From NCBI GenBank assembly GCA_963665235.2, contig CAXXLX010000001.1, positions 2,400,001-2,464,000 of the forward strand: DNA of 64,000 nucleotides. Direction: 5' to 3'. The DNA is from Candidatus Poribacteria bacterium. GTDB taxonomy: Bacteria; Poribacteria; WGA-4E; WGA-3G. Shown here piece by piece: positions 1-64,000 of this stretch; within the stretch, counting starts at the first letter, position 1, and each line of letters opens with the position of its first letter. The notes beneath the pieces are model-generated. The model saw only the letters and a program-made list of their open reading frames with translations. It was not told the DNA's origin and did not search any database. The translations under genes and the position numbers were made by a program.

Positions 1-360
1 GAGATGGTCTCAACGTTGACAAAGGCTGTTTTTCCCATGCTCGATTGTGATGTAGAAGATGGGTGTTTTGCGGTTATACCGGGGGCGCATAAAAGTAATT
101 TTCCCAAACCGTGGGGAAGCCATCCGGACGAGAATCCGGTGCTTCAACCGATTCCAGCACAGGCTGGAGACGCTATCATCTTCACCGAAGCCCTCACCCA
201 CGGCTCTGTCATTAATGTCTCTGGTAACCCCCGGCGGACAATCTACTACTGCTATAGCATCGGTTATATGCCTGACTGGGGTGGTCAAGGGCTGCATTTC
301 AGTCCAAATGTTATGAATCAACTCAACGAAACGCAACAGGCAATTCTTCATCTCAAATAA
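1..360 (+). CDS. Phytanoyl-CoA dioxygenase (PhyH) family protein, 5'-truncated by window edge
   Basis: GCFAVIPGAHKS and GDAIIFTEALTHGS...RR motifs of the Fe(II)/2OG PhyH fold. Confidence 0.8.
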   Translation, partial: EMVSTLTKAVFPMLDCDVEDGCFAVIPGAHKSNFPKPWGSHPDENPVLQPIPAQAGDAIIFTEALTHGSVINVSGNPRRTIYYCYSIGYMPDWGGQGLHFSPNVMNQLNETQQAILHLK

Positions 361-394
361 CGTTACCCGCGTCTGAACTAATAGGAGAAATAAT

Positions 395-1570
395 TTGATT
401 ACAATCGCTGAAAGGTTACAGAAACTTCCACCCTATCTCTTTGTAGATTTGCGTCAAAAAATGATGGCTGCCAAGGCCCAAGGCGTTGATGTTATCAGCC
501 TCGGCATCGGAGACCCGGATTTTCCGACCCCTGATTCGGTCGTGGAAACCCTCTGCACCGCAATCCAAAGCTCGGAGGACCCGGATAGACACCGCTACGG
601 TTGCGATAACCCTGTCGCAGATTTTCCACAGGCGGTTTCCGAGTTTTATCAACACCGGTACGGCGTTTCGCTCTCCGATGAACAGGTCGTAACAACGCTC
701 GGCAGTAAAGATGCAATCGTCAAAATGGCATTGGGTCTTCTGAATCCGGGGGATATCGGTATCGCTGCGAGTCCGGGGTATCCTACCTATAACATCGGGC
801 ATGTTTTCGCCTCGGCGACTACGTACTACGCGCCTTTGTTGCGGGAAAATCGGTTTTATCCGGACTTTGAGGCAATCCCGGATGAGATTAAGCGGCTTGC
901 CAAGGTGTTCTGGATAAACTATCCAAACAACCCGACGACAGCAGTTGCTGACCTCGCCTTTTTTGAACGCGCCGTTGAATTCGGGAGACAACACGGTATT
1001 CTTATCGCACACGATAACGCCTACAGCGAAAACACCTACGATGGTTATCGGTCGCCAAGTATCCTACAGGTGGAGGGGGCTGACGAAGTGGCTGTTGAGT
1101 TCTTTTCGTTGAGTAAGGCGTTCAATATGACCGGCTGGCGGTTAGGATTTGTCGTCGGCAACCCGACAGCGGTTGAGGCTGTCAAAAAGGTTAAAGACAA
1201 TATTGATAATGGGTCGCTCCGGGCTCTTCAATTTGCGGGGGCAAAAGCACTCTCAATCGCGGATAAGCTTACGCCAGCAATCAATGCTGTTTATCAAAAA
1301 CGCAGGGATATGGTAGTAGATGCCCTTTCAGAGAGCGGATGGGCACTTGAAAAACCGAAGGCGACAATCTACGTATGGGCCCCAGTTCCTGAACGTTTCA
1401 AGGGTTCCAGTCGTGCGTTTGCAACTGCGCTCCTTGAAAAAGCGGGTGTCGTTGTAACCCCTGGGCTCGGCTACGGACAGTGGAGTGAAGGCTACTTCCG
1501 GATTTCGCTGACCTACCCTGATGAGGTTATTACTGAAGCGGTCAACAGAATTCGGTCTTTTTCGGGGTGA
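395..1570 (+). CDS. dapL: LL-diaminopimelate aminotransferase (PLP class I/II)
   Basis: RLQKLPPYLF N-terminus, SLGIGDPD, NYPNNPT, DNAYSE, SLSKAFNMTGWRLG; RBS aggag before TTG start. Confidence 0.8.
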   Translation: MITIAERLQKLPPYLFVDLRQKMMAAKAQGVDVISLGIGDPDFPTPDSVVETLCTAIQSSEDPDRHRYGCDNPVADFPQAVSEFYQHRYGVSLSDEQVVTTLGSKDAIVKMALGLLNPGDIGIAASPGYPTYNIGHVFASATTYYAPLLRENRFYPDFEAIPDEIKRLAKVFWINYPNNPTTAVADLAFFERAVEFGRQHGILIAHDNAYSENTYDGYRSPSILQVEGADEVAVEFFSLSKAFNMTGWRLGFVVGNPTAVEAVKKVKDNIDNGSLRALQFAGAKALSIADKLTPAINAVYQKRRDMVVDALSESGWALEKPKATIYVWAPVPERFKGSSRAFATALLEKAGVVVTPGLGYGQWSEGYFRISLTYPDEVITEAVNRIRSFSG

Positions 1571-1749
1571 GGTCGGTAAAGATATTCTGTCCCAACCTTG
1601 GGGACGCGCTTTGTCCGCGCGCTGCCAGGGGGACACTAACAAATTAACACGAAAAGGCGTTGACTATGTATCTGTTTGAATGCTTGTATCCGCTTCGCTG
1701 TATCGTATCAGACTTAAGCGTTTCTGGACGCATTGGAAGGATTTTCGCA

Positions 1750-4700
1750 ATGTTTTCACGGAATCTACACTTGGGGTCGCTATGCTTCGTTCTCTTTATG
1801 CTTTTGACACTTGTGCCTGTAGTGGGTGCCCAGATGCTCACCTATACTGTTGCGGATGGTCTCGTTGGTCCTGTTGTTCCTGTTATCTTTCAGGACAGCC
1901 GTGGGATTCTCTGGTTTGGCTCAGAAAGCGGTGGTGTCAGCCGTTTTGATGGGAACACCTTTTTACAGTTTCCCGACGAAAACCGTTTACTTTTCGGGAA
2001 GACGCAAGACATCGCTGAGGATAAGTGGGGGAATATCTGGTTTCTCACCAGACATGCGTCAGAAAGTGTCGGGAATGTCAGTTTATACGATTACGGTCAG
2101 CAAAAACTTCAACTCATCGGTGAAGGAAACTGCCTTGCAGTCGATGCGCAGGGGCATGTATGGGTCGGTGGCCCCGGTTCGCTGGTGCAATATACTGTCA
2201 CAAATAGGCAGGACGGACCGCGTCCACATCCTGTTAGCATAGCGGATGTTCCCGATGCAAAAATAAACGTCATCTTTCAAAGTGGGGATGGCGAGCTCTA
2301 CTTCGGCGGGAACGATGAAGTGGGGGCTCTTATTCTCAAATTTCGGAGTCCCGAGAACGCTTGGCAGCCCGTAAGTACCCAACGGATTGACACTCCTTCG
2401 AATTTACCTAACGGTCTTTCAATTAAGGCGATAACCGAAGACCCGGAAGGCAATCTCTGGTTCGGGGGCCGAGGTTTGTTGCTACGTTTCGACAAGGCAC
2501 AGCAGCAATTTCAGGAGGTGTTAGCTGGCCGAGGTAATCGGCCGAGGCCGGGGCAAGGTAACGCGTTCCGTCCGCCGGGACAGACTACGGACAGAAAAGT
2601 TTCACTCCAACTCGACAGCCAAAACAGAATCTGGTTCAGCGATAATCAGCGATTGAGATGGTGGGATGGTACACAGCTTCGCCGGCTACAAAATGTAGCC
2701 TCAGAAGTAAATCAGGGATTTTACCTACAAGGTTCATTTCAAATTGAGGATGCCTGGGGCAATCTCTGGTTTGCAAGTGAAACAGGGGCGCACCAATATG
2801 ACAAAAAACTTATCCAGTCCACCGCTGAAACCGTGTTTGAACAAGACGCACCGCCGACAGCTCCCGCTAAAATAGCACAGAAGATTTACCGCGTTGACGA
2901 TGGGCTTGGAAGCGATAACATCCAAACTATTTTTGAAGCAATGGATGGTAAAATCTGGTTCGGGCATGATAATGGTGTAACGGTGTTCGACCCGCTGCCC
3001 GCTATTGTCAATCACACAACGCGGGCGATTTTAGGCAGCAACAGCGTCCGGCTCATGTATCCAGACAGCACGGGAACACTCTGGCTCAGCATCCCTGGGG
3101 GGGTTGCACGCTATGCCCCTCAGGAGGGTAAACTTTTTCACTATGACCTCGAAGAACGCGTTGAAACAGGAAACGACGATACACCATCTCGGTTCCGTAA
3201 CAGACGTATCGAAATTAGCAAAATTTTTGAAGCGGCTGGCAATATTTGGTTCATCGGTAAACCTACACACCCGCGCGGGACTCTAGCCCATTATAGAATT
3301 TTCCGATATAGGGCAGGAAATTTTGAGCAGCTGTCGCTTAAAATTCGCACAGAAATCGGGCCTGGGGGTGAGGTGCTCCATACCAATACGGAACCGCTCA
3401 TTTCGTTGGGGACACCGCCTTGGATTTCTCTCGGCGGATGGTTATTTCTGCCGAGTCGCACCGGATTGCAATGGCTCTCTCCAACCGGAATACATACGCT
3501 CTCTTTTCAGTATCCTCATTCTCTGCCACACGCTGCCTCGACTATCACAGCACTGTACACCGACAATCAAAACCGTCTCTGGTGTTATCTAGAAACTGGG
3601 GAAGTGAAACGTTACCCGAATATCCGAAACAGGCGACGGGCCCCTAAAACCGTAATTAATCCGGAGGTTTTCCCACTCAGCTCAGTGATAGCTATCCCGA
3701 GCATGTCCGAAGGAGAAGCTGTCAAATGGTTTTTTGACACTGCCAATCAGCAACTCGTCTATTGGGATGCCGCTGCCCCTGAGCCCACTCCCACGGCACT
3801 CGAAGAGGAAACAGGTGGGCCGCCCCTACTTGCGGTGCAAACCGCGCCTGAAGCAGAAAAAAGTCAGGCAGAAGTGACAACGTTTCTTTTCAGAGATGGT
3901 ATCCGGACATACCGGGGCAATCAATTACAGCACACCGTCCCCGTTGAGATAGATGAAATCAGAGGTGCGCTTACCACAACAGCGGGCGACCTCTGGTTAG
4001 CTACCGCCCACGGTGCCCTCCGGTACGATGGCGAAACTGCCAAAATATACACAACTGCGGATGGATTCCTTGTAGATGACCTGCGAGATGTTCACGAGGA
4101 TAGCTGGGGCAACCTATGGTTCGCCACCTGGGGCGGCGGCGTTGTCCGATACAACGGTGAAACCTTTGAACCCCTCACTACCAAAGATGGGCTTGTTCAT
4201 AACAATGTCTCCAGCATCCATGAATCTGACGAAAAACATCTCTGGTTTGCTACCGAAGGCGGAGCCACGCAGTACCGGCCGGACCGGGGCGCGCTCCCAT
4301 TTTGTCGTATCGTCTCACTTGACGCGGACAAAACATACACCGAAGCCCCATATATAATACCCCCCGGACAGGATGTCACCTTCCATTTCCAAGGCAGCAG
4401 TCCGCTCCGCGATAACGTTACATATCAATTTAGACTGCTCGGTATCGACAACAGGGTCTGGACAAGTTCGTTGACAGAAGCAGGGCAACCTGAGGCCGCG
4501 GAATTTACAGGTGGTGTCGAACAACGGTTTCACCCACAACAAACTGGCGTAGAGAAAAATTTGCCACACGTTCGCTATAAGGGGTTGAAATCCGGAAATT
4601 ATGCCTTTGTCATAAAAGCGTTTCGCGACGGATGGCCCTATACACATCCGCCTGCGGTATTCAATTTCACTATCGACCAACCCTTCTGGACACTGTGGCG

Positions 4701-5559
4701 GAATTATCTCCCGACCCTCATTTTCCTTTCCGCCTTTGGTGCGCTCGTTTTTCGGTTAATTATTAACCGAAGACGCAACGCACAGCTACGGCTTGAAATA
4801 CGAGAAAGAGAGGAAGCGGAGCTGCAACGTATCCGTGATGAATTGAATGAAGCACAAAACATTCAAATGGGACTCTTACCGACCGCAACCCTTGATACAA
4901 AAGGGTTTGATGTCGCTGGCATGTCCGTACCCGCAACGCAGGTAGGCGGCGACTTTTACGACTACCTGACCGTCGCCAACGGGCAAACTGCTATCGCCGT
5001 CGCTGATGCCGCAGGAAAAGGGTTACGCGGCGCAATGAATGCTGTGCTCACAAACGGTATGCTGCACGAAGTCGCACGATTCAGAGCGGAAGCCAATGTC
5101 ATCCTCACCGAACTCAATGCAGGGTTAGCTCCCCGAATGTACGGACCCAGCTTTATCGCACTCAACCTTGCAATCCTCGATGAATCCCAAAAACAGGTCG
5201 ACTACGCAAACGGCGGGCAACCTTATCCTATTCTCAAACGCGGCGACGACATCATAGAGATAGAAAATAGCGACCTCCCCCTCGGTAGCATGAGACGGGT
5301 CAAATATGATTCCTTTACCTTTGACCTAGCTGAAGGGGACATCCTTATCTTTCATACTGACGGCCTTATTGAAGCACTTAATGCTGACGAGGATATGTAT
5401 GGCACAGAACGGCTAAAGCAAATCGTTTCCGAAATTCCGGACGACGCAAATGCTGAAGCGGTCATCGAACATATTGTTGAAGATGTACACAGCTTCGTCG
5501 GAGAAGCGGAACAGTACGATGACCTGACACTTGTCGTTATCAAACGGCTCCAAAGTTGA
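1750..5559 (+). CDS. Membrane sensor: two-component-regulator beta-propeller repeats, Y_Y_Y-like domain, TM helix and SpoIIE/PP2C phosphatase
   Basis: Signal peptide; repeated (Q/E)DxxGxLWF; TM helix YLPTLIFLSAFGALVFRLII; VGGDFYD, VADAAGKG, HTDGLIEA, QYDDLT. Confidence 0.9.
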   Translation: MFSRNLHLGSLCFVLFMLLTLVPVVGAQMLTYTVADGLVGPVVPVIFQDSRGILWFGSESGGVSRFDGNTFLQFPDENRLLFGKTQDIAEDKWGNIWFLTRHASESVGNVSLYDYGQQKLQLIGEGNCLAVDAQGHVWVGGPGSLVQYTVTNRQDGPRPHPVSIADVPDAKINVIFQSGDGELYFGGNDEVGALILKFRSPENAWQPVSTQRIDTPSNLPNGLSIKAITEDPEGNLWFGGRGLLLRFDKAQQQFQEVLAGRGNRPRPGQGNAFRPPGQTTDRKVSLQLDSQNRIWFSDNQRLRWWDGTQLRRLQNVASEVNQGFYLQGSFQIEDAWGNLWFASETGAHQYDKKLIQSTAETVFEQDAPPTAPAKIAQKIYRVDDGLGSDNIQTIFEAMDGKIWFGHDNGVTVFDPLPAIVNHTTRAILGSNSVRLMYPDSTGTLWLSIPGGVARYAPQEGKLFHYDLEERVETGNDDTPSRFRNRRIEISKIFEAAGNIWFIGKPTHPRGTLAHYRIFRYRAGNFEQLSLKIRTEIGPGGEVLHTNTEPLISLGTPPWISLGGWLFLPSRTGLQWLSPTGIHTLSFQYPHSLPHAASTITALYTDNQNRLWCYLETGEVKRYPNIRNRRRAPKTVINPEVFPLSSVIAIPSMSEGEAVKWFFDTANQQLVYWDAAAPEPTPTALEEETGGPPLLAVQTAPEAEKSQAEVTTFLFRDGIRTYRGNQLQHTVPVEIDEIRGALTTTAGDLWLATAHGALRYDGETAKIYTTADGFLVDDLRDVHEDSWGNLWFATWGGGVVRYNGETFEPLTTKDGLVHNNVSSIHESDEKHLWFATEGGATQYRPDRGALPFCRIVSLDADKTYTEAPYIIPPGQDVTFHFQGSSPLRDNVTYQFRLLGIDNRVWTSSLTEAGQPEAAEFTGGVEQRFHPQQTGVEKNLPHVRYKGLKSGNYAFVIKAFRDGWPYTHPPAVFNFTIDQPFWTLWRNYLPTLIFLSAFGALVFRLIINRRRNAQLRLEIREREEAELQRIRDELNEAQNIQMGLLPTATLDTKGFDVAGMSVPATQVGGDFYDYLTVANGQTAIAVADAAGKGLRGAMNAVLTNGMLHEVARFRAEANVILTELNAGLAPRMYGPSFIALNLAILDESQKQVDYANGGQPYPILKRGDDIIEIENSDLPLGSMRRVKYDSFTFDLAEGDILIFHTDGLIEALNADEDMYGTERLKQIVSEIPDDANAEAVIEHIVEDVHSFVGEAEQYDDLTLVVIKRLQS

Positions 5560-5609
5560 AATGATCGGTGTCAATTGCTAAACTATCGGCGCATGAGGCG
5601 GAAATAAAC

Positions 5610-7217
5610 ATGCACGGTCTCATGATGAACTATCCATTGACAATCGCGCAGATTTTAGAGCATGCACGCCAAATCCATGGAGACAAGCAGGTTCACACGC
5701 TTTTGCCTGATAAAAGTCTGCATAGCTATCGTTACACTGAACTTTACGAACGCGTCAAACGACTCGCGAACGTCCTCATCGGATTCGGCATACAGCCCGC
5801 TGACAGGGTCGCAACTTATGCAGCTAACACGTATCAACATCTAGAGCTCTACTACGCCATTCCGTGCATCGGTGCAATCCTTCATCCGCTTAACGTCCGC
5901 CTCTCTCCCTCTCAACTTGCACATATTGTGCGGGAGGCAGAAGATAAACTCGTCTTTGTTGATGGAGAGTTCGCAGAGCAGTTTGCAGAGCTACAGCAGC
6001 AAATTGACTGCAAACACACGATTCTCTGGAACACAGACGCAACTACAGCACAAGTTGAATATGAACGGTGCATTGCGGAAGCGGACAGCACCTATACTTG
6101 GAATATCCAAGACGAAAATTGTGCGATGGGGCTCTGCTATACCAGCGGGACAAGTGGAGACCCCCGGGGAGTCCTTTACACACACCGCTCTACGTTTCTC
6201 CACACACTGGCGGTCAATCAAGCAGATGTGTTTGGTTTAACTGAGGCGGATGTTGTGATGCCTGTTGTTCCGATGTTCCACGCAATGGGATGGGGGCTGC
6301 CTTACGCATGTCTATTTTCAGGGACAGATATGGTATTACCGGGCACCAACCCTACGCACCTCGCAGCCCTTATTGCCGAAACAGGGGTCACCGTCGCTGC
6401 GGGGGTTCCCACGGTCTGGTCGAAACTTTTACCCGAATTGCGGGAGATGGCGCAGGATATTTCTGCACTGAAACGAATCATAGTTGGCGGTGAAGCAATG
6501 CCCCCCACCCTCATTGAAGCTTACGAAACAGAACTCGGCGTTGAAGTCCGCCACGCCTGGGGGATGACTGAGATGTCCCCTACAGGCACGGTCTCTACAC
6601 TCCGTAGAGCACACAGCAATCTGCCCCACGCTGAAAAATGGAAGGTAAAGGCGATGCAGGGCAGACCGATTCCGGGGGTGCAAATACGACTTGCAACCGA
6701 AACCGGGGTTCAACTTCCCTGGGACGGGAACACAAGTGGCGAGGTCCAGGTAAGAGGTCCTTGGACAGCGCGATGCTATTACAAACGCGAACCGACAGCA
6801 GAGAATTTTACTGCCGATGGATGGCTACGCACAGGCGATATCGCCACTATCAACCCAGAAGGTTATATGCAAATTGTGGACCGCGCAAAAGCACTTATCC
6901 GGAGCGGCGGAGAATCTATCTCCAGCATCGCACTAGAGGCGCGGTTGATGAAACACCCGCAGGTTGTTGACGCAGCGGTTATCGGCGTACCTGACGAAAA
7001 GTGGGGAGAACGGCCGCTTGCTATCGTTGTCCTGACACAACAGGCAACCGAGGACACGCCCGCTATGCTGAACGAACACCTCGCCGCCGAGTTTCCGAAA
7101 TTCTGGCTCCCTGACACGTTTGTATTTACGGATGAAATCCCGAAAACGAGCGTCGGAAAATCGGATAAACGCGCGATGGTTCATCAATTCGCATCTACAG
7201 ATAGTGAGGGTGTGTAA
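5610..7217 (+). CDS. Long-chain fatty-acid-CoA ligase / DmdB-like AMP-dependent synthetase
   Basis: YTSGTSGDPRG, AWGMTE, GWLRTGD, PKTSVGK motifs. Confidence 0.9.
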   Translation: MHGLMMNYPLTIAQILEHARQIHGDKQVHTLLPDKSLHSYRYTELYERVKRLANVLIGFGIQPADRVATYAANTYQHLELYYAIPCIGAILHPLNVRLSPSQLAHIVREAEDKLVFVDGEFAEQFAELQQQIDCKHTILWNTDATTAQVEYERCIAEADSTYTWNIQDENCAMGLCYTSGTSGDPRGVLYTHRSTFLHTLAVNQADVFGLTEADVVMPVVPMFHAMGWGLPYACLFSGTDMVLPGTNPTHLAALIAETGVTVAAGVPTVWSKLLPELREMAQDISALKRIIVGGEAMPPTLIEAYETELGVEVRHAWGMTEMSPTGTVSTLRRAHSNLPHAEKWKVKAMQGRPIPGVQIRLATETGVQLPWDGNTSGEVQVRGPWTARCYYKREPTAENFTADGWLRTGDIATINPEGYMQIVDRAKALIRSGGESISSIALEARLMKHPQVVDAAVIGVPDEKWGERPLAIVVLTQQATEDTPAMLNEHLAAEFPKFWLPDTFVFTDEIPKTSVGKSDKRAMVHQFASTDSEGV

Positions 7218-7241
7218 AGTTTTTGTACAAGTTGTTCAGTA

Positions 7242-7331
7242 TTAGCCCAGTATGGGCGATATGTTTATAGAAGCCGAGACCACCCGCACACCTTATCCCA
7301 TCGGGACGATATGTTTATAGAAGCCGAGACC
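7242..7331 (+). repeat. Dispersed palindromic repeat family (AGTCCCNTAGGGACGATATRTTTATAGAA), two copies; further copies near 16742, 16794, 46295, 46344 and a variant near 33178
   Basis: cgatatgtttatagaagccgagacc occurs twice here, each after a short CCC..GGG hairpin; same core seen in other intergenic regions. Confidence 0.75.
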
Positions 7332-7395
7332 GCCTCTCCACTATATTTCTGGTTTCCCAAATTGCCAATCGCCAATCGCTAATTCGGCTATTGGC

Positions 7396-7474
7396 TGTTG
7401 GAAACCTATGGAAACCATTAGCAAGAAGGTTGTGATGCTAAGCATATCTTTGTCGCGCGTCAAAACCCTCTTCC
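7396..7474 (+). repeat. Dispersed ~80-bp repeat, second copy at about 33206-33294
   Basis: ggaaacc(a/g)ttagcaagaaggttgtgatgctaagc...gcgcgtcaaaaccctcttcc is near-identical at both sites; flanked here by heptamer repeats (aattgcc/aatcgcc/aattgct). Confidence 0.8.
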
Positions 7475-7608
7475 TCTTTGTTTTCTTTCTCTTGCTAATT
7501 GCTAATTGCCAGCGTTGCCAATAAGCTAATTGCCAATGATATTTTTTATGAAGAAAAATCAAACCGTTCGCAACTAATACCATTTCTAATTGAAAATATC
7601 TCTTTATT

Positions 7609-7632
7609 GTAGCATAAACTTTTAGTTTGTGC
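7609..7632 (+). repeat. REP-like hairpin (GTAG-CATAAACT..AGTTTGTGC family); relatives at 30621, 50408 and inside the 152-bp MITE
   Basis: GTAG tetranucleotide followed by an imperfect stem; overlapped and followed by direct repeat ctttattgtagcata. Confidence 0.65.
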
Positions 7633-7730
7633 GCTTTATTGTAGCATACATGTTATGTTATAAAAACACCCCTAAAATTACGCGAACAGTACAACCCTTT
7701 ACTTATCTCCATCAGGAGTCGAACTCCCTT

Positions 7731-9124
7731 CTAGGGGGCAGTGCCTGGTGTCGGGCGTTCTGGACGCGCCGGTGGTTTAAGGTGCTTTTCACCTTCCTGC
7801 CGTATCTTCTCCAATTCAGTGATAACTTTTTGGAGTGCCTGCAAATCTTTTGGCAATTTTCCCCCATGCAGTGCTTCTAACTGCGTAAACCATTGCTGAA
7901 CCGCATCCGGTGTGCGGAGTTCCGGTGGTATCTCCAGCCCTGGTGGGAGTTGCTTGGCATCGGGGTGCGGCCGCTGCTGTGTAGGGGCAGTCTTTTGAGA
8001 CGTGGGCGGTTCGTGTGTGTGTCCAGGCTCACGTTCCCGTGCTTGTTCAGGAGGGACGGTGCCGTGGGGCTGCTTCTCTTCTGGCGTGTTCAGGAGCGTA
8101 TCCAGCTCCAACAAGAGTTCATGTTCTTCAATCTGCTGTTGCAGCAGGGTTTGTGCTGTTTCCAACTCTTTCATGTTCCGTTCAAAAAAACGGGGCGGCA
8201 CCTTGCCGATTGGTATTGGTTTATTATTTGCGTCTATGTAGACCACGCTCATCCCCTCAGGGGCAACACCGAAATTGACTAACGCGTCTTCCTCCTCAGA
8301 CGTGAGACTGGGCCCTATAAACTTCGTCCTACCTGTTTCGGGCTCTATATGCACGTTCACAAGATTCGGTGAAAATGGCAGAAAACTACCATCCAAATTC
8401 GTAACACCCCCTTCAACTTCAGGGTCTAACTCCACCGCAAGCTCTATGTTTATAAGCCGCACCACGGAGAACTTGTTAGCCATTTGGACATACGCTTCCC
8501 ACGTCGTATCCGAAGGCAACTTTAGTGCCTGAAGCAGGCCTGCTTTAGAAGAATGTCCACCGACCACAGTCCTGCCATCTTCATCGTATTCCGGTATTCC
8601 GGTATCCCAATCCTCCGGGTCGGCCCTGTTATGCCAATCGTCTACTCAATGCCAGTTGATAGTGTCCAAAACCAGCAAACGGGTGACCGAGGTACATGAG
8701 GTCTTCCAGCCACTGATCCAGCGGATACATTGCCTCTGCTGCCTCTAATTCCTTAAGGTTTGGGGTGGCGGAAGTCAAGAAAACTTTGATTCCACATTTC
8801 CTTCATTTCGGCGCGGGTGTAGGGCTGATATTTCTTTTTGATGGCAGTGAGGTCCAGGCGTTCCCAAGCGCGTTGGATCGGGTGCTTTGTGTTGCTTGCC
8901 TGGGAAGATTCCACCGTATCGGTGTCGGTGTCAGGTTTGGTCCAATCGTAGGTATGGATATGTTGAACGGTGTTGCCATCGGGGGCGGTATGTTCATGCG
9001 GGGTCGGCGCGGGGATCTGTTCTTGGACAGACAATAAGGGGTGCGGCCGATGTGCCATATAAACTGAAATACCGATAGCGAAGACGAGCAGGGTTATTGT
9101 GATGAGGATCATCCGTTTTTTCAT
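7731..9124 (-). pseudogene. Membrane-anchored hypothetical protein split into pieces by frameshifts (ORFs 8753-9124 and 7731-8567)
   Basis: N-terminal TM anchor MKKRMILITITLLVFAIG and His-rich linker; reading continues in a shifted frame at the cacccc run near 8760 with a further shift before 8567. Confidence 0.6.
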
Positions 9125-10392
9125 GAGGTTTCTCCTTGTAGTCGACAGCCGTGGAGACTGTCCGACAGATGTGTGTGCGTTCTGCGAGGACCATTTCTAT
9201 TAAGTCCCCAATTGGCAGGCCGCACGGGGAATGCCTAAATGGCATTCCTCGTTGATTTGGCGCAGGCCATTTGTGAGGGGGGAGTTTTGGATAGAATCTG
9301 TCCGTTCAGATCCCCCTTTATCCCCCGCACCTGTGAGGGAAGGGGCCTTTTGAACCTATTATGTCCGTTGAGGGACAATAAATATTTAGCAAGTAAACCA
9401 TTTCGTCACAAAAGCGATATGAATCTGGGAAATCCTGTGCGCGGTTACCAGATGCCGAGCAAGGGTTAAAATTTTTTCAACCACGGAGTTCATCAGGACC
9501 TGGAAGACTTGCAGTAGCATTCTCTTCCAATTTAGTCCATTTATACGCCGCTGTAACGTCACCGGATTGACCTCCGTATCATTTAGTTTACCGCTGCCTG
9601 TTGCACTTTTATCTTGGTATTTAGGAAACGCCGTCGGCAATGGCTTTTAATTGGAGCAGAAATTGCGTAACCCCGCGCTTCACGTTCGTCGGACGAAGCA
9701 GTGTAAGAGTGTTCCGAGGTTGCTGTCAGGGTGACAACGTTACTCAAAATCCTCCCCCATACGTTCTCTTGTCACCTCTTGCGATATTTACCTTCTTGAC
9801 AATAAGGTTCAGAAATGCTGTCTCCGTCCACGTATCTTTCTTTATACTCACTTCCCGGCAACCCGACTTAGAAAGCCGCTTCTTGCATGATAATTCACTG
9901 GGGAGAACGTGACAGTGCCTGTTGCGACCCCTTGCCAGGTGGCTCTTTCGTCTGGGTATTGGGTTAAGTCTAAATATTCTATCTGGTCAACACCCGGTGT
10001 CACTGTTATCGCGGGCATGTCTTTCCCCTGTGCTGGCATTGGCAGTAACACTCACGGAATAAACGTTCTGTGTGTCACTATTTGGACCGTTCGCGCTGTG
10101 GTTGTACTTAGGCCTGGATAGTACCTGATCCCCCAAGCAGAAGCATTTTCAGTTCCGATCCCGTCATTACCACTATAATGTTACCTCTCGGATCTTGGCC
10201 GCCAGTTGACACCGGCTTGCCCTTAGAATCCACTTTCGCTGCAGAGTTGTGCGTGTGTCCTGGTGGCTTGTGCGGTGCCCCTGTGTTAGGGTCTTCCCTA
10301 TTATGTCCGATTCCATCGGGTGTCTGTGCTAAAAACATAACAGACATCACAACGCCTAATAATATCGCGCATTCAAAAAATCTTCTTTTCAT
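9121..10392 (-). pseudogene. Secreted hypothetical protein with multiple frameshifts
   Basis: Signal peptide MKRRFFECAILLGVVMSVMFLA with RBS; successive same-strand fragments 10108-10392, 9848-10051, 9386-9640, 8994-9245; 3' boundary approximate. Confidence 0.5.
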
Positions 10393-10833
10393 TTGGGTTG
10401 TCTCCTCGCCGCGGTGTTCGCGGCTGTTTGAACGTTCTAAAACGTTATCAGAAAAACTAACAGGGTTTATCTCTGATGTTCCAAAGGAAACGTTGCTGTC
10501 AACGTGAACCTTCGGGCTCGCTGGTTCTCAATATTCCTATACACAAGCTTATGCATGTGATAGCATGAAAACCAGCCTTGTCATACTATATCTATGGCAT
10601 GGTTACGCGCCGATGATGCTTTTGCTATTGTTAGCATTGTCAGCGCGCCCCCCTTGGGGGTAAACGTTCCTGGTGTAACACACGCGAACTTGTGCATTGC
10701 TAACACCTTATGCCCATTATACATCACTTTACAAAATATGTCAATCGCTCAAAAAGTGATTTCCCATGCTTTCCGATTTTGCAGATGAACCATGACGATT
10801 CAACACAAATCACATCTATTTTTCAGTAAGCGG

Positions 10834-11510
10834 TTAAATTAATTGTTGCGTAACAGCATCTTCGGCTATCTCTGGGTATTTGGTTCTGAGCTGCTTTTTC
10901 AGTGCTTTTCTAGCCCGATGCAACAAAACCTCGACGTTGCCAACTTTCAGATTCAGCCTTTCGGCAATTTCTTTGGAAGACAACTCTTCGACGACTCTCA
11001 ATCGTATCACGTCTCGCTGGTTTTCCGGAAGCTTCGCTATCAAACCGTAGACGATTTGTAGACGTTCTGAATCAATCGCAATGCGCTCAGGTTGCTTGCG
11101 CTCAGGTTGCTGATACGTATACGATGATTGAATCCCTATTTCCGCCAATCTGTTCCCAGAACTGCTACCAGCGATTTCATAAACCTCACGTCTTTGCGGC
11201 TCTCTTTCCCGCTCTTTTCTCTGTGCTTCGAACCATTTTGCCCTTTTTCTTCTCCGGCAATGGTGAAAAGCCACTTATTGAAACCTTTAGGCTTCTGAAT
11301 TGTGCCTATCCATTTAAACGCTTCAAGGAGCGTATCTTGGGCGAGCTCTTCTGCATCCTCGTGCACGATGCCCCTGTTTTTGAAGAAACGGATAAGTTGT
11401 GGACGATATTTAAAATAGAGGGCATTCCATGCCGTTTCATCACCGGATTGGCAAGCTACTACGTATTTTGCATCTTCTTCTGCATTCTTCTTGTCTGATT
11501 TCGCTTCCAT
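10834..11510 (-). pseudogene. ECF-type RNA polymerase sigma-70 factor, one frameshift near 11255
   Basis: Region 2 (GDETAWNALY..DAEELAQDTLLEAF..FNKWLFTIA) in ORF 11136-11510 and region 4 (LPENQRDVIRLRVVEELSSKEIAERL..VEVLLHRARKAL) in ORF 10834-11274; adding one C at gcc|gg joins them. Confidence 0.85.
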
Positions 11511-11530
11511 TGATTACTTTAGGCATTATG

Positions 11531-11706
11531 AAATAATCACGTGTGCCTATATTGTGGATTTATTATAATAAGTGGCAAACTTTCTGCAAAACCTTACAAA
11601 AATCTCATTTTTTTAAAAATAACCACGTGTGCCTATATTGTGGGTTTATTATAATAAGTGGCAAACTTTCTGCAAAACCTTACAAAAATCTCATTTTTTT
11701 AAAAAT
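11531..11706. repeat. 86-bp tandem duplication (2 copies) containing a minus-strand sigma70-like promoter for the ECF gene
   Basis: Units start at 11531 and 11617 with about 2 mismatches; minus strand reads TTGCAG-16-TATAAT in each. Confidence 0.85.
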
Positions 11707-11780
11707 TAAGTTGCAATATGGCTGGGCTATTTTAATTGCTTGATTTATTTGAAAAAATATGGACAGAGAGTGAGGCATAG

Positions 11781-11810
11781 TTGAAAAAGTTAACACATTT
11801 CGTGTATAAT
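11781..11810 (+). promoter_or_regulatory. Sigma70-like promoter TTGAAA-18-TATAAT
   Basis: Consensus-like hexamers upstream of the Rpn-like remnant; 21 bp identical to the fabD upstream promoter. Confidence 0.5.
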
Positions 11811-11831
11811 GTTAGATAAGTGTACGCCGTA

Positions 11832-12489
11832 TTGGCGAAAGGAGATAAAGGGGCAGTCGTTGACACTATTTCTAAAGATTATGTTCAGGAACACCCTGAT
11901 GATTTTACAAACTTTTGTATAGGTGACAAAGAGTTCACTGTCCTGGAAATCAACCAATAGTCAGTTCTATAAGCCCAACCAACGGGCGGGCTGGATATAA
12001 GGTGGTATCCGTTTTTTCATAATTGTTTCCTCAACGAACCGCAAGGAAATATCAAAAATTCCCTTTACGCCGTTGATGGAGCGTCCAGCGGGTGTAGATT
12101 CGGAGGCGTGGTTTCGGCGGTGTGTTCAAGCTGCGGCGCGCGCAGATGTGCCAGATGCATCTGAATATATTGGGAGCATGGCTATTTTAGGCAATTTAGT
12201 TTATGATATGAAGATGATTTTAACGATTGTATCGAAGGAGACGATGTACGAATTAGATATTATCCGACACCTAACAGAGAAAGCGACAGCGGAAGCGCGA
12301 GCGGAAACACTACAGGAAGGTATATTTGATGTGTTAACCCTTCGCTTACAGTCCGATGCTGCACTTCGCTTTAAACCCACATTGGAGCAAATCGACGACC
12401 CGCAGCAGCTTGCGGCACTGCTCCGCGCTGCGGCGTTGGCGAACACACTCGAAGACTTCGAGCAGGTTTTGGAAGAAACCGAAGAGTGA
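11832..12489 (+). pseudogene. Rpn/DUF4351-like (PD-(D/E)XK family) gene remnant with central region lost
   Basis: N-terminal piece MAKGDKGAVVDTISKDYVQEHPDDF..* (11832-11960), about 100 bp of unrelated sequence, then PFTPLMERP..C-terminal helical domain LEQIDDPQQLAALLRAAALANTLEDFEQVL. Confidence 0.55.
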
Positions 12490-12513
12490 ACGCACTAGAA
12501 GGAATATTTGAAA

Positions 12514-13239
12514 ATGTCAAATCAAAATCACAAACTAAACGCAGAAGAGATCGACCAGTTTCGGAGGGATGGTTACCTCGGTCCTTATACGCTCTGTAAT
12601 CCTGATGAAATGCAGACGATGCACCCCGAAATTGAACGGATACTTGAAACCGACGCACCTGACCATAAAAACAGGGTGCATAACCGGCATCTCGATTTTC
12701 CACTGATTCACGACCTTGCCACGCACCCTGCTATTGTCAAGCGGATGGCAGCTCTCTACGGACCCGATTTGCTGCTGTGGCGAACCAACTTTTTTGTCAA
12801 GGAGCCCGGCGCAAAGGAGATTCCGTGGCACCAAGATTTTAACTACTGGCCCGTTGAACCGCCTGTTATCATTTCAGCATGGATTGCTGTTGATGCTGCT
12901 ACGTTGGAAAACAGCTGTCTCCAAATTGTGCCAGGGTCACATCGAAAAGTAATACCGCACGTGAAAGCTACATCCGACATGGCGTTTGGACTGATGGGCG
13001 ACCTCAATTTCGTTGATACAAGCAACATCGTCAGTCTAGAGATGCAACCGGGGGAATTTGTCCTTTTTAATGAACGCACCCTGCATCATTCAGAGGCGAA
13101 TCGCTCCGATAAAAGACGTATCGGCCTGGCTGTCCGCGTCATCATCCCGATTGTCAAAGTTTTTAACTGGGACTCGCCCAAGCACGAATTAATTGTAATT
13201 CATGGGAAAGATTCTGCTCAATTTAATGAAAGGAGCTAA
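12514..13239 (+). CDS. Phytanoyl-CoA dioxygenase (PhyH) family protein
   Basis: FRRDGYL, PWHQD, WIAVD..ENSCL.IVPGSH, LHHSEANRSDKRR. Confidence 0.9.
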   Translation: MSNQNHKLNAEEIDQFRRDGYLGPYTLCNPDEMQTMHPEIERILETDAPDHKNRVHNRHLDFPLIHDLATHPAIVKRMAALYGPDLLLWRTNFFVKEPGAKEIPWHQDFNYWPVEPPVIISAWIAVDAATLENSCLQIVPGSHRKVIPHVKATSDMAFGLMGDLNFVDTSNIVSLEMQPGEFVLFNERTLHHSEANRSDKRRIGLAVRVIIPIVKVFNWDSPKHELIVIHGKDSAQFNERS

Positions 13240-13241
13240 CG

Positions 13242-14258
13242 ATGAACCGTCAAATTACACTGGCTGCACGACCGGTCGGCTATCCGAAAGAATCGGATTT
13301 TAAACTCGTTGAAACCGATATTCCGACCCCGGAAGCGGGGCAAGTGCTTATAAAAACTATCTATCTCTCTGTCGACCCGTATATGCGGGGCCGTATGAAT
13401 GCAGCTCGCTCTTACGCTGCCAATGTTGAATTCAGCGAGGTGATGGTCGGTGGGGTTATTGCACAGGTTGTTGAATCGAGACATCCCGATTTTAAGGCAG
13501 GCGATATTGTGAACGCGCATATAGGGTGGCAAGAATACGGGGTCTCGCGCGGAGAAGAGTTGCGGAAAATTGACCCGGAGATTGCCCCTATTTCAACAGG
13601 CATCGGTATACTCGGCATGCCGGGGTTGACCGCCTACTTCGGGCTGCTTGAAGTCGGACAACTCCATGACGGTGAAACAGTGTTCGTCTCCGGCGCAGCT
13701 GGGGCAGTCGGTTCCGTTGTAGGACAGATTGCGAAAATCAAAGGATGCAGGGTTGTCGGCTCCGCAGGAACAGATGAAAAAATCGCATATCTCCTCGATG
13801 AACTCGGTTTTGATGCAGCTTTCAACTACAAGAACGTCACAGACTATCACGCCAAACTTGCCGAACTCTGCCCCGATGGTATAGATGTCTATTTTGACAA
13901 CGTCGGTGGACGTATCACGGATGCTGTCTTTCCCAATTTAAGGATTAAAGGACGGGTGGTTATCTGCGGACAAATTTCACAATATAACCTACAAAATCCG
14001 GAAACAGGGCCCCGCTTTCTTTGGCATCTCATTACCAAACGGGCGCGAATTGAAGGGTTTCTCGTCTTTGAATTTGCCGATAGGCACCCGGAAGCACTCG
14101 CTCAAATGGCAACGTGGGTTCAGCAGGGAAAGTTGAAATATCGAGAGACAGTCGCTGATGGCGGTATTGAAAACGCACCCGCTGCATTTATCAGCATGCT
14201 CAAAGGCGGCAATATTGGCAAACAGCTCGTCAAAATCGCAGATGTGACTGAGGGTTGA
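13242..14258 (+). CDS. NADP-dependent oxidoreductase (prostaglandin reductase/CurA-like MDR)
   Basis: YLSVDPYMRGRM, GMPGLTAYFGL, VSGAAGAVGS, DVYFDNVGG, GNIGKQLV. Confidence 0.92.
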   Translation: MNRQITLAARPVGYPKESDFKLVETDIPTPEAGQVLIKTIYLSVDPYMRGRMNAARSYAANVEFSEVMVGGVIAQVVESRHPDFKAGDIVNAHIGWQEYGVSRGEELRKIDPEIAPISTGIGILGMPGLTAYFGLLEVGQLHDGETVFVSGAAGAVGSVVGQIAKIKGCRVVGSAGTDEKIAYLLDELGFDAAFNYKNVTDYHAKLAELCPDGIDVYFDNVGGRITDAVFPNLRIKGRVVICGQISQYNLQNPETGPRFLWHLITKRARIEGFLVFEFADRHPEALAQMATWVQQGKLKYRETVADGGIENAPAAFISMLKGGNIGKQLVKIADVTEG

Positions 14259-14269
14259 TGGCTACTTAA

Positions 14270-16582
14270 ATGGGGAACAAAGTGCAAAGATATATCACTT
14301 TCTGGCAACGATTTTCACTCACTATACTGCTTATAACGCTGCACCTCCTCGGTACGTCTGATGTCACCTGCTATGAGGGACAGGCTGCCGAGCTTGCACA
14401 AGCACAACCGCAACAGGACGCTGCTACACGCCTCCAAATCTTGAACGCAATTCAAGCGGCGCATGACCATTACCATGAGCGGCGGTATGCTGAAGCTATT
14501 AAGGCATATCAAACCTTACTTAAAACGGAACTTCGGCAGAGCCAAGCGGATTCACTTCGGTTGATGTTAGGGCAAAGCTACGAAAAACTTGGCGAAGACG
14601 CTGAAGCACGGCTCGCCTATAAGCAGATTATTGACGAAAATCCGGATGGGGTCTACGCAACACAGGCGGCTAGTCAACTCGGTAACCTCTATCGGCAGCG
14701 TTACCAATTCGATGCCGCGCTGCTGCAATTCAAGCAGATTATAAAGCAACACCCCGATACGCAGGCTGCTGCTATCTCCGCATACCTTATCGGCTCATAT
14801 CAATACGTAGATGGTAAATATGATGAGGCAGTGGTAAGCTTCAAAAATTTCTTGGATAATTTTCCAACTTCACCCTATCGTTCAAGTGCTATCAGCAGCC
14901 TTATCCGCCTTTATACACAAAGCAAACGGTATGCCGAGGCTGAAAAGCTCCTCACTGAACGGATACAACAGAATCCTACTGACATCACCCTTTTGGAGGA
15001 ATTAGCGACACTTTACCAACAACAGGGGAAATACGATGAGGCATTAGAACTCTATCGCGGGACATTAGAACAGAACCCCGGCAACACAAGCCTCCGTCGA
15101 AAACTCGGTTCACTCTATGCTGAACTTGGGAAAATCGAACTTGCCAAAGCGGAATGGCAAAAATTGGTGGCAAACGATGCAAGTCAAAACCAACAACTCG
15201 GCGCGATTTATCTGGCACACAAGCTGTACCCGGAAGCAATTCAGGCGTATCAGCAAGCCATCCAAATGAATCCACAATACGGCTATCTCTACACACAGTT
15301 GGCAGCTGTTTACAAAATCCAGGGGAACATCGACGAAGCTCTCTCGACCTACTTGGATGCCTTACTACGTATCGGGCCCATCGGAAGTCAACGCGAAACG
15401 GTATGGAACGCAATGCTCGAAATCTACGAAGGTGAAAATCAAAAACCGCTACAAGAAAAACTCCTCGTGCAGCTTCAAGAGGCACAGCGAGCAACCCCCC
15501 AGAATCTCAACGTTACCCTTACCCTCGGAGAACTCTCGTTCTATGCGGGACAGTTCGAAAAGGCACTTGAAACCTTCGCAAAACTTCATCGAAGGTATCC
15601 TACCGCTATTGACGCAACGTTGGAAAGATATGCCCGCGTGCTAGAACGCAAACAAAATCCAGCAGCGGTCGGTTTCTATAAGACGTTGGTGCAGGTTACC
15701 GGAACAGCGTCGCAACGCACAAATGCCCAGTACAAACTCGCGCGCCTCTACCAAAAAATAGAGGCGTGGGATGAAGCGGCCACCCTTCTCAAGGAATTGA
15801 ACAGTGGCAGTGCCGCCTCTACTACTACGCAACTCCTGCTTGCACGGATACAATTACACGGGCACCGTGACCCGACAGCTGCACAAATCACTCTTCAACG
15901 GATGAATCTCCAGGGCGTAATCACCACGCAATCCATGGAAGTGCAAGTGCTATTGGGAGAATGCCACCTGCTCTTGAAAGCGTATACCCGCGCAAGGGAG
16001 GTGCTTGCGCCTATTGCGGACACCCCTAATCGTTTCCAAGCAGCTGCGCGAAAACTGATTGGCGACACCTACTTCTTCGCCGCAGATTTCGAAAAAGCAC
16101 ACAAGGCATATAAACAGGTCATCGGTATTTCAAAATCCGACCGGCTCACCAACGACGCACTCGAACGGATTATTCTCATCCAAGACCACCCGGACTATTT
16201 CAAGATGCCACTTACCGATTACGCCACTGCCCTGCAACACTATCTGAGTGGGGACACTGAAGCGGCTATAGCACAGTGTCAAAACACAATTTCACTTCAG
16301 CCGCAAGCACTAATCGTTGACGATATGTGGCTGCTGCTCGGCACTATCTATCAGAATCAGCGTGCAGACGCGGACGCTATTCGTGCATACCAGCAAATTA
16401 TTGAGATGGAAAGTCATCTCGCGGTGGATGCTTTGACGCAAATCGCCAAAATCTATCAGAAACAGAACGATTTCACAAATGCCTTGGATACCTACACCCT
16501 ACTGGTAACCAAATATCCGGATAACAGCATCATCCCGTATGCACGCCAACAGTTGGATGAAATTAAAAAGTTGATACAGTAG
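14270..16582 (+). CDS. Secreted tetratricopeptide repeat protein
   Basis: N-terminal hydrophobic segment followed by many TPR units (LGxxYxxxGxYxEA). Confidence 0.85.
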   Translation: MGNKVQRYITFWQRFSLTILLITLHLLGTSDVTCYEGQAAELAQAQPQQDAATRLQILNAIQAAHDHYHERRYAEAIKAYQTLLKTELRQSQADSLRLMLGQSYEKLGEDAEARLAYKQIIDENPDGVYATQAASQLGNLYRQRYQFDAALLQFKQIIKQHPDTQAAAISAYLIGSYQYVDGKYDEAVVSFKNFLDNFPTSPYRSSAISSLIRLYTQSKRYAEAEKLLTERIQQNPTDITLLEELATLYQQQGKYDEALELYRGTLEQNPGNTSLRRKLGSLYAELGKIELAKAEWQKLVANDASQNQQLGAIYLAHKLYPEAIQAYQQAIQMNPQYGYLYTQLAAVYKIQGNIDEALSTYLDALLRIGPIGSQRETVWNAMLEIYEGENQKPLQEKLLVQLQEAQRATPQNLNVTLTLGELSFYAGQFEKALETFAKLHRRYPTAIDATLERYARVLERKQNPAAVGFYKTLVQVTGTASQRTNAQYKLARLYQKIEAWDEAATLLKELNSGSAASTTTQLLLARIQLHGHRDPTAAQITLQRMNLQGVITTQSMEVQVLLGECHLLLKAYTRAREVLAPIADTPNRFQAAARKLIGDTYFFAADFEKAHKAYKQVIGISKSDRLTNDALERIILIQDHPDYFKMPLTDYATALQHYLSGDTEAAIAQCQNTISLQPQALIVDDMWLLLGTIYQNQRADADAIRAYQQIIEMESHLAVDALTQIAKIYQKQNDFTNALDTYTLLVTKYPDNSIIPYARQQLDEIKKLIQ

Positions 16583-16601
16583 TAGGATATGCATAAGCGG
16601 T

Positions 16602-16825
16602 AGAAGGATGGAGGGATGGAAGGTTGGAAGAATGGAAGGTAAGCCCGTCGGGGTCTATGCGACACGAAAGATATTAATCAACGTGAGTTTGAAAAAAAGT
16701 TTTCCCTAGTATGAGGAGCGGGCTGCTTGCCCGAATACTGGTTAGTCCCATAGGGACGATATATTTATAGAAGGTCCGTTTCTGCCCCAACTCTTAGTCC
16801 CGTAGGGACGATATCTTTATAGAGG
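16602..16825. repeat. Intergenic repeat cluster: TGGAAGGA-type octamers, palindrome gagcgggctgcttgcccgaatactg (16716-16740), two AGTCCC..GGGACGATAT units
   Basis: Directly visible repeats; octamer tracts recur near 33300, 46540 and 54140-54200. Confidence 0.7.
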
Positions 16826-16891
16826 TTAGTGCCAGCGGACATTTATTATCAAGCTCACGTTATTAATCAGAAAACAGAAGGAGGTAACCTT

Positions 16892-17914
16892 ATGGAAAAA
16901 TGGAACTTACCAGCAGGGGCTAAAGCCCGCCTTGGTAAAGGTTGTATAATTAGGATACGGTTTTCACCAGATGGAACGCGGTTAGCTGTTGGTGGTAGTA
17001 TCGGAGTTTGGATTTACGATGTCCAGACAGGGGAAGAACTTAACTTATTTATAGGGCATGTGGGTTGGGTTTTTAGCGTGTCGTTTAGTCCTGATGGTCA
17101 CATGATTGTTAGTGGGAGTTCGGACAACACTATTCGGCTATGGGACATTAGCACTGGAAAACTTGTCAGAACCCTCACAGGGCATAAGGGTTCGGTCAGT
17201 AGTGTATCGTTTAGTCGGGATGGTCACATGATTGTTAGTGGGAGTTCGGACAATACTGTTTGTCTATGGGACACAAACACAGGGAAACTTCTCAGCACCC
17301 TCACAGGACATACGGCTGATGTCAAAAGCGTGTCATTTAGTCCGGATGGGAATACCGTCGTTAGTGGGAGTTCGGACAATACTGTTTGTCTATGGGACAC
17401 AAACACAGGGAAACTTCTCAGCACCCTCACAGGACATACGGCTGATGTCAAAAGCGTGTCATTTAGTCCGGATGGGAATACCGTCGTTAGTGGGAGTTGG
17501 GACAACACTATTCGACTATGGGACGCACGGACCGGAGAACTTATCAGAAAAATCACGGGACATACGGATAATGTCAGTAGCGTATCGTTTAGTCCGGATA
17601 GCAATACCATCGTTAGTGGCAGTTCGGATGGGACTATTCGGCTATGGAAAGCGCGAACCGGAAAACTTATCATAACGCTCACTGGAGATATGGGTACGGT
17701 CTATAGCGTGTCGTTTAGTCCGGATGGCAGGACAATCGTTAGTGGCAGTTCGGATGGGACTGTTCGGCTATGGGGGACAAACACCGGACAACTTATCAGA
17801 ACACTTATAGGACATACTGGGGCGGTCAATAGCGTGTCATTTGGTCCGGATGGTCGCATGCTTGTTAGTGGGAGTGGTGACGGCACTATCCTGATATGGG
17901 AACTTGAACCTTAG
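16892..17914 (+). CDS. WD40 repeat protein
   Basis: Repeated GHxxxVxSVSFSPDGxxIVSGSxDxTIRLWD; N-terminal LPAGAKARLGKG; RBS aggagg. Confidence 0.95.
   Translation: MEKWNLPAGAKARLGKGCIIRIRFSPDGTRLAVGGSIGVWIYDVQTGEELNLFIGHVGWVFSVSFSPDGHMIVSGSSDNTIRLWDISTGKLVRTLTGHKGSVSSVSFSRDGHMIVSGSSDNTVCLWDTNTGKLLSTLTGHTADVKSVSFSPDGNTVVSGSSDNTVCLWDTNTGKLLSTLTGHTADVKSVSFSPDGNTVVSGSWDNTIRLWDARTGELIRKITGHTDNVSSVSFSPDSNTIVSGSSDGTIRLWKARTGKLIITLTGDMGTVYSVSFSPDGRTIVSGSSDGTVRLWGTNTGQLIRTLIGHTGAVNSVSFGPDGRMLVSGSGDGTILIWELEP
17234..17498 (+). repeat. Perfect 126-bp intragenic tandem duplication (one WD40 blade)
   Basis: 17234-17359 identical to 17360-17485. Confidence 0.85.
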
Positions 17915-18011
17915 GCGTGCCACGTATTTAATTGTAATCTTTACTATAAGACCGTTCAGGGGCGGGTGCTGGGACATCTGCCGCACCTTATCGAGTAGGA
18001 GAATATTCATT

Positions 18012-19034
18012 ATGTCAACATCCTCAAACGTTCGCGTCGCTATCTACGGATGCGGGAATTTTGCGAACCGCACCCGAATTCCGAACCTCCTGCAGCAGGA
18101 TGCTGTAGAAATTGTGGCGGCATGCGATAGCAGCACGAAAGCAGCGCAGGAAACAGCGAAACATTTCAACATCCCTCGCGCTTACCACAGCGAAAATGGC
18201 GGTGCACACAAAATGCTTGACGCTGAAACAATCGATGTGTTATACTCTATTGTACCGGCGTACGTGCGAACCGATGTTGAGATAACCGCTGCGCAAAAGG
18301 GTATCCATCTTTTCAGTGAAAAACCGCAAGCACTCACGATGCAGGTTGCTTGTAGTATTGACGAGGCTATCCAGCAAGCTGGCGTTATCAGCACAGTCGG
18401 ATTTCGCGAACGGTACCGCCCGCTTTTTCAAAAAGCGCGCGAATTTTTAAGCGATAAAACAGTGGTACATGTTCGTTTCCAAAGCTACGGCGGACTTCCA
18501 GCAAATGCGGATGCCGCTCCAAAAACCTGGTGGGCGGATATGAACAAATCCGGCGGCCGCGCATTAGACTGGGGTGTCCATGCAACCGATTACAGCCGGT
18601 TTATGACAGGATTAAACGTTGTCAAGGCACAAGCGTTCTATTGTGAACGTCCACCTTATGCGGCTCCACTCGCTTGTAGTTTTAATTACAGCTTCGACAA
18701 CGGTGCTACGATGACGCTCGGTTTCATCTCAGCCGGCCCGAGCCCGAAAGATGAACCGTGGTTTACCGTTTTCTACGAAGGCGGACATCTCACACTCTAC
18801 CGATACGATAGGATAGAAGTCAACGGTGAAACGATTTATCAGGCTGACGAATTCGATCCGTGGTTAGAGCAGGATAGCACTTTTATCCGTGCTGTTCAGA
18901 CCGGAGATGATAGTCCATTGCAAAGCGATTATCACGATGGGCTTTTCTCTTTAGCACCTGTCTTGGCAGGTTAGGAATCTGCTCGCCGCAATGGAGAATG
19001 TATTGATATAGAGACGTTCATGGATGTTTCTTAA
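18012..19034 (+). CDS. Gfo/Idh/MocA oxidoreductase with in-frame TAG at 18972 shortly before the likely true end
   Basis: IYGCGNFA, HLFSEKP, DWGVHATD; after PVLAG* the frame continues ESARRNGECIDIETFMDVS*. Confidence 0.8.
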
Positions 19035-19119
19035 AAGTTGGAGTTCGCTTACACCCTATCAACCACTAAAACTTAACCTAAACTTACGTTTTAATATTAT
19101 TTCATAAGGAGGAAAAATT

Positions 19120-19335
19120 ATGGATGCAAAATTGAAAAAGATTCAAATCACGCCAATGAAGTTTGACAAAGACGGGGACGTACAAAAAGAGGAATTTGCA
19201 ACACTCACAATTGAGGTCCCGATGGATAGCGCGGGACAACGCGCAGCTATTGTCGGTTTGCTCGAACTCCTCGCCCAGGAATGGGTTATCTTGGACGTTG
19301 AAGGCAAAACCCCAGGAGCTGCAAAAACCGTATAG
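19120..19335 (+). CDS. Small hypothetical protein (71 aa)
   Basis: Strong RBS aaggagg; ends 7 bp before the next gene. Confidence 0.7.
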   Translation: MDAKLKKIQITPMKFDKDGDVQKEEFATLTIEVPMDSAGQRAAIVGLLELLAQEWVILDVEGKTPGAAKTV

Positions 19336-19342
19336 GTCACTC

Positions 19343-20484
19343 ATGAAAAAAAGTTTTCTCTTTACACCGGGACCAACGCCAATACCGCCTGAGGCGTTGT
19401 TATCCATGGCGCAACCGATTGACTACCACCGAAGTCCCGCTGCGATAGCACTAATTCGGGACGTTCTGGAAAAACTCAAGCACGTCTTTCAAACAACGAA
19501 CGATGTGCTCTTCCTGACCTCCTCCGGCACGGGGGCAATGGAAGGGGCAGTTGCAAACCTGCTCTGCCGGGGGGATAAAGTGCTTGTGATTCGGAGCGGT
19601 AAATTCGGTGAACGGTGGCATGAAATCTGCACAGCGTTCGGGGTTGAAGTTATACCGATTGATGTTACATGGGGGGATTCTGTCGCACCGGAAGCGGTAG
19701 AATCCGAGCTAACCGCACATCCTGAGGTAAAAGCTGTTTTCGCCACACTCTGTGAAACGTCAACAGGTGCCCTGCACGACATTGAAACGTTAGCACGTTT
19801 GACGCAAACCCGGCCAACGTTGCTTGTTGTCGATGCTGTCAGTGCCCTCGGTGCTGACGATTTACAGATGGACAACTGGGGTGTGGACGTTGTCGTCTCC
19901 TGTTCACAGAAGGGGTTGATGACTCCCCCCGGACTCGCTTTTGCTGCCCTCAGTTCGCGTGCTTGGGATGCGGTAGCGCGGTCGGACCTCCCGAAATATT
20001 ACCTGGATTTCCGAAAAGCACATGAGCGCGGATTAGAAGGCTCGGTACCCTACACCCCTGCGATTACACTGCTTACGGCACTGCAATGCGCCTTAAATCG
20101 TATCTACGCGGAGGGAATTCGCAAGACGATTGCTCGCCACAACCGCTTGGCGATGGCAACACGGAGCGCGGTTAAGGCAATTGGACTCCCGCTGTTCGCT
20201 ACATCGCCTGCCAACACACTAACATCAGTCCGGTTGCCTGAAGCAATTGATGGAAAAGCATTTATCAAGCTAATGCGTGAAAAACACGGTATCACGTACG
20301 CAGGCGGACAAGGTGAGTTGGGCGGGAAAATTGTCAGAATTGCCCATCTCGGTTGGATGAATGAAAACGATGTTATCGTCGCCATTTCCGCGTTTGAGAG
20401 AGGCTTAGCCGAAATCGGGTATGATGTCCCGCTTGGCGCGGGGGTACCACCGCTGTACAGGAAGTTTTTGCACAGCAACGCTAA
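19343..20484 (+). CDS. Alanine-glyoxylate/serine-pyruvate aminotransferase (PLP class V), frameshift near 20445
   Basis: LFTPGPT, SSGTGAMEG, ETSTG, VDAVSALG, SQKGLMTPPG, RIAHLG; natural end TTAVQEVFAQQR* in a shifted frame after a G run. Confidence 0.88.
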
Positions 20485-20518
20485 CAGGAAGCGACTGCTG
20501 GTGCTAATTTTAAAAATT

Positions 20519-21795
20519 ATGGATGAAACCACACTTTTCGATGCCTCTTACGAAAAACGAAAAAAACCGCTGCTTACCCAAACGTTAGAGCGACTACGGC
20601 CTATCTATAGTCAGTCGGAGCTCAACGTCTTGCGTATCGACAGTACGAGCCGAGAGCGGTTAGCACAACGTTCCGGACGCGTGGATTTGTCAATCGGGAT
20701 ATTCTTGAAACTGTCCTCGGTAATTTGCTGGAATGTGTTGCGCCAGGGTCACATAATGCCCCCCATCTTCAGGATCAAAAACAGGAGCTCTCAGAAGCAC
20801 TTGAGGAGGTTGCAGCCCAATTGTATGCAATGGTGGCGCAATCGTTTTTAGCGGTTACAGACGAAACGCATCTTGAGGCGGCTCTTGAAACCGCCTTCTC
20901 CCTTCTCTGGGAACTCCCTCGACTTAAAAGTCGTGCGCTCTGGAACCGATTCGCCTCACTAAAAGACCCTGCTGTCTGGGATGCGTATCTGTTACATACC
21001 GGTATTTCTCGCGAAAAACTTGCAGCCCAGGATTTCCGAACACAAATTGATACCGCAATTCAGGAACGCACCTTTGAACCGTACGAAGATTTCCTTGGGA
21101 CGCTCAATCTATCTCATGTTTTGGATTATCAACTCCAACTTGTAGTCAGTACTTATCCCGGGTGGCGTGTGCTTTTCTATCACGATGTTGCGCACGCTTT
21201 GACGCGCAGCGAGTCGCCTGAAGGAAATCCGGACCTACACAGGGTGCCAGTACCGTTGTTACCCCGTGCCATTTCGGAACTCGGCGGGCGATATTACCAA
21301 GCCGATTTACACCCAGAAACGCAAATAGGGGACGCAAATTTCTTAGAACATCCACATCGCGGCGTGACAACTGGACAAACCGGCATTATCGGGTCTGGAT
21401 GCGTTATCTACCCTTGCACCTTGGGCGGTTTAAGCGTCAAAGTCAAACAACGGCACCCTACCATCGGCAACTTCGTAGAAATTGGCACGGACACGAGCTT
21501 ACTCGGGCCGGTTCAGGTTGCTGAGCGGACTACTGTCGGCACAAACACCGAAATTTATGGGTTTGTCGAAATTGAGCAAAAATGTCGGATCGGTTCGTCC
21601 GTCGTTATCGGAACTATCCGCGGTGCGGCTGAATATCCCGGAAAAATCTATATTGGGGATGAGGTTCGGATCGGAGATGGCACCGTTATTGAAAACACAT
21701 CAGAAATGGATCTGATTATACCGACCCGTTCACAGATTCCTGCGCGGAGTCACGTAGCAAACGACGGCTTCGGATTCCCACGATACGTGGCGTGA
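20519..21795 (+). CDS. Serine O-acetyltransferase-like hexapeptide-repeat protein with long N-terminal extension, frameshift near 20670
   Basis: ADLHPETQIG..FLEHPHRGVTTGQT..TLGG..RHPTIG plus hexapeptide repeats; start MDETTLFD in another frame, joined by adding one T at cgttccgg. Confidence 0.65.
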
Positions 21796-21895
21796 CTCAA
21801 GGAAATGATGGTTAAACTCACGTTACAATATTCAAAATCACTACAAGCAAATCGGAGGTGCGCTTGCAACAACCGCGCAAGCGTTTCGGAAACCA

Positions 21896-23464
21896 TTGTT
21901 AAAAAAAATAGAACGAGCCTTAATTAGCGTCTACGATAAAACATCCCTTTTAGAAATAGCGAATACCCTCGCTCAGCACGGGGTCGAAATTCTTTCTACC
22001 GGCGGGACAGCAAAACACATGCGAGACGCGGGCATTGACATACTGGATGTCTCTGACTACACCGGCTTTCCTGAAATGCTGGATGGTAGAGTCAAGACGC
22101 TCCATCCGAAAGTCCACGGTGGGCTCCTTGCCGAACGGGATAATCCGGAACACAGTGCCCAAACGGACGCACACGGCATAACCCCAATTGATATGGTGAT
22201 ATGCAACCTCTATCCGTTTGAGGCAACCGTTGCTAAACCGGATGTCACACTTCCGGAAGCGATTGAGAATATCGACATCGGTGGCCCGACGATGATTCGC
22301 GCTGCAGCAAAAAACTATAAGCACGTCGCTGTGCTCACAGCCCCTAGCCAATATCCACAAATTATCGCCGATTTGGCAACGAACGATGCATGCCTTTCGG
22401 AAGAGAGACGTTTTGAATTGGCACGCGCAGCGTTTATTCACACAGCACAGTACGACAGTGCAATAGCAACCTATCTTGCCAATTTAGAGACCGATGCCGA
22501 ATTTGCTGATATGCTGACGCTCCGTTTCCGGAAGGCGGATGCGTTAAGATACGGTGAAAATCCGCACCAACAGGCCGCGTTCTATAGAACAGAAACATCC
22601 CCCGCCGCACCTTGTGCCGCGTGGGCAAAACAACGCAATGGCCCACCGCTATCGTTCAACAACATTCTCGATTTAGATGCCGCCTTAGAGATTGTCAAGG
22701 ACTTTAAGTCGCCTGCTTGTGCAATCATCAAACATAACAATCCGTGTGGTCTAGCAACTGCTGACAATCTGCAAGATGCCTTCACGAATGCGCTTGAGTG
22801 TGACCGCACCTCCGCTTTCGGTTCAATTGTCGGTTTAAATCGAAAAGTGACAATTCAAACAGCGAATACTATTCGTGAAGCAGCAAAAGCGGGGGTGAAA
22901 ATTGAGGCGGTTATCGCTCCGAATTACACCGAAAAAGCACTACGGGCATTGTCTCGCGTAGCAAACCGCCGTATCCTTGAAACCGGACCGCTCTCGCCAC
23001 CGGAATCTGTTTTGCAAATCCGAAACGTCACCGGGGGTGCACTTGTCCAGGAACAGGATGTCCATCACACTGAAAAGGATGCCCTACAGGTTGTCACTAA
23101 ACGCAAACCGACAGATGCGGAGATAGACTCCCTACTTTTCGCGTGGAAGGCGTGTAAACATGTCAAATCTAACTGCATTCTGCTTGCCCAAGACACACAA
23201 ACAGTCGGTATCGGTGCGGGGCAGATGAGCCGTGTAGATGCTGCTATTATTGCTGTCCGCAAAGCTGGTGAAAAGGCGAACGGTGCCGTTTTAGCCTCCG
23301 ATGCTTTCTTTCCATTCCCTGACGGTGTAACAATTGCTGGTGAGGCGGGCATTCGGGCAATTATCCAACCGGGCGGCTCCGTAAATGACGACTCTGTGAT
23401 TGAAACAGCGAACACCTACGATATGGCGATGGTGTTTACAGGTGTCCGACATTTCCGCCATTAG
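21896..23464 (+). CDS. purH: Bifunctional AICAR formyltransferase/IMP cyclohydrolase
   Basis: RALISVYDK, GRVKTLHP, IDIGGPT, LRYGENPHQ, ASDAFFPF, FTGVRHFRH. Confidence 0.97.
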   Translation: MLKKIERALISVYDKTSLLEIANTLAQHGVEILSTGGTAKHMRDAGIDILDVSDYTGFPEMLDGRVKTLHPKVHGGLLAERDNPEHSAQTDAHGITPIDMVICNLYPFEATVAKPDVTLPEAIENIDIGGPTMIRAAAKNYKHVAVLTAPSQYPQIIADLATNDACLSEERRFELARAAFIHTAQYDSAIATYLANLETDAEFADMLTLRFRKADALRYGENPHQQAAFYRTETSPAAPCAAWAKQRNGPPLSFNNILDLDAALEIVKDFKSPACAIIKHNNPCGLATADNLQDAFTNALECDRTSAFGSIVGLNRKVTIQTANTIREAAKAGVKIEAVIAPNYTEKALRALSRVANRRILETGPLSPPESVLQIRNVTGGALVQEQDVHHTEKDALQVVTKRKPTDAEIDSLLFAWKACKHVKSNCILLAQDTQTVGIGAGQMSRVDAAIIAVRKAGEKANGAVLASDAFFPFPDGVTIAGEAGIRAIIQPGGSVNDDSVIETANTYDMAMVFTGVRHFRH

Positions 23465-23491
23465 ATTTCGGACATTTTAAGCTCAACACTA

Positions 23492-23643
23492 ACCTAAGTT
23501 GCCACATAGTAGCATAATCTTCCAGATTGTGCATATTTGTGTGCGAATTGGAAGTGAACGGGACAAATAGTAGCTAATTATCAGCATATTTTCATTAAAG
23601 ACGGTGTTTCTAGGTCTAAAAACTTATAAGTAGCAACTTGGGT
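23492..23643. mobile_element. 152-bp MITE, copy 1
   Basis: Terminal inverted repeats ACCTAAGTTGCCAC / GTAGCAACTTGGGT; flanking direct repeat acacta; near-identical copies at 25816 and 45980. Confidence 0.85.
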
Positions 23644-23672
23644 TACACTAACACGTTTCAGGAAATTGAAAA

Positions 23673-24845
23673 TTGCCAACTACATTAACACTCCCTTCTA
23701 CGATAATTACGGGGGTAGGTGCCTCCGAAGAGGTAGGTAAGCAGGCGAAACGGCTCGGTGCCACAAACGCGCTTATCGTGACGGACCCGGGCATTGCTAA
23801 AATCGGATACGCTGAGCAGGTTGCCCGAAACCTACGTGCTGTAGGTATTGCTGTCTCACACTTCTCTGGTGTCACACCCGACCCGACTCTGTTAAACGTG
23901 CAGGATGGATTAAAGCAGTACGTTGCCGAAGGCTGCGATGTGATTGTAAGCGTCGGCGGCGGTAGTGCAATTGATTGCGGAAAAGGCATCGCTGTCAAAC
24001 GCACTAACAGTGGCGAATTTTTGGACTATATGGGGGTAGACAAAATCCTGAATACAGGTGCCCCCTTAATTGCTATACCGACCACAGGTGGAACCGGCAG
24101 CGAAGTCACAAAAGTCACCGTGCTTACCGACACAGAACGGAACGTCAAAATGATGCTGAGCAGTGCATGTTTACTCCCAGCTGTTGCACTGGTTGACCCG
24201 TTGTTATCTGTCACAACGCCGCCCTCCTTGACTGCGGCAGTCGGTGTTGATGCGTTGACACATGCGATAGAGGCGTATATCTCTAAACGCGCGCAACCGA
24301 TAACGGACGCGCTTGCATTGAAAGCGATTGTGATGATTTCGGGTTCACTTCGGCAGGCATGGGCGGATGGCGAAAATATCGCCGCCCGAACAGATATGAT
24401 GCTCGGCGCGTCAATTGCGGGCATGGCGTTTAGCAACGCGTCTGTCGCCTTAGTTCACGGTATGTCACGGCCGATTGGTGCCTATTTTCACATTCATCAT
24501 GGATTATCAAACGCGGTGCTGCTGCTTGATGTGATGGCGTTTAGCGTAGTCGGCGCGCCTACACGTTTTGCCGATATCGCCCGCGCGATGGGAGAACCGA
24601 TTGATGGGTTATCCCCAATGAAGCAAGCAGATGCAGCGATTTCTGCTGTCCAACGACTCGTCAACGATATCCAAATGCCTCGACTCGGAGAGATTGGGAT
24701 TGATAACGAGAAATTTGAACAGGTTATTGAACAGATGGCAGTTGACGCTATTGATAGCGGCAGTCCTGCTAACAACCCGCGGCAAGCCACTGCTGAGGAG
24801 ATAGTTGCACTCTATCGGAAATGCTTCGACCCGCGAGGTGCATAG
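23673..24845 (+). CDS. Iron-containing alcohol dehydrogenase
   Basis: GGGSAIDCGK, PTTGGTGSE, DALTHAIE, VHGMS..HHGLSNA. Confidence 0.93.
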   Translation: MPTTLTLPSTIITGVGASEEVGKQAKRLGATNALIVTDPGIAKIGYAEQVARNLRAVGIAVSHFSGVTPDPTLLNVQDGLKQYVAEGCDVIVSVGGGSAIDCGKGIAVKRTNSGEFLDYMGVDKILNTGAPLIAIPTTGGTGSEVTKVTVLTDTERNVKMMLSSACLLPAVALVDPLLSVTTPPSLTAAVGVDALTHAIEAYISKRAQPITDALALKAIVMISGSLRQAWADGENIAARTDMMLGASIAGMAFSNASVALVHGMSRPIGAYFHIHHGLSNAVLLLDVMAFSVVGAPTRFADIARAMGEPIDGLSPMKQADAAISAVQRLVNDIQMPRLGEIGIDNEKFEQVIEQMAVDAIDSGSPANNPRQATAEEIVALYRKCFDPRGA

Positions 24846-24890
24846 GCACACCTAAGATATGCACGACTACATAGTTTGATAGGATAAAAA

Positions 24891-25745
24891 ATGACAATAA
24901 TTGATTCTCACACACACGCATGGCCCCGCTGGCCCTATCAACCGCCGGTTCCGGATGATGAGAGCCGTGGAAAGGTTGAACAGCTCCTGCACGAAATGGA
25001 TAGGCACGATGTCGACAAGGCAGTGCTTGTCTGTGCACGCATTGATAGAAACATAGACAACAACGACTACGTTGCACAGTGTGTCGAACGTTACCCTGAG
25101 CGTCTGATTCAGTTTGCAGATGTGGATTGTTCATGGACAGAGACATATCACACGGACGGTGCAGCGGAACGGCTCAAAACGGCGGCAGAAATGTACACGC
25201 TCAAAGGCTACACACACTACCTCAGGGGTGATGACGATGGCAGCTGGTTTTTTTCGAGTGAAGGGCAACGTTTTTTTCAAACGACCGCTGAACTCGGTCT
25301 CATCGCCAGTATTGCCATGGGAAGTCAGCAGCACGCGCCGCTTCGGAAATTAGCGGCACAGTTTCCTACGATTCCGTTTCTGTGCCATCACATGGCAGGG
25401 GCGCGAGCCGGTGAGGCTCACCCCTATCCACAGCTTGAGCAGGTCCTCGCCTCCGCCAAGGTGCCGAATATCTACGTGAAAATGTCAGGGTTCGCTTACG
25501 TTTCGCAGGTCGCGTGGGATTATCCTTACTCCGATACACATTGGATAGTCCGCGCACTTTACGAACATTTCGGCCCCGGTCGACTCTGCTGGGGCTCAGA
25601 CTATCCGGTTGTCCGTAACTTTATGACCTATCAACATGCATTAGAGGCGTTCCGGACCCACTGCACCTTTATTCCGGCGGCCGACAAAACCGAAATTTTA
25701 GGCGGCACCCTCCAACGATTGCTATCGGCAGCAGGGGAGCAGTAG
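24891..25745 (+). CDS. Amidohydrolase 2 family protein
   Basis: IIDSHTHAW, CHHMA, YVKMSG, CWGSDYP. Confidence 0.9.
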   Translation: MTIIDSHTHAWPRWPYQPPVPDDESRGKVEQLLHEMDRHDVDKAVLVCARIDRNIDNNDYVAQCVERYPERLIQFADVDCSWTETYHTDGAAERLKTAAEMYTLKGYTHYLRGDDDGSWFFSSEGQRFFQTTAELGLIASIAMGSQQHAPLRKLAAQFPTIPFLCHHMAGARAGEAHPYPQLEQVLASAKVPNIYVKMSGFAYVSQVAWDYPYSDTHWIVRALYEHFGPGRLCWGSDYPVVRNFMTYQHALEAFRTHCTFIPAADKTEILGGTLQRLLSAAGEQ

Positions 25746-25815
25746 CGTAAGCACAGGCCTGCTATGCAGGGTTTTAGCATCTATTGTTTTTTTAGGCATC
25801 CTGTGATACTATATA

Positions 25816-25966
25816 CCTAAGTTGCCACATAGTAGCATAATCTTCCAGATTGTGCATATTTGTGTGCAAACTAAAAGTGGACGCTACAAATATTGCCTAA
25901 TTATCAGCATATTTTCATTAAAGACGGTGTTTCCGGGTCTAAAAACTTATAAGTAGCAACTTGGGT
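25816..25966. mobile_element. 151-bp MITE, copy 2
   Basis: Same TIRs as 23492; flanking direct repeat tactatat; ends 15 bp before the DUF488 start. Confidence 0.85.
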
Positions 25967-25981
25967 TACTATATACACATC

Positions 25982-26536
25982 ATGGAAAAAACATCTGCTC
26001 TCATTCCGATTTACACTATAGGTTATGGCAGTCGTTCGATAGAGGAACTCATCGAACTGCTACACGTCCATAAGATTGCTTATCTCATTGATGTTCGCTC
26101 GGCACCCTATTCTCGCTATAAGCCGGAATTCTCTAAGCTCCCGCTAGCGAATACGCTGGAACAGCACGGTATCCGCTACGTGTTTATGGGCGATACGCTC
26201 GGTGGTAGACCGGACGACGAAACGTGTTACGTCAACGGGAAAGTCGATTATGAAAAGGTTAAAACCACGGAGGCCTATCAGCGCGGCATTCAACGCCTTC
26301 ATGCTGCCTTTTTGCAACAACAATCTATTGTCCTGATGTGCAGTGAGGGGAAACCGGAGACGTGCCACCGATGTAAACTTATCGGGGCAACCCTTACAAA
26401 TGAGGAGATAGCGGTCATTCACATTGATGAAGATGGTGAGCAACTCACACAGGAACAGGTTATTGAACGGTTGACAGGCGGACAATTGTCGATGTTTGGT
26501 GAGGAGACGTTTCATTCTCGGAAAAAATATCCGTAA
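25982..26536 (+). CDS. DUF488 family protein (A)
   Basis: IYTIGY, LIDVRSAPYSR, LGGRP, LMCSEGKPETCHR; C-terminal QLSMF. Confidence 0.9.
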   Translation: MEKTSALIPIYTIGYGSRSIEELIELLHVHKIAYLIDVRSAPYSRYKPEFSKLPLANTLEQHGIRYVFMGDTLGGRPDDETCYVNGKVDYEKVKTTEAYQRGIQRLHAAFLQQQSIVLMCSEGKPETCHRCKLIGATLTNEEIAVIHIDEDGEQLTQEQVIERLTGGQLSMFGEETFHSRKKYP

Positions 26537-26547
26537 TTTAATTCGCT

Positions 26548-27039
26548 ATGAAAAAAATCAAAATTGTCACCATCGGTGTCTACGGATTTGATGAAATCGG
26601 TTTTTTCGACGCTTTACGTAAAGCAGCGGTTGATACATTCTGCGATATTCGTAGCCGACGGGGTGTACGCGGCGCAACTTACGCGTTTGCCAATAGCAAG
26701 CGGCTGCAAGCACGTCTTTCAGAACTCGGTATCCAATACATCCACCGTAAAGACCTTGGCCCGACGAAAACCGTTCGAGAAAAACAGGCAGCGGCGGATA
26801 AAGCCACGAAAACTGCTAAACGCAAACGAACTAAACTTGGGAAAACGTTCATTGAAGCCTACCACACAGAATGCCTCGACGCGTTTGACCCGAAAAGCCT
26901 GCTGGATGAACTGGGAACGGATGCCAAAGTTGTAGCACTTTTTTGTGTCGAAACTGCCCCGGATGCATGCCACCGCTCCTTAGTAGCGGATAAACTGGCG
27001 ACAGCATTCAATCTGGAGGTTGAAAATATTTTGCCGTGA
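26548..27039 (+). CDS. DUF488 family protein (B)
   Basis: IVTIGVYG, DIRSRRG, LFCVETAPDACHRSLVA. Confidence 0.88.
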   Translation: MKKIKIVTIGVYGFDEIGFFDALRKAAVDTFCDIRSRRGVRGATYAFANSKRLQARLSELGIQYIHRKDLGPTKTVREKQAAADKATKTAKRKRTKLGKTFIEAYHTECLDAFDPKSLLDELGTDAKVVALFCVETAPDACHRSLVADKLATAFNLEVENILP

Positions 27040-29753
27040 GAGTCTTAATTGTTGCAAAAACCCGAATGGGAAGTGGCGCGTGCATCGGTGCCATTACTGA
27101 GACAGGAAAAAGTGTCCGACTTATTCCGTTTAATGCTGACCCACATGAGGGTGCGAACAGAGAATATGAGGTTGGGGATATTTGGGAGATTTCCGCTGAG
27201 CCTGAAACTTCACTGATTCCACCGCATAACGAAAACATTGTGGTTCATAAAAAATCGCGCCTTCGGACAACGCAAGACACAAAAAATTTGATAAGCGCGA
27301 TTGAACTTTTGATGCCCCCGAAAATTGGAGCTCCCCGAAAACTCTATGAAGGTTTATTGAAAACGACAACTAGCGGTTCGCTTTACATTGCAGTGGACGG
27401 TGATATTCCACCTTACAGCACTGCGTTTTGGAGACCAGATCAGCCGCTTGCTCGCGATACAGAAGGGAAGCGAATACGATATCGATACCCTACCGAAAAT
27501 GGAGGCTACACGCTTACCTTTGTCGGTTTCCAAGAACCGCTTGAGACAATTCCGGCAGGGACGCTCCTGCGTGTGTCGCTGGCACATCGGTGGAGACCAA
27601 AAGAGCAGCCGGATGCTGAAGAACGGCACTACGCACAGCTCTCCGGCTGGTTCGTCGAAGAAATAGCACAAGCACAATCGGAGCGTCCGAGAGCACAAGA
27701 ATCGCCTCCGCTATCAACTCCGATGCAAACTCCCTTAGAAATCCTCACAAACGTTTTCGGACATGAACAGTTTCGCCCATTTCAGGAAACTATCATCAAC
27801 CATATCCTAAAACGACAGGATGCACTGATTGTTTTACCCACAGGTGGCGGAAAATCTCTCTGCTATCAATTGCCTGCACTCATGTTTGAGGGTGTGACGG
27901 TTGTTGTTTCACCCCTAATTTCACTCATGCAGGACCAGGTGATGCAACTCCAAAATCGTGGCATCCACGCTGCATTTCTTAATCACACTGTTGGGAACAC
28001 AGAATACGTCGCCACGATGCAGCAGGTCAGGCAGGGTAAAATCAAACTGCTGTACGTTGCGCCTGAGACGCTCGTTCGCTCCGAAATACTTGTTATGCTT
28101 GAGGAGTCAGATGTTGCCTGCCTCGCCATTGATGAAGCGCATTGTATTTCAGAATGGGGACACGACTTTCGGCAGGAATATCGACAACTGGTCACCATTC
28201 GCCAACGATTCCAAAACGCCGTTTGCGTCGCCCTAACAGCGACTGCAACCCCACGGGTTCAAAACGACATCAAAAAATTACTCAAGTTTGACGACGGAAA
28301 TGAGTTTATAGGCAGTTTTGACCGAGAAAATCTATTCATCGCTGTTGAACCGAAAGTTGAATTGCTGGAACAGACGCTCGCGTTTCTTAATAGGCATCGC
28401 GGTGAATCCGGCATTATATATTGTCAAACCAAGAAGCAGGTTGAATCGCTCTGTCGTAATTTAACCGCCAGACGGTTCTCAGTACGCCCTTACCATGCAG
28501 ACCTTGATAACGCAACTCGAAGGCAAAATCAAGAAGCATTTATTAAAGGCGACATCCAAGTAATCGTTGCCACAATTGCGTTCGGTATGGGAATAGATAA
28601 GGCGGACGTCCGTTTTGTTCTACACGCCGGTTTGCCCAAGGAACCCGAATCTTACTACCAAGAAATCGGGCGCAGCGGTCGCGATGGACTTCCAGCCCAA
28701 TGTCTTTTGCTATTTAGTTACGGCGATGTTGACACCATCAATCATTTCATCGAGCAGGGCGCACAATCCGAAAAACAGGGACGACTGGAAAGAGCACAAA
28801 CACTCATTTCATGGGCAACGTCAATAGCATGTCGACGAAAAGTGTTATTGGCCTATTTTGGGGAGCAATATGAGCAGGAAAATTGTGGAATGTGTGACAA
28901 CTGCCGCAAATCAGAAATCGACCGTGTCGACTTGACGGTACCCGCGCAAAAATTTCTTTCCTGTGTCCTCCGGACAGAAGAACTATTCGGGGAAGCTTAT
29001 GTTACTGATGTCCTACGGGGGTCAAAGCGGAAAAAAATTCTTGATAACGGACACGACACACTCTCCACATACAGCATTGGCATAGAATACAGTAAGACGC
29101 AGTGGCGATATTTGTCTCATCAATTCCTCCAACACAAACTACTTGAACGAGATGCACGGCATGGGAGTCTCCGCGTAACGCAGAAAGGTCGGGGAGTACT
29201 CAGTAGCAAAGATACGTTTTGGGGATTTTCGGTGGAATCGGTAGATATTTCCACATCCGAAGTGCTCTCTGAATATGCCCCGGAACTCTTTGAATTACTT
29301 CGAACGCAACGAGACAAAACCGCTGAGGTGGAGGGTGTAGCTCCTGAGACCGTTTTTCACGATAAAGCACTGAAAGCGATGGCGACCTATTTTCCGACAT
29401 CTGAGGAAACTTTCAGACAGATGCCTAGCGTGGGCCCCTCGAAATCGGAAAAATATGCTGATATCTTCTTGCCAATCATTTGTGATTATTGCAAGGAAAA
29501 TGAAGTGGAACCGGATACCCATGAACTTTTCGAGCAACTTCGCTCAAAACGTACAACAGTAGCAGAGCAGGAGAAATTACCGGCATATCGTATCTTTAGC
29601 AACAAGACGTTGCAAGAAATGGTGACTCAATTACCACAATCGGTAGGAGAATTTGAGGAAATTCACGGCGTTGGGCCCGTGAAAATAGAAAAATACGCCA
29701 AGTTTTTTTTGCCGATTATCCGGGCCTACTGTAAAGAACATGGTATTAATTGA
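27036..29753 (+). CDS. recQ: RecQ DNA helicase with N-terminal dual-OB-like domain and two HRDC domains
   Basis: LPTGGGKSLCYQLP, DEAHCISEWGHDFR, ATIAFGMGIDK, YYQEIGRSGRDG, Zn site CRR..CGMCDNC, RQC, two HRDC-like repeats; about 207-aa N-terminal domain VLIVAKTRM..CIGA..VRL..PPHNEN. Confidence 0.9.
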   Translation: MRVLIVAKTRMGSGACIGAITETGKSVRLIPFNADPHEGANREYEVGDIWEISAEPETSLIPPHNENIVVHKKSRLRTTQDTKNLISAIELLMPPKIGAPRKLYEGLLKTTTSGSLYIAVDGDIPPYSTAFWRPDQPLARDTEGKRIRYRYPTENGGYTLTFVGFQEPLETIPAGTLLRVSLAHRWRPKEQPDAEERHYAQLSGWFVEEIAQAQSERPRAQESPPLSTPMQTPLEILTNVFGHEQFRPFQETIINHILKRQDALIVLPTGGGKSLCYQLPALMFEGVTVVVSPLISLMQDQVMQLQNRGIHAAFLNHTVGNTEYVATMQQVRQGKIKLLYVAPETLVRSEILVMLEESDVACLAIDEAHCISEWGHDFRQEYRQLVTIRQRFQNAVCVALTATATPRVQNDIKKLLKFDDGNEFIGSFDRENLFIAVEPKVELLEQTLAFLNRHRGESGIIYCQTKKQVESLCRNLTARRFSVRPYHADLDNATRRQNQEAFIKGDIQVIVATIAFGMGIDKADVRFVLHAGLPKEPESYYQEIGRSGRDGLPAQCLLLFSYGDVDTINHFIEQGAQSEKQGRLERAQTLISWATSIACRRKVLLAYFGEQYEQENCGMCDNCRKSEIDRVDLTVPAQKFLSCVLRTEELFGEAYVTDVLRGSKRKKILDNGHDTLSTYSIGIEYSKTQWRYLSHQFLQHKLLERDARHGSLRVTQKGRGVLSSKDTFWGFSVESVDISTSEVLSEYAPELFELLRTQRDKTAEVEGVAPETVFHDKALKAMATYFPTSEETFRQMPSVGPSKSEKYADIFLPIICDYCKENEVEPDTHELFEQLRSKRTTVAEQEKLPAYRIFSNKTLQEMVTQLPQSVGEFEEIHGVGPVKIEKYAKFFLPIIRAYCKEHGIN

Positions 29754-29865
29754 AACACCTTTTTCGCTACATTCACACAAGTTGCCCCCTATTCAAAGCT
29801 GATATCTTCTTGCCGTTCATTTGTGATTGCTGTAGTTAAAAAAGTTCAACTTTTACCGAAAATTG

Positions 29866-29957
29866 TGGTATAATTAAGGTACCCCACATTGGATGAGAAG
29901 ACGAACCTTTGGTATTCTTTTGGTATCCTTTACCGAAGGTTCGCCTTGTCCAAGTGG
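29866..29957 (+). promoter_or_regulatory. Extended -10 promoter (TGgTATAAT) followed by a long leader hairpin
   Basis: TATAAT at 29869-29874; cgaacctttggta pairs with taccgaaggttcg; outer stem ccacattgga/tccaagtgg. Confidence 0.55.
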
Positions 29958-30042
29958 CATAGCGAACTTTGCGAATTGTGAGAATACTTTGATTTAGATA
30001 ACGCTCGGATAAACACGCCCAACAAACCTACGTGCATAACTC

Positions 30043-30624
30043 ATGGAGGCTCTCATGGCATCTAGTGCAGCAAGGACTTATCTGACCCCCGAGGAGTACC
30101 TCGCTTTTGAACGTAAAGCGACAACTAAACATGAGTACCTCGCGGGAGAAATAGTCGCAATGTCCGGGGCAAGTTTTGCCCATAATTTCATCACCGGGGA
30201 TATCTTCGGTGAGCTCCGTGCTCAGTTGCAAGGCGGAAAGTGTAAAGCTGCCACCAGTGATATGCGCGTCAAAGTCAGTGAAACTGGAGCGTACTTCTAC
30301 CCGGATGTTGTCATTTTCTGCGGTGAACCTCAAGCAGAGGATAACAGCTCGGACACACTTCTCAATCCAACTGTCATCATAAAGGTGCTTTCTCCCTCAA
30401 CAGAGGCACGTGACCGAGGCGAGAAATTCTGGCATTATCAGCAACTCGCGTCCTTGCAAGAGTACATCCTTGTTTCTCAAGACCGTATTTGTGTCGAACA
30501 TCATCTTCGCGAAGGAATCGATTGGCTGCGAACCGAATTTCGGGAGCTTGAAGAGGTAATCTCGCTCACTTCAATTGAGTGCAAGTTGTACCTGCGCGAC
30601 ATCTACAGTAGCGTCGATTTGTAG
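30043..30624 (+). CDS. Uma2 family (DUF820) endonuclease-fold protein
   Basis: LTPEEYL..E..KHEY..GEIVAMSGAS..H, YPDVV, VLSPSTE.RDRGEKF..Y, LQEYILVSQD. Confidence 0.92.
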   Translation: MEALMASSAARTYLTPEEYLAFERKATTKHEYLAGEIVAMSGASFAHNFITGDIFGELRAQLQGGKCKAATSDMRVKVSETGAYFYPDVVIFCGEPQAEDNSSDTLLNPTVIIKVLSPSTEARDRGEKFWHYQQLASLQEYILVSQDRICVEHHLREGIDWLRTEFRELEEVISLTSIECKLYLRDIYSSVDL

Positions 30625-30730
30625 CCTAATCTGTTAGATTGTGCATATCAGGACGCAAGCTAATAGGCAGTGTCCAAATCAACTGACAATGGACGAATAC
30701 CCTACTAATTGGAATAATAAGGAGAAAACA

Positions 30731-31780
30731 GTGATAAAAATTGGAATAGTCGGAATCGGATTTATGGGAATGATTCACTACTACGGTATCCAGCGTATCA
30801 AAGGGGCAGAAGTTGTCGCTATCTGCACCCGGGATAAGAAAAAATTGGCTGGCGATTGGACCGGCATCCAAGGTAATTTCGGTCCCCGTGGCGGCATGGA
30901 AGACCTCTCTCACATCCGAAAATACAGTGAGATTGACGAACTGCTCGCCGATGAAGAGGTTGAGCTGGTCGATATCTGCCTACCGACACACCTCCACAAA
31001 TCTGTTAGCATGGCATCCCTCAACGCGGGAAAACACACGCTCGTCGAAAAACCTATCTCCATTGATATTGACGATGCCAATGAGATAGTTCAACTTGCTG
31101 AAGAGACAGAAAAACTTTTTATGGTAGCGCATGTGCTTCCCTTCTTTGCGGAGTATGCTTACGCGAAACAGCTGGTTGAAGGTGGAAAATATGGCGAGCT
31201 GCTCGGCGCACATTTCAAGCGAATTATTTCAAAACCGAATTGGTCACGAGATATTGCCGATATTGAAAAAAGCGGTGGGCCCGGCATAGATTTACATATT
31301 CACGATACGCATTTCATTCAACTGCTTTGTGGGGTCCCCGATGCCGTATTTTCACAAGGCAAGTTGGCAGGCGGTAATTTCGTCGATTATTTGACTACAC
31401 AATACATCTACAACGATAAGGAGCTTGCCGTGAGTTGTTCATCGGGGGCAATTTCACAAAGTGGGAGAGCCTTCTCACACGGGTTTGAACTCTATCTCGA
31501 AAAGGCTACGCTGCTATTCGATTTCGCTACACTTGGCGGAGAGCCGGTCACCGCCGTACCGCTCACACTTCTCACCGAGGATGGCGAGGTCCAGCGAGTG
31601 GATTTAGGGGAAGTTGACCCAATTGATGCCTTTACCGCGGAGATTCAATACGCCGTCGATGCTGTCGATTGGGAAGATGAGCCTACCGCGCTGTCCGGCG
31701 TTGGAGCGAGAGATGCGCTCCTGCTCTGCTATAAAGAAGCGGAATCTGTTAAAACCGGAGAAATCGTGCCGATTCACTAA
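30731..31780 (+). CDS. Gfo/Idh/MocA oxidoreductase
   Basis: IGIVGIGFMG, DICLPT, GKHTLVEKP, DLHIHD; RBS aaggag before GTG. Confidence 0.92.
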   Translation: MIKIGIVGIGFMGMIHYYGIQRIKGAEVVAICTRDKKKLAGDWTGIQGNFGPRGGMEDLSHIRKYSEIDELLADEEVELVDICLPTHLHKSVSMASLNAGKHTLVEKPISIDIDDANEIVQLAEETEKLFMVAHVLPFFAEYAYAKQLVEGGKYGELLGAHFKRIISKPNWSRDIADIEKSGGPGIDLHIHDTHFIQLLCGVPDAVFSQGKLAGGNFVDYLTTQYIYNDKELAVSCSSGAISQSGRAFSHGFELYLEKATLLFDFATLGGEPVTAVPLTLLTEDGEVQRVDLGEVDPIDAFTAEIQYAVDAVDWEDEPTALSGVGARDALLLCYKEAESVKTGEIVPIH

Positions 31781-31815
31781 GTCGCGCGCTCCATCTTCTT
31801 GGGACAAATTGCGAT

Positions 31816-32931
31816 ATGAACGCATTTTATTCCGTTAGCAACATCGGAGAACTCTATGTTCCCACCGCATGTCGAGACGTTGTTTTTGCGCGCGCAGCTG
31901 TAAAACGGTTTGCACATCAGGATTTAGAACAGTACAACCGGATTTTCACACATATCCAGCGCGGGGGTGTCGCTGTAGTAGAAGGAAAATGGGAGCAAAT
32001 TACGGCTGTAATGGATTATGTTCAACGCCACAAAAAGGAATTGGACTCGCCGCAGACCAAGCGGACGCGCGACCGACGAGACGCACCGAAACAGGCACGG
32101 GAGCAAGCTATCTCACGGTTGATGTGTTGGGCAGATACGGAGGGCATCTTACAGGTCGACCCTGCCCCTACCTTACCATACCTATTGGAGTTGATTGGCG
32201 AACTGCCGGACGCAAATAGGGGGTGCCCGTTTCTCGTACCTGTGACGCTTGTTCAACGGATTCAAAACACCCTTGAGTCCACCTATCCTATCCATGCTTT
32301 GGATGCATCCCTCGTCGCATCTGAAAACGTCCTTGCCCCACGTTCTCAGGAGACAGTTGAATGCTTTCAAGAGGCGTTGCAAAACGTGCGGGACAGCTTG
32401 CCACCTAACCCTACAATTGTGGACATCGGTTGTGGCAGTGGATGCTTGACGTTGTTGGCGTGGCAGGAGCTGGGGGAAACAGCAGAAATATATGCATCTG
32501 ACCTCCTTCCTGAAGCAGTGGCAACGACGAAATTGAACATTCAACGCCTCTTGTCACATTCGGACAATATCCATGTCATGCCCCCCGGTGACCTGTTTGC
32601 GCCATTCAGTTCGCGTCAATTTGACGTAATTCTTTTCAATGCGCCGTGGGTTGTTGCCCGTGCACGCAACCGGGCAGAACTTGCTATACACGATGAAAAA
32701 CAGCAAACCTTGCAACGTTTTTTTGAACAAGTGCCGAACTTCCTAAAACCTGAGGGTATGCTGCTGTTAGGTTACGCGGATGCCTCCGGACAGAAAGCAA
32801 TTGCCAACCTTGAAAGAATAATCGCGGAGGCGCGGTTCGTGTGTAACGCGCGCTTCAAAAGACGGGTTGCAACGCATCGTTCTAAACGGAAGTGGGAACA
32901 GATTCGGGTGTACGTTTTAGGGAGAGAATAG
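31816..32931 (+). CDS. Class I SAM-dependent methyltransferase (HemK/MTS-like)
   Basis: VDIGCGSGCL, GDLF..FDVILFNAPW. Confidence 0.85.
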   Translation: MNAFYSVSNIGELYVPTACRDVVFARAAVKRFAHQDLEQYNRIFTHIQRGGVAVVEGKWEQITAVMDYVQRHKKELDSPQTKRTRDRRDAPKQAREQAISRLMCWADTEGILQVDPAPTLPYLLELIGELPDANRGCPFLVPVTLVQRIQNTLESTYPIHALDASLVASENVLAPRSQETVECFQEALQNVRDSLPPNPTIVDIGCGSGCLTLLAWQELGETAEIYASDLLPEAVATTKLNIQRLLSHSDNIHVMPPGDLFAPFSSRQFDVILFNAPWVVARARNRAELAIHDEKQQTLQRFFEQVPNFLKPEGMLLLGYADASGQKAIANLERIIAEARFVCNARFKRRVATHRSKRKWEQIRVYVLGRE

Positions 32932-32984
32932 ATGAGTACGTTCAGGTATAATGTCGAGACAGCAATGACAGGACGCTCACCTAT

Positions 32985-33009
32985 TGTAGGCGCGATAAGC
33001 GCACCTACA
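32985..33009. repeat. REP-like palindrome tgtaggcgcgataagcgcacctaca (relative at 54237-54261)
   Basis: GTAG..CTAC bounded inverted repeat between convergent genes. Confidence 0.6.
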
Positions 33010-33046
33010 ACAGACTCGCGCGGTTAATTAGAGATACCTACCTTTT

Positions 33047-33381
33047 TACTATAGTTTGGACAATATCCGTGAGTCGGATCCCCGCTTTCAAAGCATCTCT
33101 GATTTTTCTCTAAGTGCCTCACACAAATGCAAACAGGAGAAAAATGGTTTCCGCCGATGGGTTTCCAAAGCGCGGTTTCCCCAGTGGGGCGGAATGTTTA
33201 TAGAATGTTGGAAACCGTTGGAAACCGTTGGAAACCGTTAGCAAGAAGGTTGTGATGCTAAGCCTATCTCTGCTGCGCGTCAAAACCCTCTTCCCCGCTT
33301 CCACCCTTCCATTCTTCCAACCTTCCACCTATCCGTTTGACCAGAACGTTGTGCCTCCCTAAAATTGTCCAAACTTTAGTA
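33047..33381. mobile_element. ~335-bp MITE-like composite element
   Basis: TIR tacta(t/a)agtttggacaat at both ends; overlapping direct repeat tacctttttac on both flanks; carries other repeat units internally; lone matching end at about 50502. Confidence 0.7.
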
Positions 33382-33386
33382 CCTTT

Positions 33387-34097
33387 TTACCAGAGGCGTG
33401 TGAAATTCAATCTGCCGGTAAGTCCTGTTTCCTCATCACCTTTTTTAGTTTCATATCCAACATATATGCCGAGGGTGTTATTCTCACCGTAGCCGAGCTC
33501 CACACGTCCGCCGACGTTTAAATTCAACAGCTCACCCTCATCACCGAGCGTCATGAACGTTTCAATCTGCGGCCCGATTGCGATAGTATCGTTAAGGGAA
33601 TAGGTAATAAAATTGCGGGTGTAGAGAGAATCTGTCCTTTCGTCATCTAATACAGAAGCAACGGTGCTGTATGTCCAAGAGAAAAGGAACATCTTATCGA
33701 TGGATAAGAAAGCCAAGAATTGTGGATGCAATCTTTCCGGTCCATCCGCATTCTTATAATTAAAACCGATGCCGAGCATCGGGAGCAGGAAAAGTGACGA
33801 ATTGTCCTCGTAAAATGCGGGGACTGTGATGCCCATAGCAAACTCACCATCCGTGCCGTTTGCATAGATTTTAGAATCAAACGAGACGTTACCGAGCGGA
33901 TGGCTGGCTCCGACTAGGAAATAGGTGCCTAAGCTGTCCACGTCAACTTCGAACCATCCCGAAACCCCGCGTTCTTCTTCCTCTGTTTCTGCCTCGGTTT
34001 CATGAGCGTCCGCGAACGCAGTCGTGGAGAAACCGATGAAGCATACCATACACACTATCAGCAAGATAGCATGCAATTGAAATATTTCGATTTTCAT
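33387..34097 (-). CDS. Predicted outer-membrane beta-barrel hypothetical protein
   Basis: Signal peptide ending AFA, alternating amphipathic strands, C-terminal aromatic (NFTRLW). Confidence 0.65.
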   Translation of the reverse strand: MKIEIFQLHAILLIVCMVCFIGFSTTAFADAHETEAETEEEERGVSGWFEVDVDSLGTYFLVGASHPLGNVSFDSKIYANGTDGEFAMGITVPAFYEDNSSLFLLPMLGIGFNYKNADGPERLHPQFLAFLSIDKMFLFSWTYSTVASVLDDERTDSLYTRNFITYSLNDTIAIGPQIETFMTLGDEGELLNLNVGGRVELGYGENNTLGIYVGYETKKGDEETGLTGRLNFTRLW

Positions 34098-34242
34098 GTA
34101 AATCTCCTTTGTTGTGTGAATTAATCACATATATATTAGTATATCCTATTTTCCGAGAAGATTCAACAATTTTGGAGAATGCCTAGGCAGTTCGTCTGCT
34201 TTACCTCGCTTTGTGCCTACAGCGCAAAAATCCTTGCCTGAG

Positions 34243-34923
34243 TTAACCCGCTGCCTTGACCTGCCGCATCAACCGTTCCAGCTTATTTTTATCTTTGACA
34301 CCCTTCGATGCCTCCACACCGGAACAGAGGTCAATGCCGTGGGGTTGGATTGTCTCAATGGCTGCTTTGACGTTCTCCGGACGAATTCCCCCCGCAAAGA
34401 AAACCGGTAGCGGGCTTTCTGCGATAAGTGCAGCAGCAACATGCCAATCACAGGTTTTGCCTGTCCCACCATATCGGGGCGGTTCCTGGCTCATATCAAC
34501 AGTATCAAATAAGAGAAAATCGGCACCAGCATCCCGGTACGCGTCCATTTCTGCTTGAACTGCTAACATATCCACATTTTCTGGACTCCCCGCAGGCAGG
34601 TAAACCGATTTCCAGAGTTGACACGACACGTGTCCCTTAAGTGCTTCGACCTGTTGGGGCGGCTCCTGCCCGAGGAGCTGAACCGCAAACGGTTGAATTC
34701 GTGACACCGCTTCCTGAATCTCCGCCGTTGTTCGATTGTATAGCAGCAAAACCGTCGGAATGGGACTTACTTTAGCAATGTCTACCGCTTGTTCAGTGGT
34801 CAGCGACCGTTCTGAAGAGGCGACATCTACCAATACCCCAGAATAATCTGCACCGGCTTCAGCCGCTAGGTGGGCATCATGAATTGAGGTAGTGCCGCAG
34901 ATTTTGACAACGCACTTGTTCAT
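34243..34923 (-). CDS. trpF: Phosphoribosylanthranilate isomerase
   Basis: VKICG, GGTGKTCDW, AGGIRPENV, IDLCSGVE..GVKD. Confidence 0.92.
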   Translation of the reverse strand: MNKCVVKICGTTSIHDAHLAAEAGADYSGVLVDVASSERSLTTEQAVDIAKVSPIPTVLLLYNRTTAEIQEAVSRIQPFAVQLLGQEPPQQVEALKGHVSCQLWKSVYLPAGSPENVDMLAVQAEMDAYRDAGADFLLFDTVDMSQEPPRYGGTGKTCDWHVAAALIAESPLPVFFAGGIRPENVKAAIETIQPHGIDLCSGVEASKGVKDKNKLERLMRQVKAAG

Positions 34924-36357
34924 TTTTCTCCTTTCTCCTATCGTAATAGCATCCCATTGCCTTCGACTCCAAGACTAGCGAAACCCCTTCCGTTTAGGAG
35001 GCAGCAACGCCTTAAAAACTTTTGGAGCTCTCTTTTTCAGCTTGTCGAGTTGTCGTCCGATGAGTTTCCGAGTCGACTTATCTTCCTCTATCAATGTCAT
35101 CAATAATAGTATCCTGGCTTGTTCCTTTGCTGGAAATTCAGTTAGCTTATCAAGGATAGCATCTGTGTTTTCCTTCACCTCGTTTGGTTTTAGAAAACGG
35201 CGAATTGACCAAGACAACACAACTGCCATATAGATGTCATCTTGAGACTCGGAGGCTACCAATTCGTTGAGCATATCCTTTGTGTAAGGTTCCAAAAAAG
35301 CACTGTTAAAAGAGATGTCGCTTAGGGTCAGTGCAATGAAGTCAGAGAAAATATTAGGGATATTAACATCCATGGAAGCGAAGATTTCCTGGAATTTCTC
35401 ACGTACCTGGGGCGCATAACGAATTGCGTTTTTAAGCCCATAAGTGTGCTGTTGGGGCGGAGAGTGCCACCCCGCTTGGAGCAGCCGACCGCCAAGAAGT
35501 TTGCCAAGGTCGGCGGTGAGCTCCGTATCGGCATGCGAATAAATTTTTTCCAATAACGATTGACTTATCTCCCGCCGTAGCCCAATGTAAAAGAAGGCAA
35601 CCTCGCTCCAGAGGTCGTCGAAATAGGTGTCTACAATCAGGTCCTCATTTAGGTCCTCAACGTACCCCCAATTTTCATGGATGTAGAACGCAGCGAAGTA
35701 ATCAAGGAAAGACCTATGTTTGAAAATCACTTCCACCTGTCCATTTAAAATGCCTGCCCTCTCTATTTCTCGGACAAACCCCTTCAATTTTTCAGCGTCC
35801 CATCTATATTGCAGTGCATAAGCATTGAGAAACTGTTCAAATTCCTCGCGAGGCACTGCCAGCCTGTTTTTGTTCCGAAACTCTTGATAAGCGAGAACGC
35901 TCAGAAATTTCCTTTTCACGCGATAATCAAATAGCACCTCAATTCCTCTATCCCAATCTTCTGCACCTAGTGCCATGTCAAAAAACCGCTCGTAGAGTTC
36001 TGTGACAGATGCGGGAATCTCCTTATGTTCTTCAACCAACTCAACAAGTAGCATGAGGGAAAGCGGGACTAGCGGAATTTGTGCTTGTATTTTTTCAAGA
36101 CTTTCTTTCATGGCCGTCAACACGTTAGGGTCGCTTACCAATTTGGTAACCATTTTTAAAGCCTGACTGAATTCAAACGGAAGCAATTCATATTTCTGAT
36201 ATTTCTCAGGCAATGTGTTGAGAATGTCAATCTTCCGGCTGGTGAGAATATAGGAGCACCCTATTGATTCCGAAAATTCGTCCAATTTATCAATAACATC
36301 GCGTCGGTGGGGGGGATTCAATTTCATCAAAATCTTAGGTGTGTAGACCCCGTTGCT

Positions 36358-37424
36358 TTAGCACGGGGAGGAAACACCGCTCCTATATTGAAAGTTCAAG
36401 CGTGTGAGGACTTGAAAATCTGTGCGTTTCGCACCCGTTGTGAGGCGTTCACCTTCTAAACTATAGATAGAAAACACCCCTTTCGCATTAATACCCGTCC
36501 TCGGTGGGAAGGACGTGTGATACCGTGTTTGCCGTGCTTTATCAGCGTGTTTTTCACAAGTCCTTCGCCTAACACAGTTCCGCCATATCTTGACCGTATT
36601 CCGCCCTTTGCTGGTTGTTCTCGGTGCAAGTTACGCCTTGCTACGGGTATCGGGGATATGCAAAACACGGCTGTATTGTCGGGTTTGAGTGCCATCGCTT
36701 TCTTTGTGTCACCATTGACAACCGAATGTGCCATCACCCAACTATCAACGCAGTGTGCATAGAAGTCATCAGAGAGTTTGTCTTGGCTCTTCTCTAATCC
36801 TAATGCCTTCCTCCGCGCGGAAGTCCACCTGCCTTTATAGCAAAACACATTTCCAACGCCATAGCGTGCTATCAACTCAGAGACAAACCAGCGTTTACCA
36901 ACCTCCAACGGACTAAAAGCTGTGTTCCATCGCTTCTTACCCGGTTTTGTTCTTGCCTTGATGTCCTCCAAACAGATTTTTGTGACAGGATACAAGTCAG
37001 ACACCCAATCCAGGATGCGGAGTTTCCAATCCCAACGGGCCCGGGTGCCTGCGGGGAGTTTCTGTCTGTTCGCACCTTTGTTGGTGCGGTTCTTGCGGTT
37101 GGGACACTTCCGAGAACGCCTACCTCGGCGGAGTTCACGTCTTTTCTCAACCTTCTTTCCAACTTTGTTATGTGCATCTGCCTGCACGTTCAGATACGTA
37201 TGCGTCGCAGATTTGACGGTAAATCCCTCTTTCTTACTTCCAGGATCTACACCGACAACGATGTCTTGTGTTTCTCTATCACTCGGTGCTTTGTTGAGAC
37301 GGACACAATAGACACCGTTGTTCCAATAAGGCGTTGCTTCACCGCGTTTGACAAGTTTCCTCGCACGTGCAGCATGCATCGGCATCAGCTGTTGTCCATC
37401 CTTTGTTTTGACTGGCACAAACAT
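36358..37424 (-). CDS. isrB: IsrB (HNH-less IscB homologue, RRXRR/PLMP family), C-terminus frameshifted near 36500
   Basis: MFVPV..QLMP, RuvC-I GVDPGSK, Arg-rich bridge helix RRELRRGRRSRK, RuvC-II LEDI, RuvC-III HCVDS, no HNH or CxxC; tail TGINAKGVFSIYSLEGERLTTGAKRTDFQVL..* lies in a shifted frame. Confidence 0.85.
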
Positions 37425-37638
37425 AAGTTTGTTTTCTCCTTTCGGGTATATATTGCCCCATCCAGATCAGGGGTTCGTAGTGGAATCGGACTTGGGGAGC
37501 ATCCGAAACATACTTTAGGCTGCCACGCCCAGAACCCCCGATATATTACTGTAGTCAACAAGTTACCCTCGTCTCTGTGATAGCCTTGGCGGGCATCAAA
37601 GACAGGTTTCCCCTATGCTTTAGCTGGGGGTTATTGAC
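37425..37638 (-). ncRNA. omegaRNA (HEARO-like) scaffold of IsrB
   Basis: Directly upstream of isrB; gtcaa..ttgac pairing, ggatgctccccaagtcc motif, several hairpins; boundaries approximate. Confidence 0.75.
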
Positions 37639-38729
37639 CTAATCCATCAACGACCAATACATCTACGTGAAAACGTTTCTCGGTTTCATCGCATTCAAAG
37701 TGTGCTGACAGAAAACTGTCCACTGATTCTAATTCTAAGAATTGTCTTGCGGTGACGACGATAGGTACGGATATTTTTTTATCAGATTTTCCCGGTTTTT
37801 TCAACAAACGTTTGTAGGCATCTCGATACATACCAATGGCTAATTTCGCCATAGCACCTGTTTTACCGGTCCCCGGGTCACCTAATAAAATCAGTTTTTT
37901 CCGCTCCTTGGCGAAAATTTCTCGCAGATGCAAGAAAGAAAATTTCCTTTTTTTCAGTACCGTTCTTATACTCTTTTCATCAAATTTACGTTGCGCGGTG
38001 AGCGGTCTAATTAAGGGCTCAACGAAGTATTCGGACAAATTTTTACCCGATTCCCCACGCCGATGATTTGCCTCTAATTCGCTAATTTTCTTCTCAAGGA
38101 AACTGATAACTCTTCCTTCAAAGAAAATCTCCGGATAAAATTCGGTGAAATTGTCAATGAGCCAATTGATATCGAATACCTTAATTGTGGTTGCCGTTGT
38201 GAGTTCACTTGTAAGTCTTTTTCGCGCATTGTTACTACACTCCCCTGCTAACACAACGTAAACCGTGGAGACGGGTAAATCTTCAAGAATTGATTTCGTT
38301 TGAGCGGGATGTGCTTCAGCTTGTTCGATTTGGCTCTGAATTTCCGCTACTCTTTTCGCGGTGCTCCGCGAGAAAACAGCCTGAGTACGCGATTTTAAGT
38401 CGTCAACATCACCAAGAGTCTTACCGTTGATATGCCCACATTTCACCACAACCCCGATAACATGTGTGATAAGTCCGCTATTTTTAACCAGGACAAGGTC
38501 TTTCCCAAATTCCCGTGCGCCGTGGGTGATTTCTACTAGATAATCAGGCTCCATCGCTTGAAACAATTCTTTCAGGAGCTTATGCAAGTCCGTTTCCCGG
38601 TAATCCATAATGATTTGCCGTCGTAGAGCTTTTGGTAGAGATTGTGCTTTCTTCTTCAAATCCATTTTGCAGCTCCTTTTTTAGGAGAATAGGTGAGTAC
38701 AGAAACTCACCCTTACGGTTCGGCAAAAA

Positions 38730-39086
38730 CTACAAAAACACCGTTTGCCGGTCGGCATCCGAATAACAGATAATCATCGTCACAGGTTGCCAGCCGGTGT
38801 TGACAGCGTTGTGTTTTACGTTGCGCGGAATACGTAACATCATACCCGGTTTGAGCGGAATGACTTCATCTCCTAACGTATGGTCACATTCACCGGAGAG
38901 GACATAGATGAGCTCCTCACAGTTCGGATGATAGTGGGGTGGGTTTCCTTCGCCTGCATTAATGTAAACGACACCGAAAGTCATCTCAGCCGCCGGGTCG
39001 ATTTCGTTATTGCATAACCATTTAATGGCACCCCATGGAAATTCAAGAGCACCCGCCTCATTGCTATTGGTTAAGGTGATTTCCAT
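38730..39086 (-). CDS. Cupin domain protein
   Basis: HYHPNCEELIYVLSG, IPRNVKHNAVN. Confidence 0.9.
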   Translation of the reverse strand: MEITLTNSNEAGALEFPWGAIKWLCNNEIDPAAEMTFGVVYINAGEGNPPHYHPNCEELIYVLSGECDHTLGDEVIPLKPGMMLRIPRNVKHNAVNTGWQPVTMIICYSDADRQTVFL

Positions 39087-39119
39087 CGTCCTTTTCCTTT
39101 TATAGTAAGCGGCGTTTGT

Positions 39120-39956
39120 CTACACAGAAAAGCATGCCAATCTTTGTTGAACATACCCTTGTAGACCTACTGCCGGTTTTTCATGAAGATAGCCGATAGG
39201 TGCACAGATAGCTCTCACACTGTCGACCTGCTGGTTCACTTCATGATGTGTGTGCCCGAAGAGGACATGTGTGACAAGCGGTTCGTTACGGCAGCGCGCG
39301 CCGAGCCCTTCACTTCCCATGAACGCGCGAAAAAAGTCCCACGGCAACTCGCCGCGGTAGTGGATACACTCCCGAAACGGAACGTGATGTGTGACAACGA
39401 TGATACGCGATACCTGATTCCGGAGAAAATCGAGCTGCTTCCCAAGTTCCGCCTCAAAACGGTGGGCGATAGCTGGGTCGGTGTCGAGCCACCTGGCGTA
39501 GTGCTTATCACTCCAAACTGTCCCCATCAGCTGTTTTTCTGCGTATTGTTCGGTAGAAAAGTTGTAGCCTTCTGGGGCAAACGTATAATCATACCACCCG
39601 ATGGTACCACAGAATCCCACCGCTCCGATGAAATAGGGGGCATCCATGAGTGAAAAAAAACCATTGTCGTGACAAATTTCTGAAATTACCCGGCATTTTT
39701 GAGTGCTTGTCAGGCCAGCCTTTTCGCTAACCCAAATGTCGTGGTTGCCGGGAACGAAAAGCATCGGGCATGTCAAATCGGATTGTTTGAATTCACTAAG
39801 TATTTTGTAAAATTCGGATAAATTTGGCGTTATATCTCCAGCTAGGACAAAAACGTCAAGTTCTTCGGCTTCTATAGCATCGATAAGATACGGCACAATT
39901 GCGCTATTCGCTTCAGTTGCGTCTATATGTAGGTCAGAAATGAGTCCTATCTTCAT
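39120..39956 (-). CDS. Metallophosphoesterase
   Basis: ISDLH, LAGDI, PGNHD, THHVP, FGHTH. Confidence 0.92.
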   Translation of the reverse strand: MKIGLISDLHIDATEANSAIVPYLIDAIEAEELDVFVLAGDITPNLSEFYKILSEFKQSDLTCPMLFVPGNHDIWVSEKAGLTSTQKCRVISEICHDNGFFSLMDAPYFIGAVGFCGTIGWYDYTFAPEGYNFSTEQYAEKQLMGTVWSDKHYARWLDTDPAIAHRFEAELGKQLDFLRNQVSRIIVVTHHVPFRECIHYRGELPWDFFRAFMGSEGLGARCRNEPLVTHVLFGHTHHEVNQQVDSVRAICAPIGYLHEKPAVGLQGYVQQRLACFSV

Positions 39957-40007
39957 TATCAGCAGTTAGCAATCAGGTAGCGGGTTTGCTATAACAGCAT
40001 CCCGCGT

Positions 40008-41447
40008 TTAGTTAGATGTGGTTGTTAAGCTTGTGAACACTTCATCAAGAAAGATACGAATAGCAGAGTTATCGCCTTGGAACCGCTGTCGTTGGCGTTC
40101 AAGTGCGCGAAGTGAGGCGGTATCGCCAATTTTTGCGAGAGCGTCAACTAGCGTTAATTGAATTGCGGGTGCTTCGGTAGTTTCAAGAGTCTTAATCAAA
40201 AAATTCCGTGCTTTCGTTCCACCGATGTGCCCGAGTGCGGAGACAGCAATATCTTTCGCCGAGGTATCCGCGTCATCAAAGGCGGCAATAAGTGCATCAA
40301 CCGCTGGCGCGCCAATCTGACTGAGTGCCAAGCCTGCTTGAAAACGGATACCCGGGATTTCATTTCGGTTTTTGAGGACTTTGACGAGCGGTTCAATTGC
40401 CGAAATAGGCTTAAGTGTTCCAAGGATAGTGAGACACGCTCGCCGAATTTCCTGCTCCGGCTCCGTCACAAGTTGCGTATACTGCTCAACAAGTTCCACA
40501 AGGGGCCCTTCATTGACCTTCTGGTACAATGCCTCGGAGCGGTGTCGAAATTGGGTGCCGAAGGGAGCTGCCAACGTTGCCGTGTTTTCTGTGAGGTTAA
40601 CCCGCAGCAGTCCGAGAATTTCAGCGGATTCCCGGTGCCGAGGCTCAAGTACGTCAGCAGGCAGCTGATTTGCATCGGCACGTTGAAACTGCTGAAATAG
40701 CGGGTTAAGTTTGCTGAAAGCGACAAGCCGTTCTAAGCTCCGCGCTGCTGCTTTTCGAAGCGAAAGCTCTGGACTGTTTTGGAGGACTTCAGCCAAAGCT
40801 TCCACAGCCCGGGCATCCCCTAAGTTGCCGAGGGCTGTAACAGCGGCAATTTTCACACCGATGAGTTCTGTTGTGCGAAACCGCAACGTGTTCCCCTGTT
40901 TTGAGAATTCCTTGACACTCTTTTTGTAGTCGCTGAGACTGTAAATTTTTCGCTCATCAACAATCTTTTCAACGATATTTCCGACCTGAATCATGTCAGT
41001 ATTCGCTGCCGGGGTGCCGGGTTTAATTTCTTTAATACGGGTAGTGCCGGTGCCTTCAACCTTTAAACCGACCTTGTCCCCAGTTTTTCGCGTTGCGATG
41101 CGGAGCGGCGGTTTACCTTTGAGGTATAGCAGCATATTATTATCTTTCGCTATTGCCTTTTTGACTGCATTCTTGAAATCCCCAGGGCTCTGAATTGGAT
41201 ATTCCCCAATTACGTAAGAAATCAGTTCTCCAGGTAGCAGGTTCGCTTTATCGGCGGGACCGTTCGGCGTAACAGTGCGGATAACAACTCCGCTTGTTGA
41301 CCATCGATTTTCGAGGTCACTATCAAGTTGTTGTACCTCCATTTGCAGCCGTTCATCGTAATAGCGGTTGTCACATCCTATTGTGATGCCTAGGACGACA
41401 AGCAGCAAGAGGGTTAGTATGTTTTTCAGCATCCGTGTTCCTTCCAT
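40008..41447 (-). CDS. Lipoprotein with PDZ and HEAT repeats
   Basis: Lipobox ITIGC, GVVIRTVTPNGPADKANL (PDZ), ALGNLGDARAVEAL (HEAT). Confidence 0.8.
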   Translation of the reverse strand: MEGTRMLKNILTLLLLVVLGITIGCDNRYYDERLQMEVQQLDSDLENRWSTSGVVIRTVTPNGPADKANLLPGELISYVIGEYPIQSPGDFKNAVKKAIAKDNNMLLYLKGKPPLRIATRKTGDKVGLKVEGTGTTRIKEIKPGTPAANTDMIQVGNIVEKIVDERKIYSLSDYKKSVKEFSKQGNTLRFRTTELIGVKIAAVTALGNLGDARAVEALAEVLQNSPELSLRKAAARSLERLVAFSKLNPLFQQFQRADANQLPADVLEPRHRESAEILGLLRVNLTENTATLAAPFGTQFRHRSEALYQKVNEGPLVELVEQYTQLVTEPEQEIRRACLTILGTLKPISAIEPLVKVLKNRNEIPGIRFQAGLALSQIGAPAVDALIAAFDDADTSAKDIAVSALGHIGGTKARNFLIKTLETTEAPAIQLTLVDALAKIGDTASLRALERQRQRFQGDNSAIRIFLDEVFTSLTTTSN

Positions 41448-41525
41448 TTTTTAGGTGCGATGTCGCTGTTGTTGGCATTACGTTTCTTAGGGCGTAGGCA
41501 TGCTATCTAAAATCATAAGCTCTGT

Positions 41526-42416
41526 TCAAAAATTCTTGAGTTGCACAACAGCTTCTCGGCTACTCTGCTCTTTCAATGCATCTAAAAGCGGGCGGACAGC
41601 TTTCTCATCGCCAAGTGTAGCGAGAGCGCGAATTGCATCAACTCGGAGCGAAGAGCCCTTATTCTGTGTAATTTTGACTAGCTCCGGCACCGCTTTCCCG
41701 CCAATCTTACCGAGCGCGGCGACCGCCAACTGGCGCACTGCAGGCTCCGCCCGGTCACTTTTCCGTCTCGCTGAGCCCGATTCTACCAATTCAGCGAGAA
41801 CGGGGATTGCCGCCTCACTTCCAATCTCACCGAGAGCTTTCACAACGTTCAAGCGCGTTTCCATACGATTGTGTTCAAGCAATTCAACCAAAATTGGAAC
41901 CAGTGTTGTCGGGTCGGATTTACCCAGCTGTGCTATGACCCATTGTGCATCGTGCCGGTCACGGTTATCTTTTGATTTAAGTGCCTTTTTAAGCTGCTTG
42001 AGAAGTTGATTGCGATTCCCTTCCTGGTAAATAAGCGTAAGTGCCTCCAGGGCCGCAAGTTGTATATCTACATCGTCTTCTCGGAGTGTCTCAAAGATGA
42101 GAATTTCAAGGTATTCGCGCTGTTTTTCCTGATATGCTCGGAACATGTGGTGCCCACGTGCTGAAATTGCAGCGGCATGCCACGCCGGCTGCTCGGTTTC
42201 ATAAAATTCCTGTGAGTCGTAGAATCCGAGTAAGTAGTGTGCTTCCGCGTTATTGCGTTCTTGCTGAATAGCCAATTTAAATTCGCGAACGGCTCGTTGC
42301 TCTTTCCGCCGTTTATCAGATTTAATTAAGGCTTTCCCTTTGGACAAGTGCTCGTTCTGTGCACCACAGCCAATGACAAAGAGGACAAGTCCGAGAGCGA
42401 GACAGATTTTTTGCAT
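41526..42416 (-). CDS. HEAT-repeat lipoprotein
   Basis: Lipobox VIGC, TPR-like segment, ALGEIGSEAAIPVL repeats; extreme C-terminus may be frameshifted. Confidence 0.8.
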   Translation of the reverse strand: MQKICLALGLVLFVIGCGAQNEHLSKGKALIKSDKRRKEQRAVREFKLAIQQERNNAEAHYLLGFYDSQEFYETEQPAWHAAAISARGHHMFRAYQEKQREYLEILIFETLREDDVDIQLAALEALTLIYQEGNRNQLLKQLKKALKSKDNRDRHDAQWVIAQLGKSDPTTLVPILVELLEHNRMETRLNVVKALGEIGSEAAIPVLAELVESGSARRKSDRAEPAVRQLAVAALGKIGGKAVPELVKITQNKGSSLRVDAIRALATLGDEKAVRPLLDALKEQSSREAVVQLKNF

Positions 42417-42482
42417 TACCTGTTTTCCTATCCTATTGAAGGTATATAGGCGGATATCCCGTTCCGCCTATATAGGTTCGTT

Positions 42483-43022
42483 TTATGAGCTGAGCAGTTC
42501 TTGCTGTTCCCCGACAGTAGGAGCTTCATCCGCCTCGGCTTCATCGGCATCCGGGGTATCCCCGTTTTCCTCTTCGCCGTTGAGCACTTTTTGGAGGGTG
42601 ACGAGCGGTTTTTCATCGAATCCCCAATCCTTATATCTCTGAATGACTGGAGCATCCGTTGGTGAAAGTTCTACTTCAAGGGTTTTCAAGCCGTTTTCTG
42701 TAGCGGTCCCTTCGGCTGCTTTAATAAGGTGGTCAGCTACACCTAACTGTCGAAAGGGACCAGAGACAGCAAGGTCGCCGACCTGTCCAATCTCACTGTT
42801 TATTGGATGCTGTGTCACCGTGATTTGCCCGATAGCGTAACCGCTGGCATCAGCGACAAGCCGGTGTGAACGGCTATCTTCTGCTAGGTCGGCTTTGAGT
42901 TCATCCGTTACCTGCTTTTTGGTTTTTTCGGGAAAGCAGTACGATTGTAAGTGTTGTGCATCGTCCTCCTCAGCAGGACGGACTTTAAGTTTGCCTGTCA
43001 AGTCGAAATCTTGGTTTGCCAT
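42483..43022 (-). CDS. GNAT family acetyltransferase
   Basis: VRPAEEDD, LAVSGPFRQLGVADHLI, YKDWGF. Confidence 0.85.
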   Translation of the reverse strand: MANQDFDLTGKLKVRPAEEDDAQHLQSYCFPEKTKKQVTDELKADLAEDSRSHRLVADASGYAIGQITVTQHPINSEIGQVGDLAVSGPFRQLGVADHLIKAAEGTATENGLKTLEVELSPTDAPVIQRYKDWGFDEKPLVTLQKVLNGEEENGDTPDADEAEADEAPTVGEQQELLSS

Positions 43023-43279
43023 TTTTTCTCTCCTTTATTCTAAAGTTAAATGTTGGAACAGAGTTCCTACTTTTCTTATACTTAAATGTAACATAATTTA
43101 TTCTTAATTGCAAGCAAAAAATAGGAATATCTAATTTTTCTGTGCCATTTCGTAAAAAATAGTGCATTTGGAATCAACGCGGCATCACGTTCGCATTGGA
43201 TTGTGTTGACCCAAGTTGCTACCTAATATTTGTAGCAGGGAAACCATGCATTGCCTGTCGATTCCCGAGCTATTTATTT

Positions 43280-43393
43280 CAGGACTTACGCAAATTTAGC
43301 AGAAACCTCGTAGGGGCGGGGTCTCCCCGCCCGCTAGGTCTGCCTCTAGATCCCACTATCATTAGGGTTTATCAACGCGCTGCGTAAGTCCTG
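43280..43393. mobile_element. 114-bp MITE with perfect 13-bp TIRs containing a REP-like hairpin
   Basis: caggacttacgca / tgcgtaagtcctg; 5-bp flanking duplication tattt; internal gtaggggcggggtctccccgccc. Confidence 0.8.
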
Positions 43394-43438
43394 TATTTAA
43401 ACTTCATACAGATTATGCTACAAAGGTGGTAACTTAGA

Positions 43439-45862
43439 CTACATTGGCTCCGGGACAATCTCCGCGGGGTCGTTCTGCGCGTCATCCTCGTCGGTTTTAA
43501 GCATGTTTTCCTGTCCGATTCGCAGTTGCCGTTCCGCATCGACAACATCTCTATTAATTTTACCGATGCAGCGATTTAATTTTTCAACGAGTGTGGTGTG
43601 GCCTGCCACTGCCCGGCGGATTTGTCGGAGTTGGTCAATCACAAGGCGAAAGATGCGAACGAAATCACCATCATCTATATTTGCATAGTCTGTCAAATCA
43701 TTGAACTGACAGCCGCGGCTCCATGCCAACATTGCGGCACACAACTGCGGTTCCAATGGCGGTGTCATTTCCGCAACTTTGTGCTTGTGTTCTACCTTTT
43801 GGATGTCCACAATTTCGTTCCAGGCTGCCTCTAGAATTTCCAAAAACCGTTCATCGATCAATTTTTTCGAAAAGCTATCTTTGCGGGCTTCAGTCACAAT
43901 AGCGACGAGGAGACAATTGATTTCATCCTCGGTTAAGCGTTCGAAAAAACCGCTGAGAAGCAGCTGCGTCAGTTGGAGTTCGTGGCCGTAGAGATGCGAT
44001 GCAGTTTTCCCGCGCGGAAGAAGCGTTTGTTCCCCAATATACCCGAGTGTTTCGAGCACCTTGAGACGTGCTGTTAACTGATTGGGTTTATAATTCTCAG
44101 CGCTTTGTTGCTGTTTCTTGATAGTTTGAACCTGTCTTTCCGATTTACGGATTTTTTGATACCGCCGCGTACACTCTTTACGCTTGTGGCATTCATGACA
44201 CAGATGTGATTCCGCTTGGGTGATAAGTTGGTTTATCTCGGAATGAAACTGTGAGATTTCCTTCTCCCGTTCCTTCCTATGTGATTTCCCGCGTGGGGTT
44301 TTCAATCTCAAGGCACTTATCTCTAGGTGTATCTGTTCGACTTTCTGGCCGGTTCTCCCCCTGAGCTGGTGATATTCCGTAATCTGTTTCATCCCTTCAA
44401 TGTTGTCATGAATACATTGGGGCGAGGGGAGGGCATCGAGTTTTTTCTCCAATGCCTCACTTTTCTTTTTAAGCTCCGCAATCCGCTTGTAATTTTGATA
44501 GTTGCTCAGGCTCATCGTGTAGACATCGTAAATATCCTCGCCATATTTTTCGTATAGATTGAGTATACTGGCGTACGAGAGATTGAATTGGCTGATAATC
44601 GGTTCAACTTTTTTGGAAGTAGTTTTATTAATCTCTTCCGCAACAGCGTAGCGTGGCACCACTTGTGCATAGACATAGCCGACTGTGTCAATCCCGCGTC
44701 TGCCAGCGCGCCCTGCCATTTGGTGGTATTCCTGTGCCTTGAGGTGCCGGAAACTGATTCCATCAAACTTCTCAAGACTGTCAAAAACGACTGAAGAGGC
44801 AGGCATGTTGATACCGACAGCGAACGTTTCTGTCGTAAAGAGGAGCTGAATTAAGCCTGAGGTGAATAGCCGCTCAACGACCTCTTTGAGTGTCGGTAAC
44901 ATACCAGCGTGATGATAGGCTATGCCTTTGCGGATTAATTCACGAAAATCTATAATTGTTTTTTCCTCAGCAATGTCAAATTGAAGGCAGAGTGCGTCAA
45001 ATTTTTCTAAAATTTCTGCCTGCTGCGCACTTTCTAGCAATTTGCACTGTGGCAAATTAGCGTAATAACGGGCGTTGACTTCGCATCCTTTGCGACTGAA
45101 GCAGAAATAGAGGCAGGGCAACTGCTTCTCCCGGGAAAGATACGGAATCAACCAGGTTTTTATTACCCCGCTCGCCTTCTGTAGTTTGTTGTTATCCGAA
45201 TTTTTAATACTCTCCCGTTTACGTCCATGCTGACTAGAGTTCTGCTGAAGTGAGCGAAGGTGTTTCAGTTTACCAATCCCGTACCCTTTGAAATAGAGGT
45301 TATGTTTCAAAGGCACGGGCCGTTTTAACTCTTCAATCACCTCAATATGAATCTCGCGAACGCTCTGCATCCACTCCGAAAACGAATTGATGTTCGAAAT
45401 TGTGGCACTTAGGCAAATGAATTTGATATGTTGTGGAGCAAAAATGATGCTTTCTTCCCAAACAGTGCCACGCGCAATATCGTTGATATAATGGATTTCG
45501 TCAAAGATGACGTGGGAGACATCCCGCAACCGCTCTATATCGTCGAAAATAGTGTTTCGGAAAACCTCCGTCGTCATCAACAGTACCTGCGCGTATGGAT
45601 TTAAAACCACGTCCCCAGTCACAATCCCGATTTTGTCGCCATATTCGGCATAAAAATCTCTATATTTTTGATTGCTCAGTGCCTTAATCGGGGCTGTATA
45701 GATAACGCGCTGATTCTCTCTGAGACACTTCTCAACCGCGTATTCAGCGATAACCGTTTTGCCCGCACCTGTCGGCGCAGTGACAACTACCGTGTTGTCA
45801 CGATTAATCGCATCAATTGCCTCCGCCTGAAACCGGTCCAATTCTAACCCTTTGTAATGCAT
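43439..45862 (-). CDS. Ski2/HelY-like DEAD/DEAH-box RNA helicase with DSHCT domain
   Basis: APTGAGKT, PIKALSNQK, FDEIHY, RGTVWEE, LSAT, QMAGRAGRRGID, DGDFVR..IDQLRQI. Confidence 0.92.
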   Translation of the reverse strand: MHYKGLELDRFQAEAIDAINRDNTVVVTAPTGAGKTVIAEYAVEKCLRENQRVIYTAPIKALSNQKYRDFYAEYGDKIGIVTGDVVLNPYAQVLLMTTEVFRNTIFDDIERLRDVSHVIFDEIHYINDIARGTVWEESIIFAPQHIKFICLSATISNINSFSEWMQSVREIHIEVIEELKRPVPLKHNLYFKGYGIGKLKHLRSLQQNSSQHGRKRESIKNSDNNKLQKASGVIKTWLIPYLSREKQLPCLYFCFSRKGCEVNARYYANLPQCKLLESAQQAEILEKFDALCLQFDIAEEKTIIDFRELIRKGIAYHHAGMLPTLKEVVERLFTSGLIQLLFTTETFAVGINMPASSVVFDSLEKFDGISFRHLKAQEYHQMAGRAGRRGIDTVGYVYAQVVPRYAVAEEINKTTSKKVEPIISQFNLSYASILNLYEKYGEDIYDVYTMSLSNYQNYKRIAELKKKSEALEKKLDALPSPQCIHDNIEGMKQITEYHQLRGRTGQKVEQIHLEISALRLKTPRGKSHRKEREKEISQFHSEINQLITQAESHLCHECHKRKECTRRYQKIRKSERQVQTIKKQQQSAENYKPNQLTARLKVLETLGYIGEQTLLPRGKTASHLYGHELQLTQLLLSGFFERLTEDEINCLLVAIVTEARKDSFSKKLIDERFLEILEAAWNEIVDIQKVEHKHKVAEMTPPLEPQLCAAMLAWSRGCQFNDLTDYANIDDGDFVRIFRLVIDQLRQIRRAVAGHTTLVEKLNRCIGKINRDVVDAERQLRIGQENMLKTDEDDAQNDPAEIVPEPM

Positions 45863-45994
45863 TCCGCCCTCCTTTACTTAAGATGTCACTTAATTAATTT
45901 AGTATAACAGATATCCGGTTTTTTGTCAAGTAATATTAACACGGTTTCCAGGGATGTGTAAAGTTTTTGTAATATGATAACCTAAGTTGCCACA

Positions 45995-46155
45995 TAGTAG
46001 CATAATCTTCCAGATTGTGCCTAGTAGCATAATCTTCCAGATTGTGCCTAGTAGCATAATCTTCCAGATTGTGCCTAGTAGCATAATCTTCCAGATTGTG
46101 CCTAGTAGCATAATCTTCCAGATTGTGCCTAGTAGCATAATCTTCCAGATTGTGC
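45995..46155 (+). repeat. Six tandem 27-bp units tagtagcataatcttccagattgtgcc
   Basis: Identical head-to-tail units without spacers; each is GTAG plus hairpin gcataatct-tcc-agattgtgc. Confidence 0.95.
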
Positions 46156-46205
46156 ATATTTGTGTGCAAACTAAAAGTGGACGCTACAAATATTACTTAA
46201 TTATC

Positions 46206-46460
46206 AACGAGTTGTGCTAAATGACTTTTTGTCCAACATTATTTCACACAAACAGAACGTTTTGTCCGTGTTTCTCTTATGTTTGGACGCTCTTCAGTCC
46301 TGTATGGACGATATATTTATAGCGAAGCGTTCCCCCTTTCTCTTTAGTCCCATAGGGACGATATGTTTGTTCGACACCATCCAAATCTGTGACACCATCC
46401 AATTTTTGGTGTCTGTGAGAAACGAAAAAAAAAACAATCAGTTAACTGACACAAGTCGTT
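46206..46460. mobile_element. 255-bp nested MITE
   Basis: TIR aacga(g/c)ttgtg; 7-bp duplication aattatc on both sides, single copy in MITE copies 1 and 2. Confidence 0.8.
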
Positions 46461-46648
46461 AATTATCAGCATATTTTCATTAAAGACGGTGTTTCCAGGT
46501 CTAAAAACTTATAAGTAGCAACTTGGGTTATGATAGAGGAAAGGATGGAAAAGTGGATTTTGCATGTGTTGTCTGAATCGCAGATTTGCGCAGATTTTAG
46601 GGGGTGTGGATCACGGTTTTGGGGTTAAGGATGTTGTTTTTTTGATTG

Positions 46649-47062
46649 TTAATCAGCATCGTTAAGAAATTCTTCCAATTGGTTCGACTGCTGCGCGATG
46701 CGGTTCACTTGTCGACGGACCTCCGACCAAGAAATATCTCCAGCCTCCGCTGCAGCTGTAAGTTCTTTTATTCTTTTATTTCCTGCTATCAGTTCCCTCC
46801 CGATAACTTGCAGGGCCTCCAATCTTTCGACCGCTTCGATAATTTCTCTTTTCTGTTTGTCTCGAGTTTCTAGCAGTTCGAAGTAAATTTCTTTCAGTTC
46901 ATCAAAATCTTCGGTGTGGAGACCCCGTTGCTTTTGCTTCGTCTCCTCACCTACGACAATTTCGGGTTCCATGTCGTTATTCCGCTGTGTCAGCAGGGAA
47001 ACACCCGCCGTGAATAGAATAACAATGAGGATAACTATTCCCCAATACCATTTTCTACGCAT
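46649..47062 (-). CDS. Membrane-anchored coiled-coil hypothetical protein
   Basis: RBS aggagg; MRRKWYWGIVILIVILFTAGV TM anchor followed by QRNNDMEPEIV, similar to the 51564 protein N-terminus. Confidence 0.7.
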   Translation of the reverse strand: MRRKWYWGIVILIVILFTAGVSLLTQRNNDMEPEIVVGEETKQKQRGLHTEDFDELKEIYFELLETRDKQKREIIEAVERLEALQVIGRELIAGNKRIKELTAAAEAGDISWSEVRRQVNRIAQQSNQLEEFLNDAD

Positions 47063-47091
47063 TGTGAAGCCTCCTTATTTTCGACTATCCT

Positions 47092-49215
47092 TTATATCGC
47101 TGCGGTGCCGCGATAGAGGGTATTTGACGGAGCAACCTCATAATGTGAGAACTCTAATGTGAAAACGCCTCTGCCTTGTGTCATGGAGCGGAGCTGGGTC
47201 GTATATTGAAATGTCTCCGCCAGCGGGATAAGGGCGTTAATGAAATTGGACGTGTCTTCAGAAGTTGTTTCGTTGATTTGCGCACGGCGGGCATTCAGGT
47301 CTCCGATAACTTTCCCCACGTGTTCATCAGGCACAGTGATGTGTATTTGCATAATCGGTTCCAGGAGCAGGGGATGTGCTTGTCTGACCGCCTTTTCAAA
47401 GGCGAGCACGGCTGCTGCTTCAAAGGCAACTTCTGAGGAATCAGTAGCATGTGTGGAGCCCCCGATGAGTGTTACCTTAATATCTTGCAATGGATACCCC
47501 ATGAGCGCACCGTTACCCATTGCACCGTTTAGCGCGTCACGTATAAAAGGTATATATTGCCGTGGAATCTGTGTTTCATCGGTTTGGTCTTCGAATTGGA
47601 ATCCATCGTCCCGTTCCAAGGGGGCGACGGTGAGTTGCACATCGCCGTAGATGCCTTCCTCCTCCGTTTTATGGATATGTGTGCCGCGGGCTTCAGCAGC
47701 CGCACTAATCGTTTCTCGATATGCGACCTGAAGTTTACTGACACGCGCGTTCACCCCAAATTCCCTAATCATCCGGTCTGTGAGGATTTCTAGATGAAGT
47801 TCGCCCATGCCAGAGATAATCCGTTGTCCCGTCTCTTTATCGATACCGACGGTAAAGGTGGGGTCTTCGTCCATGAGTTTTTCGAGGGTTTCCTCAAGTG
47901 CGTCTGCGTCGCTGGCGCGCTCCGGTTCGATAGCGATGGAAATGACTGGCGGCGGAAAATCGATCGATTCAAGCAGAAGCGGATGTTGAACGTCTGTCAA
48001 TGTATGTCCTGTTTTGGTCGTTCGCATCCCAACGAGGGCGACGATATCACCTGCGTAAGCAGCATCACAACTCGCTTCTTTATTGGCGTGCATTTGTAGA
48101 ATTCGGTTGACCCGTTCCCGCTTTTCGGTGGCGACGTTATAGACAACTTGACCGCGCTTCAGCGTTCCAGAATAGATACGGCAGTAAACCAATTTATCGA
48201 CAGTGTCATGACTTGCAACTTTAAACGCCAATGCAGCAAAAGGAGCGGTATCGTCAGCCTCCCGAATCCCTCTTTTTGGGGGAGCAGGTGTATTTGCAAC
48301 GGCGCGTTTGGATTTTTTAGATGAGGCGGATGTCTTCAGAACGTCCCCTTGGATGGGCGGTACGTCAACAGGGGAAGGCAGATAGTCAACAACGGCATCA
48401 AGTAGTGGTTGAACCCCTCGGTTTTTTAGGGAGCTTCCGCAAAGAACTGGCACAAAGCTACCGTTAAGCGTTGCGTTGCGGATGCTTGGGAGCAACTCGG
48501 TTTTGGTAATTTCTTTACCATCGAGGTACTTTTCTAGAAGCACGTCATCTTCAGCTGCCACATTTTCCACAAGGGTTTCGTGTGCGATGTTGACTTTGTC
48601 AAGAAATTCGGGTGGAACGTCTACCGCTTGATACGTTTTGCCCTGGTCCCCTTCGTTCCAATGAATAGCTTTCATCGTGATGAGGTCAACGACTCCAGTA
48701 AAATCGCGTCCTTCTCCGAGAGGTATTTGAAGCGGGACAGGATTCGTCTGAAATCGTTCCTGCATCATCTGTAGGACGCGGTTGAAATTTGCGCCGACCC
48801 TATCCATCTTATTGACAAATGCGATACGTGGGATTTGGTAACGTTCAGCTTGATTCCAGACAGTTTCAGATTGCGGTTCCACCCCGCCGACAGCGCAGAA
48901 CAGCGCGATAGCCCCATCCAACACCCGCAATGAACGTTCGACTTCAACCGTGAAATCTACGTGGCCGGGCGTATCGATAAGGTGAATTGCGTGGTCCCGC
49001 CAGAAGCAGGTTGTCGCGGCAGCAGTAATTGTTACACCACGTTCACGTTCCTGTACCATCCAATCCATTTCAGCGGTACCGTCATCTACTGCCCCAATCT
49101 TATGTTTTTTACCGGTATAGAAAAGGATGCGTTCGGTAGTTGTTGTTTTACCAGCATCAATATGTGCCGCAATACCGATGTTGCGGACATTTTCAATAGG
49201 ATATTCGCGTGCCAT
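47092..49215 (-). CDS. fusA: Elongation factor G, stand-alone paralogue
   Basis: [60 protein letters not shown]. Confidence 0.92.
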
Positions 49216-49250
49216 CTTTTTCCCTTGAAGTAAGTCGTGAGGTATGTTTC

Positions 49251-50252
49251 CTATGCGCCAATGTTCCACTGAAGAACAACGCCGAGTAATTTAGGATTCC
49301 ATTCAATAAGCAGTTGATACGCCTTCGGTGCCTCATTCCCTGGCACTCGATGACTTATCAACGGGGCGACTATGAACCGTTTTTCTGCGATAAGCGATAA
49401 CATCAAACGACTGTCGTCTTCACTCGTCCAGAAATTCGGGGATGATTCCTGGCGAGGACGAATTGAGTTGTGCGCGCCGTATAGGATAAGTCCTTTTTTA
49501 TGCACATCCCGATAGAAGTTGACACTTGGCGTTTCACCCCGCGTGCTCGCTAACAGCACAACCCGGGCACCCCATCCCGCTACATCTAAGGCAGTGTTAA
49601 TCGCATCTGGATGTCCCGTTGCCTCAATAACAACCGTGGGCTTGTTGCCTCTTGCAGCATTGGTTAACTGCTTTGTAAAGTCAGCATCTTCGGGGTTTAG
49701 GGTATAATCTGCTCCGACATTTTTAGAGAATTCAAGTCGGCTATCGGTCAGGTCGGCTGCGATTACCGGTACTGCGCCGCTTAGTTTTGAGAGTTGCAGC
49801 GCAAGCAAACCGATAAGCCCTTGTCCCAAGACTAACGTCGGTTCACCCAATTCAATTCGGGCTTTTCGTACCCCTTGGAGTGCAATAGCACTCAGATTAA
49901 AAAAGACAGCCTCTTCAGCAGGCATATCCGATGATTCCACCTTGAGTAGGCGACTCGGTGATGTAACAAAGTGGCTGGTGTGTCCTTGTGTTGAGGCGAC
50001 CCGTTCGCCTCTTGTATATCCGGTGACATTTTTCCCGATTTCTATCACTCTCCCGATATTGCTGTACCCTGGGCGGGATGGGTACCTGCCTTGTGCATTC
50101 GGCAGCCCTAATAAAAACGCGCGTTCTGTACCGGGGCTGATAAGTGTGCATTCTGTTGCGACGAGAACATCGTTATCGCCAATAGGTGGTAATTCAAACG
50201 TTTCAATTTCAACTTTGGCGCGACTTGACCAAACAACCCGTTGTCCTTCCAT
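49251..50252 (-). CDS. Zinc-binding/MDR alcohol dehydrogenase-like protein
   Basis: LISPGTE, PGYS.IG, GQGLIG, IEATG. Confidence 0.88.
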
Positions 50253-50346
50253 GAAACTCAAACCTCACAAAAAATAAAGGATAGTCGTTGTCAGAAAGTA
50301 TAACACAAAAACAACAATCCTTCAAGTTTTAATTTATACTAAACTT

Positions 50347-50484
50347 TAGAATTAATCGGACATTCTGTTCGTCCCCATGTAGTCGGTGTTGCTCGGAGGC
50401 TTGTGCTGTAGCACAAACTTTCTAGTTTGTGGCATAAGCGTGCAAACTGAAAGTGTGCTTCTACAACATGTCCCTTTAATTCTA
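50347..50484. mobile_element. ~138-bp MITE-like element containing an inverted REP pair
   Basis: TIR tagaattaa(tc/ag)ggaca; internal gtagcacaaactttctagtttgtg and gcaaactgaaagtgtgcttctac; direct repeat aatttatactaaacttt at 50331 and 50496. Confidence 0.6.
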
Positions 50485-51114
50485 GATATCACTATAATTT
50501 ATACTAAACTTTGGACAATTTTAGGAGTTTGCATTTGCGGTGTTGTCAGAATCGCGGAGGACACGGAGAACACAGAGAACGCGGGAAAAAAGGGTTTGGC
50601 TAAAATCTGTAACCTACTGACAAATAGAAACGTTAAGTTAAGTATGGTAGTTGAGGATACTGTTTCCGTTTCACACACAAAGTTCGGGGGAAGCGAAAGC
50701 TTACATCGCTGCTCATCATATTTTTCTAAATGAGGATTTACCGATTTACCAATGACTACCCGATATGTTAAGACAACAATTTATAAAGAGATGCGAAACA
50801 TCTACACCTTTGTTTTGCGTTCGAGTTCGGGGTTTCCCTCGGCAAATACTCACCGGTGTTGTTTTGGCTATTGGTTAATTACTCCCCCCCTCTTATTTCA
50901 CACTTGTTAATTATTCTATTTTTTTACAAGGTCGTATCGCAGCCGTTCGCCTCAGCCGCTGCAATAGCTTCGCGCCCGCACGCGCCCTTCGTCTCCCACG
51001 GAGTGCCGCGTCGCGGGCTTTTGTTGTTTATGGCCATAGCCTCGATTTATTGTAAATCAGTGCTAAACTTAGGCTCGATTTTACTTGAAAACTTTTAAGG
51101 GAGGTTATATAATT

Positions 51115-51552
51115 ATGAAAACGAAACTTTTTACCACAAACGTGGACGTGGCAGCAGTGGCTGCATTCGGTGGACTTATCGTGACGCTGATGTTCCCGCT
51201 CTTTTCAGTAGCCTACGGATACCACCTTAGTATAATTGCCCTTGCTATCACACTTTGGGGGTTTTTGTCCTTAAGACAAATGGACACACCCCGGAAAACG
51301 CAACGGGCTGAAGCGACTCCGCCTGTTTTTCACACCCCCAAACACTACAAGAACAAGCGGAGCCTCATCATCGCAGCGGTTATCGTTTTGATGAGCGGGG
51401 GTATTCTGTTCGGGACTATTAAAATGATTGGTGCGACCCAGACAGACACCCCTCCATGGACAAAGGAGGGGCAGCAATGGCCTTGTCCTCACCCACAATC
51501 CAAATCACATTGTACGCTATTGGGAGACAGCGGACAACGTGCACAACCTTAA
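51115..51552 (+). CDS. Small membrane protein (3 predicted TM helices)
   Basis: RBS ggagg; hydrophobic segments; C-terminal CPHP..HC. Confidence 0.6.
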   Translation: MKTKLFTTNVDVAAVAAFGGLIVTLMFPLFSVAYGYHLSIIALAITLWGFLSLRQMDTPRKTQRAEATPPVFHTPKHYKNKRSLIIAAVIVLMSGGILFGTIKMIGATQTDTPPWTKEGQQWPCPHPQSKSHCTLLGDSGQRAQP

Positions 51553-51563
51553 GGAGTAGAAAA

Positions 51564-52352
51564 ATGAATAGGAAAAGAATAGTCGGCATTGTTCTCCTCA
51601 TCGTTTTCATCGGTATTGCCGGTGTTTTCTATCTGATACAGCGGAACACCGACACGGAACCGGATGTTGTTTTTGAACCACCATCCGATGAGGTTATCGA
51701 ACAGGTTAAGGAGGACATTGCGGAACGGAACGCGCAGGACGCTGATAAAACAACGTCTCCAGGGGAAAACTCAGAAACGGCGCATTGGCATGCAGATGGC
51801 ACTTGGCATGGGGATGAACACGATACAACTTCCGAAACGCCAACCACACCGTCAAAAAAGTTTACCGGGAAATTGACGTATCATAAGGAACTTCTACAAA
51901 CAAACCCTGTGGAAGCACTGCAAAATGCCTGATGATGTAGCCAGCAAAGCATAGAACGCGGACATTGGAGTGCAAAATGGATACCTCCATTCCCGCCTGA
52001 TGATGTAGAGGCACAAGCATTTGCCCGCAGCCAATATCTAATCATATACTATGAGAATATCGGAAAGAACGGGACTCCCGAAGATAAAGCGGCGATAGCG
52101 GAAAGACGTCGCCTCTTCCGCGCTATCCAAGCCTATCCGCATGGTGCCCGTGTATATGATTTGCTGAAATTAACATGGCAGAACTTCGAGGAACCGATTG
52201 CAATGTACGATGAACGTGGGGCCCGTCGGTATCCCTCAAACTTTTTTCCGCAATGGCGCTCTGAAGCGGAAAAAAGAAAAGCTTACGGTGACTTTTACGA
52301 GGTTTTCGAGACACTTCCCGAGCTAGAAGAGAAGGGGTTATCGCCGAAATAA
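51564..52352 (+). pseudogene. Membrane-anchored hypothetical protein (HWHADGTWH motif) interrupted by an 18-nt in-frame insertion with TGA TGA
   Basis: ORFs 51456-51932 and 52161-52352 share a frame; the frame is open after 51935 (QQSIERGHWSAKWIPPFPPDD...). Confidence 0.7.
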
Positions 52353-52365
52353 AGGAGTATTTCTT

Positions 52366-54045
52366 ATGTTTAAAAAATTAGTATCGATAAGCTTTATTGT
52401 TTTTGTGCTATCTCTATTTCTGTGGGAACCCAACGTATCTTTTGCTGATGAATCAGACGATAGAGCGATAGATGCCGCTATGGAGTTTGCAGAGAACAAA
52501 AGCAGAGATGTTGATCAAGAGATAAACAAATTGAAAATCCTGAAGGATGCTATGGACCTAATGATAAGTGAATGGGAGGGCAACAAGTCTGACATTGTGA
52601 ACGGTATAGAGCTAACGCTTGCCGGTGCGTTGGGGACAACTGCCTCCGCTGCCGTTAACGTTTTCTCCGGAGGGACACTCAGCATAACGACAAAGACCGC
52701 TGCCTTATTCACCTTGAAGAAGGCAATAGATGTTGGACTGGCGATTACCGCACATTCGGGGTATGTAGAGGCCATGGAAGCTGCTATCAACGCTGTGGAT
52801 TCGCAAATTGAGATGGTTGAAAAAGCGAAAGTGGTTTACTCCGAGGTTTATGACGACGACCCAAATACTTACAATGGCGCGTATGAAAGGTATTTAAATC
52901 GTCTCGCTGCACATACGGGTTGGACTGCAGAGGATATCGATGAACGTGTGAACACTTCTGATATAGATGACGATAAATTCCCACACAAAAAGAGTGTGAC
53001 ACCGAGCCATAAGCACTTTGGCGATGAGCGAAATGAGTTTGTGTATGAAGATCTTCCTTCTGATTATGAGTGTGACGGTCCCTGCTCTGACCTGTTCCGG
53101 TCACCACATAAAGCCTTCGCTGCACACCGCACAAAATGCGGCACCGAGATGGATGTTGATATAGCATCTATACGGTCAATGTCCTCTGGCGGAAAAACGT
53201 CAATAGCCCAAGAGCCTGGCGTGCCGACAACACCTATGTTTGCCCAGGAGATTCTTGACACTCGCACCGCGGAACAGGGCTGCGGTCGTAACTACTACGA
53301 TTGCCCAAGTGCCCCTGACACAGAACATAAGGTGCGGACTTGCAACAAGTGGATTTGGAAGAAGCGGTACGTGGACACTGCAATTAGGAAAGTGCGGGTT
53401 ATGCACTGTGGTGACTCCTACCGACGCTGCATGGCGCATAAGCGCGAGCATGGTTCTTCATGGTGGGAAACCAAGCATGACGATGATGCCTCTGATGCTA
53501 ATAAGCAAGCCTATTCGTACGATGAAGCACCCAACCCCGAGCCTCCAGATACCATAAGCAACATTCAAGACCTCACCCCTAACTGCGATTCTTGCACAAA
53601 TGGATGTTCTGCTTGTCCCACTGCAGGGCCCTGCGGACACACCTATTCATCTGCTGAATTTACCTCACATGTGGCAACAATGTGTTATGAAACAGATGCT
53701 TATGGAAATTACTGCACTGCCACAGATATCTATGTGTGTCAGACGCATACCCACCAATACCCAACGGGCAAGTGTGGGCGAATTCCCTGCACTATTCCTG
53801 TGAGTTATGCAAATCAACATAAGTTGACGTGCATAAACGGACATACGTATTGGAGCTGTGTGAGTTGGCAGCATGAGCTGCACCGAACCCGAGATCCTTG
53901 CACCCGGAACAAATGGACACCCTGGGAGTGGAGTCCATCGCATAACAGAGAAGTGCGTTTCTGGCAAGCATGTGGGGAGACTTGGGCAAATTGTGACACT
54001 CGCTGTGAAGATGGAAATGGTGCCGTGGGACAGCATCAGGAGTAG
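52366..54045 (+). CDS. Secreted Cys/His-rich hypothetical protein
   Basis: Signal peptide ending SFA; helical N half; C half with many C-x-H and CxxC groups. Confidence 0.8.
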   Translation: MFKKLVSISFIVFVLSLFLWEPNVSFADESDDRAIDAAMEFAENKSRDVDQEINKLKILKDAMDLMISEWEGNKSDIVNGIELTLAGALGTTASAAVNVFSGGTLSITTKTAALFTLKKAIDVGLAITAHSGYVEAMEAAINAVDSQIEMVEKAKVVYSEVYDDDPNTYNGAYERYLNRLAAHTGWTAEDIDERVNTSDIDDDKFPHKKSVTPSHKHFGDERNEFVYEDLPSDYECDGPCSDLFRSPHKAFAAHRTKCGTEMDVDIASIRSMSSGGKTSIAQEPGVPTTPMFAQEILDTRTAEQGCGRNYYDCPSAPDTEHKVRTCNKWIWKKRYVDTAIRKVRVMHCGDSYRRCMAHKREHGSSWWETKHDDDASDANKQAYSYDEAPNPEPPDTISNIQDLTPNCDSCTNGCSACPTAGPCGHTYSSAEFTSHVATMCYETDAYGNYCTATDIYVCQTHTHQYPTGKCGRIPCTIPVSYANQHKLTCINGHTYWSCVSWQHELHRTRDPCTRNKWTPWEWSPSHNREVRFWQACGETWANCDTRCEDGNGAVGQHQE

Positions 54046-54078
54046 CTCCCCCTTTTCACACGACGGATTTTTTCACGA

Positions 54079-54116
54079 ATAGGCAGGTATTCCTATAAGG
54101 GATGCCTGCCTATTTT
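54079..54116 (+). terminator. Intrinsic terminator-like hairpin
   Basis: ataggcagg..cctgcctat followed by ttt, downstream of the secreted protein and convergent with degP. Confidence 0.6.
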
Positions 54117-54325
54117 GCAATTCAGAAAAAAGATTGCTTCACTTCCATCCTTCCATTTCTCCCTTCTCCTTTTGCCAAAAAGGTTGTAGGAAGGAGGGAA
54201 GAATGAAAGGACAGCTCTTCGCCTAATTGAAACGTTTAGGCGCGCCTGCAAAGCGCGCCTACAAATACAAAGGGGAAACCTACGAAATTGACACCCATGG
54301 GTAGATATTGTAACCCGATAGGATT

Positions 54326-55900
54326 TTATCGGTCGTTTGAATTAATCTTTAGCGTTACATAATTCCCGCGGTCATTCGAATCCTTAACATAAACGAGGGC
54401 CAATTTTTCGTTGCTTTCTTTCAGCTTTTGGACGACTGCCTCGTAGTCTTTCATGTTTTCAATGGGGTTATAATCTATCTCCTTGATAAGATATCCCATT
54501 TGGATTCCCTGTTCTGCTGCGGGGCTCTCCGGCTCAATATGTGTGACAATAACCCCTGTTTGGTCTTTGTGAGCGTAACGTTTGGCGAGTTCGGGGGTCA
54601 ATTTTTGAACCTGCATTCCTGCAAATGCTTCCGTTTCTGGGAGTTCTTGAGGTACGACATAATCGGGGTCGACAGCAGTTCGAAAATTTGCCAGGGCTTC
54701 TTCAGTTCGTTCCTCTAATTTAACGGTGAAATGTTTCTCTTTTCCGTTCCGGAGGACTTTTATTTGGACAGATGTGCCAGCCGCTGTTGCACCGATAGTA
54801 TACATCAAATGGTATAAATCTCGAATAGGTTTCCCATCAAATTCGAGGATAACGTCGCCATGTCGGATACCCCCCTTTTCAGCCGGACTATTCGGACCTA
54901 CGGTAGTGACAAATACACCGCGTGGCTCACCAAGTTTCAGTTTTTCTGCTAAATCGTGGTTAACCGAAGCCATTGAGATTCCGAGCCAGCCGCGGACGAT
55001 TTCCCCATTTTCGATCAGCTGTGGTAAAAGGTCCCGGGCTATATTGCTCGGAATTGCAAAGCCAATCCCTATATTTCCATACCTGAGTCCATCGAGAGCA
55101 ATTAAGGTATTAATACCGACCAATTCGCCTCGTATGTTAATCAGCGCGCCGCCGCTGTTTCCTTGATTAATCGGTGCATCGGTTTGTATGAAGTTCCCGT
55201 ACTTAATACTGGCACTGGGTCGATTTTTCGCGCTTACGATACCCCGCGTCACAGTTTGTGAGAGGTTAAGCGGGGTGCCAATAGCAATAACCCACTCCCC
55301 GACTTGAAGTCTATCTGAGTCGCCGAACGGAAGGGCGGGCAGTCCCTTCTCATCAATTTTAAGCACAGCCAAATCTGTACCGCTCACATCTGTACCAGCA
55401 GGGTCGCGGCCCACCAAGTCCGCTTCATAATTTCGTCCGTTTGCGAGGGTGACAGTAATTTTTTCTGCACCTTCAATAACGTGGTTATTTGTAAGGACAT
55501 AGCCATCATCGCTAACAATAACCCCGGAGCCGACCCCTCTCGTCAATCTTCTCGGGGTCTCTGGCATGCGGTCCCTAAAAAGTTCGAACCATTCATCGCC
55601 GAAGAACCGTCTGAATTCTTCACCTTCTATTCTGAGCCGCTCGGTTCTTCTGGCTATGGTTTCAATTTGCACAATAGATGGGCGCGTTCGCGCTACGAGA
55701 TTAATGAATGCACGATTGGCACGTTCTAAGTACTGAAAATCTTCTGATTCTTGAGGTGTTTCGTTTGTTTCGCCGATTGCGGTTTGCACTGTGAACTTAT
55801 CTGGACCCCGGTCAATAAAAAGTCCTGCTGCGACAACAAGTCCAACTAAAACCAAAAGTATCACGCTATACCTGTAAAGTTTGGGTCTAAATTTTGACAT
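54326..55900 (-). CDS. degP: Do/DegQ family serine endoprotease with two PDZ domains
   Basis: GSGVIV..LTNNHV, TDLAVLK, IQTDAPINQGNSGG, two PDZ domains. Confidence 0.93.
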   Translation of the reverse strand: MSKFRPKLYRYSVILLVLVGLVVAAGLFIDRGPDKFTVQTAIGETNETPQESEDFQYLERANRAFINLVARTRPSIVQIETIARRTERLRIEGEEFRRFFGDEWFELFRDRMPETPRRLTRGVGSGVIVSDDGYVLTNNHVIEGAEKITVTLANGRNYEADLVGRDPAGTDVSGTDLAVLKIDEKGLPALPFGDSDRLQVGEWVIAIGTPLNLSQTVTRGIVSAKNRPSASIKYGNFIQTDAPINQGNSGGALINIRGELVGINTLIALDGLRYGNIGIGFAIPSNIARDLLPQLIENGEIVRGWLGISMASVNHDLAEKLKLGEPRGVFVTTVGPNSPAEKGGIRHGDVILEFDGKPIRDLYHLMYTIGATAAGTSVQIKVLRNGKEKHFTVKLEERTEEALANFRTAVDPDYVVPQELPETEAFAGMQVQKLTPELAKRYAHKDQTGVIVTHIEPESPAAEQGIQMGYLIKEIDYNPIENMKDYEAVVQKLKESNEKLALVYVKDSNDRGNYVTLKINSNDR

Positions 55901-56022
55901 CAGCTAAAACCTCCGTTTTAATTTTTCTGTTTGCACGTTTTTTAATTCTGGTATTTGCAATCTAAAAATACACCTATGCGTCAATAAAGTTGCAAAAAAA
56001 TTCTGTGTGTGAAAATGGCGTT

Positions 56023-56373
56023 TTATTTTTCTTGTGAAATTCGATTTACGTGTTCACGGACAATATCTTCTGGGCATAACCGGATGAATAGCCACGCGCC
56101 GGGCACCAAAATCAACAAAACGGCGATGACCAAATCATCTACGCGTCCAATCGGAAAAGGAAGAAAATCGAAATCGAGCGGATACACAAAGTATGCAATA
56201 GCAAGTGCTCCGGCAAGGATTTGGGCAACTATGAAAATCGCCTTCCGATAAATAGGGACGCGCTCGTCTTGGAAAAGCCGCCACGTCAGCCGGACGAAGT
56301 TCGGAAGATGCAAAAGGATACGTAAAAAGCGAAATGTGCCTCGCCCTTTACTGCCAAAGAAAAAAGAATTCAT
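56023..56373 (-). CDS. DUF1232/YkvA-like membrane protein
   Basis: LFQDERVP..K, YFVYPLDFDFLP..GRVDD. Confidence 0.8.
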   Translation of the reverse strand: MNSFFFGSKGRGTFRFLRILLHLPNFVRLTWRLFQDERVPIYRKAIFIVAQILAGALAIAYFVYPLDFDFLPFPIGRVDDLVIAVLLILVPGAWLFIRLCPEDIVREHVNRISQEK

Positions 56374-56631
56374 AACATTTTAATTTTACCAAAACGTTTC
56401 TTTATGTGCAAATCAAATTTTAGACGATTAGATCGGGGTGTAAAGTTTTTGGAGGCCCAAAGGATAGATAGAGGGCTGGAGACGTGGAAAGCCAGAATGA
56501 CGTGTCCGTTTTTCGGGGATATGCCACCGTTATAGGCCCTGCCTAAGTTTCGACCCTAAATAGCACTCCGTCATTTTACAAACGGTGGAGAGCTACAGGG
56601 ACCCAAGTTTAGACGATTGCAAAATTTCTGC

Positions 56632-56661
56632 TTGACACAGGGCTGGACTTTCTAATATACT
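56632..56661 (+). promoter_or_regulatory. Sigma70-like promoter TTGACA-18-TATACT
   Basis: Consensus hexamers upstream of 56700. Confidence 0.55.
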
Positions 56662-56699
56662 ATATCAGAAATAGTGTATGTTATGCAGAAGGAGAAATT

Positions 56700-57464
56700 A
56701 TGGCAACACAAATAGCAGCGCAGCTCTATACGCTTAGAGCATTCACGAAAACTGAGGCGGACATTGCGGAGACAATGAAAAAGGTTAAGCAGCTCGGTTA
56801 TGAAGCTGTGCAATGCTCAGCACTTGGTCCGATTGCCCCTGAGGCACTGAAAAACATTATTGATAACGAAGGTATCACGATTTGCGCTACGCACACAAGT
56901 TATGCACGGATGCGTGATGAACCGCAAGCGGTCATTGATGAACACCAATTGTGGGGGTGTAAACACGCTGCAATTGGGGGCATTCCGGGTGAATACCGTA
57001 GCGCAGAGGGGTATGCGAAATTTGCGAAAGAAGCTTCCGAAGTCGGCGCGCGTCTGGCTGAAGGGGGTTTAACCTTTTCCTATCACAACCACAGTTTTGA
57101 ATTGGAAGAGTTTGATGGGCGGACAGGATTAGACATCTTATACGAGGAAAGTGATCCGAAATATTTTCACAGTGAGCTTGACACGTATTGGATACAGCAC
57201 GGTGGGGGCGACCCCGCGGAATGGATTCGTAAACTAAAGGACCGCGCGGCGATTATCCATCTGAAGGATATGGTGGTCCACAGTTCTGAAACACGATTTG
57301 CCGAAGTCGGCGAAGGCATCCTTGATTGGAAAGCGATTTTAGAGGCGTGTCTATATTCTGGCGTTGAATGGTATATCGTTGAGCAGGATTCGTGCTATGA
57401 ACGTGACCCGTTTGAGAGTTTAGGCATTAGCCTCAGAAATTTGCAAGGGATGGGTCTTTCGTAG
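56700..57464 (+). CDS. Sugar phosphate isomerase/epimerase (xylose isomerase-like TIM barrel)
   Basis: AQLYTLR, YHNHSFE, ELDTYW, HLKD, EVGEG, IVEQD. Confidence 0.9.
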   Translation: MATQIAAQLYTLRAFTKTEADIAETMKKVKQLGYEAVQCSALGPIAPEALKNIIDNEGITICATHTSYARMRDEPQAVIDEHQLWGCKHAAIGGIPGEYRSAEGYAKFAKEASEVGARLAEGGLTFSYHNHSFELEEFDGRTGLDILYEESDPKYFHSELDTYWIQHGGGDPAEWIRKLKDRAAIIHLKDMVVHSSETRFAEVGEGILDWKAILEACLYSGVEWYIVEQDSCYERDPFESLGISLRNLQGMGLS

Positions 57465-57558
57465 TGCGCAAAGCATCTAAAAGTGAAATCTGGCGAGAGT
57501 TTCCATGTTGATATTCCGCCAGATTTCTCCCTTGAATCGGTGTAAGCAACTTTTTTAC

Positions 57559-57587
57559 TTGACTTTTCCTAAAATTTGTGCTATCAT
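57559..57587 (+). promoter_or_regulatory. Promoter of tRNA-Pro (TTGACT-17-TATCAT, extended TG)
   Basis: Consensus-like hexamers 21 bp before the tRNA. Confidence 0.6.
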
Positions 57588-57608
57588 TAAAAGGTAGTTA
57601 ATTTTTAA

Positions 57609-57682
57609 CGGGGCGTGGCGCAGCCCGGAAGCGCGCTTGAATGGGGTTCAAGAGGTCGCTGGTTCGAATCCAGTCGCCCCGA
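57609..57682 (+). tRNA. tRNA-Pro (GGG), CCA not encoded
   Basis: Acceptor CGGGGCG/CGCCCCG, D stem GCGC, anticodon stem CTTGA/TCAAG with loop ATGGGGT, T loop TTCGAAT. Confidence 0.95.
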
Positions 57683-57766
57683 CTTCTATAAGTAAAAAAG
57701 TTTTAATATCTATCCGTTGGACACTAAAGCTAGTGAAAACCGACACAAAAAGGGACAATTGCAATT

Positions 57767-59089
57767 GTGGGTAAGTCGTGTATTAATATAGGCATCTTAG
57801 GATGGGGTACAGTTGGCACGGGTGTTTCCAAAATTCTGATAAATCAGAGAACGCTCATCACGCAAAACAGTGGTATCCAGTTGCATCTAAAAAAAATAGT
57901 GAAACGGACCCTTCCGGCTTCGCGAGAAGGGGTTGTGCTACCGCCGGACTGTTTAACGACAGAGCCTGCGGCGGTTGTTGATAATCCGGATATTGATATT
58001 GTTGTGGAGCTCATCGGTGGGACTTCGGAGGCGCGTTCGCTCATAAGTCGCGCGCTTCGAAATGGGAAGCACGTTGTGACAGCGAACAAAGCCCTCTTGG
58101 CTGAGCATGGCGTGGAACTGTTCCAGTTAGCACAGGCACATCAGGTAAGTCTGAATTTTGAAGCGAGTGTGGCGGGCGGTATCCCGATTATCAAAACGCT
58201 TCAGGAGAGTTTCACCGCCAATCAGATTCAATCCGTTTACGGTATCGTCAATGGGACCTGTAATTACATCCTGACAGAGATGCATGAACATGCGGTTGAT
58301 TTTTCCGATGTGCTTGCTGCTGCGCAGGAGAAGGGTTATGCAGAAGCCGATCCGGCATTTGATGTTGAAGGAATTGATGCGGCTCAGAAACTGATTCTAC
58401 TCATCGCGCTTGCTTACCAACGGAATATTCCCCTTCAACAGGTGTATATTGAAGGTATCACCGCTATTACCCCGCAAGAGATACAGTATGCACGTGAATT
58501 GGGTTACGTTATCAAGCTGCTTGCGATAGCGAAGTTGTCAGAGGATGGCCGTGTAGAGGCCCGCGTGCATCCCACCCTTTTGCCGGAGCGGAGTCTTCTC
58601 GCGAACGTCAGTGGTGCATTTAATGCAGTTTGCGTTATCGGCGATGCGATTGGGCCGACGCTTTTTTACGGGCAGGGGGCTGGGGAGATGCCGACAGCAA
58701 GTGCGGTTGTTGCCGATATTATTGATGCAGCGAAATCTATAGAACAGCAGGTGAATCCTGTGATTTCGCAAGCATGGTTTTCCGATGCCGATGCTGAGGT
58801 GGCTGTGAGCGCAATTGACGACATTGAAACCCGTTATTATCTTCGTTTTGTTGTTATCGATCGACCGGGAGTTTTGGCGAGAATCGGTACTATTTTGGGA
58901 AACTGTGAGATTAGCATCGCTTCCGTGATACAAAAGGAATCGCATTGTACCGATACGGTGCCGCTTGTTATGTTGACACACAAAGCGCGTGAAAAGAATA
59001 TGAAGATGGCACTTGACCAAATTTACACACTTGAAGACGTTAAGGGGACTGCGCATCTTATCAGAATTGAAGAAGAGGTTGCCTTTTAG
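57767..59089 (+). CDS. hom: Homoserine dehydrogenase with ACT domain
   Basis: GWGTVG, VVTANKA, FEASVAGGIP, GIVNGTCNYIL, GYAEADP..DVEG.DAA.K, DRPGVLA. Confidence 0.96.
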   Translation: MGKSCINIGILGWGTVGTGVSKILINQRTLITQNSGIQLHLKKIVKRTLPASREGVVLPPDCLTTEPAAVVDNPDIDIVVELIGGTSEARSLISRALRNGKHVVTANKALLAEHGVELFQLAQAHQVSLNFEASVAGGIPIIKTLQESFTANQIQSVYGIVNGTCNYILTEMHEHAVDFSDVLAAAQEKGYAEADPAFDVEGIDAAQKLILLIALAYQRNIPLQQVYIEGITAITPQEIQYARELGYVIKLLAIAKLSEDGRVEARVHPTLLPERSLLANVSGAFNAVCVIGDAIGPTLFYGQGAGEMPTASAVVADIIDAAKSIEQQVNPVISQAWFSDADAEVAVSAIDDIETRYYLRFVVIDRPGVLARIGTILGNCEISIASVIQKESHCTDTVPLVMLTHKAREKNMKMALDQIYTLEDVKGTAHLIRIEEEVAF

Positions 59090-59125
59090 ACCGCCCGGGC
59101 AGGACCATGAAGGGTCTTGCTTAAC

Positions 59126-60535
59126 AATCCCAATGCTTTAGCGTTGGGTCCGACCCGTGTGTCTCGTGCAGCAGCGAAAACAGTTGACATGGGATATATC
59201 CCTGTGGTGTACTTATAGGACTGCCTCAGCGGCGGAGCGGTTACTCTGTCTCCGCCTTCACCGAGGCGAGTCAGCAACCTAACAGGAGTTCAGACGATGC
59301 CATACAAAACCCATAAGATTGCCTTAGCTCCGACTTTTAAGCAGCGGCGTTGGTTTAGCGCGCAATGCGGTTATGCCCGTTTTGCCTATAATATGGGTCT
59401 GACTGATTTTAAAGCGCATTTAGCTGAGGATACCTTCTTATCTACTTTCACGCTAAACACTCGTTTCAATGAGAAAAAGCGAGCGTATGATTGGACCTCA
59501 GCGCAAGATCAGCGTGCGGCTCTGTATGCTATCGACAATTTAGGGGCTGCCATCAAGAATTGGACTGATAACGGTTCAGGCTTTCCGCGTTTCAAAAAGC
59601 GTGGCAGTCGTCAATCCTACACGACAGACGAGCAATCGGTGAGAGTTGAAGGCAAACGGATTAGGTTGCCTAAAATAGGTTGGGTAAAGACGTTTCAGGA
59701 ATTACGGTTTGTAGGCAAAATCATAAAAGTGACCATAAGTCGCACGGCGCATCGTTGGTTCGTCTCTATCACCGTTAAAGTGGAGGACACCGAAGCTGTT
59801 GATGTATCAACACACCCCATAATCGGTATAGATGTCGGTATTAACACGTTAGCGACGTGTTCAGATGGGACGCGATATGAGAACCCGAGGCCTTTGAAAC
59901 GGTATGAGCGAAAGTTAGCCTGTGCCCAACGAAAGTTGAGCCGCCAAGTGCCGCAGTCTAAGAATTGGTTCAAGCAGAAGCGGATCGTTGAACGTATCCA
60001 CTATAAAGTCACCTCTATCCGCTGCGATGCGCACCAGAAAGCCAGCACGGATATTGTCAATCGTGCGTCAGGCATTGTTATTGAAACGCTAAAAGTGTCT
60101 AACCTGCTAAAGAATAGCAAACTTGCTAAAGCACTGAGTGATAGTGCCTTAGGCGGGTTCCTATCGCTGCTAAAGACCAAAGCCGAGGCACGCCGTATCC
60201 CTGTAACCGAAGCCTGCCAGTTCTTTGCATCCAGTAAGACGTGTAGCAGCTGCGGCCATAAGAAAACAGATTTAACATTATCCGATAGAACAGTATTCGG
60301 GCAAGCAGCCCGCTCTTCCATTGCAGTGTATGCCAATATAGAGCAGATAGAGACCTCAACGCTGCAATCAACTTGAGAAACCTCGCGGTAGGATATACCG
60401 AGAGCCTAAACGCCTGTGGAGCGCAAGTAAGACCTCAACCCACTTCTGTTTTTCAGAAGGAGGCACGAGACGCGGAAGCAGGAATCACATAGGAGGGTCG
60501 ATGTGCTAAAAGAAGCACACGGAGACCTCAGCCGT
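59126..60535 (+). mobile_element. Non-autonomous tnpB element (IS200/IS605 or IS607 type), boundaries approximate
   Basis: Left hairpin cccaatgctttagcgttggg; tnpB; 3' region gcctgtggagcg..gtaagacc..gaagcaggaa typical of tnpB right-end RNA; no tnpA; between hom and yceD. Confidence 0.65.
59297..60492 (+). CDS. tnpB: RNA-guided endonuclease TnpB, frameshifted by a 23-nt insertion near 60292
   Basis: ARFAYN.GL, GFPRFKK, LPKIGWV, RuvC-I GIDVGI, RuvC-II VIETL, SSKTCSSCG; FHCSVC..DRDLNAAINL in a shifted frame. Confidence 0.9.
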
Positions 60536-60536
60536 A

Positions 60537-61169
60537 GTGAGTATCACAGACACGTTAACTTTTGACGTAAGACACATTCATGATGGGCACTTCAATGTAT
60601 ATGACGTAGAAGTTCCCGCATCGTTTCTTGAGTTCAACTTTGAAGATACGCGATTTATTACCGCGGTCTCCGGCACTGTTGCGCTGCTACGATATAACGA
60701 GGATAATGTCTATGTCAAAGCTGACGTAACCGCGGGCATCGAAATGCAATGCGGCAAATGCCTTGAACCCTTTAAAACGGACATTAACGCGACGTTTGAG
60801 TTGCAATTCTGCCCCGAAACAGGGGACAAAACGATTGACCCTGAGGGGGTAGAAGGTGGCGAACGCTGTTACGATGGTGAAACGTTTGACATATCTGACG
60901 ATGCACGCCAAGCCCTCGTTGTACAGGTACCCATTTGGCCGCTCTGCGGACAGACGTGTGAAGGGTTATGTACTGGATGTGGTGTAAATCTGAATGACGC
61001 AGCATGCACCTGTCCGGACTCCGATAATGCTGTGCTAAATGTGCAGGATACGCATTCCCCTTTTGCGGAACTTTCGCAAATGTTAGCGGAGACACGATTA
61101 GAGAAAGAACTTGAACCCCAAAACTGTAGTAAGGAGGTTGCCCCGAGAAATGGCACACCCAAAACGTAG
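60537..61169 (+). CDS. yceD: DUF177/YceD protein
   Basis: CGKCLEPF, PLCGQTCEGLCTGCGVNLN..CTC, PFAEL; upstream of rpmF. Confidence 0.88.
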   Translation: MSITDTLTFDVRHIHDGHFNVYDVEVPASFLEFNFEDTRFITAVSGTVALLRYNEDNVYVKADVTAGIEMQCGKCLEPFKTDINATFELQFCPETGDKTIDPEGVEGGERCYDGETFDISDDARQALVVQVPIWPLCGQTCEGLCTGCGVNLNDAACTCPDSDNAVLNVQDTHSPFAELSQMLAETRLEKELEPQNCSKEVAPRNGTPKT

Positions 61170-61335
61170 AACATCAAAATCCAAAAAAAGAATGCGGAGA
61201 AGTCATCATGCGCTCCGAAACAAGGTTATCACCGATTGCTCATATTGTGGAGAGATGATGGTGTCGCACCGAGTCTGTGTTCACTGTGGGCAGTATAAAG
61301 GGCGGTCGGTGCTAAAGTCTACAGAGACTTTGTAG
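61150..61335 (+). CDS. rpmF: 50S ribosomal protein L32
   Basis: MAHPKRRTSKSKKRMRRSH..CSYCG..HRVCVHCGQYKGR; RBS aaggagg. Confidence 0.95.
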   Translation: MAHPKRRTSKSKKRMRRSHHALRNKVITDCSYCGEMMVSHRVCVHCGQYKGRSVLKSTETL

Positions 61336-61360
61336 AAACAGCAAAGAAGGATACTTTAGC

Positions 61361-62350
61361 ATGACTCGATATGCAGCAATTACAGGAACGGGTGCTTACC
61401 TACCTGAGACCGTTTTAACTAACTTTGAACTTGAAAAAATGGTAGATACGAGCGATGAATGGATTCGGCAACGCACCGGGATTGCTGAGCGGCGCATCGC
61501 GGAGGAGCATGTTGCTACCTCAGACCTTAGCGTGCACGCTGCCCGATGGGCTATTAAAAGTGCACAAATTGATCCGCTTGACATTGAAATGATCCTCGTC
61601 GCTACCGTGACACCGGATACGTTTTTTCCTTCAACCGCTTGCTATGTCCAAAAAGGCATCGGCGCGAAAAACGCCGCCGCCATGGATATATCTGCAGCAT
61701 GTGCAGGATTTCTCTATGGACTTGACTTAGCGGATGGTTTGGTTAAATCCGGAAAATATGACACGATTCTTGTTGTCGGCGGAGAAGTTTTTAACAAAAT
61801 TATCGACTGGGACGATAGAAGTACTTGTGTACTCTTTGGCGATGGGGCAGGAGCCGCTATCGTTCAGGCAACTGATGAACCGAAAGGTATCCTCGCATCT
61901 TACATCGGCTCTGATGGAGATTATGCGGACATCGATTTACTCGGTATCCCCGCAGGCGGTTCAAGAATGCCTATCACAGCAGAGGCTATCGACCAAAAAC
62001 TCGATAAGATTCAGATGAATGGACGGGAAGTCTTCAAACTCGGCGTTCGACTCATGCCCGAAGCCGCACAACGCGTGCTACACAAAGCAAATATCACCGT
62101 CGAAGATATTGACCTGTTAATACCGCATCAAGCGAACTTGCGTATCATTGAAGCTGTCGGACAGAGGCTCGGCGTACCCCGGGAAAAGGTTTACGTTAAC
62201 GTTGACAAATACGGTAACACCTCTGCAGCAACGGTAATCATCGCGCTGGATGAAGCTATTCGTGAGGGACGCGCAAAACCGGGGGACCTCATTCTACTCG
62301 TAACTTTCGGTGCAGGTTTGACGTGGGGAAGTACGCTCTTACGCTTGTAA
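61361..62350 (+). CDS. fabH: 3-oxoacyl-ACP synthase III
   Basis: DTSDEWI..RTGI, AACAGF, LFGDGAGA, PHQANLRII, GNTSAA, FGAGLTWG. Confidence 0.96.
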   Translation: MTRYAAITGTGAYLPETVLTNFELEKMVDTSDEWIRQRTGIAERRIAEEHVATSDLSVHAARWAIKSAQIDPLDIEMILVATVTPDTFFPSTACYVQKGIGAKNAAAMDISAACAGFLYGLDLADGLVKSGKYDTILVVGGEVFNKIIDWDDRSTCVLFGDGAGAAIVQATDEPKGILASYIGSDGDYADIDLLGIPAGGSRMPITAEAIDQKLDKIQMNGREVFKLGVRLMPEAAQRVLHKANITVEDIDLLIPHQANLRIIEAVGQRLGVPREKVYVNVDKYGNTSAATVIIALDEAIREGRAKPGDLILLVTFGAGLTWGSTLLRL

Positions 62351-62509
62351 ATTAGTTATCAAGATTGAAAAATTAACACATTTCGTGTATAATTTTAAAT
62401 AGGTATACGGTTGTAATTGTTCGACACTTAACAGAGAAAACCGTAAAAAGACTTCCGACAGGTTTTGGAAGAAAACGGGCTGGCAGAAATATAGCACACA
62501 CGAATAAAA

Positions 62510-63460
62510 ATGACGCAATTCGCTTGTATTTTTCCAGGGCAAGGGTCACAGAAAGTCGGCATGGGTGTTGACTTAGCACGAAACTCTACCATTGCTCATG
62601 AGGTTTTTCATACGGCAGACGTAACTTTAGACAAACCGATAACCCGCCTCTGTTTTGAGGGGCCGGAAATGGAACTAAAGCGGACAGAAAATACGCAACT
62701 TGCTGTTTTAACATGTAGCGTTGCAGCGTGGCATGCGCTAGTACAATTCAATGTCGCGCCGAAGGTGGTCGCGGGGCATAGTTTAGGCGAATACGCGGCA
62801 CTTGTGGCGGCCGGTGTCCTCAGTTTTGCTGATGCGCTGCGATTGGTAGATGCACGGGCACAATTCATGGCAGAAGCGAGTGAAGCACAAAGCGGCACAA
62901 TGGCTGCAATTCTCGGAATGGAAACTGAAAAACTTCAGCAGCTCTGTGAGAAGGTAGAAGGTGTGGTGAACATTGCCAATTACAACTGCCCCGGGCAATT
63001 GGTAATTTCAGGGGAGGTTGAAGCAGTCAATCAGGTCATCGAACTTGCTAAAGCTGACATCGGTGCAAGACGTTGTCGGCTGCTGCCGGTGAGTGGGGCA
63101 TTTCATTCGCCGTTGATGGCATCAGCACAGCAGAGGTTTCGAGAAACGCTTAGCACTGTAGCGTTGAAACCGCCTCATATAGGTATTGTGATGAACGTTA
63201 CGGGAGAATTTGCAACAGATGTCGATACCATCCGAGAGCTCCTATTTGAGCAGATAACACAGCCTGTCCAATGGGAAAAATCTCTGCACACTATTGCGAA
63301 AACCGGTATTTCCCATTTTGTGGAGGTCGGTCCTGGGAAGGTCTTGTGTGGGTTAGTCAACCGTACGCTCCCTGAAAGCAGTGTAATGAACGTTGAAGAT
63401 GCCAAAAGTCTTGAGGACACGCTCAAAAAGATTATCGGAGAGGAGGAGCCGCCTGCGTAG
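62510..63460 (+). CDS. fabD: Malonyl-CoA-ACP transacylase
   Basis: FPGQGSQ, GHSLGEY, ANYNCPGQ, VSGAFHS, EVGPGKVL. Confidence 0.96.
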   Translation: MTQFACIFPGQGSQKVGMGVDLARNSTIAHEVFHTADVTLDKPITRLCFEGPEMELKRTENTQLAVLTCSVAAWHALVQFNVAPKVVAGHSLGEYAALVAAGVLSFADALRLVDARAQFMAEASEAQSGTMAAILGMETEKLQQLCEKVEGVVNIANYNCPGQLVISGEVEAVNQVIELAKADIGARRCRLLPVSGAFHSPLMASAQQRFRETLSTVALKPPHIGIVMNVTGEFATDVDTIRELLFEQITQPVQWEKSLHTIAKTGISHFVEVGPGKVLCGLVNRTLPESSVMNVEDAKSLEDTLKKIIGEEEPPA

Positions 63461-63485
63461 GCAGGATCGGTATTTGAGGAAAAAT

Positions 63486-64000
63486 ATGACTGCGGAATAT
63501 AAGTGTCCCTTTAGGGATGACATACTTAGAGGAAAGACAGCAATTGTTACAGGGGCATCGCGCGGTATTGGTGCTGCGATTGCCCGTACACTTTGTGAAG
63601 CCGGTGCGAACGTTGTACTCTGCTCGCGTTCTGCAGAGGCGGTCACCCAGGTCGCCGATACGTTGAAAGGTGAAGGCTATACCGCTGTCGCCACCGCTGC
63701 GGACATCTCCAAAAAATCGGATGTTGAGGGACTCATCCAGGGGGCACTTGACCAGTTTGCGCAGCTCGACATCCTTGTGAATAACGCTGGAATTACCCGC
63801 GATACGTTGCTGATGCGTCTCAAAGATGCCGATTGGGAGGCAGTCTTGCAAACCAACCTTACAGGCACTATGTATTGTACGCGCGCGGTCCTGCGGCCTA
63901 TGATACGGCAGAAGAGCGGACGAATTATCAACATTTCGTCAGTTGTTGGCCTTGTGGGAAATGCCGGACAAGCGAGTTACGCTGCGGCGAAAGCGGGCCT
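63486..64000 (+). CDS. fabG: 3-oxoacyl-ACP reductase, 3'-truncated by window edge (not in ORF track)
   Basis: My translation from ATG 63486: MTAEYKCPFRDDILRGKTAIVTGASRGIG..LVNNAGITRD..GRIINISSVVG.VGNAGQASYAAAKAG. Confidence 0.93.
   Translation, partial: MTAEYKCPFRDDILRGKTAIVTGASRGIGAAIARTLCEAGANVVLCSRSAEAVTQVADTLKGEGYTAVATAADISKKSDVEGLIQGALDQFAQLDILVNNAGITRDTLLMRLKDADWEAVLQTNLTGTMYCTRAVLRPMIRQKSGRIINISSVVGLVGNAGQASYAAAKAG

What the first reader, a model, noticed from the sequence alone, without database searches (positions are those of the whole stretch)
34975..38665. IsrB OMEGA element inserted in the Walker B of an REase-NACHT gene, with readable guide and TAM
Seen (minus strand): host ..GTT GAT GGA TTA G | GTCAATAACCCC..element..AAGATTTTG | AT GAA ATT GAA. 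Excision restores VDGLDEIE with no target duplication. Knowledge: IscB/IsrB omegaRNA guides come from the flank 5' of the scaffold and the TAM lies 3' of the target; NTGA-type TAMs are reported for IsrB. Inference: the guide is the NACHT sequence ..gtattggtcgttgatggattag and the TAM is ATGA(A). The element therefore both inactivates a probable immune NTPase and is programmed against the intact allele. Precise excision by a TnpA in trans could switch the gene back on.
Basis: partly seen in the sequence, partly recalled or inferred. Interest (0 to 1): 0.72.

Follow-up and report, generated by a model that had tools for sequence, protein, structure and literature searches.

The report
IsrB transposon splitting a NACHT-like gene
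A small mobile element that carries an RNA-guided DNA nickase (IsrB) and its guide RNA has landed exactly inside the ATP-binding motif of a probable defence gene; it is a very clean but ordinary example of a known kind of transposon.

Summary
A 1311-nt element (window 36328-37638, minus strand) splits a ~790-aa Mrr-REase/NACHT-like STAND gene after the first base of the Walker B aspartate codon, without target duplication.

Contigs of two public runs from two studies carry the empty site, skipping exactly these 1311 nt. Two intact orthologues read DGLDEI across it.

The element is a non-autonomous IS200/IS605-type IsrB/omegaRNA element:
- IsrB paralogues match the solved DtIsrB structure.
- The 5' RNA scaffold shows strong covariation.
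- Both ends carry hairpins of one class.
- 28 of 33 element ends in this genome abut ATGA, the reported NTGA-type TAM.

Three qualifications:
- This copy's IsrB has lost its TAM-interacting domain to a 10-nt deletion, so it needs one of 19 uninterrupted paralogues in trans.
- The host gene has a second lesion, a C7 run where both empty-site contigs have C6. Excision alone would give DGLDEIESPPPTRCY-stop.
- The immune role is inferred only, with no PADLOC match.

In passing: 13 of 25 other copies sit exactly between a host gene's ribosome-binding site and its ATG, which is the TAM.

Verdict: new member of a known kind, modest interest.

The parts
37639..38665 (-). N-terminal part of the host gene (342 aa in the host frame): Mrr-like REase region, Walker A GDPGTGKT, ending at Walker B VLVVDGL. 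The frame runs 2 codons into the element (G, Q) to a stop at 37631.
   Evidence: family Pfam counts; invariant G265, D266, G270, K271 and D343, L345, D346, E347 in alignment A2
37639..37658 (-). Inferred 20-nt guide segment of the omegaRNA (host sequence ATTGGTCGTTGATGGATTAG immediately 5' of the scaffold).
   Evidence: Position read. The 5' flanks of all 15 copies with a 5' end differ. The 20-nt 5' guide is taken from PMC9581776 passages and the guide lying outside the transposon end from Meers 2023 passages. No RNA 5' end was measured.
36328..37638 (-). The inserted element, 1311 nt, a non-autonomous IS200/IS605-type IsrB/omegaRNA element.
   Evidence: Empty-site contigs skip exactly this stretch. 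There are 59 BLAST matches in the own genome, and 26 elements have both ends recognised.
37425..37638 (-). omegaRNA scaffold, from the element's first base to the IsrB start codon. The Rfam HEARO alignment runs on to 37367.
   Evidence: HEARO RF02033: 21.8 bits, E 0.23, starting at 37638. On 21 paralogous copies, 44 pairs are 93% paired and 23 pairs have changes on both sides, against 2-8 in slid controls.
37610..37630 (-). Subterminal hairpin CCCCCAGCTAAAGCATAGGGG. It is SL1 of the RNA and the presumed TnpA-binding hairpin of the transposon right end (canonical orientation).
   Evidence: helix at columns 9-29; one pair is broken in this copy; role inferred from PMC9581776 passages
36456..37424 (-). 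IsrB pseudogene: 322-aa frame with PLMP (QLMPMH) and RuvC motifs (VGVDPGSK, CLEDIK, AHCVDSW), frameshifted before the C-terminal TAM-interacting domain.
   Evidence: match to paralogue residues 1-313; the motifs were read by eye and their names are recalled
36361..36561 (-). Out-of-frame remnant of the IsrB C-terminal (TI) domain. Compared with the intact copy at C1:120253 this copy has -3 nt at about 36511 and -10 nt at about 36499.
36348..36368 (-). Second subterminal hairpin CCCCGTGCTAAAGCAACGGGG (transposon left end in canonical orientation). It contains the stop codon of intact IsrB copies.
36324..36327 (-). ATGA target-adjacent motif. It is host sequence, made of bases 2-3 of the Walker B Asp codon and bases 1-2 of the Glu codon.
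36309..36315 (-). C7 homopolymer, a +1 frameshift relative to the empty-site contigs (C6). It puts the C-terminal 450 aa in frame with the ATG of the TAM.
34975..36327 (-). C-terminal part of the host gene (450 aa read from the TAM ATG): the rest of the NTPase, a helical/nSTAND4 region and the C-terminal domain.
   Evidence: nSTAND_NTPase4, NB-ARC; alignment to orthologues

Best explanation
A non-autonomous IS200/IS605-family element carrying isrB and its omegaRNA inserted by Y1-transposase 'peel and paste' immediately 5' of an ATGA motif. In IsrB orientation this motif lies 3' of the element. Here the motif is formed by the Asp-Glu codons (GAT GAA) of the Walker B box of a chromosomal Mrr-REase/NACHT-like STAND NTPase gene.

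The insertion truncates the protein after VLVVDGL. Element and host gene point the same way, so host transcription reads from the gene into the omegaRNA scaffold. The last ~20 nt of the N-terminal gene fragment become the guide (inferred). A ribonucleoprotein made with this RNA would recognise guide-match plus ATGA, which is exactly the uninterrupted allele (inferred from published IsrB/IscB work).

This copy is decaying. Its IsrB has lost the TAM-interacting domain, so any activity needs one of the paralogous IsrB proteins in trans. Excision needs a TnpA encoded elsewhere in the genome. The host gene also carries a +1 frameshift 12 nt beyond the insertion, so in this genome it is a pseudogene, or at best a split gene, and not a one-step switch.

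Shown: boundaries, empty site, no duplication, protein family, RNA covariation, ATGA flank, second lesion. Inferred: guide use, nicking, mobilisation, defence role.
For: - Boundaries and empty site: (X6 skips 1311 nt; X1 skips the same plus one C). Orthologue DNA is, and the orthologue in G023 is syntenic.
- Protein: RRXRR at 1.8e-29 with no HNH match. An intact paralogue matches DtIsrB 8DMB at 1.4e-25 over 3-299, while IscB structures match only the first ~115 residues.
- RNA: the HEARO match starts at the first base of the element in the window and in 4 of 16 other loci scanned. RNAalifold gives 33 pairs, 16 with compensatory changes. My 44-pair structure is 93% paired, with 23 pairs changed on both sides; 0 of 500 shuffles reach this, and slid controls give 2-8.
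- Ends: hairpins of one sequence class sit at both ends.
- TAM: ATGA follows 28 of 33 ends against 0.37% background. The 5' flanks of all 15 copies with a 5' end differ.
- Trans factors: 19 full-length IsrB frames without stops. There are 13 Y1_Tnp matches, 8 of them full-length open frames. Three of these lie in tnpA-tnpB elements whose left-end hairpin has the same GCTTTAGC loop.
- Literature: NTGA TAM, ~300-nt omegaRNA, 20-nt guide, nickase (passages of PMC9581776). Guide encoded outside the transposon end, need for read-through transcription, same-orientation bias, donor-joint targeting (passages of bioRxiv 10.1101/2023.03.14.532601).
Against: - The Rfam HEARO matches are all far below the gathering score: 21.8 bits in the window and 29.6-35 bits in other copies, against 83. 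12 of the 16 other loci gave no match at E<=1.
- No raw RNA reads were available, so the 5' end of the RNA and the guide are not measured.
- This copy's IsrB is frameshifted, and one pair of its SL1 hairpin is broken.
- No TnpA lies within any IsrB element. The one tnpA-tnpB element examined abuts a different flank (TTATCA-type), so the cognate transposase is not identified.
- IsrB nicks only one strand. Homing by a nickase is not shown in what I read.
- Whether C7 is real or an assembly error is open. Other long homopolymers in the window do not break frames: 15 of 20 runs lie inside open frames of 150 aa or more. That is only weak support for a real mutation.
Confidence: 0.88

Rival explanations
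1. Inert fossil. The element is a dead scar that no longer makes a usable guide RNA, is no longer excised, and has no effect beyond having killed the gene.
For: IsrB is frameshifted with the TI domain lost. One SL1 pair is broken and a 3-nt insertion lies in the scaffold. The host gene carries a second lesion, suggesting time since insertion. The copy has 38 mismatches to the nearest intact copy.
Against: Both terminal hairpins and the end sequences are intact and match active-looking copies. All other helices of the scaffold are kept. Four full-length IsrB frames without stops are 95-100% identical to the query paralogue and could supply protein. The C7 may be an assembly error.
Confidence: 0.35
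2. Adaptive switch. Insertion and precise excision of the element, perhaps together with slippage of the C6/C7 run, act as a reversible on/off control of a costly defence gene in the population.
For: Filled (window) and empty (runs X1, X6) alleles both exist in nature. IS200/IS605 excision is scarless (Meers 2023 passages). TnpA genes are present. The second lesion sits in a slippage-prone homopolymer.
Against: Two independent events would be needed to restore the gene. The filled and empty alleles were seen in different data sets, not in one population. No evidence shows that the gene is a defence gene or costly. Only one such insertion into this gene family was seen: the orthologues in G023 and G012 are uninterrupted. 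The published role of the nuclease is to oppose loss of the element, the opposite of a free switch.
Confidence: 0.07
3. The intervening sequence is removed at the RNA level (intron-like or IStron-like), so the gene stays functional.
For: IS605-type elements fused to group I introns exist (title and abstract of PMC4227781 in the listing).
Against: No ribozyme or intron family matched window 34000-40000 at E<=1; HEARO was the only hit. The element has no extra sequence beyond scaffold, ORF and ends. The C7 frameshift would still break the spliced frame.
Confidence: 0.01
4. Assembly artefact. A repeat copy was wrongly placed into an intact gene.
For: The element is a multi-copy repeat. The public runs laid show only the empty form across this site.
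Against: The junctions fall exactly at the family's ends and next to its ATGA motif. A chance misjoin would not do this. This copy has private differences from every other copy.
Confidence: 0.02

Closest known systems
IsrB/omegaRNA OMEGA elements of the IS200/IS605 superfamily (e.g. Desulfovirgula thermocuniculi IsrB, PDB 8DMB)
   Same: - Protein architecture: PLMP, split RuvC, no HNH, C-terminal TI domain in intact paralogues.
- A structured RNA of ~210 nt between the element end and the start codon (the weak HEARO alignment spans 272 nt, running into the ORF).
- A guide taken from the 5' flank.
- An NTGA-type motif 3' of the target.
- Mostly without TnpA in cis.
   Different: - This copy is coding-dead.
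- Sequence identity to DtIsrB is low (E 1.4e-25).
- The RNA matches Rfam HEARO only weakly.
- No activity was tested.
G. stearothermophilus IS605-family IscB/TnpB elements (Meers et al. 2023): donor-joint targeting
   Same: - Scarless empty site.
- A TAM shared by insertion site and nuclease.
- A guide that matches the rejoined flanks.
- Element in the same orientation as the upstream host transcription.
   Different: There the nucleases make double-strand breaks and retention was measured. IsrB is a nickase, and nothing was measured here.
Bacterial NACHT (NLR-like) defence proteins with N-terminal nuclease effectors
   Same: - Domain order of the host gene: Mrr-type REase, then P-loop with GxxGxGKT, hhhhDGLDE Walker B, helical and C-terminal sensor-like region.
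- Weak match to NCBIfam antiphage_EruA at 1.4e-8.
   Different: - No PADLOC family matches.
- Pfam NACHT is below its cut-off in this orthologue.
- In G023 the gene lies beside the same upstream genes as in the window. The window ORF just downstream reads like phosphoribosylanthranilate isomerase by eye (no search run).
- The comparison with published bNACHT systems rests on recall.
Stand-alone omegaRNA / miniature derivatives of IS200/IS605 elements
   Same: Seven 450-567-nt copies in this genome keep both ends and the scaffold but no ORF.
   Different: They carry an extra ~40-nt hairpin insertion in the scaffold. That such stand-alone RNAs were reported before is recalled; Altae-Tran 2021 could not be read.

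Membership tests
IsrB (OMEGA, IS200/IS605 superfamily) | Protein with N-terminal PLMP domain and RuvC split by a bridge helix, and no HNH domain | tested here: met
   RRXRR PF14239 at 1.8e-29 covers residues 3-157 and no HNH family is reported. NCBIfam guided_IscB matches only residues 5-156, at 85.8 bits against a cut-off of 175. 8DMB IsrB matches at 1.4e-25 over 3-299 of the intact paralogue.
IsrB (OMEGA, IS200/IS605 superfamily) | Intact C-terminal TAM-interacting domain | tested here: not met
   For the window copy, a 10-nt deletion at about 36499 shifts the frame. The feature is met in 19 paralogous full-length frames.
IsrB (OMEGA, IS200/IS605 superfamily) | Structured omegaRNA encoded between the transposon end and the ORF | tested here: met
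   Covariation on 21 copies: 93% paired, 23 of 44 pairs changed on both sides, slid controls 2-8. The match to the curated Rfam HEARO model is below the gathering score (21.8-35 vs 83), so membership of RF02033 itself is inconclusive.
IsrB (OMEGA, IS200/IS605 superfamily) | Guide derived from the 5' flank, with the TAM (NTGA) 3' of the target | tested here: inconclusive
   The genomic arrangement fits: all 15 5' flanks differ and ATGA follows 28 of 33 ends. The RNA 5' end and cleavage were not measured.
IS200/IS605 transposon | Subterminal hairpins, no terminal inverted repeats, no target-site duplication, insertion next to a short motif | tested here: met
   Hairpins at 37610-37630 and 36348-36368. 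Empty-site contigs skip exactly 1311 nt. ATGA flank.
IS200/IS605 transposon | Y1 (HUH) transposase TnpA | tested here: not met
   None lies within the element. There are 13 Y1_Tnp matches elsewhere in the genome, 8 of them full-length. The element is therefore non-autonomous, as most IscB/IsrB loci are (Meers 2023 legend).
NACHT / STAND NTPase | P-loop Walker A and hhhhDGLDE-type Walker B; match to the NACHT profile | tested here: inconclusive
   The motifs are present and invariant in 39 homologues. Pfam NACHT scores 23.4 bits against a cut-off of 26.7 in the G023 orthologue, and 30 of 39 family members match at E<=0.001. nSTAND3, nSTAND4 and NB-ARC also match weakly.
Mrr-type restriction endonuclease N-terminal domain | Match to PF04471 Mrr_cat | tested here: inconclusive
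   No match at E<=0.01 for the window fragment or the G023 orthologue. 18 of 39 family members match at E<=0.001, best 6e-7.
Known anti-phage defence system | Match to a curated defence-system model | tested here: not met
   PADLOC gives 0 families. NCBIfam antiphage_EruA scores 33.4 bits against a cut-off of 1000. The function itself is not testable with these tools.

The most novel reading that the evidence does not exclude
In this IsrB lineage the TAM is, in about half of the copies, literally the start codon of a host gene (ATG/GTG plus A). The element docks between the Shine-Dalgarno sequence and the start codon of same-strand genes, some of them matching housekeeping families (aconitase family, MurJ).

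Three consequences would follow:
- The conserved element end (…CCGAAGATTTTG) would have to support translation initiation.
- The displaced ribosome-binding site would become the omegaRNA guide.
- Host transcription would drive both.

In the NACHT-like gene the +1 slip to C7 has recreated this arrangement. The C-terminal 450 aa could then be made from the TAM ATG, giving a split protein rather than a dead one.
Probability: 0.2. Interest if true: 0.6.

Novelty: new member of a known kind. Interest (0 to 1): 0.33.

Why it matters
It is a natural, fully readable example of an OMEGA element with all its parts in place:
- both ends;
- a scaffold supported by covariation;
- guide and TAM;
- the empty allele found independently in two public data sets;
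- intact paralogous IsrB genes and candidate transposases in the same genome.

That makes it a convenient test bed for a question that was open in what I read: whether a nickase-type OMEGA system promotes retention or homing as TnpB and IscB do.

It adds nothing new in kind. The idea of a reversible switch for a defence gene is weakened by the second frameshift.

The start-codon docking seen in the other copies may be the more useful lead. It bears on how such elements persist in compact genomes without killing host genes.

Tried and rejected
- wrong frame in one DNA reference. Corrected.
- end motifs with 2 mismatches gave mostly chance hits (137 and 968). Replaced by hairpin-anchored patterns.
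- a literature search for HEARO and ATGA returned only irrelevant papers.
- Weinberg 2009 and Altae-Tran 2021 are not held. My memory that HEARO elements were reported to insert before ATGA/GTGA, and that stand-alone omegaRNAs were reported, could not be checked.
- bad search term. Corrected.
- a profile of the host family against PDB sequences gave no match at E<=0.01.
- PADLOC gave no match for the host orthologue or for IsrB.
- no earlier findings to show for this look-up.
- script error. Rerun.
- RNA evidence: contigs of the metatranscriptome run X7 cover the scaffold (37486-37638) at higher summed depth than the ORF. Depth of contigs summed over a multi-copy family cannot rank parts, and DNA may be present in the library. 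I draw nothing from it beyond noting that sequences of this family occur in an RNA library.
- Filled allele in public runs: no listed piece bridges a host-element junction, and 318 pieces were not shown. Nothing follows from this.
- the count of ATGA/GTGA in relatives (16 and 4 of 20) is circular, because my pattern required [AG]TGA. I use that call only for the open frames behind the motif. 10 of the 30 loci had no recognised end. Three of those show …GATTAG followed by ATAA, i.e. another flank type.
- I tried by eye to match the TnpA cleavage-site/guide base-pairing rule of IS608 (recalled) to these ends and found no convincing pairing. Dropped.
- I did not fold the host N-terminal domain or run complex prediction. 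The answer would not change the verdict.
Full report
**1. The observation**

On the minus strand the window reads ...GTT GAT GGA TTA G | GTCAATAACCCCCAGCTAAAGC ... CACACCTAAGATTTTG | ATGAAATTGAATCCCCCCCACCGA.... The last host base is 37639. The element runs from 37638 down to 36328, which is 1311 nt. Host sequence resumes at 36327.

The upstream frame (37639-38665) gives 342 residues ending VLVVDGL, then two codons of the element and a stop (ORF 37631-38665, 344 aa).

**2. The empty site exists**

I laid contigs of four public runs on window 35600-38400.
- Run X6: one 1030-nt contig joins 36327 directly to 37639. It skips 1311 nt, with one letter fitting either side.
- Run X1, from another study: one 695-nt contig joins 36314 to 37639 with 12 letters between. 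Those letters are identical to window 36316-36327. So X1 lacks the same 1311 nt plus one base of the C run.

The element is therefore an insertion without target duplication. The single ambiguous G belongs to the host, because the base before GTCAA varies among the other copies (a, g or t).

Two of 40 related genomes searched carry an uninterrupted homologue of the N-terminal part. G023 has 794 aa at 74% identity. G012 has 778 aa at 62% identity. They read VDGLDEIDPSYRRDMVDRLDEF and IDGLDEIESTNQGSVIDRLDEL. Their DNA reads GAT GGT TTG GAT GAA ATT and GAT GGA TTA GAT GAG ATT. The G023 gene has the same two upstream neighbours as the window gene, at 93% and 67% identity.

**3.

In the restored frame the window reads DGLDEIESPPPTRCY and then a stop. 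The C-terminal 450 residues (34975-36327) lie in the frame of the ATG at 36325-36327.

The cause is the run of seven C at 36309-36315. The X6 contig has one letter left out at 36309, and the X1 contig also has six C. With six C the sequence would read DEIESPHRRDVIDKLDEF. That gives the same 13 residues between DGL and (K/R)LDE as in both orthologues.

I could not decide whether the seventh C is a mutation or an assembly error. 15 of 20 long homopolymers in the window lie inside open frames of at least 150 aa, so the assembly is not riddled with such errors. That is weak evidence only.

**4. What the element is**

*Protein.* The 322-aa frame (36456-37424) matches Pfam RRXRR at 1.8e-29 and no HNH family. 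The genome holds 59 DNA matches to the element and 32 protein matches. 19 of the protein matches are full-length frames without stops. An intact paralogue (359 aa, C1:120464-121540) matches the solved IsrB of D. thermocuniculi (8DMB) at 1.4e-25 over residues 3-299. It matches IscB structures only over the first ~115 residues. NCBIfam guided_IscB matches only its N-terminal half and below cut-off.

*Damage in this copy.* Compared with that paralogue the window copy has 38 mismatches, +3 nt at 37607-37609, -3 nt at about 36511 and -10 nt at about 36499. The last change shifts the frame before the C-terminal domain. The remnant of that domain lies out of frame at 36361-36561. So this IsrB is a pseudogene.

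*RNA.* Rfam's HEARO model gives a full-length but weak match at 37367-37638: 21.8 bits against a gathering score of 83, E 0.23. It begins at the first base of the element. Of 16 other loci scanned, 4 gave such a match (29.6-35 bits), each again starting at the element's first base, and 12 gave none.

Because the genome holds diverged subfamilies (66-96% identity), I aligned 21 copies of the 5' region.
- RNAalifold predicts 33 pairs, 16 with compensatory changes.
- A 44-pair structure that adds the closing stem and one more hairpin is 93% paired.
- It has 23 pairs changed on both sides. 0 of 500 shuffles reach this, and structures slid by 1-3 columns give 2-8 such pairs.

The copies are paralogues in one genome and are related, so the shuffle figure is not a probability. 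The slid controls are the fairer comparison.

*Ends.* Both ends carry hairpins of one class: CCCC-N-GCTAAAGC-N-GGGG at 37610-37630 and at 36348-36368.

*Flanks.* The 5' flanks of all 15 copies with a recognisable 5' end differ. Of 33 recognisable 3' ends, 28 are followed by ATGA. The other five are followed by AGGA, ATGG, ATAC, AAGC and GTAA. The background is 0.37% per position and strand. The empty site and the orthologues show that ATGA is host sequence.

*Transposase.* No transposase lies inside any copy. The genome has 13 matches to Y1_Tnp, 8 of them full-length open frames. Three of these sit in tnpA-tnpB elements whose left-end hairpin has the same loop, but those elements abut a different flank. 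The cognate TnpA is therefore not identified.

*Census.* Of 26 elements with both ends recognised, seven are 450-567-nt miniatures. They keep both ends and the scaffold and have no ORF. The IsrB family was found in 19 of 40 relatives searched.

**5. How it most likely works**

Published passages I read say the following.
- IsrB binds a ~300-nt omegaRNA with a 20-nt 5' guide. It nicks the non-target strand next to a 5'-NTGA-3' TAM (PMC9581776).
- For IscB-type elements the guide is encoded outside the transposon end. The RNA therefore depends on transcription entering from the flank, and such elements are biased to the orientation of the upstream gene (bioRxiv 10.1101/2023.03.14.532601).
- The rejoined donor site is the target of the nuclease, and TnpA and the nuclease share the TAM.

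The window fits on every genomic count.
- Element and host gene point the same way.
- The 20 nt at 37639-37658 would be the guide.
- In the empty allele this sequence is followed directly by ATGA.
- No difference from the window is listed within 37639-37675 for the X1 or X6 contigs. The table is truncated, though, and one of the eight X1 differences is not shown.

The guide, the nicking and the mobilisation are inferred, not measured. Targeting the intact allele is a general property of these elements, not a peculiarity of this insertion.

**6. The host gene**

The full-length homologues form a well-populated family of about 790 aa, with 249 proteins at E<=1e-5. Of 39 aligned members, the Pfam matches at E<=0.001 are:

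| Pfam family | Members matching (of 39) |
|---|---|
| nSTAND_NTPase4 | 34 |
| NACHT | 30 |
| NB-ARC | 25 |
| Mrr_cat | 18 |

The G023 orthologue alone is below every cut-off, with NACHT at 23.4 bits against 26.7. Walker A (GDPGTGKT) and the D-L-D-E of Walker B are invariant in the alignment. The insertion falls between the L and D codons.

PADLOC has no match. A profile search of PDB sequences has none. NCBIfam gives a weak partial match to antiphage_EruA at 1.4e-8, far below cut-off. 'REase-NACHT' is thus fair at family level. 'Immune' is an inference from architecture.

One truncated homologue is named by its source as coming from a Candidatus Poribacteria MAG.

**7. Comparison and novelty**

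This is a new member of a known kind: an IS200/IS605-type IsrB/omegaRNA element, non-autonomous like most. What is better than usual is the completeness of the evidence: a natural empty site in two studies, covariation from paralogues, and trans factors in the same genome. The reversible-switch idea is weakened by the second frameshift and by the published role of the nuclease, which opposes loss of the element.

**8. Seen in passing: docking at start codons**

Of the 25 other elements with both ends, 13 are followed by an open frame of at least 190 codons that starts with the ATG of the TAM, on the same strand. For all 39,677 ATGA sites of the genome the share is 11.1%. It is 4.5% if an in-frame stop within 50 codons upstream is also required.

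Eight such frames were scanned against Pfam and six have families. Three of them start at the very N-terminus:
- aconitase family, residues 7-457 on profile 1-463;
- MurJ, from residue 32 on profile position 3;
- BatA, residues 1-76 on profile 1-77.

In 8 of the 13, the 20 nt before the element hold a Shine-Dalgarno-like motif, against 10% at random places.

In five related genomes, 13 of the 20 loci whose end I could recognise (of 30 fetched) have at least 150 open codons from the ATG or GTG of the motif. My pattern required [AG]TGA, so that call says nothing about the TAM itself.

These elements therefore often sit between a gene's ribosome-binding site and its start codon. The guide then covers the ribosome-binding site. 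I did not find this stated in the passages and listings I saw. I could not read Weinberg 2009 or Altae-Tran 2021, and supplements are closed, so I do not claim it is unpublished.

In the window the seventh C puts the C-terminal 450 aa into the frame of the TAM ATG, which mimics that arrangement. Given a single-base indel this has roughly even odds by chance.

**9. Verdict**

It is wrong or unproven in its most interesting consequence, the one-step reactivation of an immune gene. Interest is modest.

Noticed in passing
G000 genome-wide, e.g. L012:2696-4093, L010:2792-4288, L019:3-1499: 13 of 25 other IsrB/omegaRNA elements lie exactly in front of a same-strand open frame of at least 190 codons whose start codon is the ATG of the ATGA motif. 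The background is 11.1%, or 4.5% for start-like sites. 6 of 8 such frames tested have Pfam families, including aconitase family, MurJ and BatA starting at the N-terminus. 8 of the 13 have a Shine-Dalgarno-like motif in the 20 nt before the element. 13 of 20 recognisable loci in five relatives show the same.
   Followed up: partly
window 36309-36327: The extra C (C7 against C6 in both empty-site contigs) puts the C-terminal 450 aa of the split gene in frame with the ATG of the TAM. The remnant thus has the same layout as the start-codon insertions. It may be chance, with about even odds given a one-base indel.
   Followed up: partly
window 37676-37724: Seven of the eight differences between the window and the X1 empty-site contig over 37639-38173 cluster in 49 nt, 37-85 nt from the junction. 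The X6 contig shares them. By hand they are 3 synonymous changes and 3 changed residues (D326E, T328I, K330S). This looks like a patch exchanged between diverged functional alleles rather than decay.
   Followed up: partly
G000 C1:19462-19938, 337433-337901, 504553-505002, 532866-533432, 680877-681345, 1154421-1154878, 1888074-1888563: Seven miniature derivatives (450-567 nt) keep both transposon ends and the omegaRNA scaffold but have no ORF. Their scaffold carries an extra ~40-nt hairpin.
   Followed up: partly
G000 C2:338801-340338 (L032), C1:3153021-3154545, C1:31729-33262: Three copies of an IS605-type tnpA-tnpB element have a left-end hairpin with the same GCTTTAGC loop as the IsrB elements, but they abut a TTATCA-type flank. 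They are candidate, unproven sources of a transposase for the IsrB elements.
   Followed up: partly
L067, L072, L091 (relatives G018, G009): An IsrB subfamily in related genomes ends ...GCGAAGATTAG and is followed by ATAA instead of ATGA. This suggests a different target motif.
   Followed up: no
window 36499-36525 and paralogues: Most IsrB copies carry a 24-nt segment coding ...RPRSHRGHPIT... between the conserved GITR and GINAKG. It is absent from copies C1:1658347 and C2:178602 (GITRLAGINAKG). The window's frameshifting deletion lies inside this segment.
   Followed up: no
L004:752-1078: Three tRNA genes lie about 420-750 nt upstream of the IsrB element at C1:1658347.
   Followed up: no
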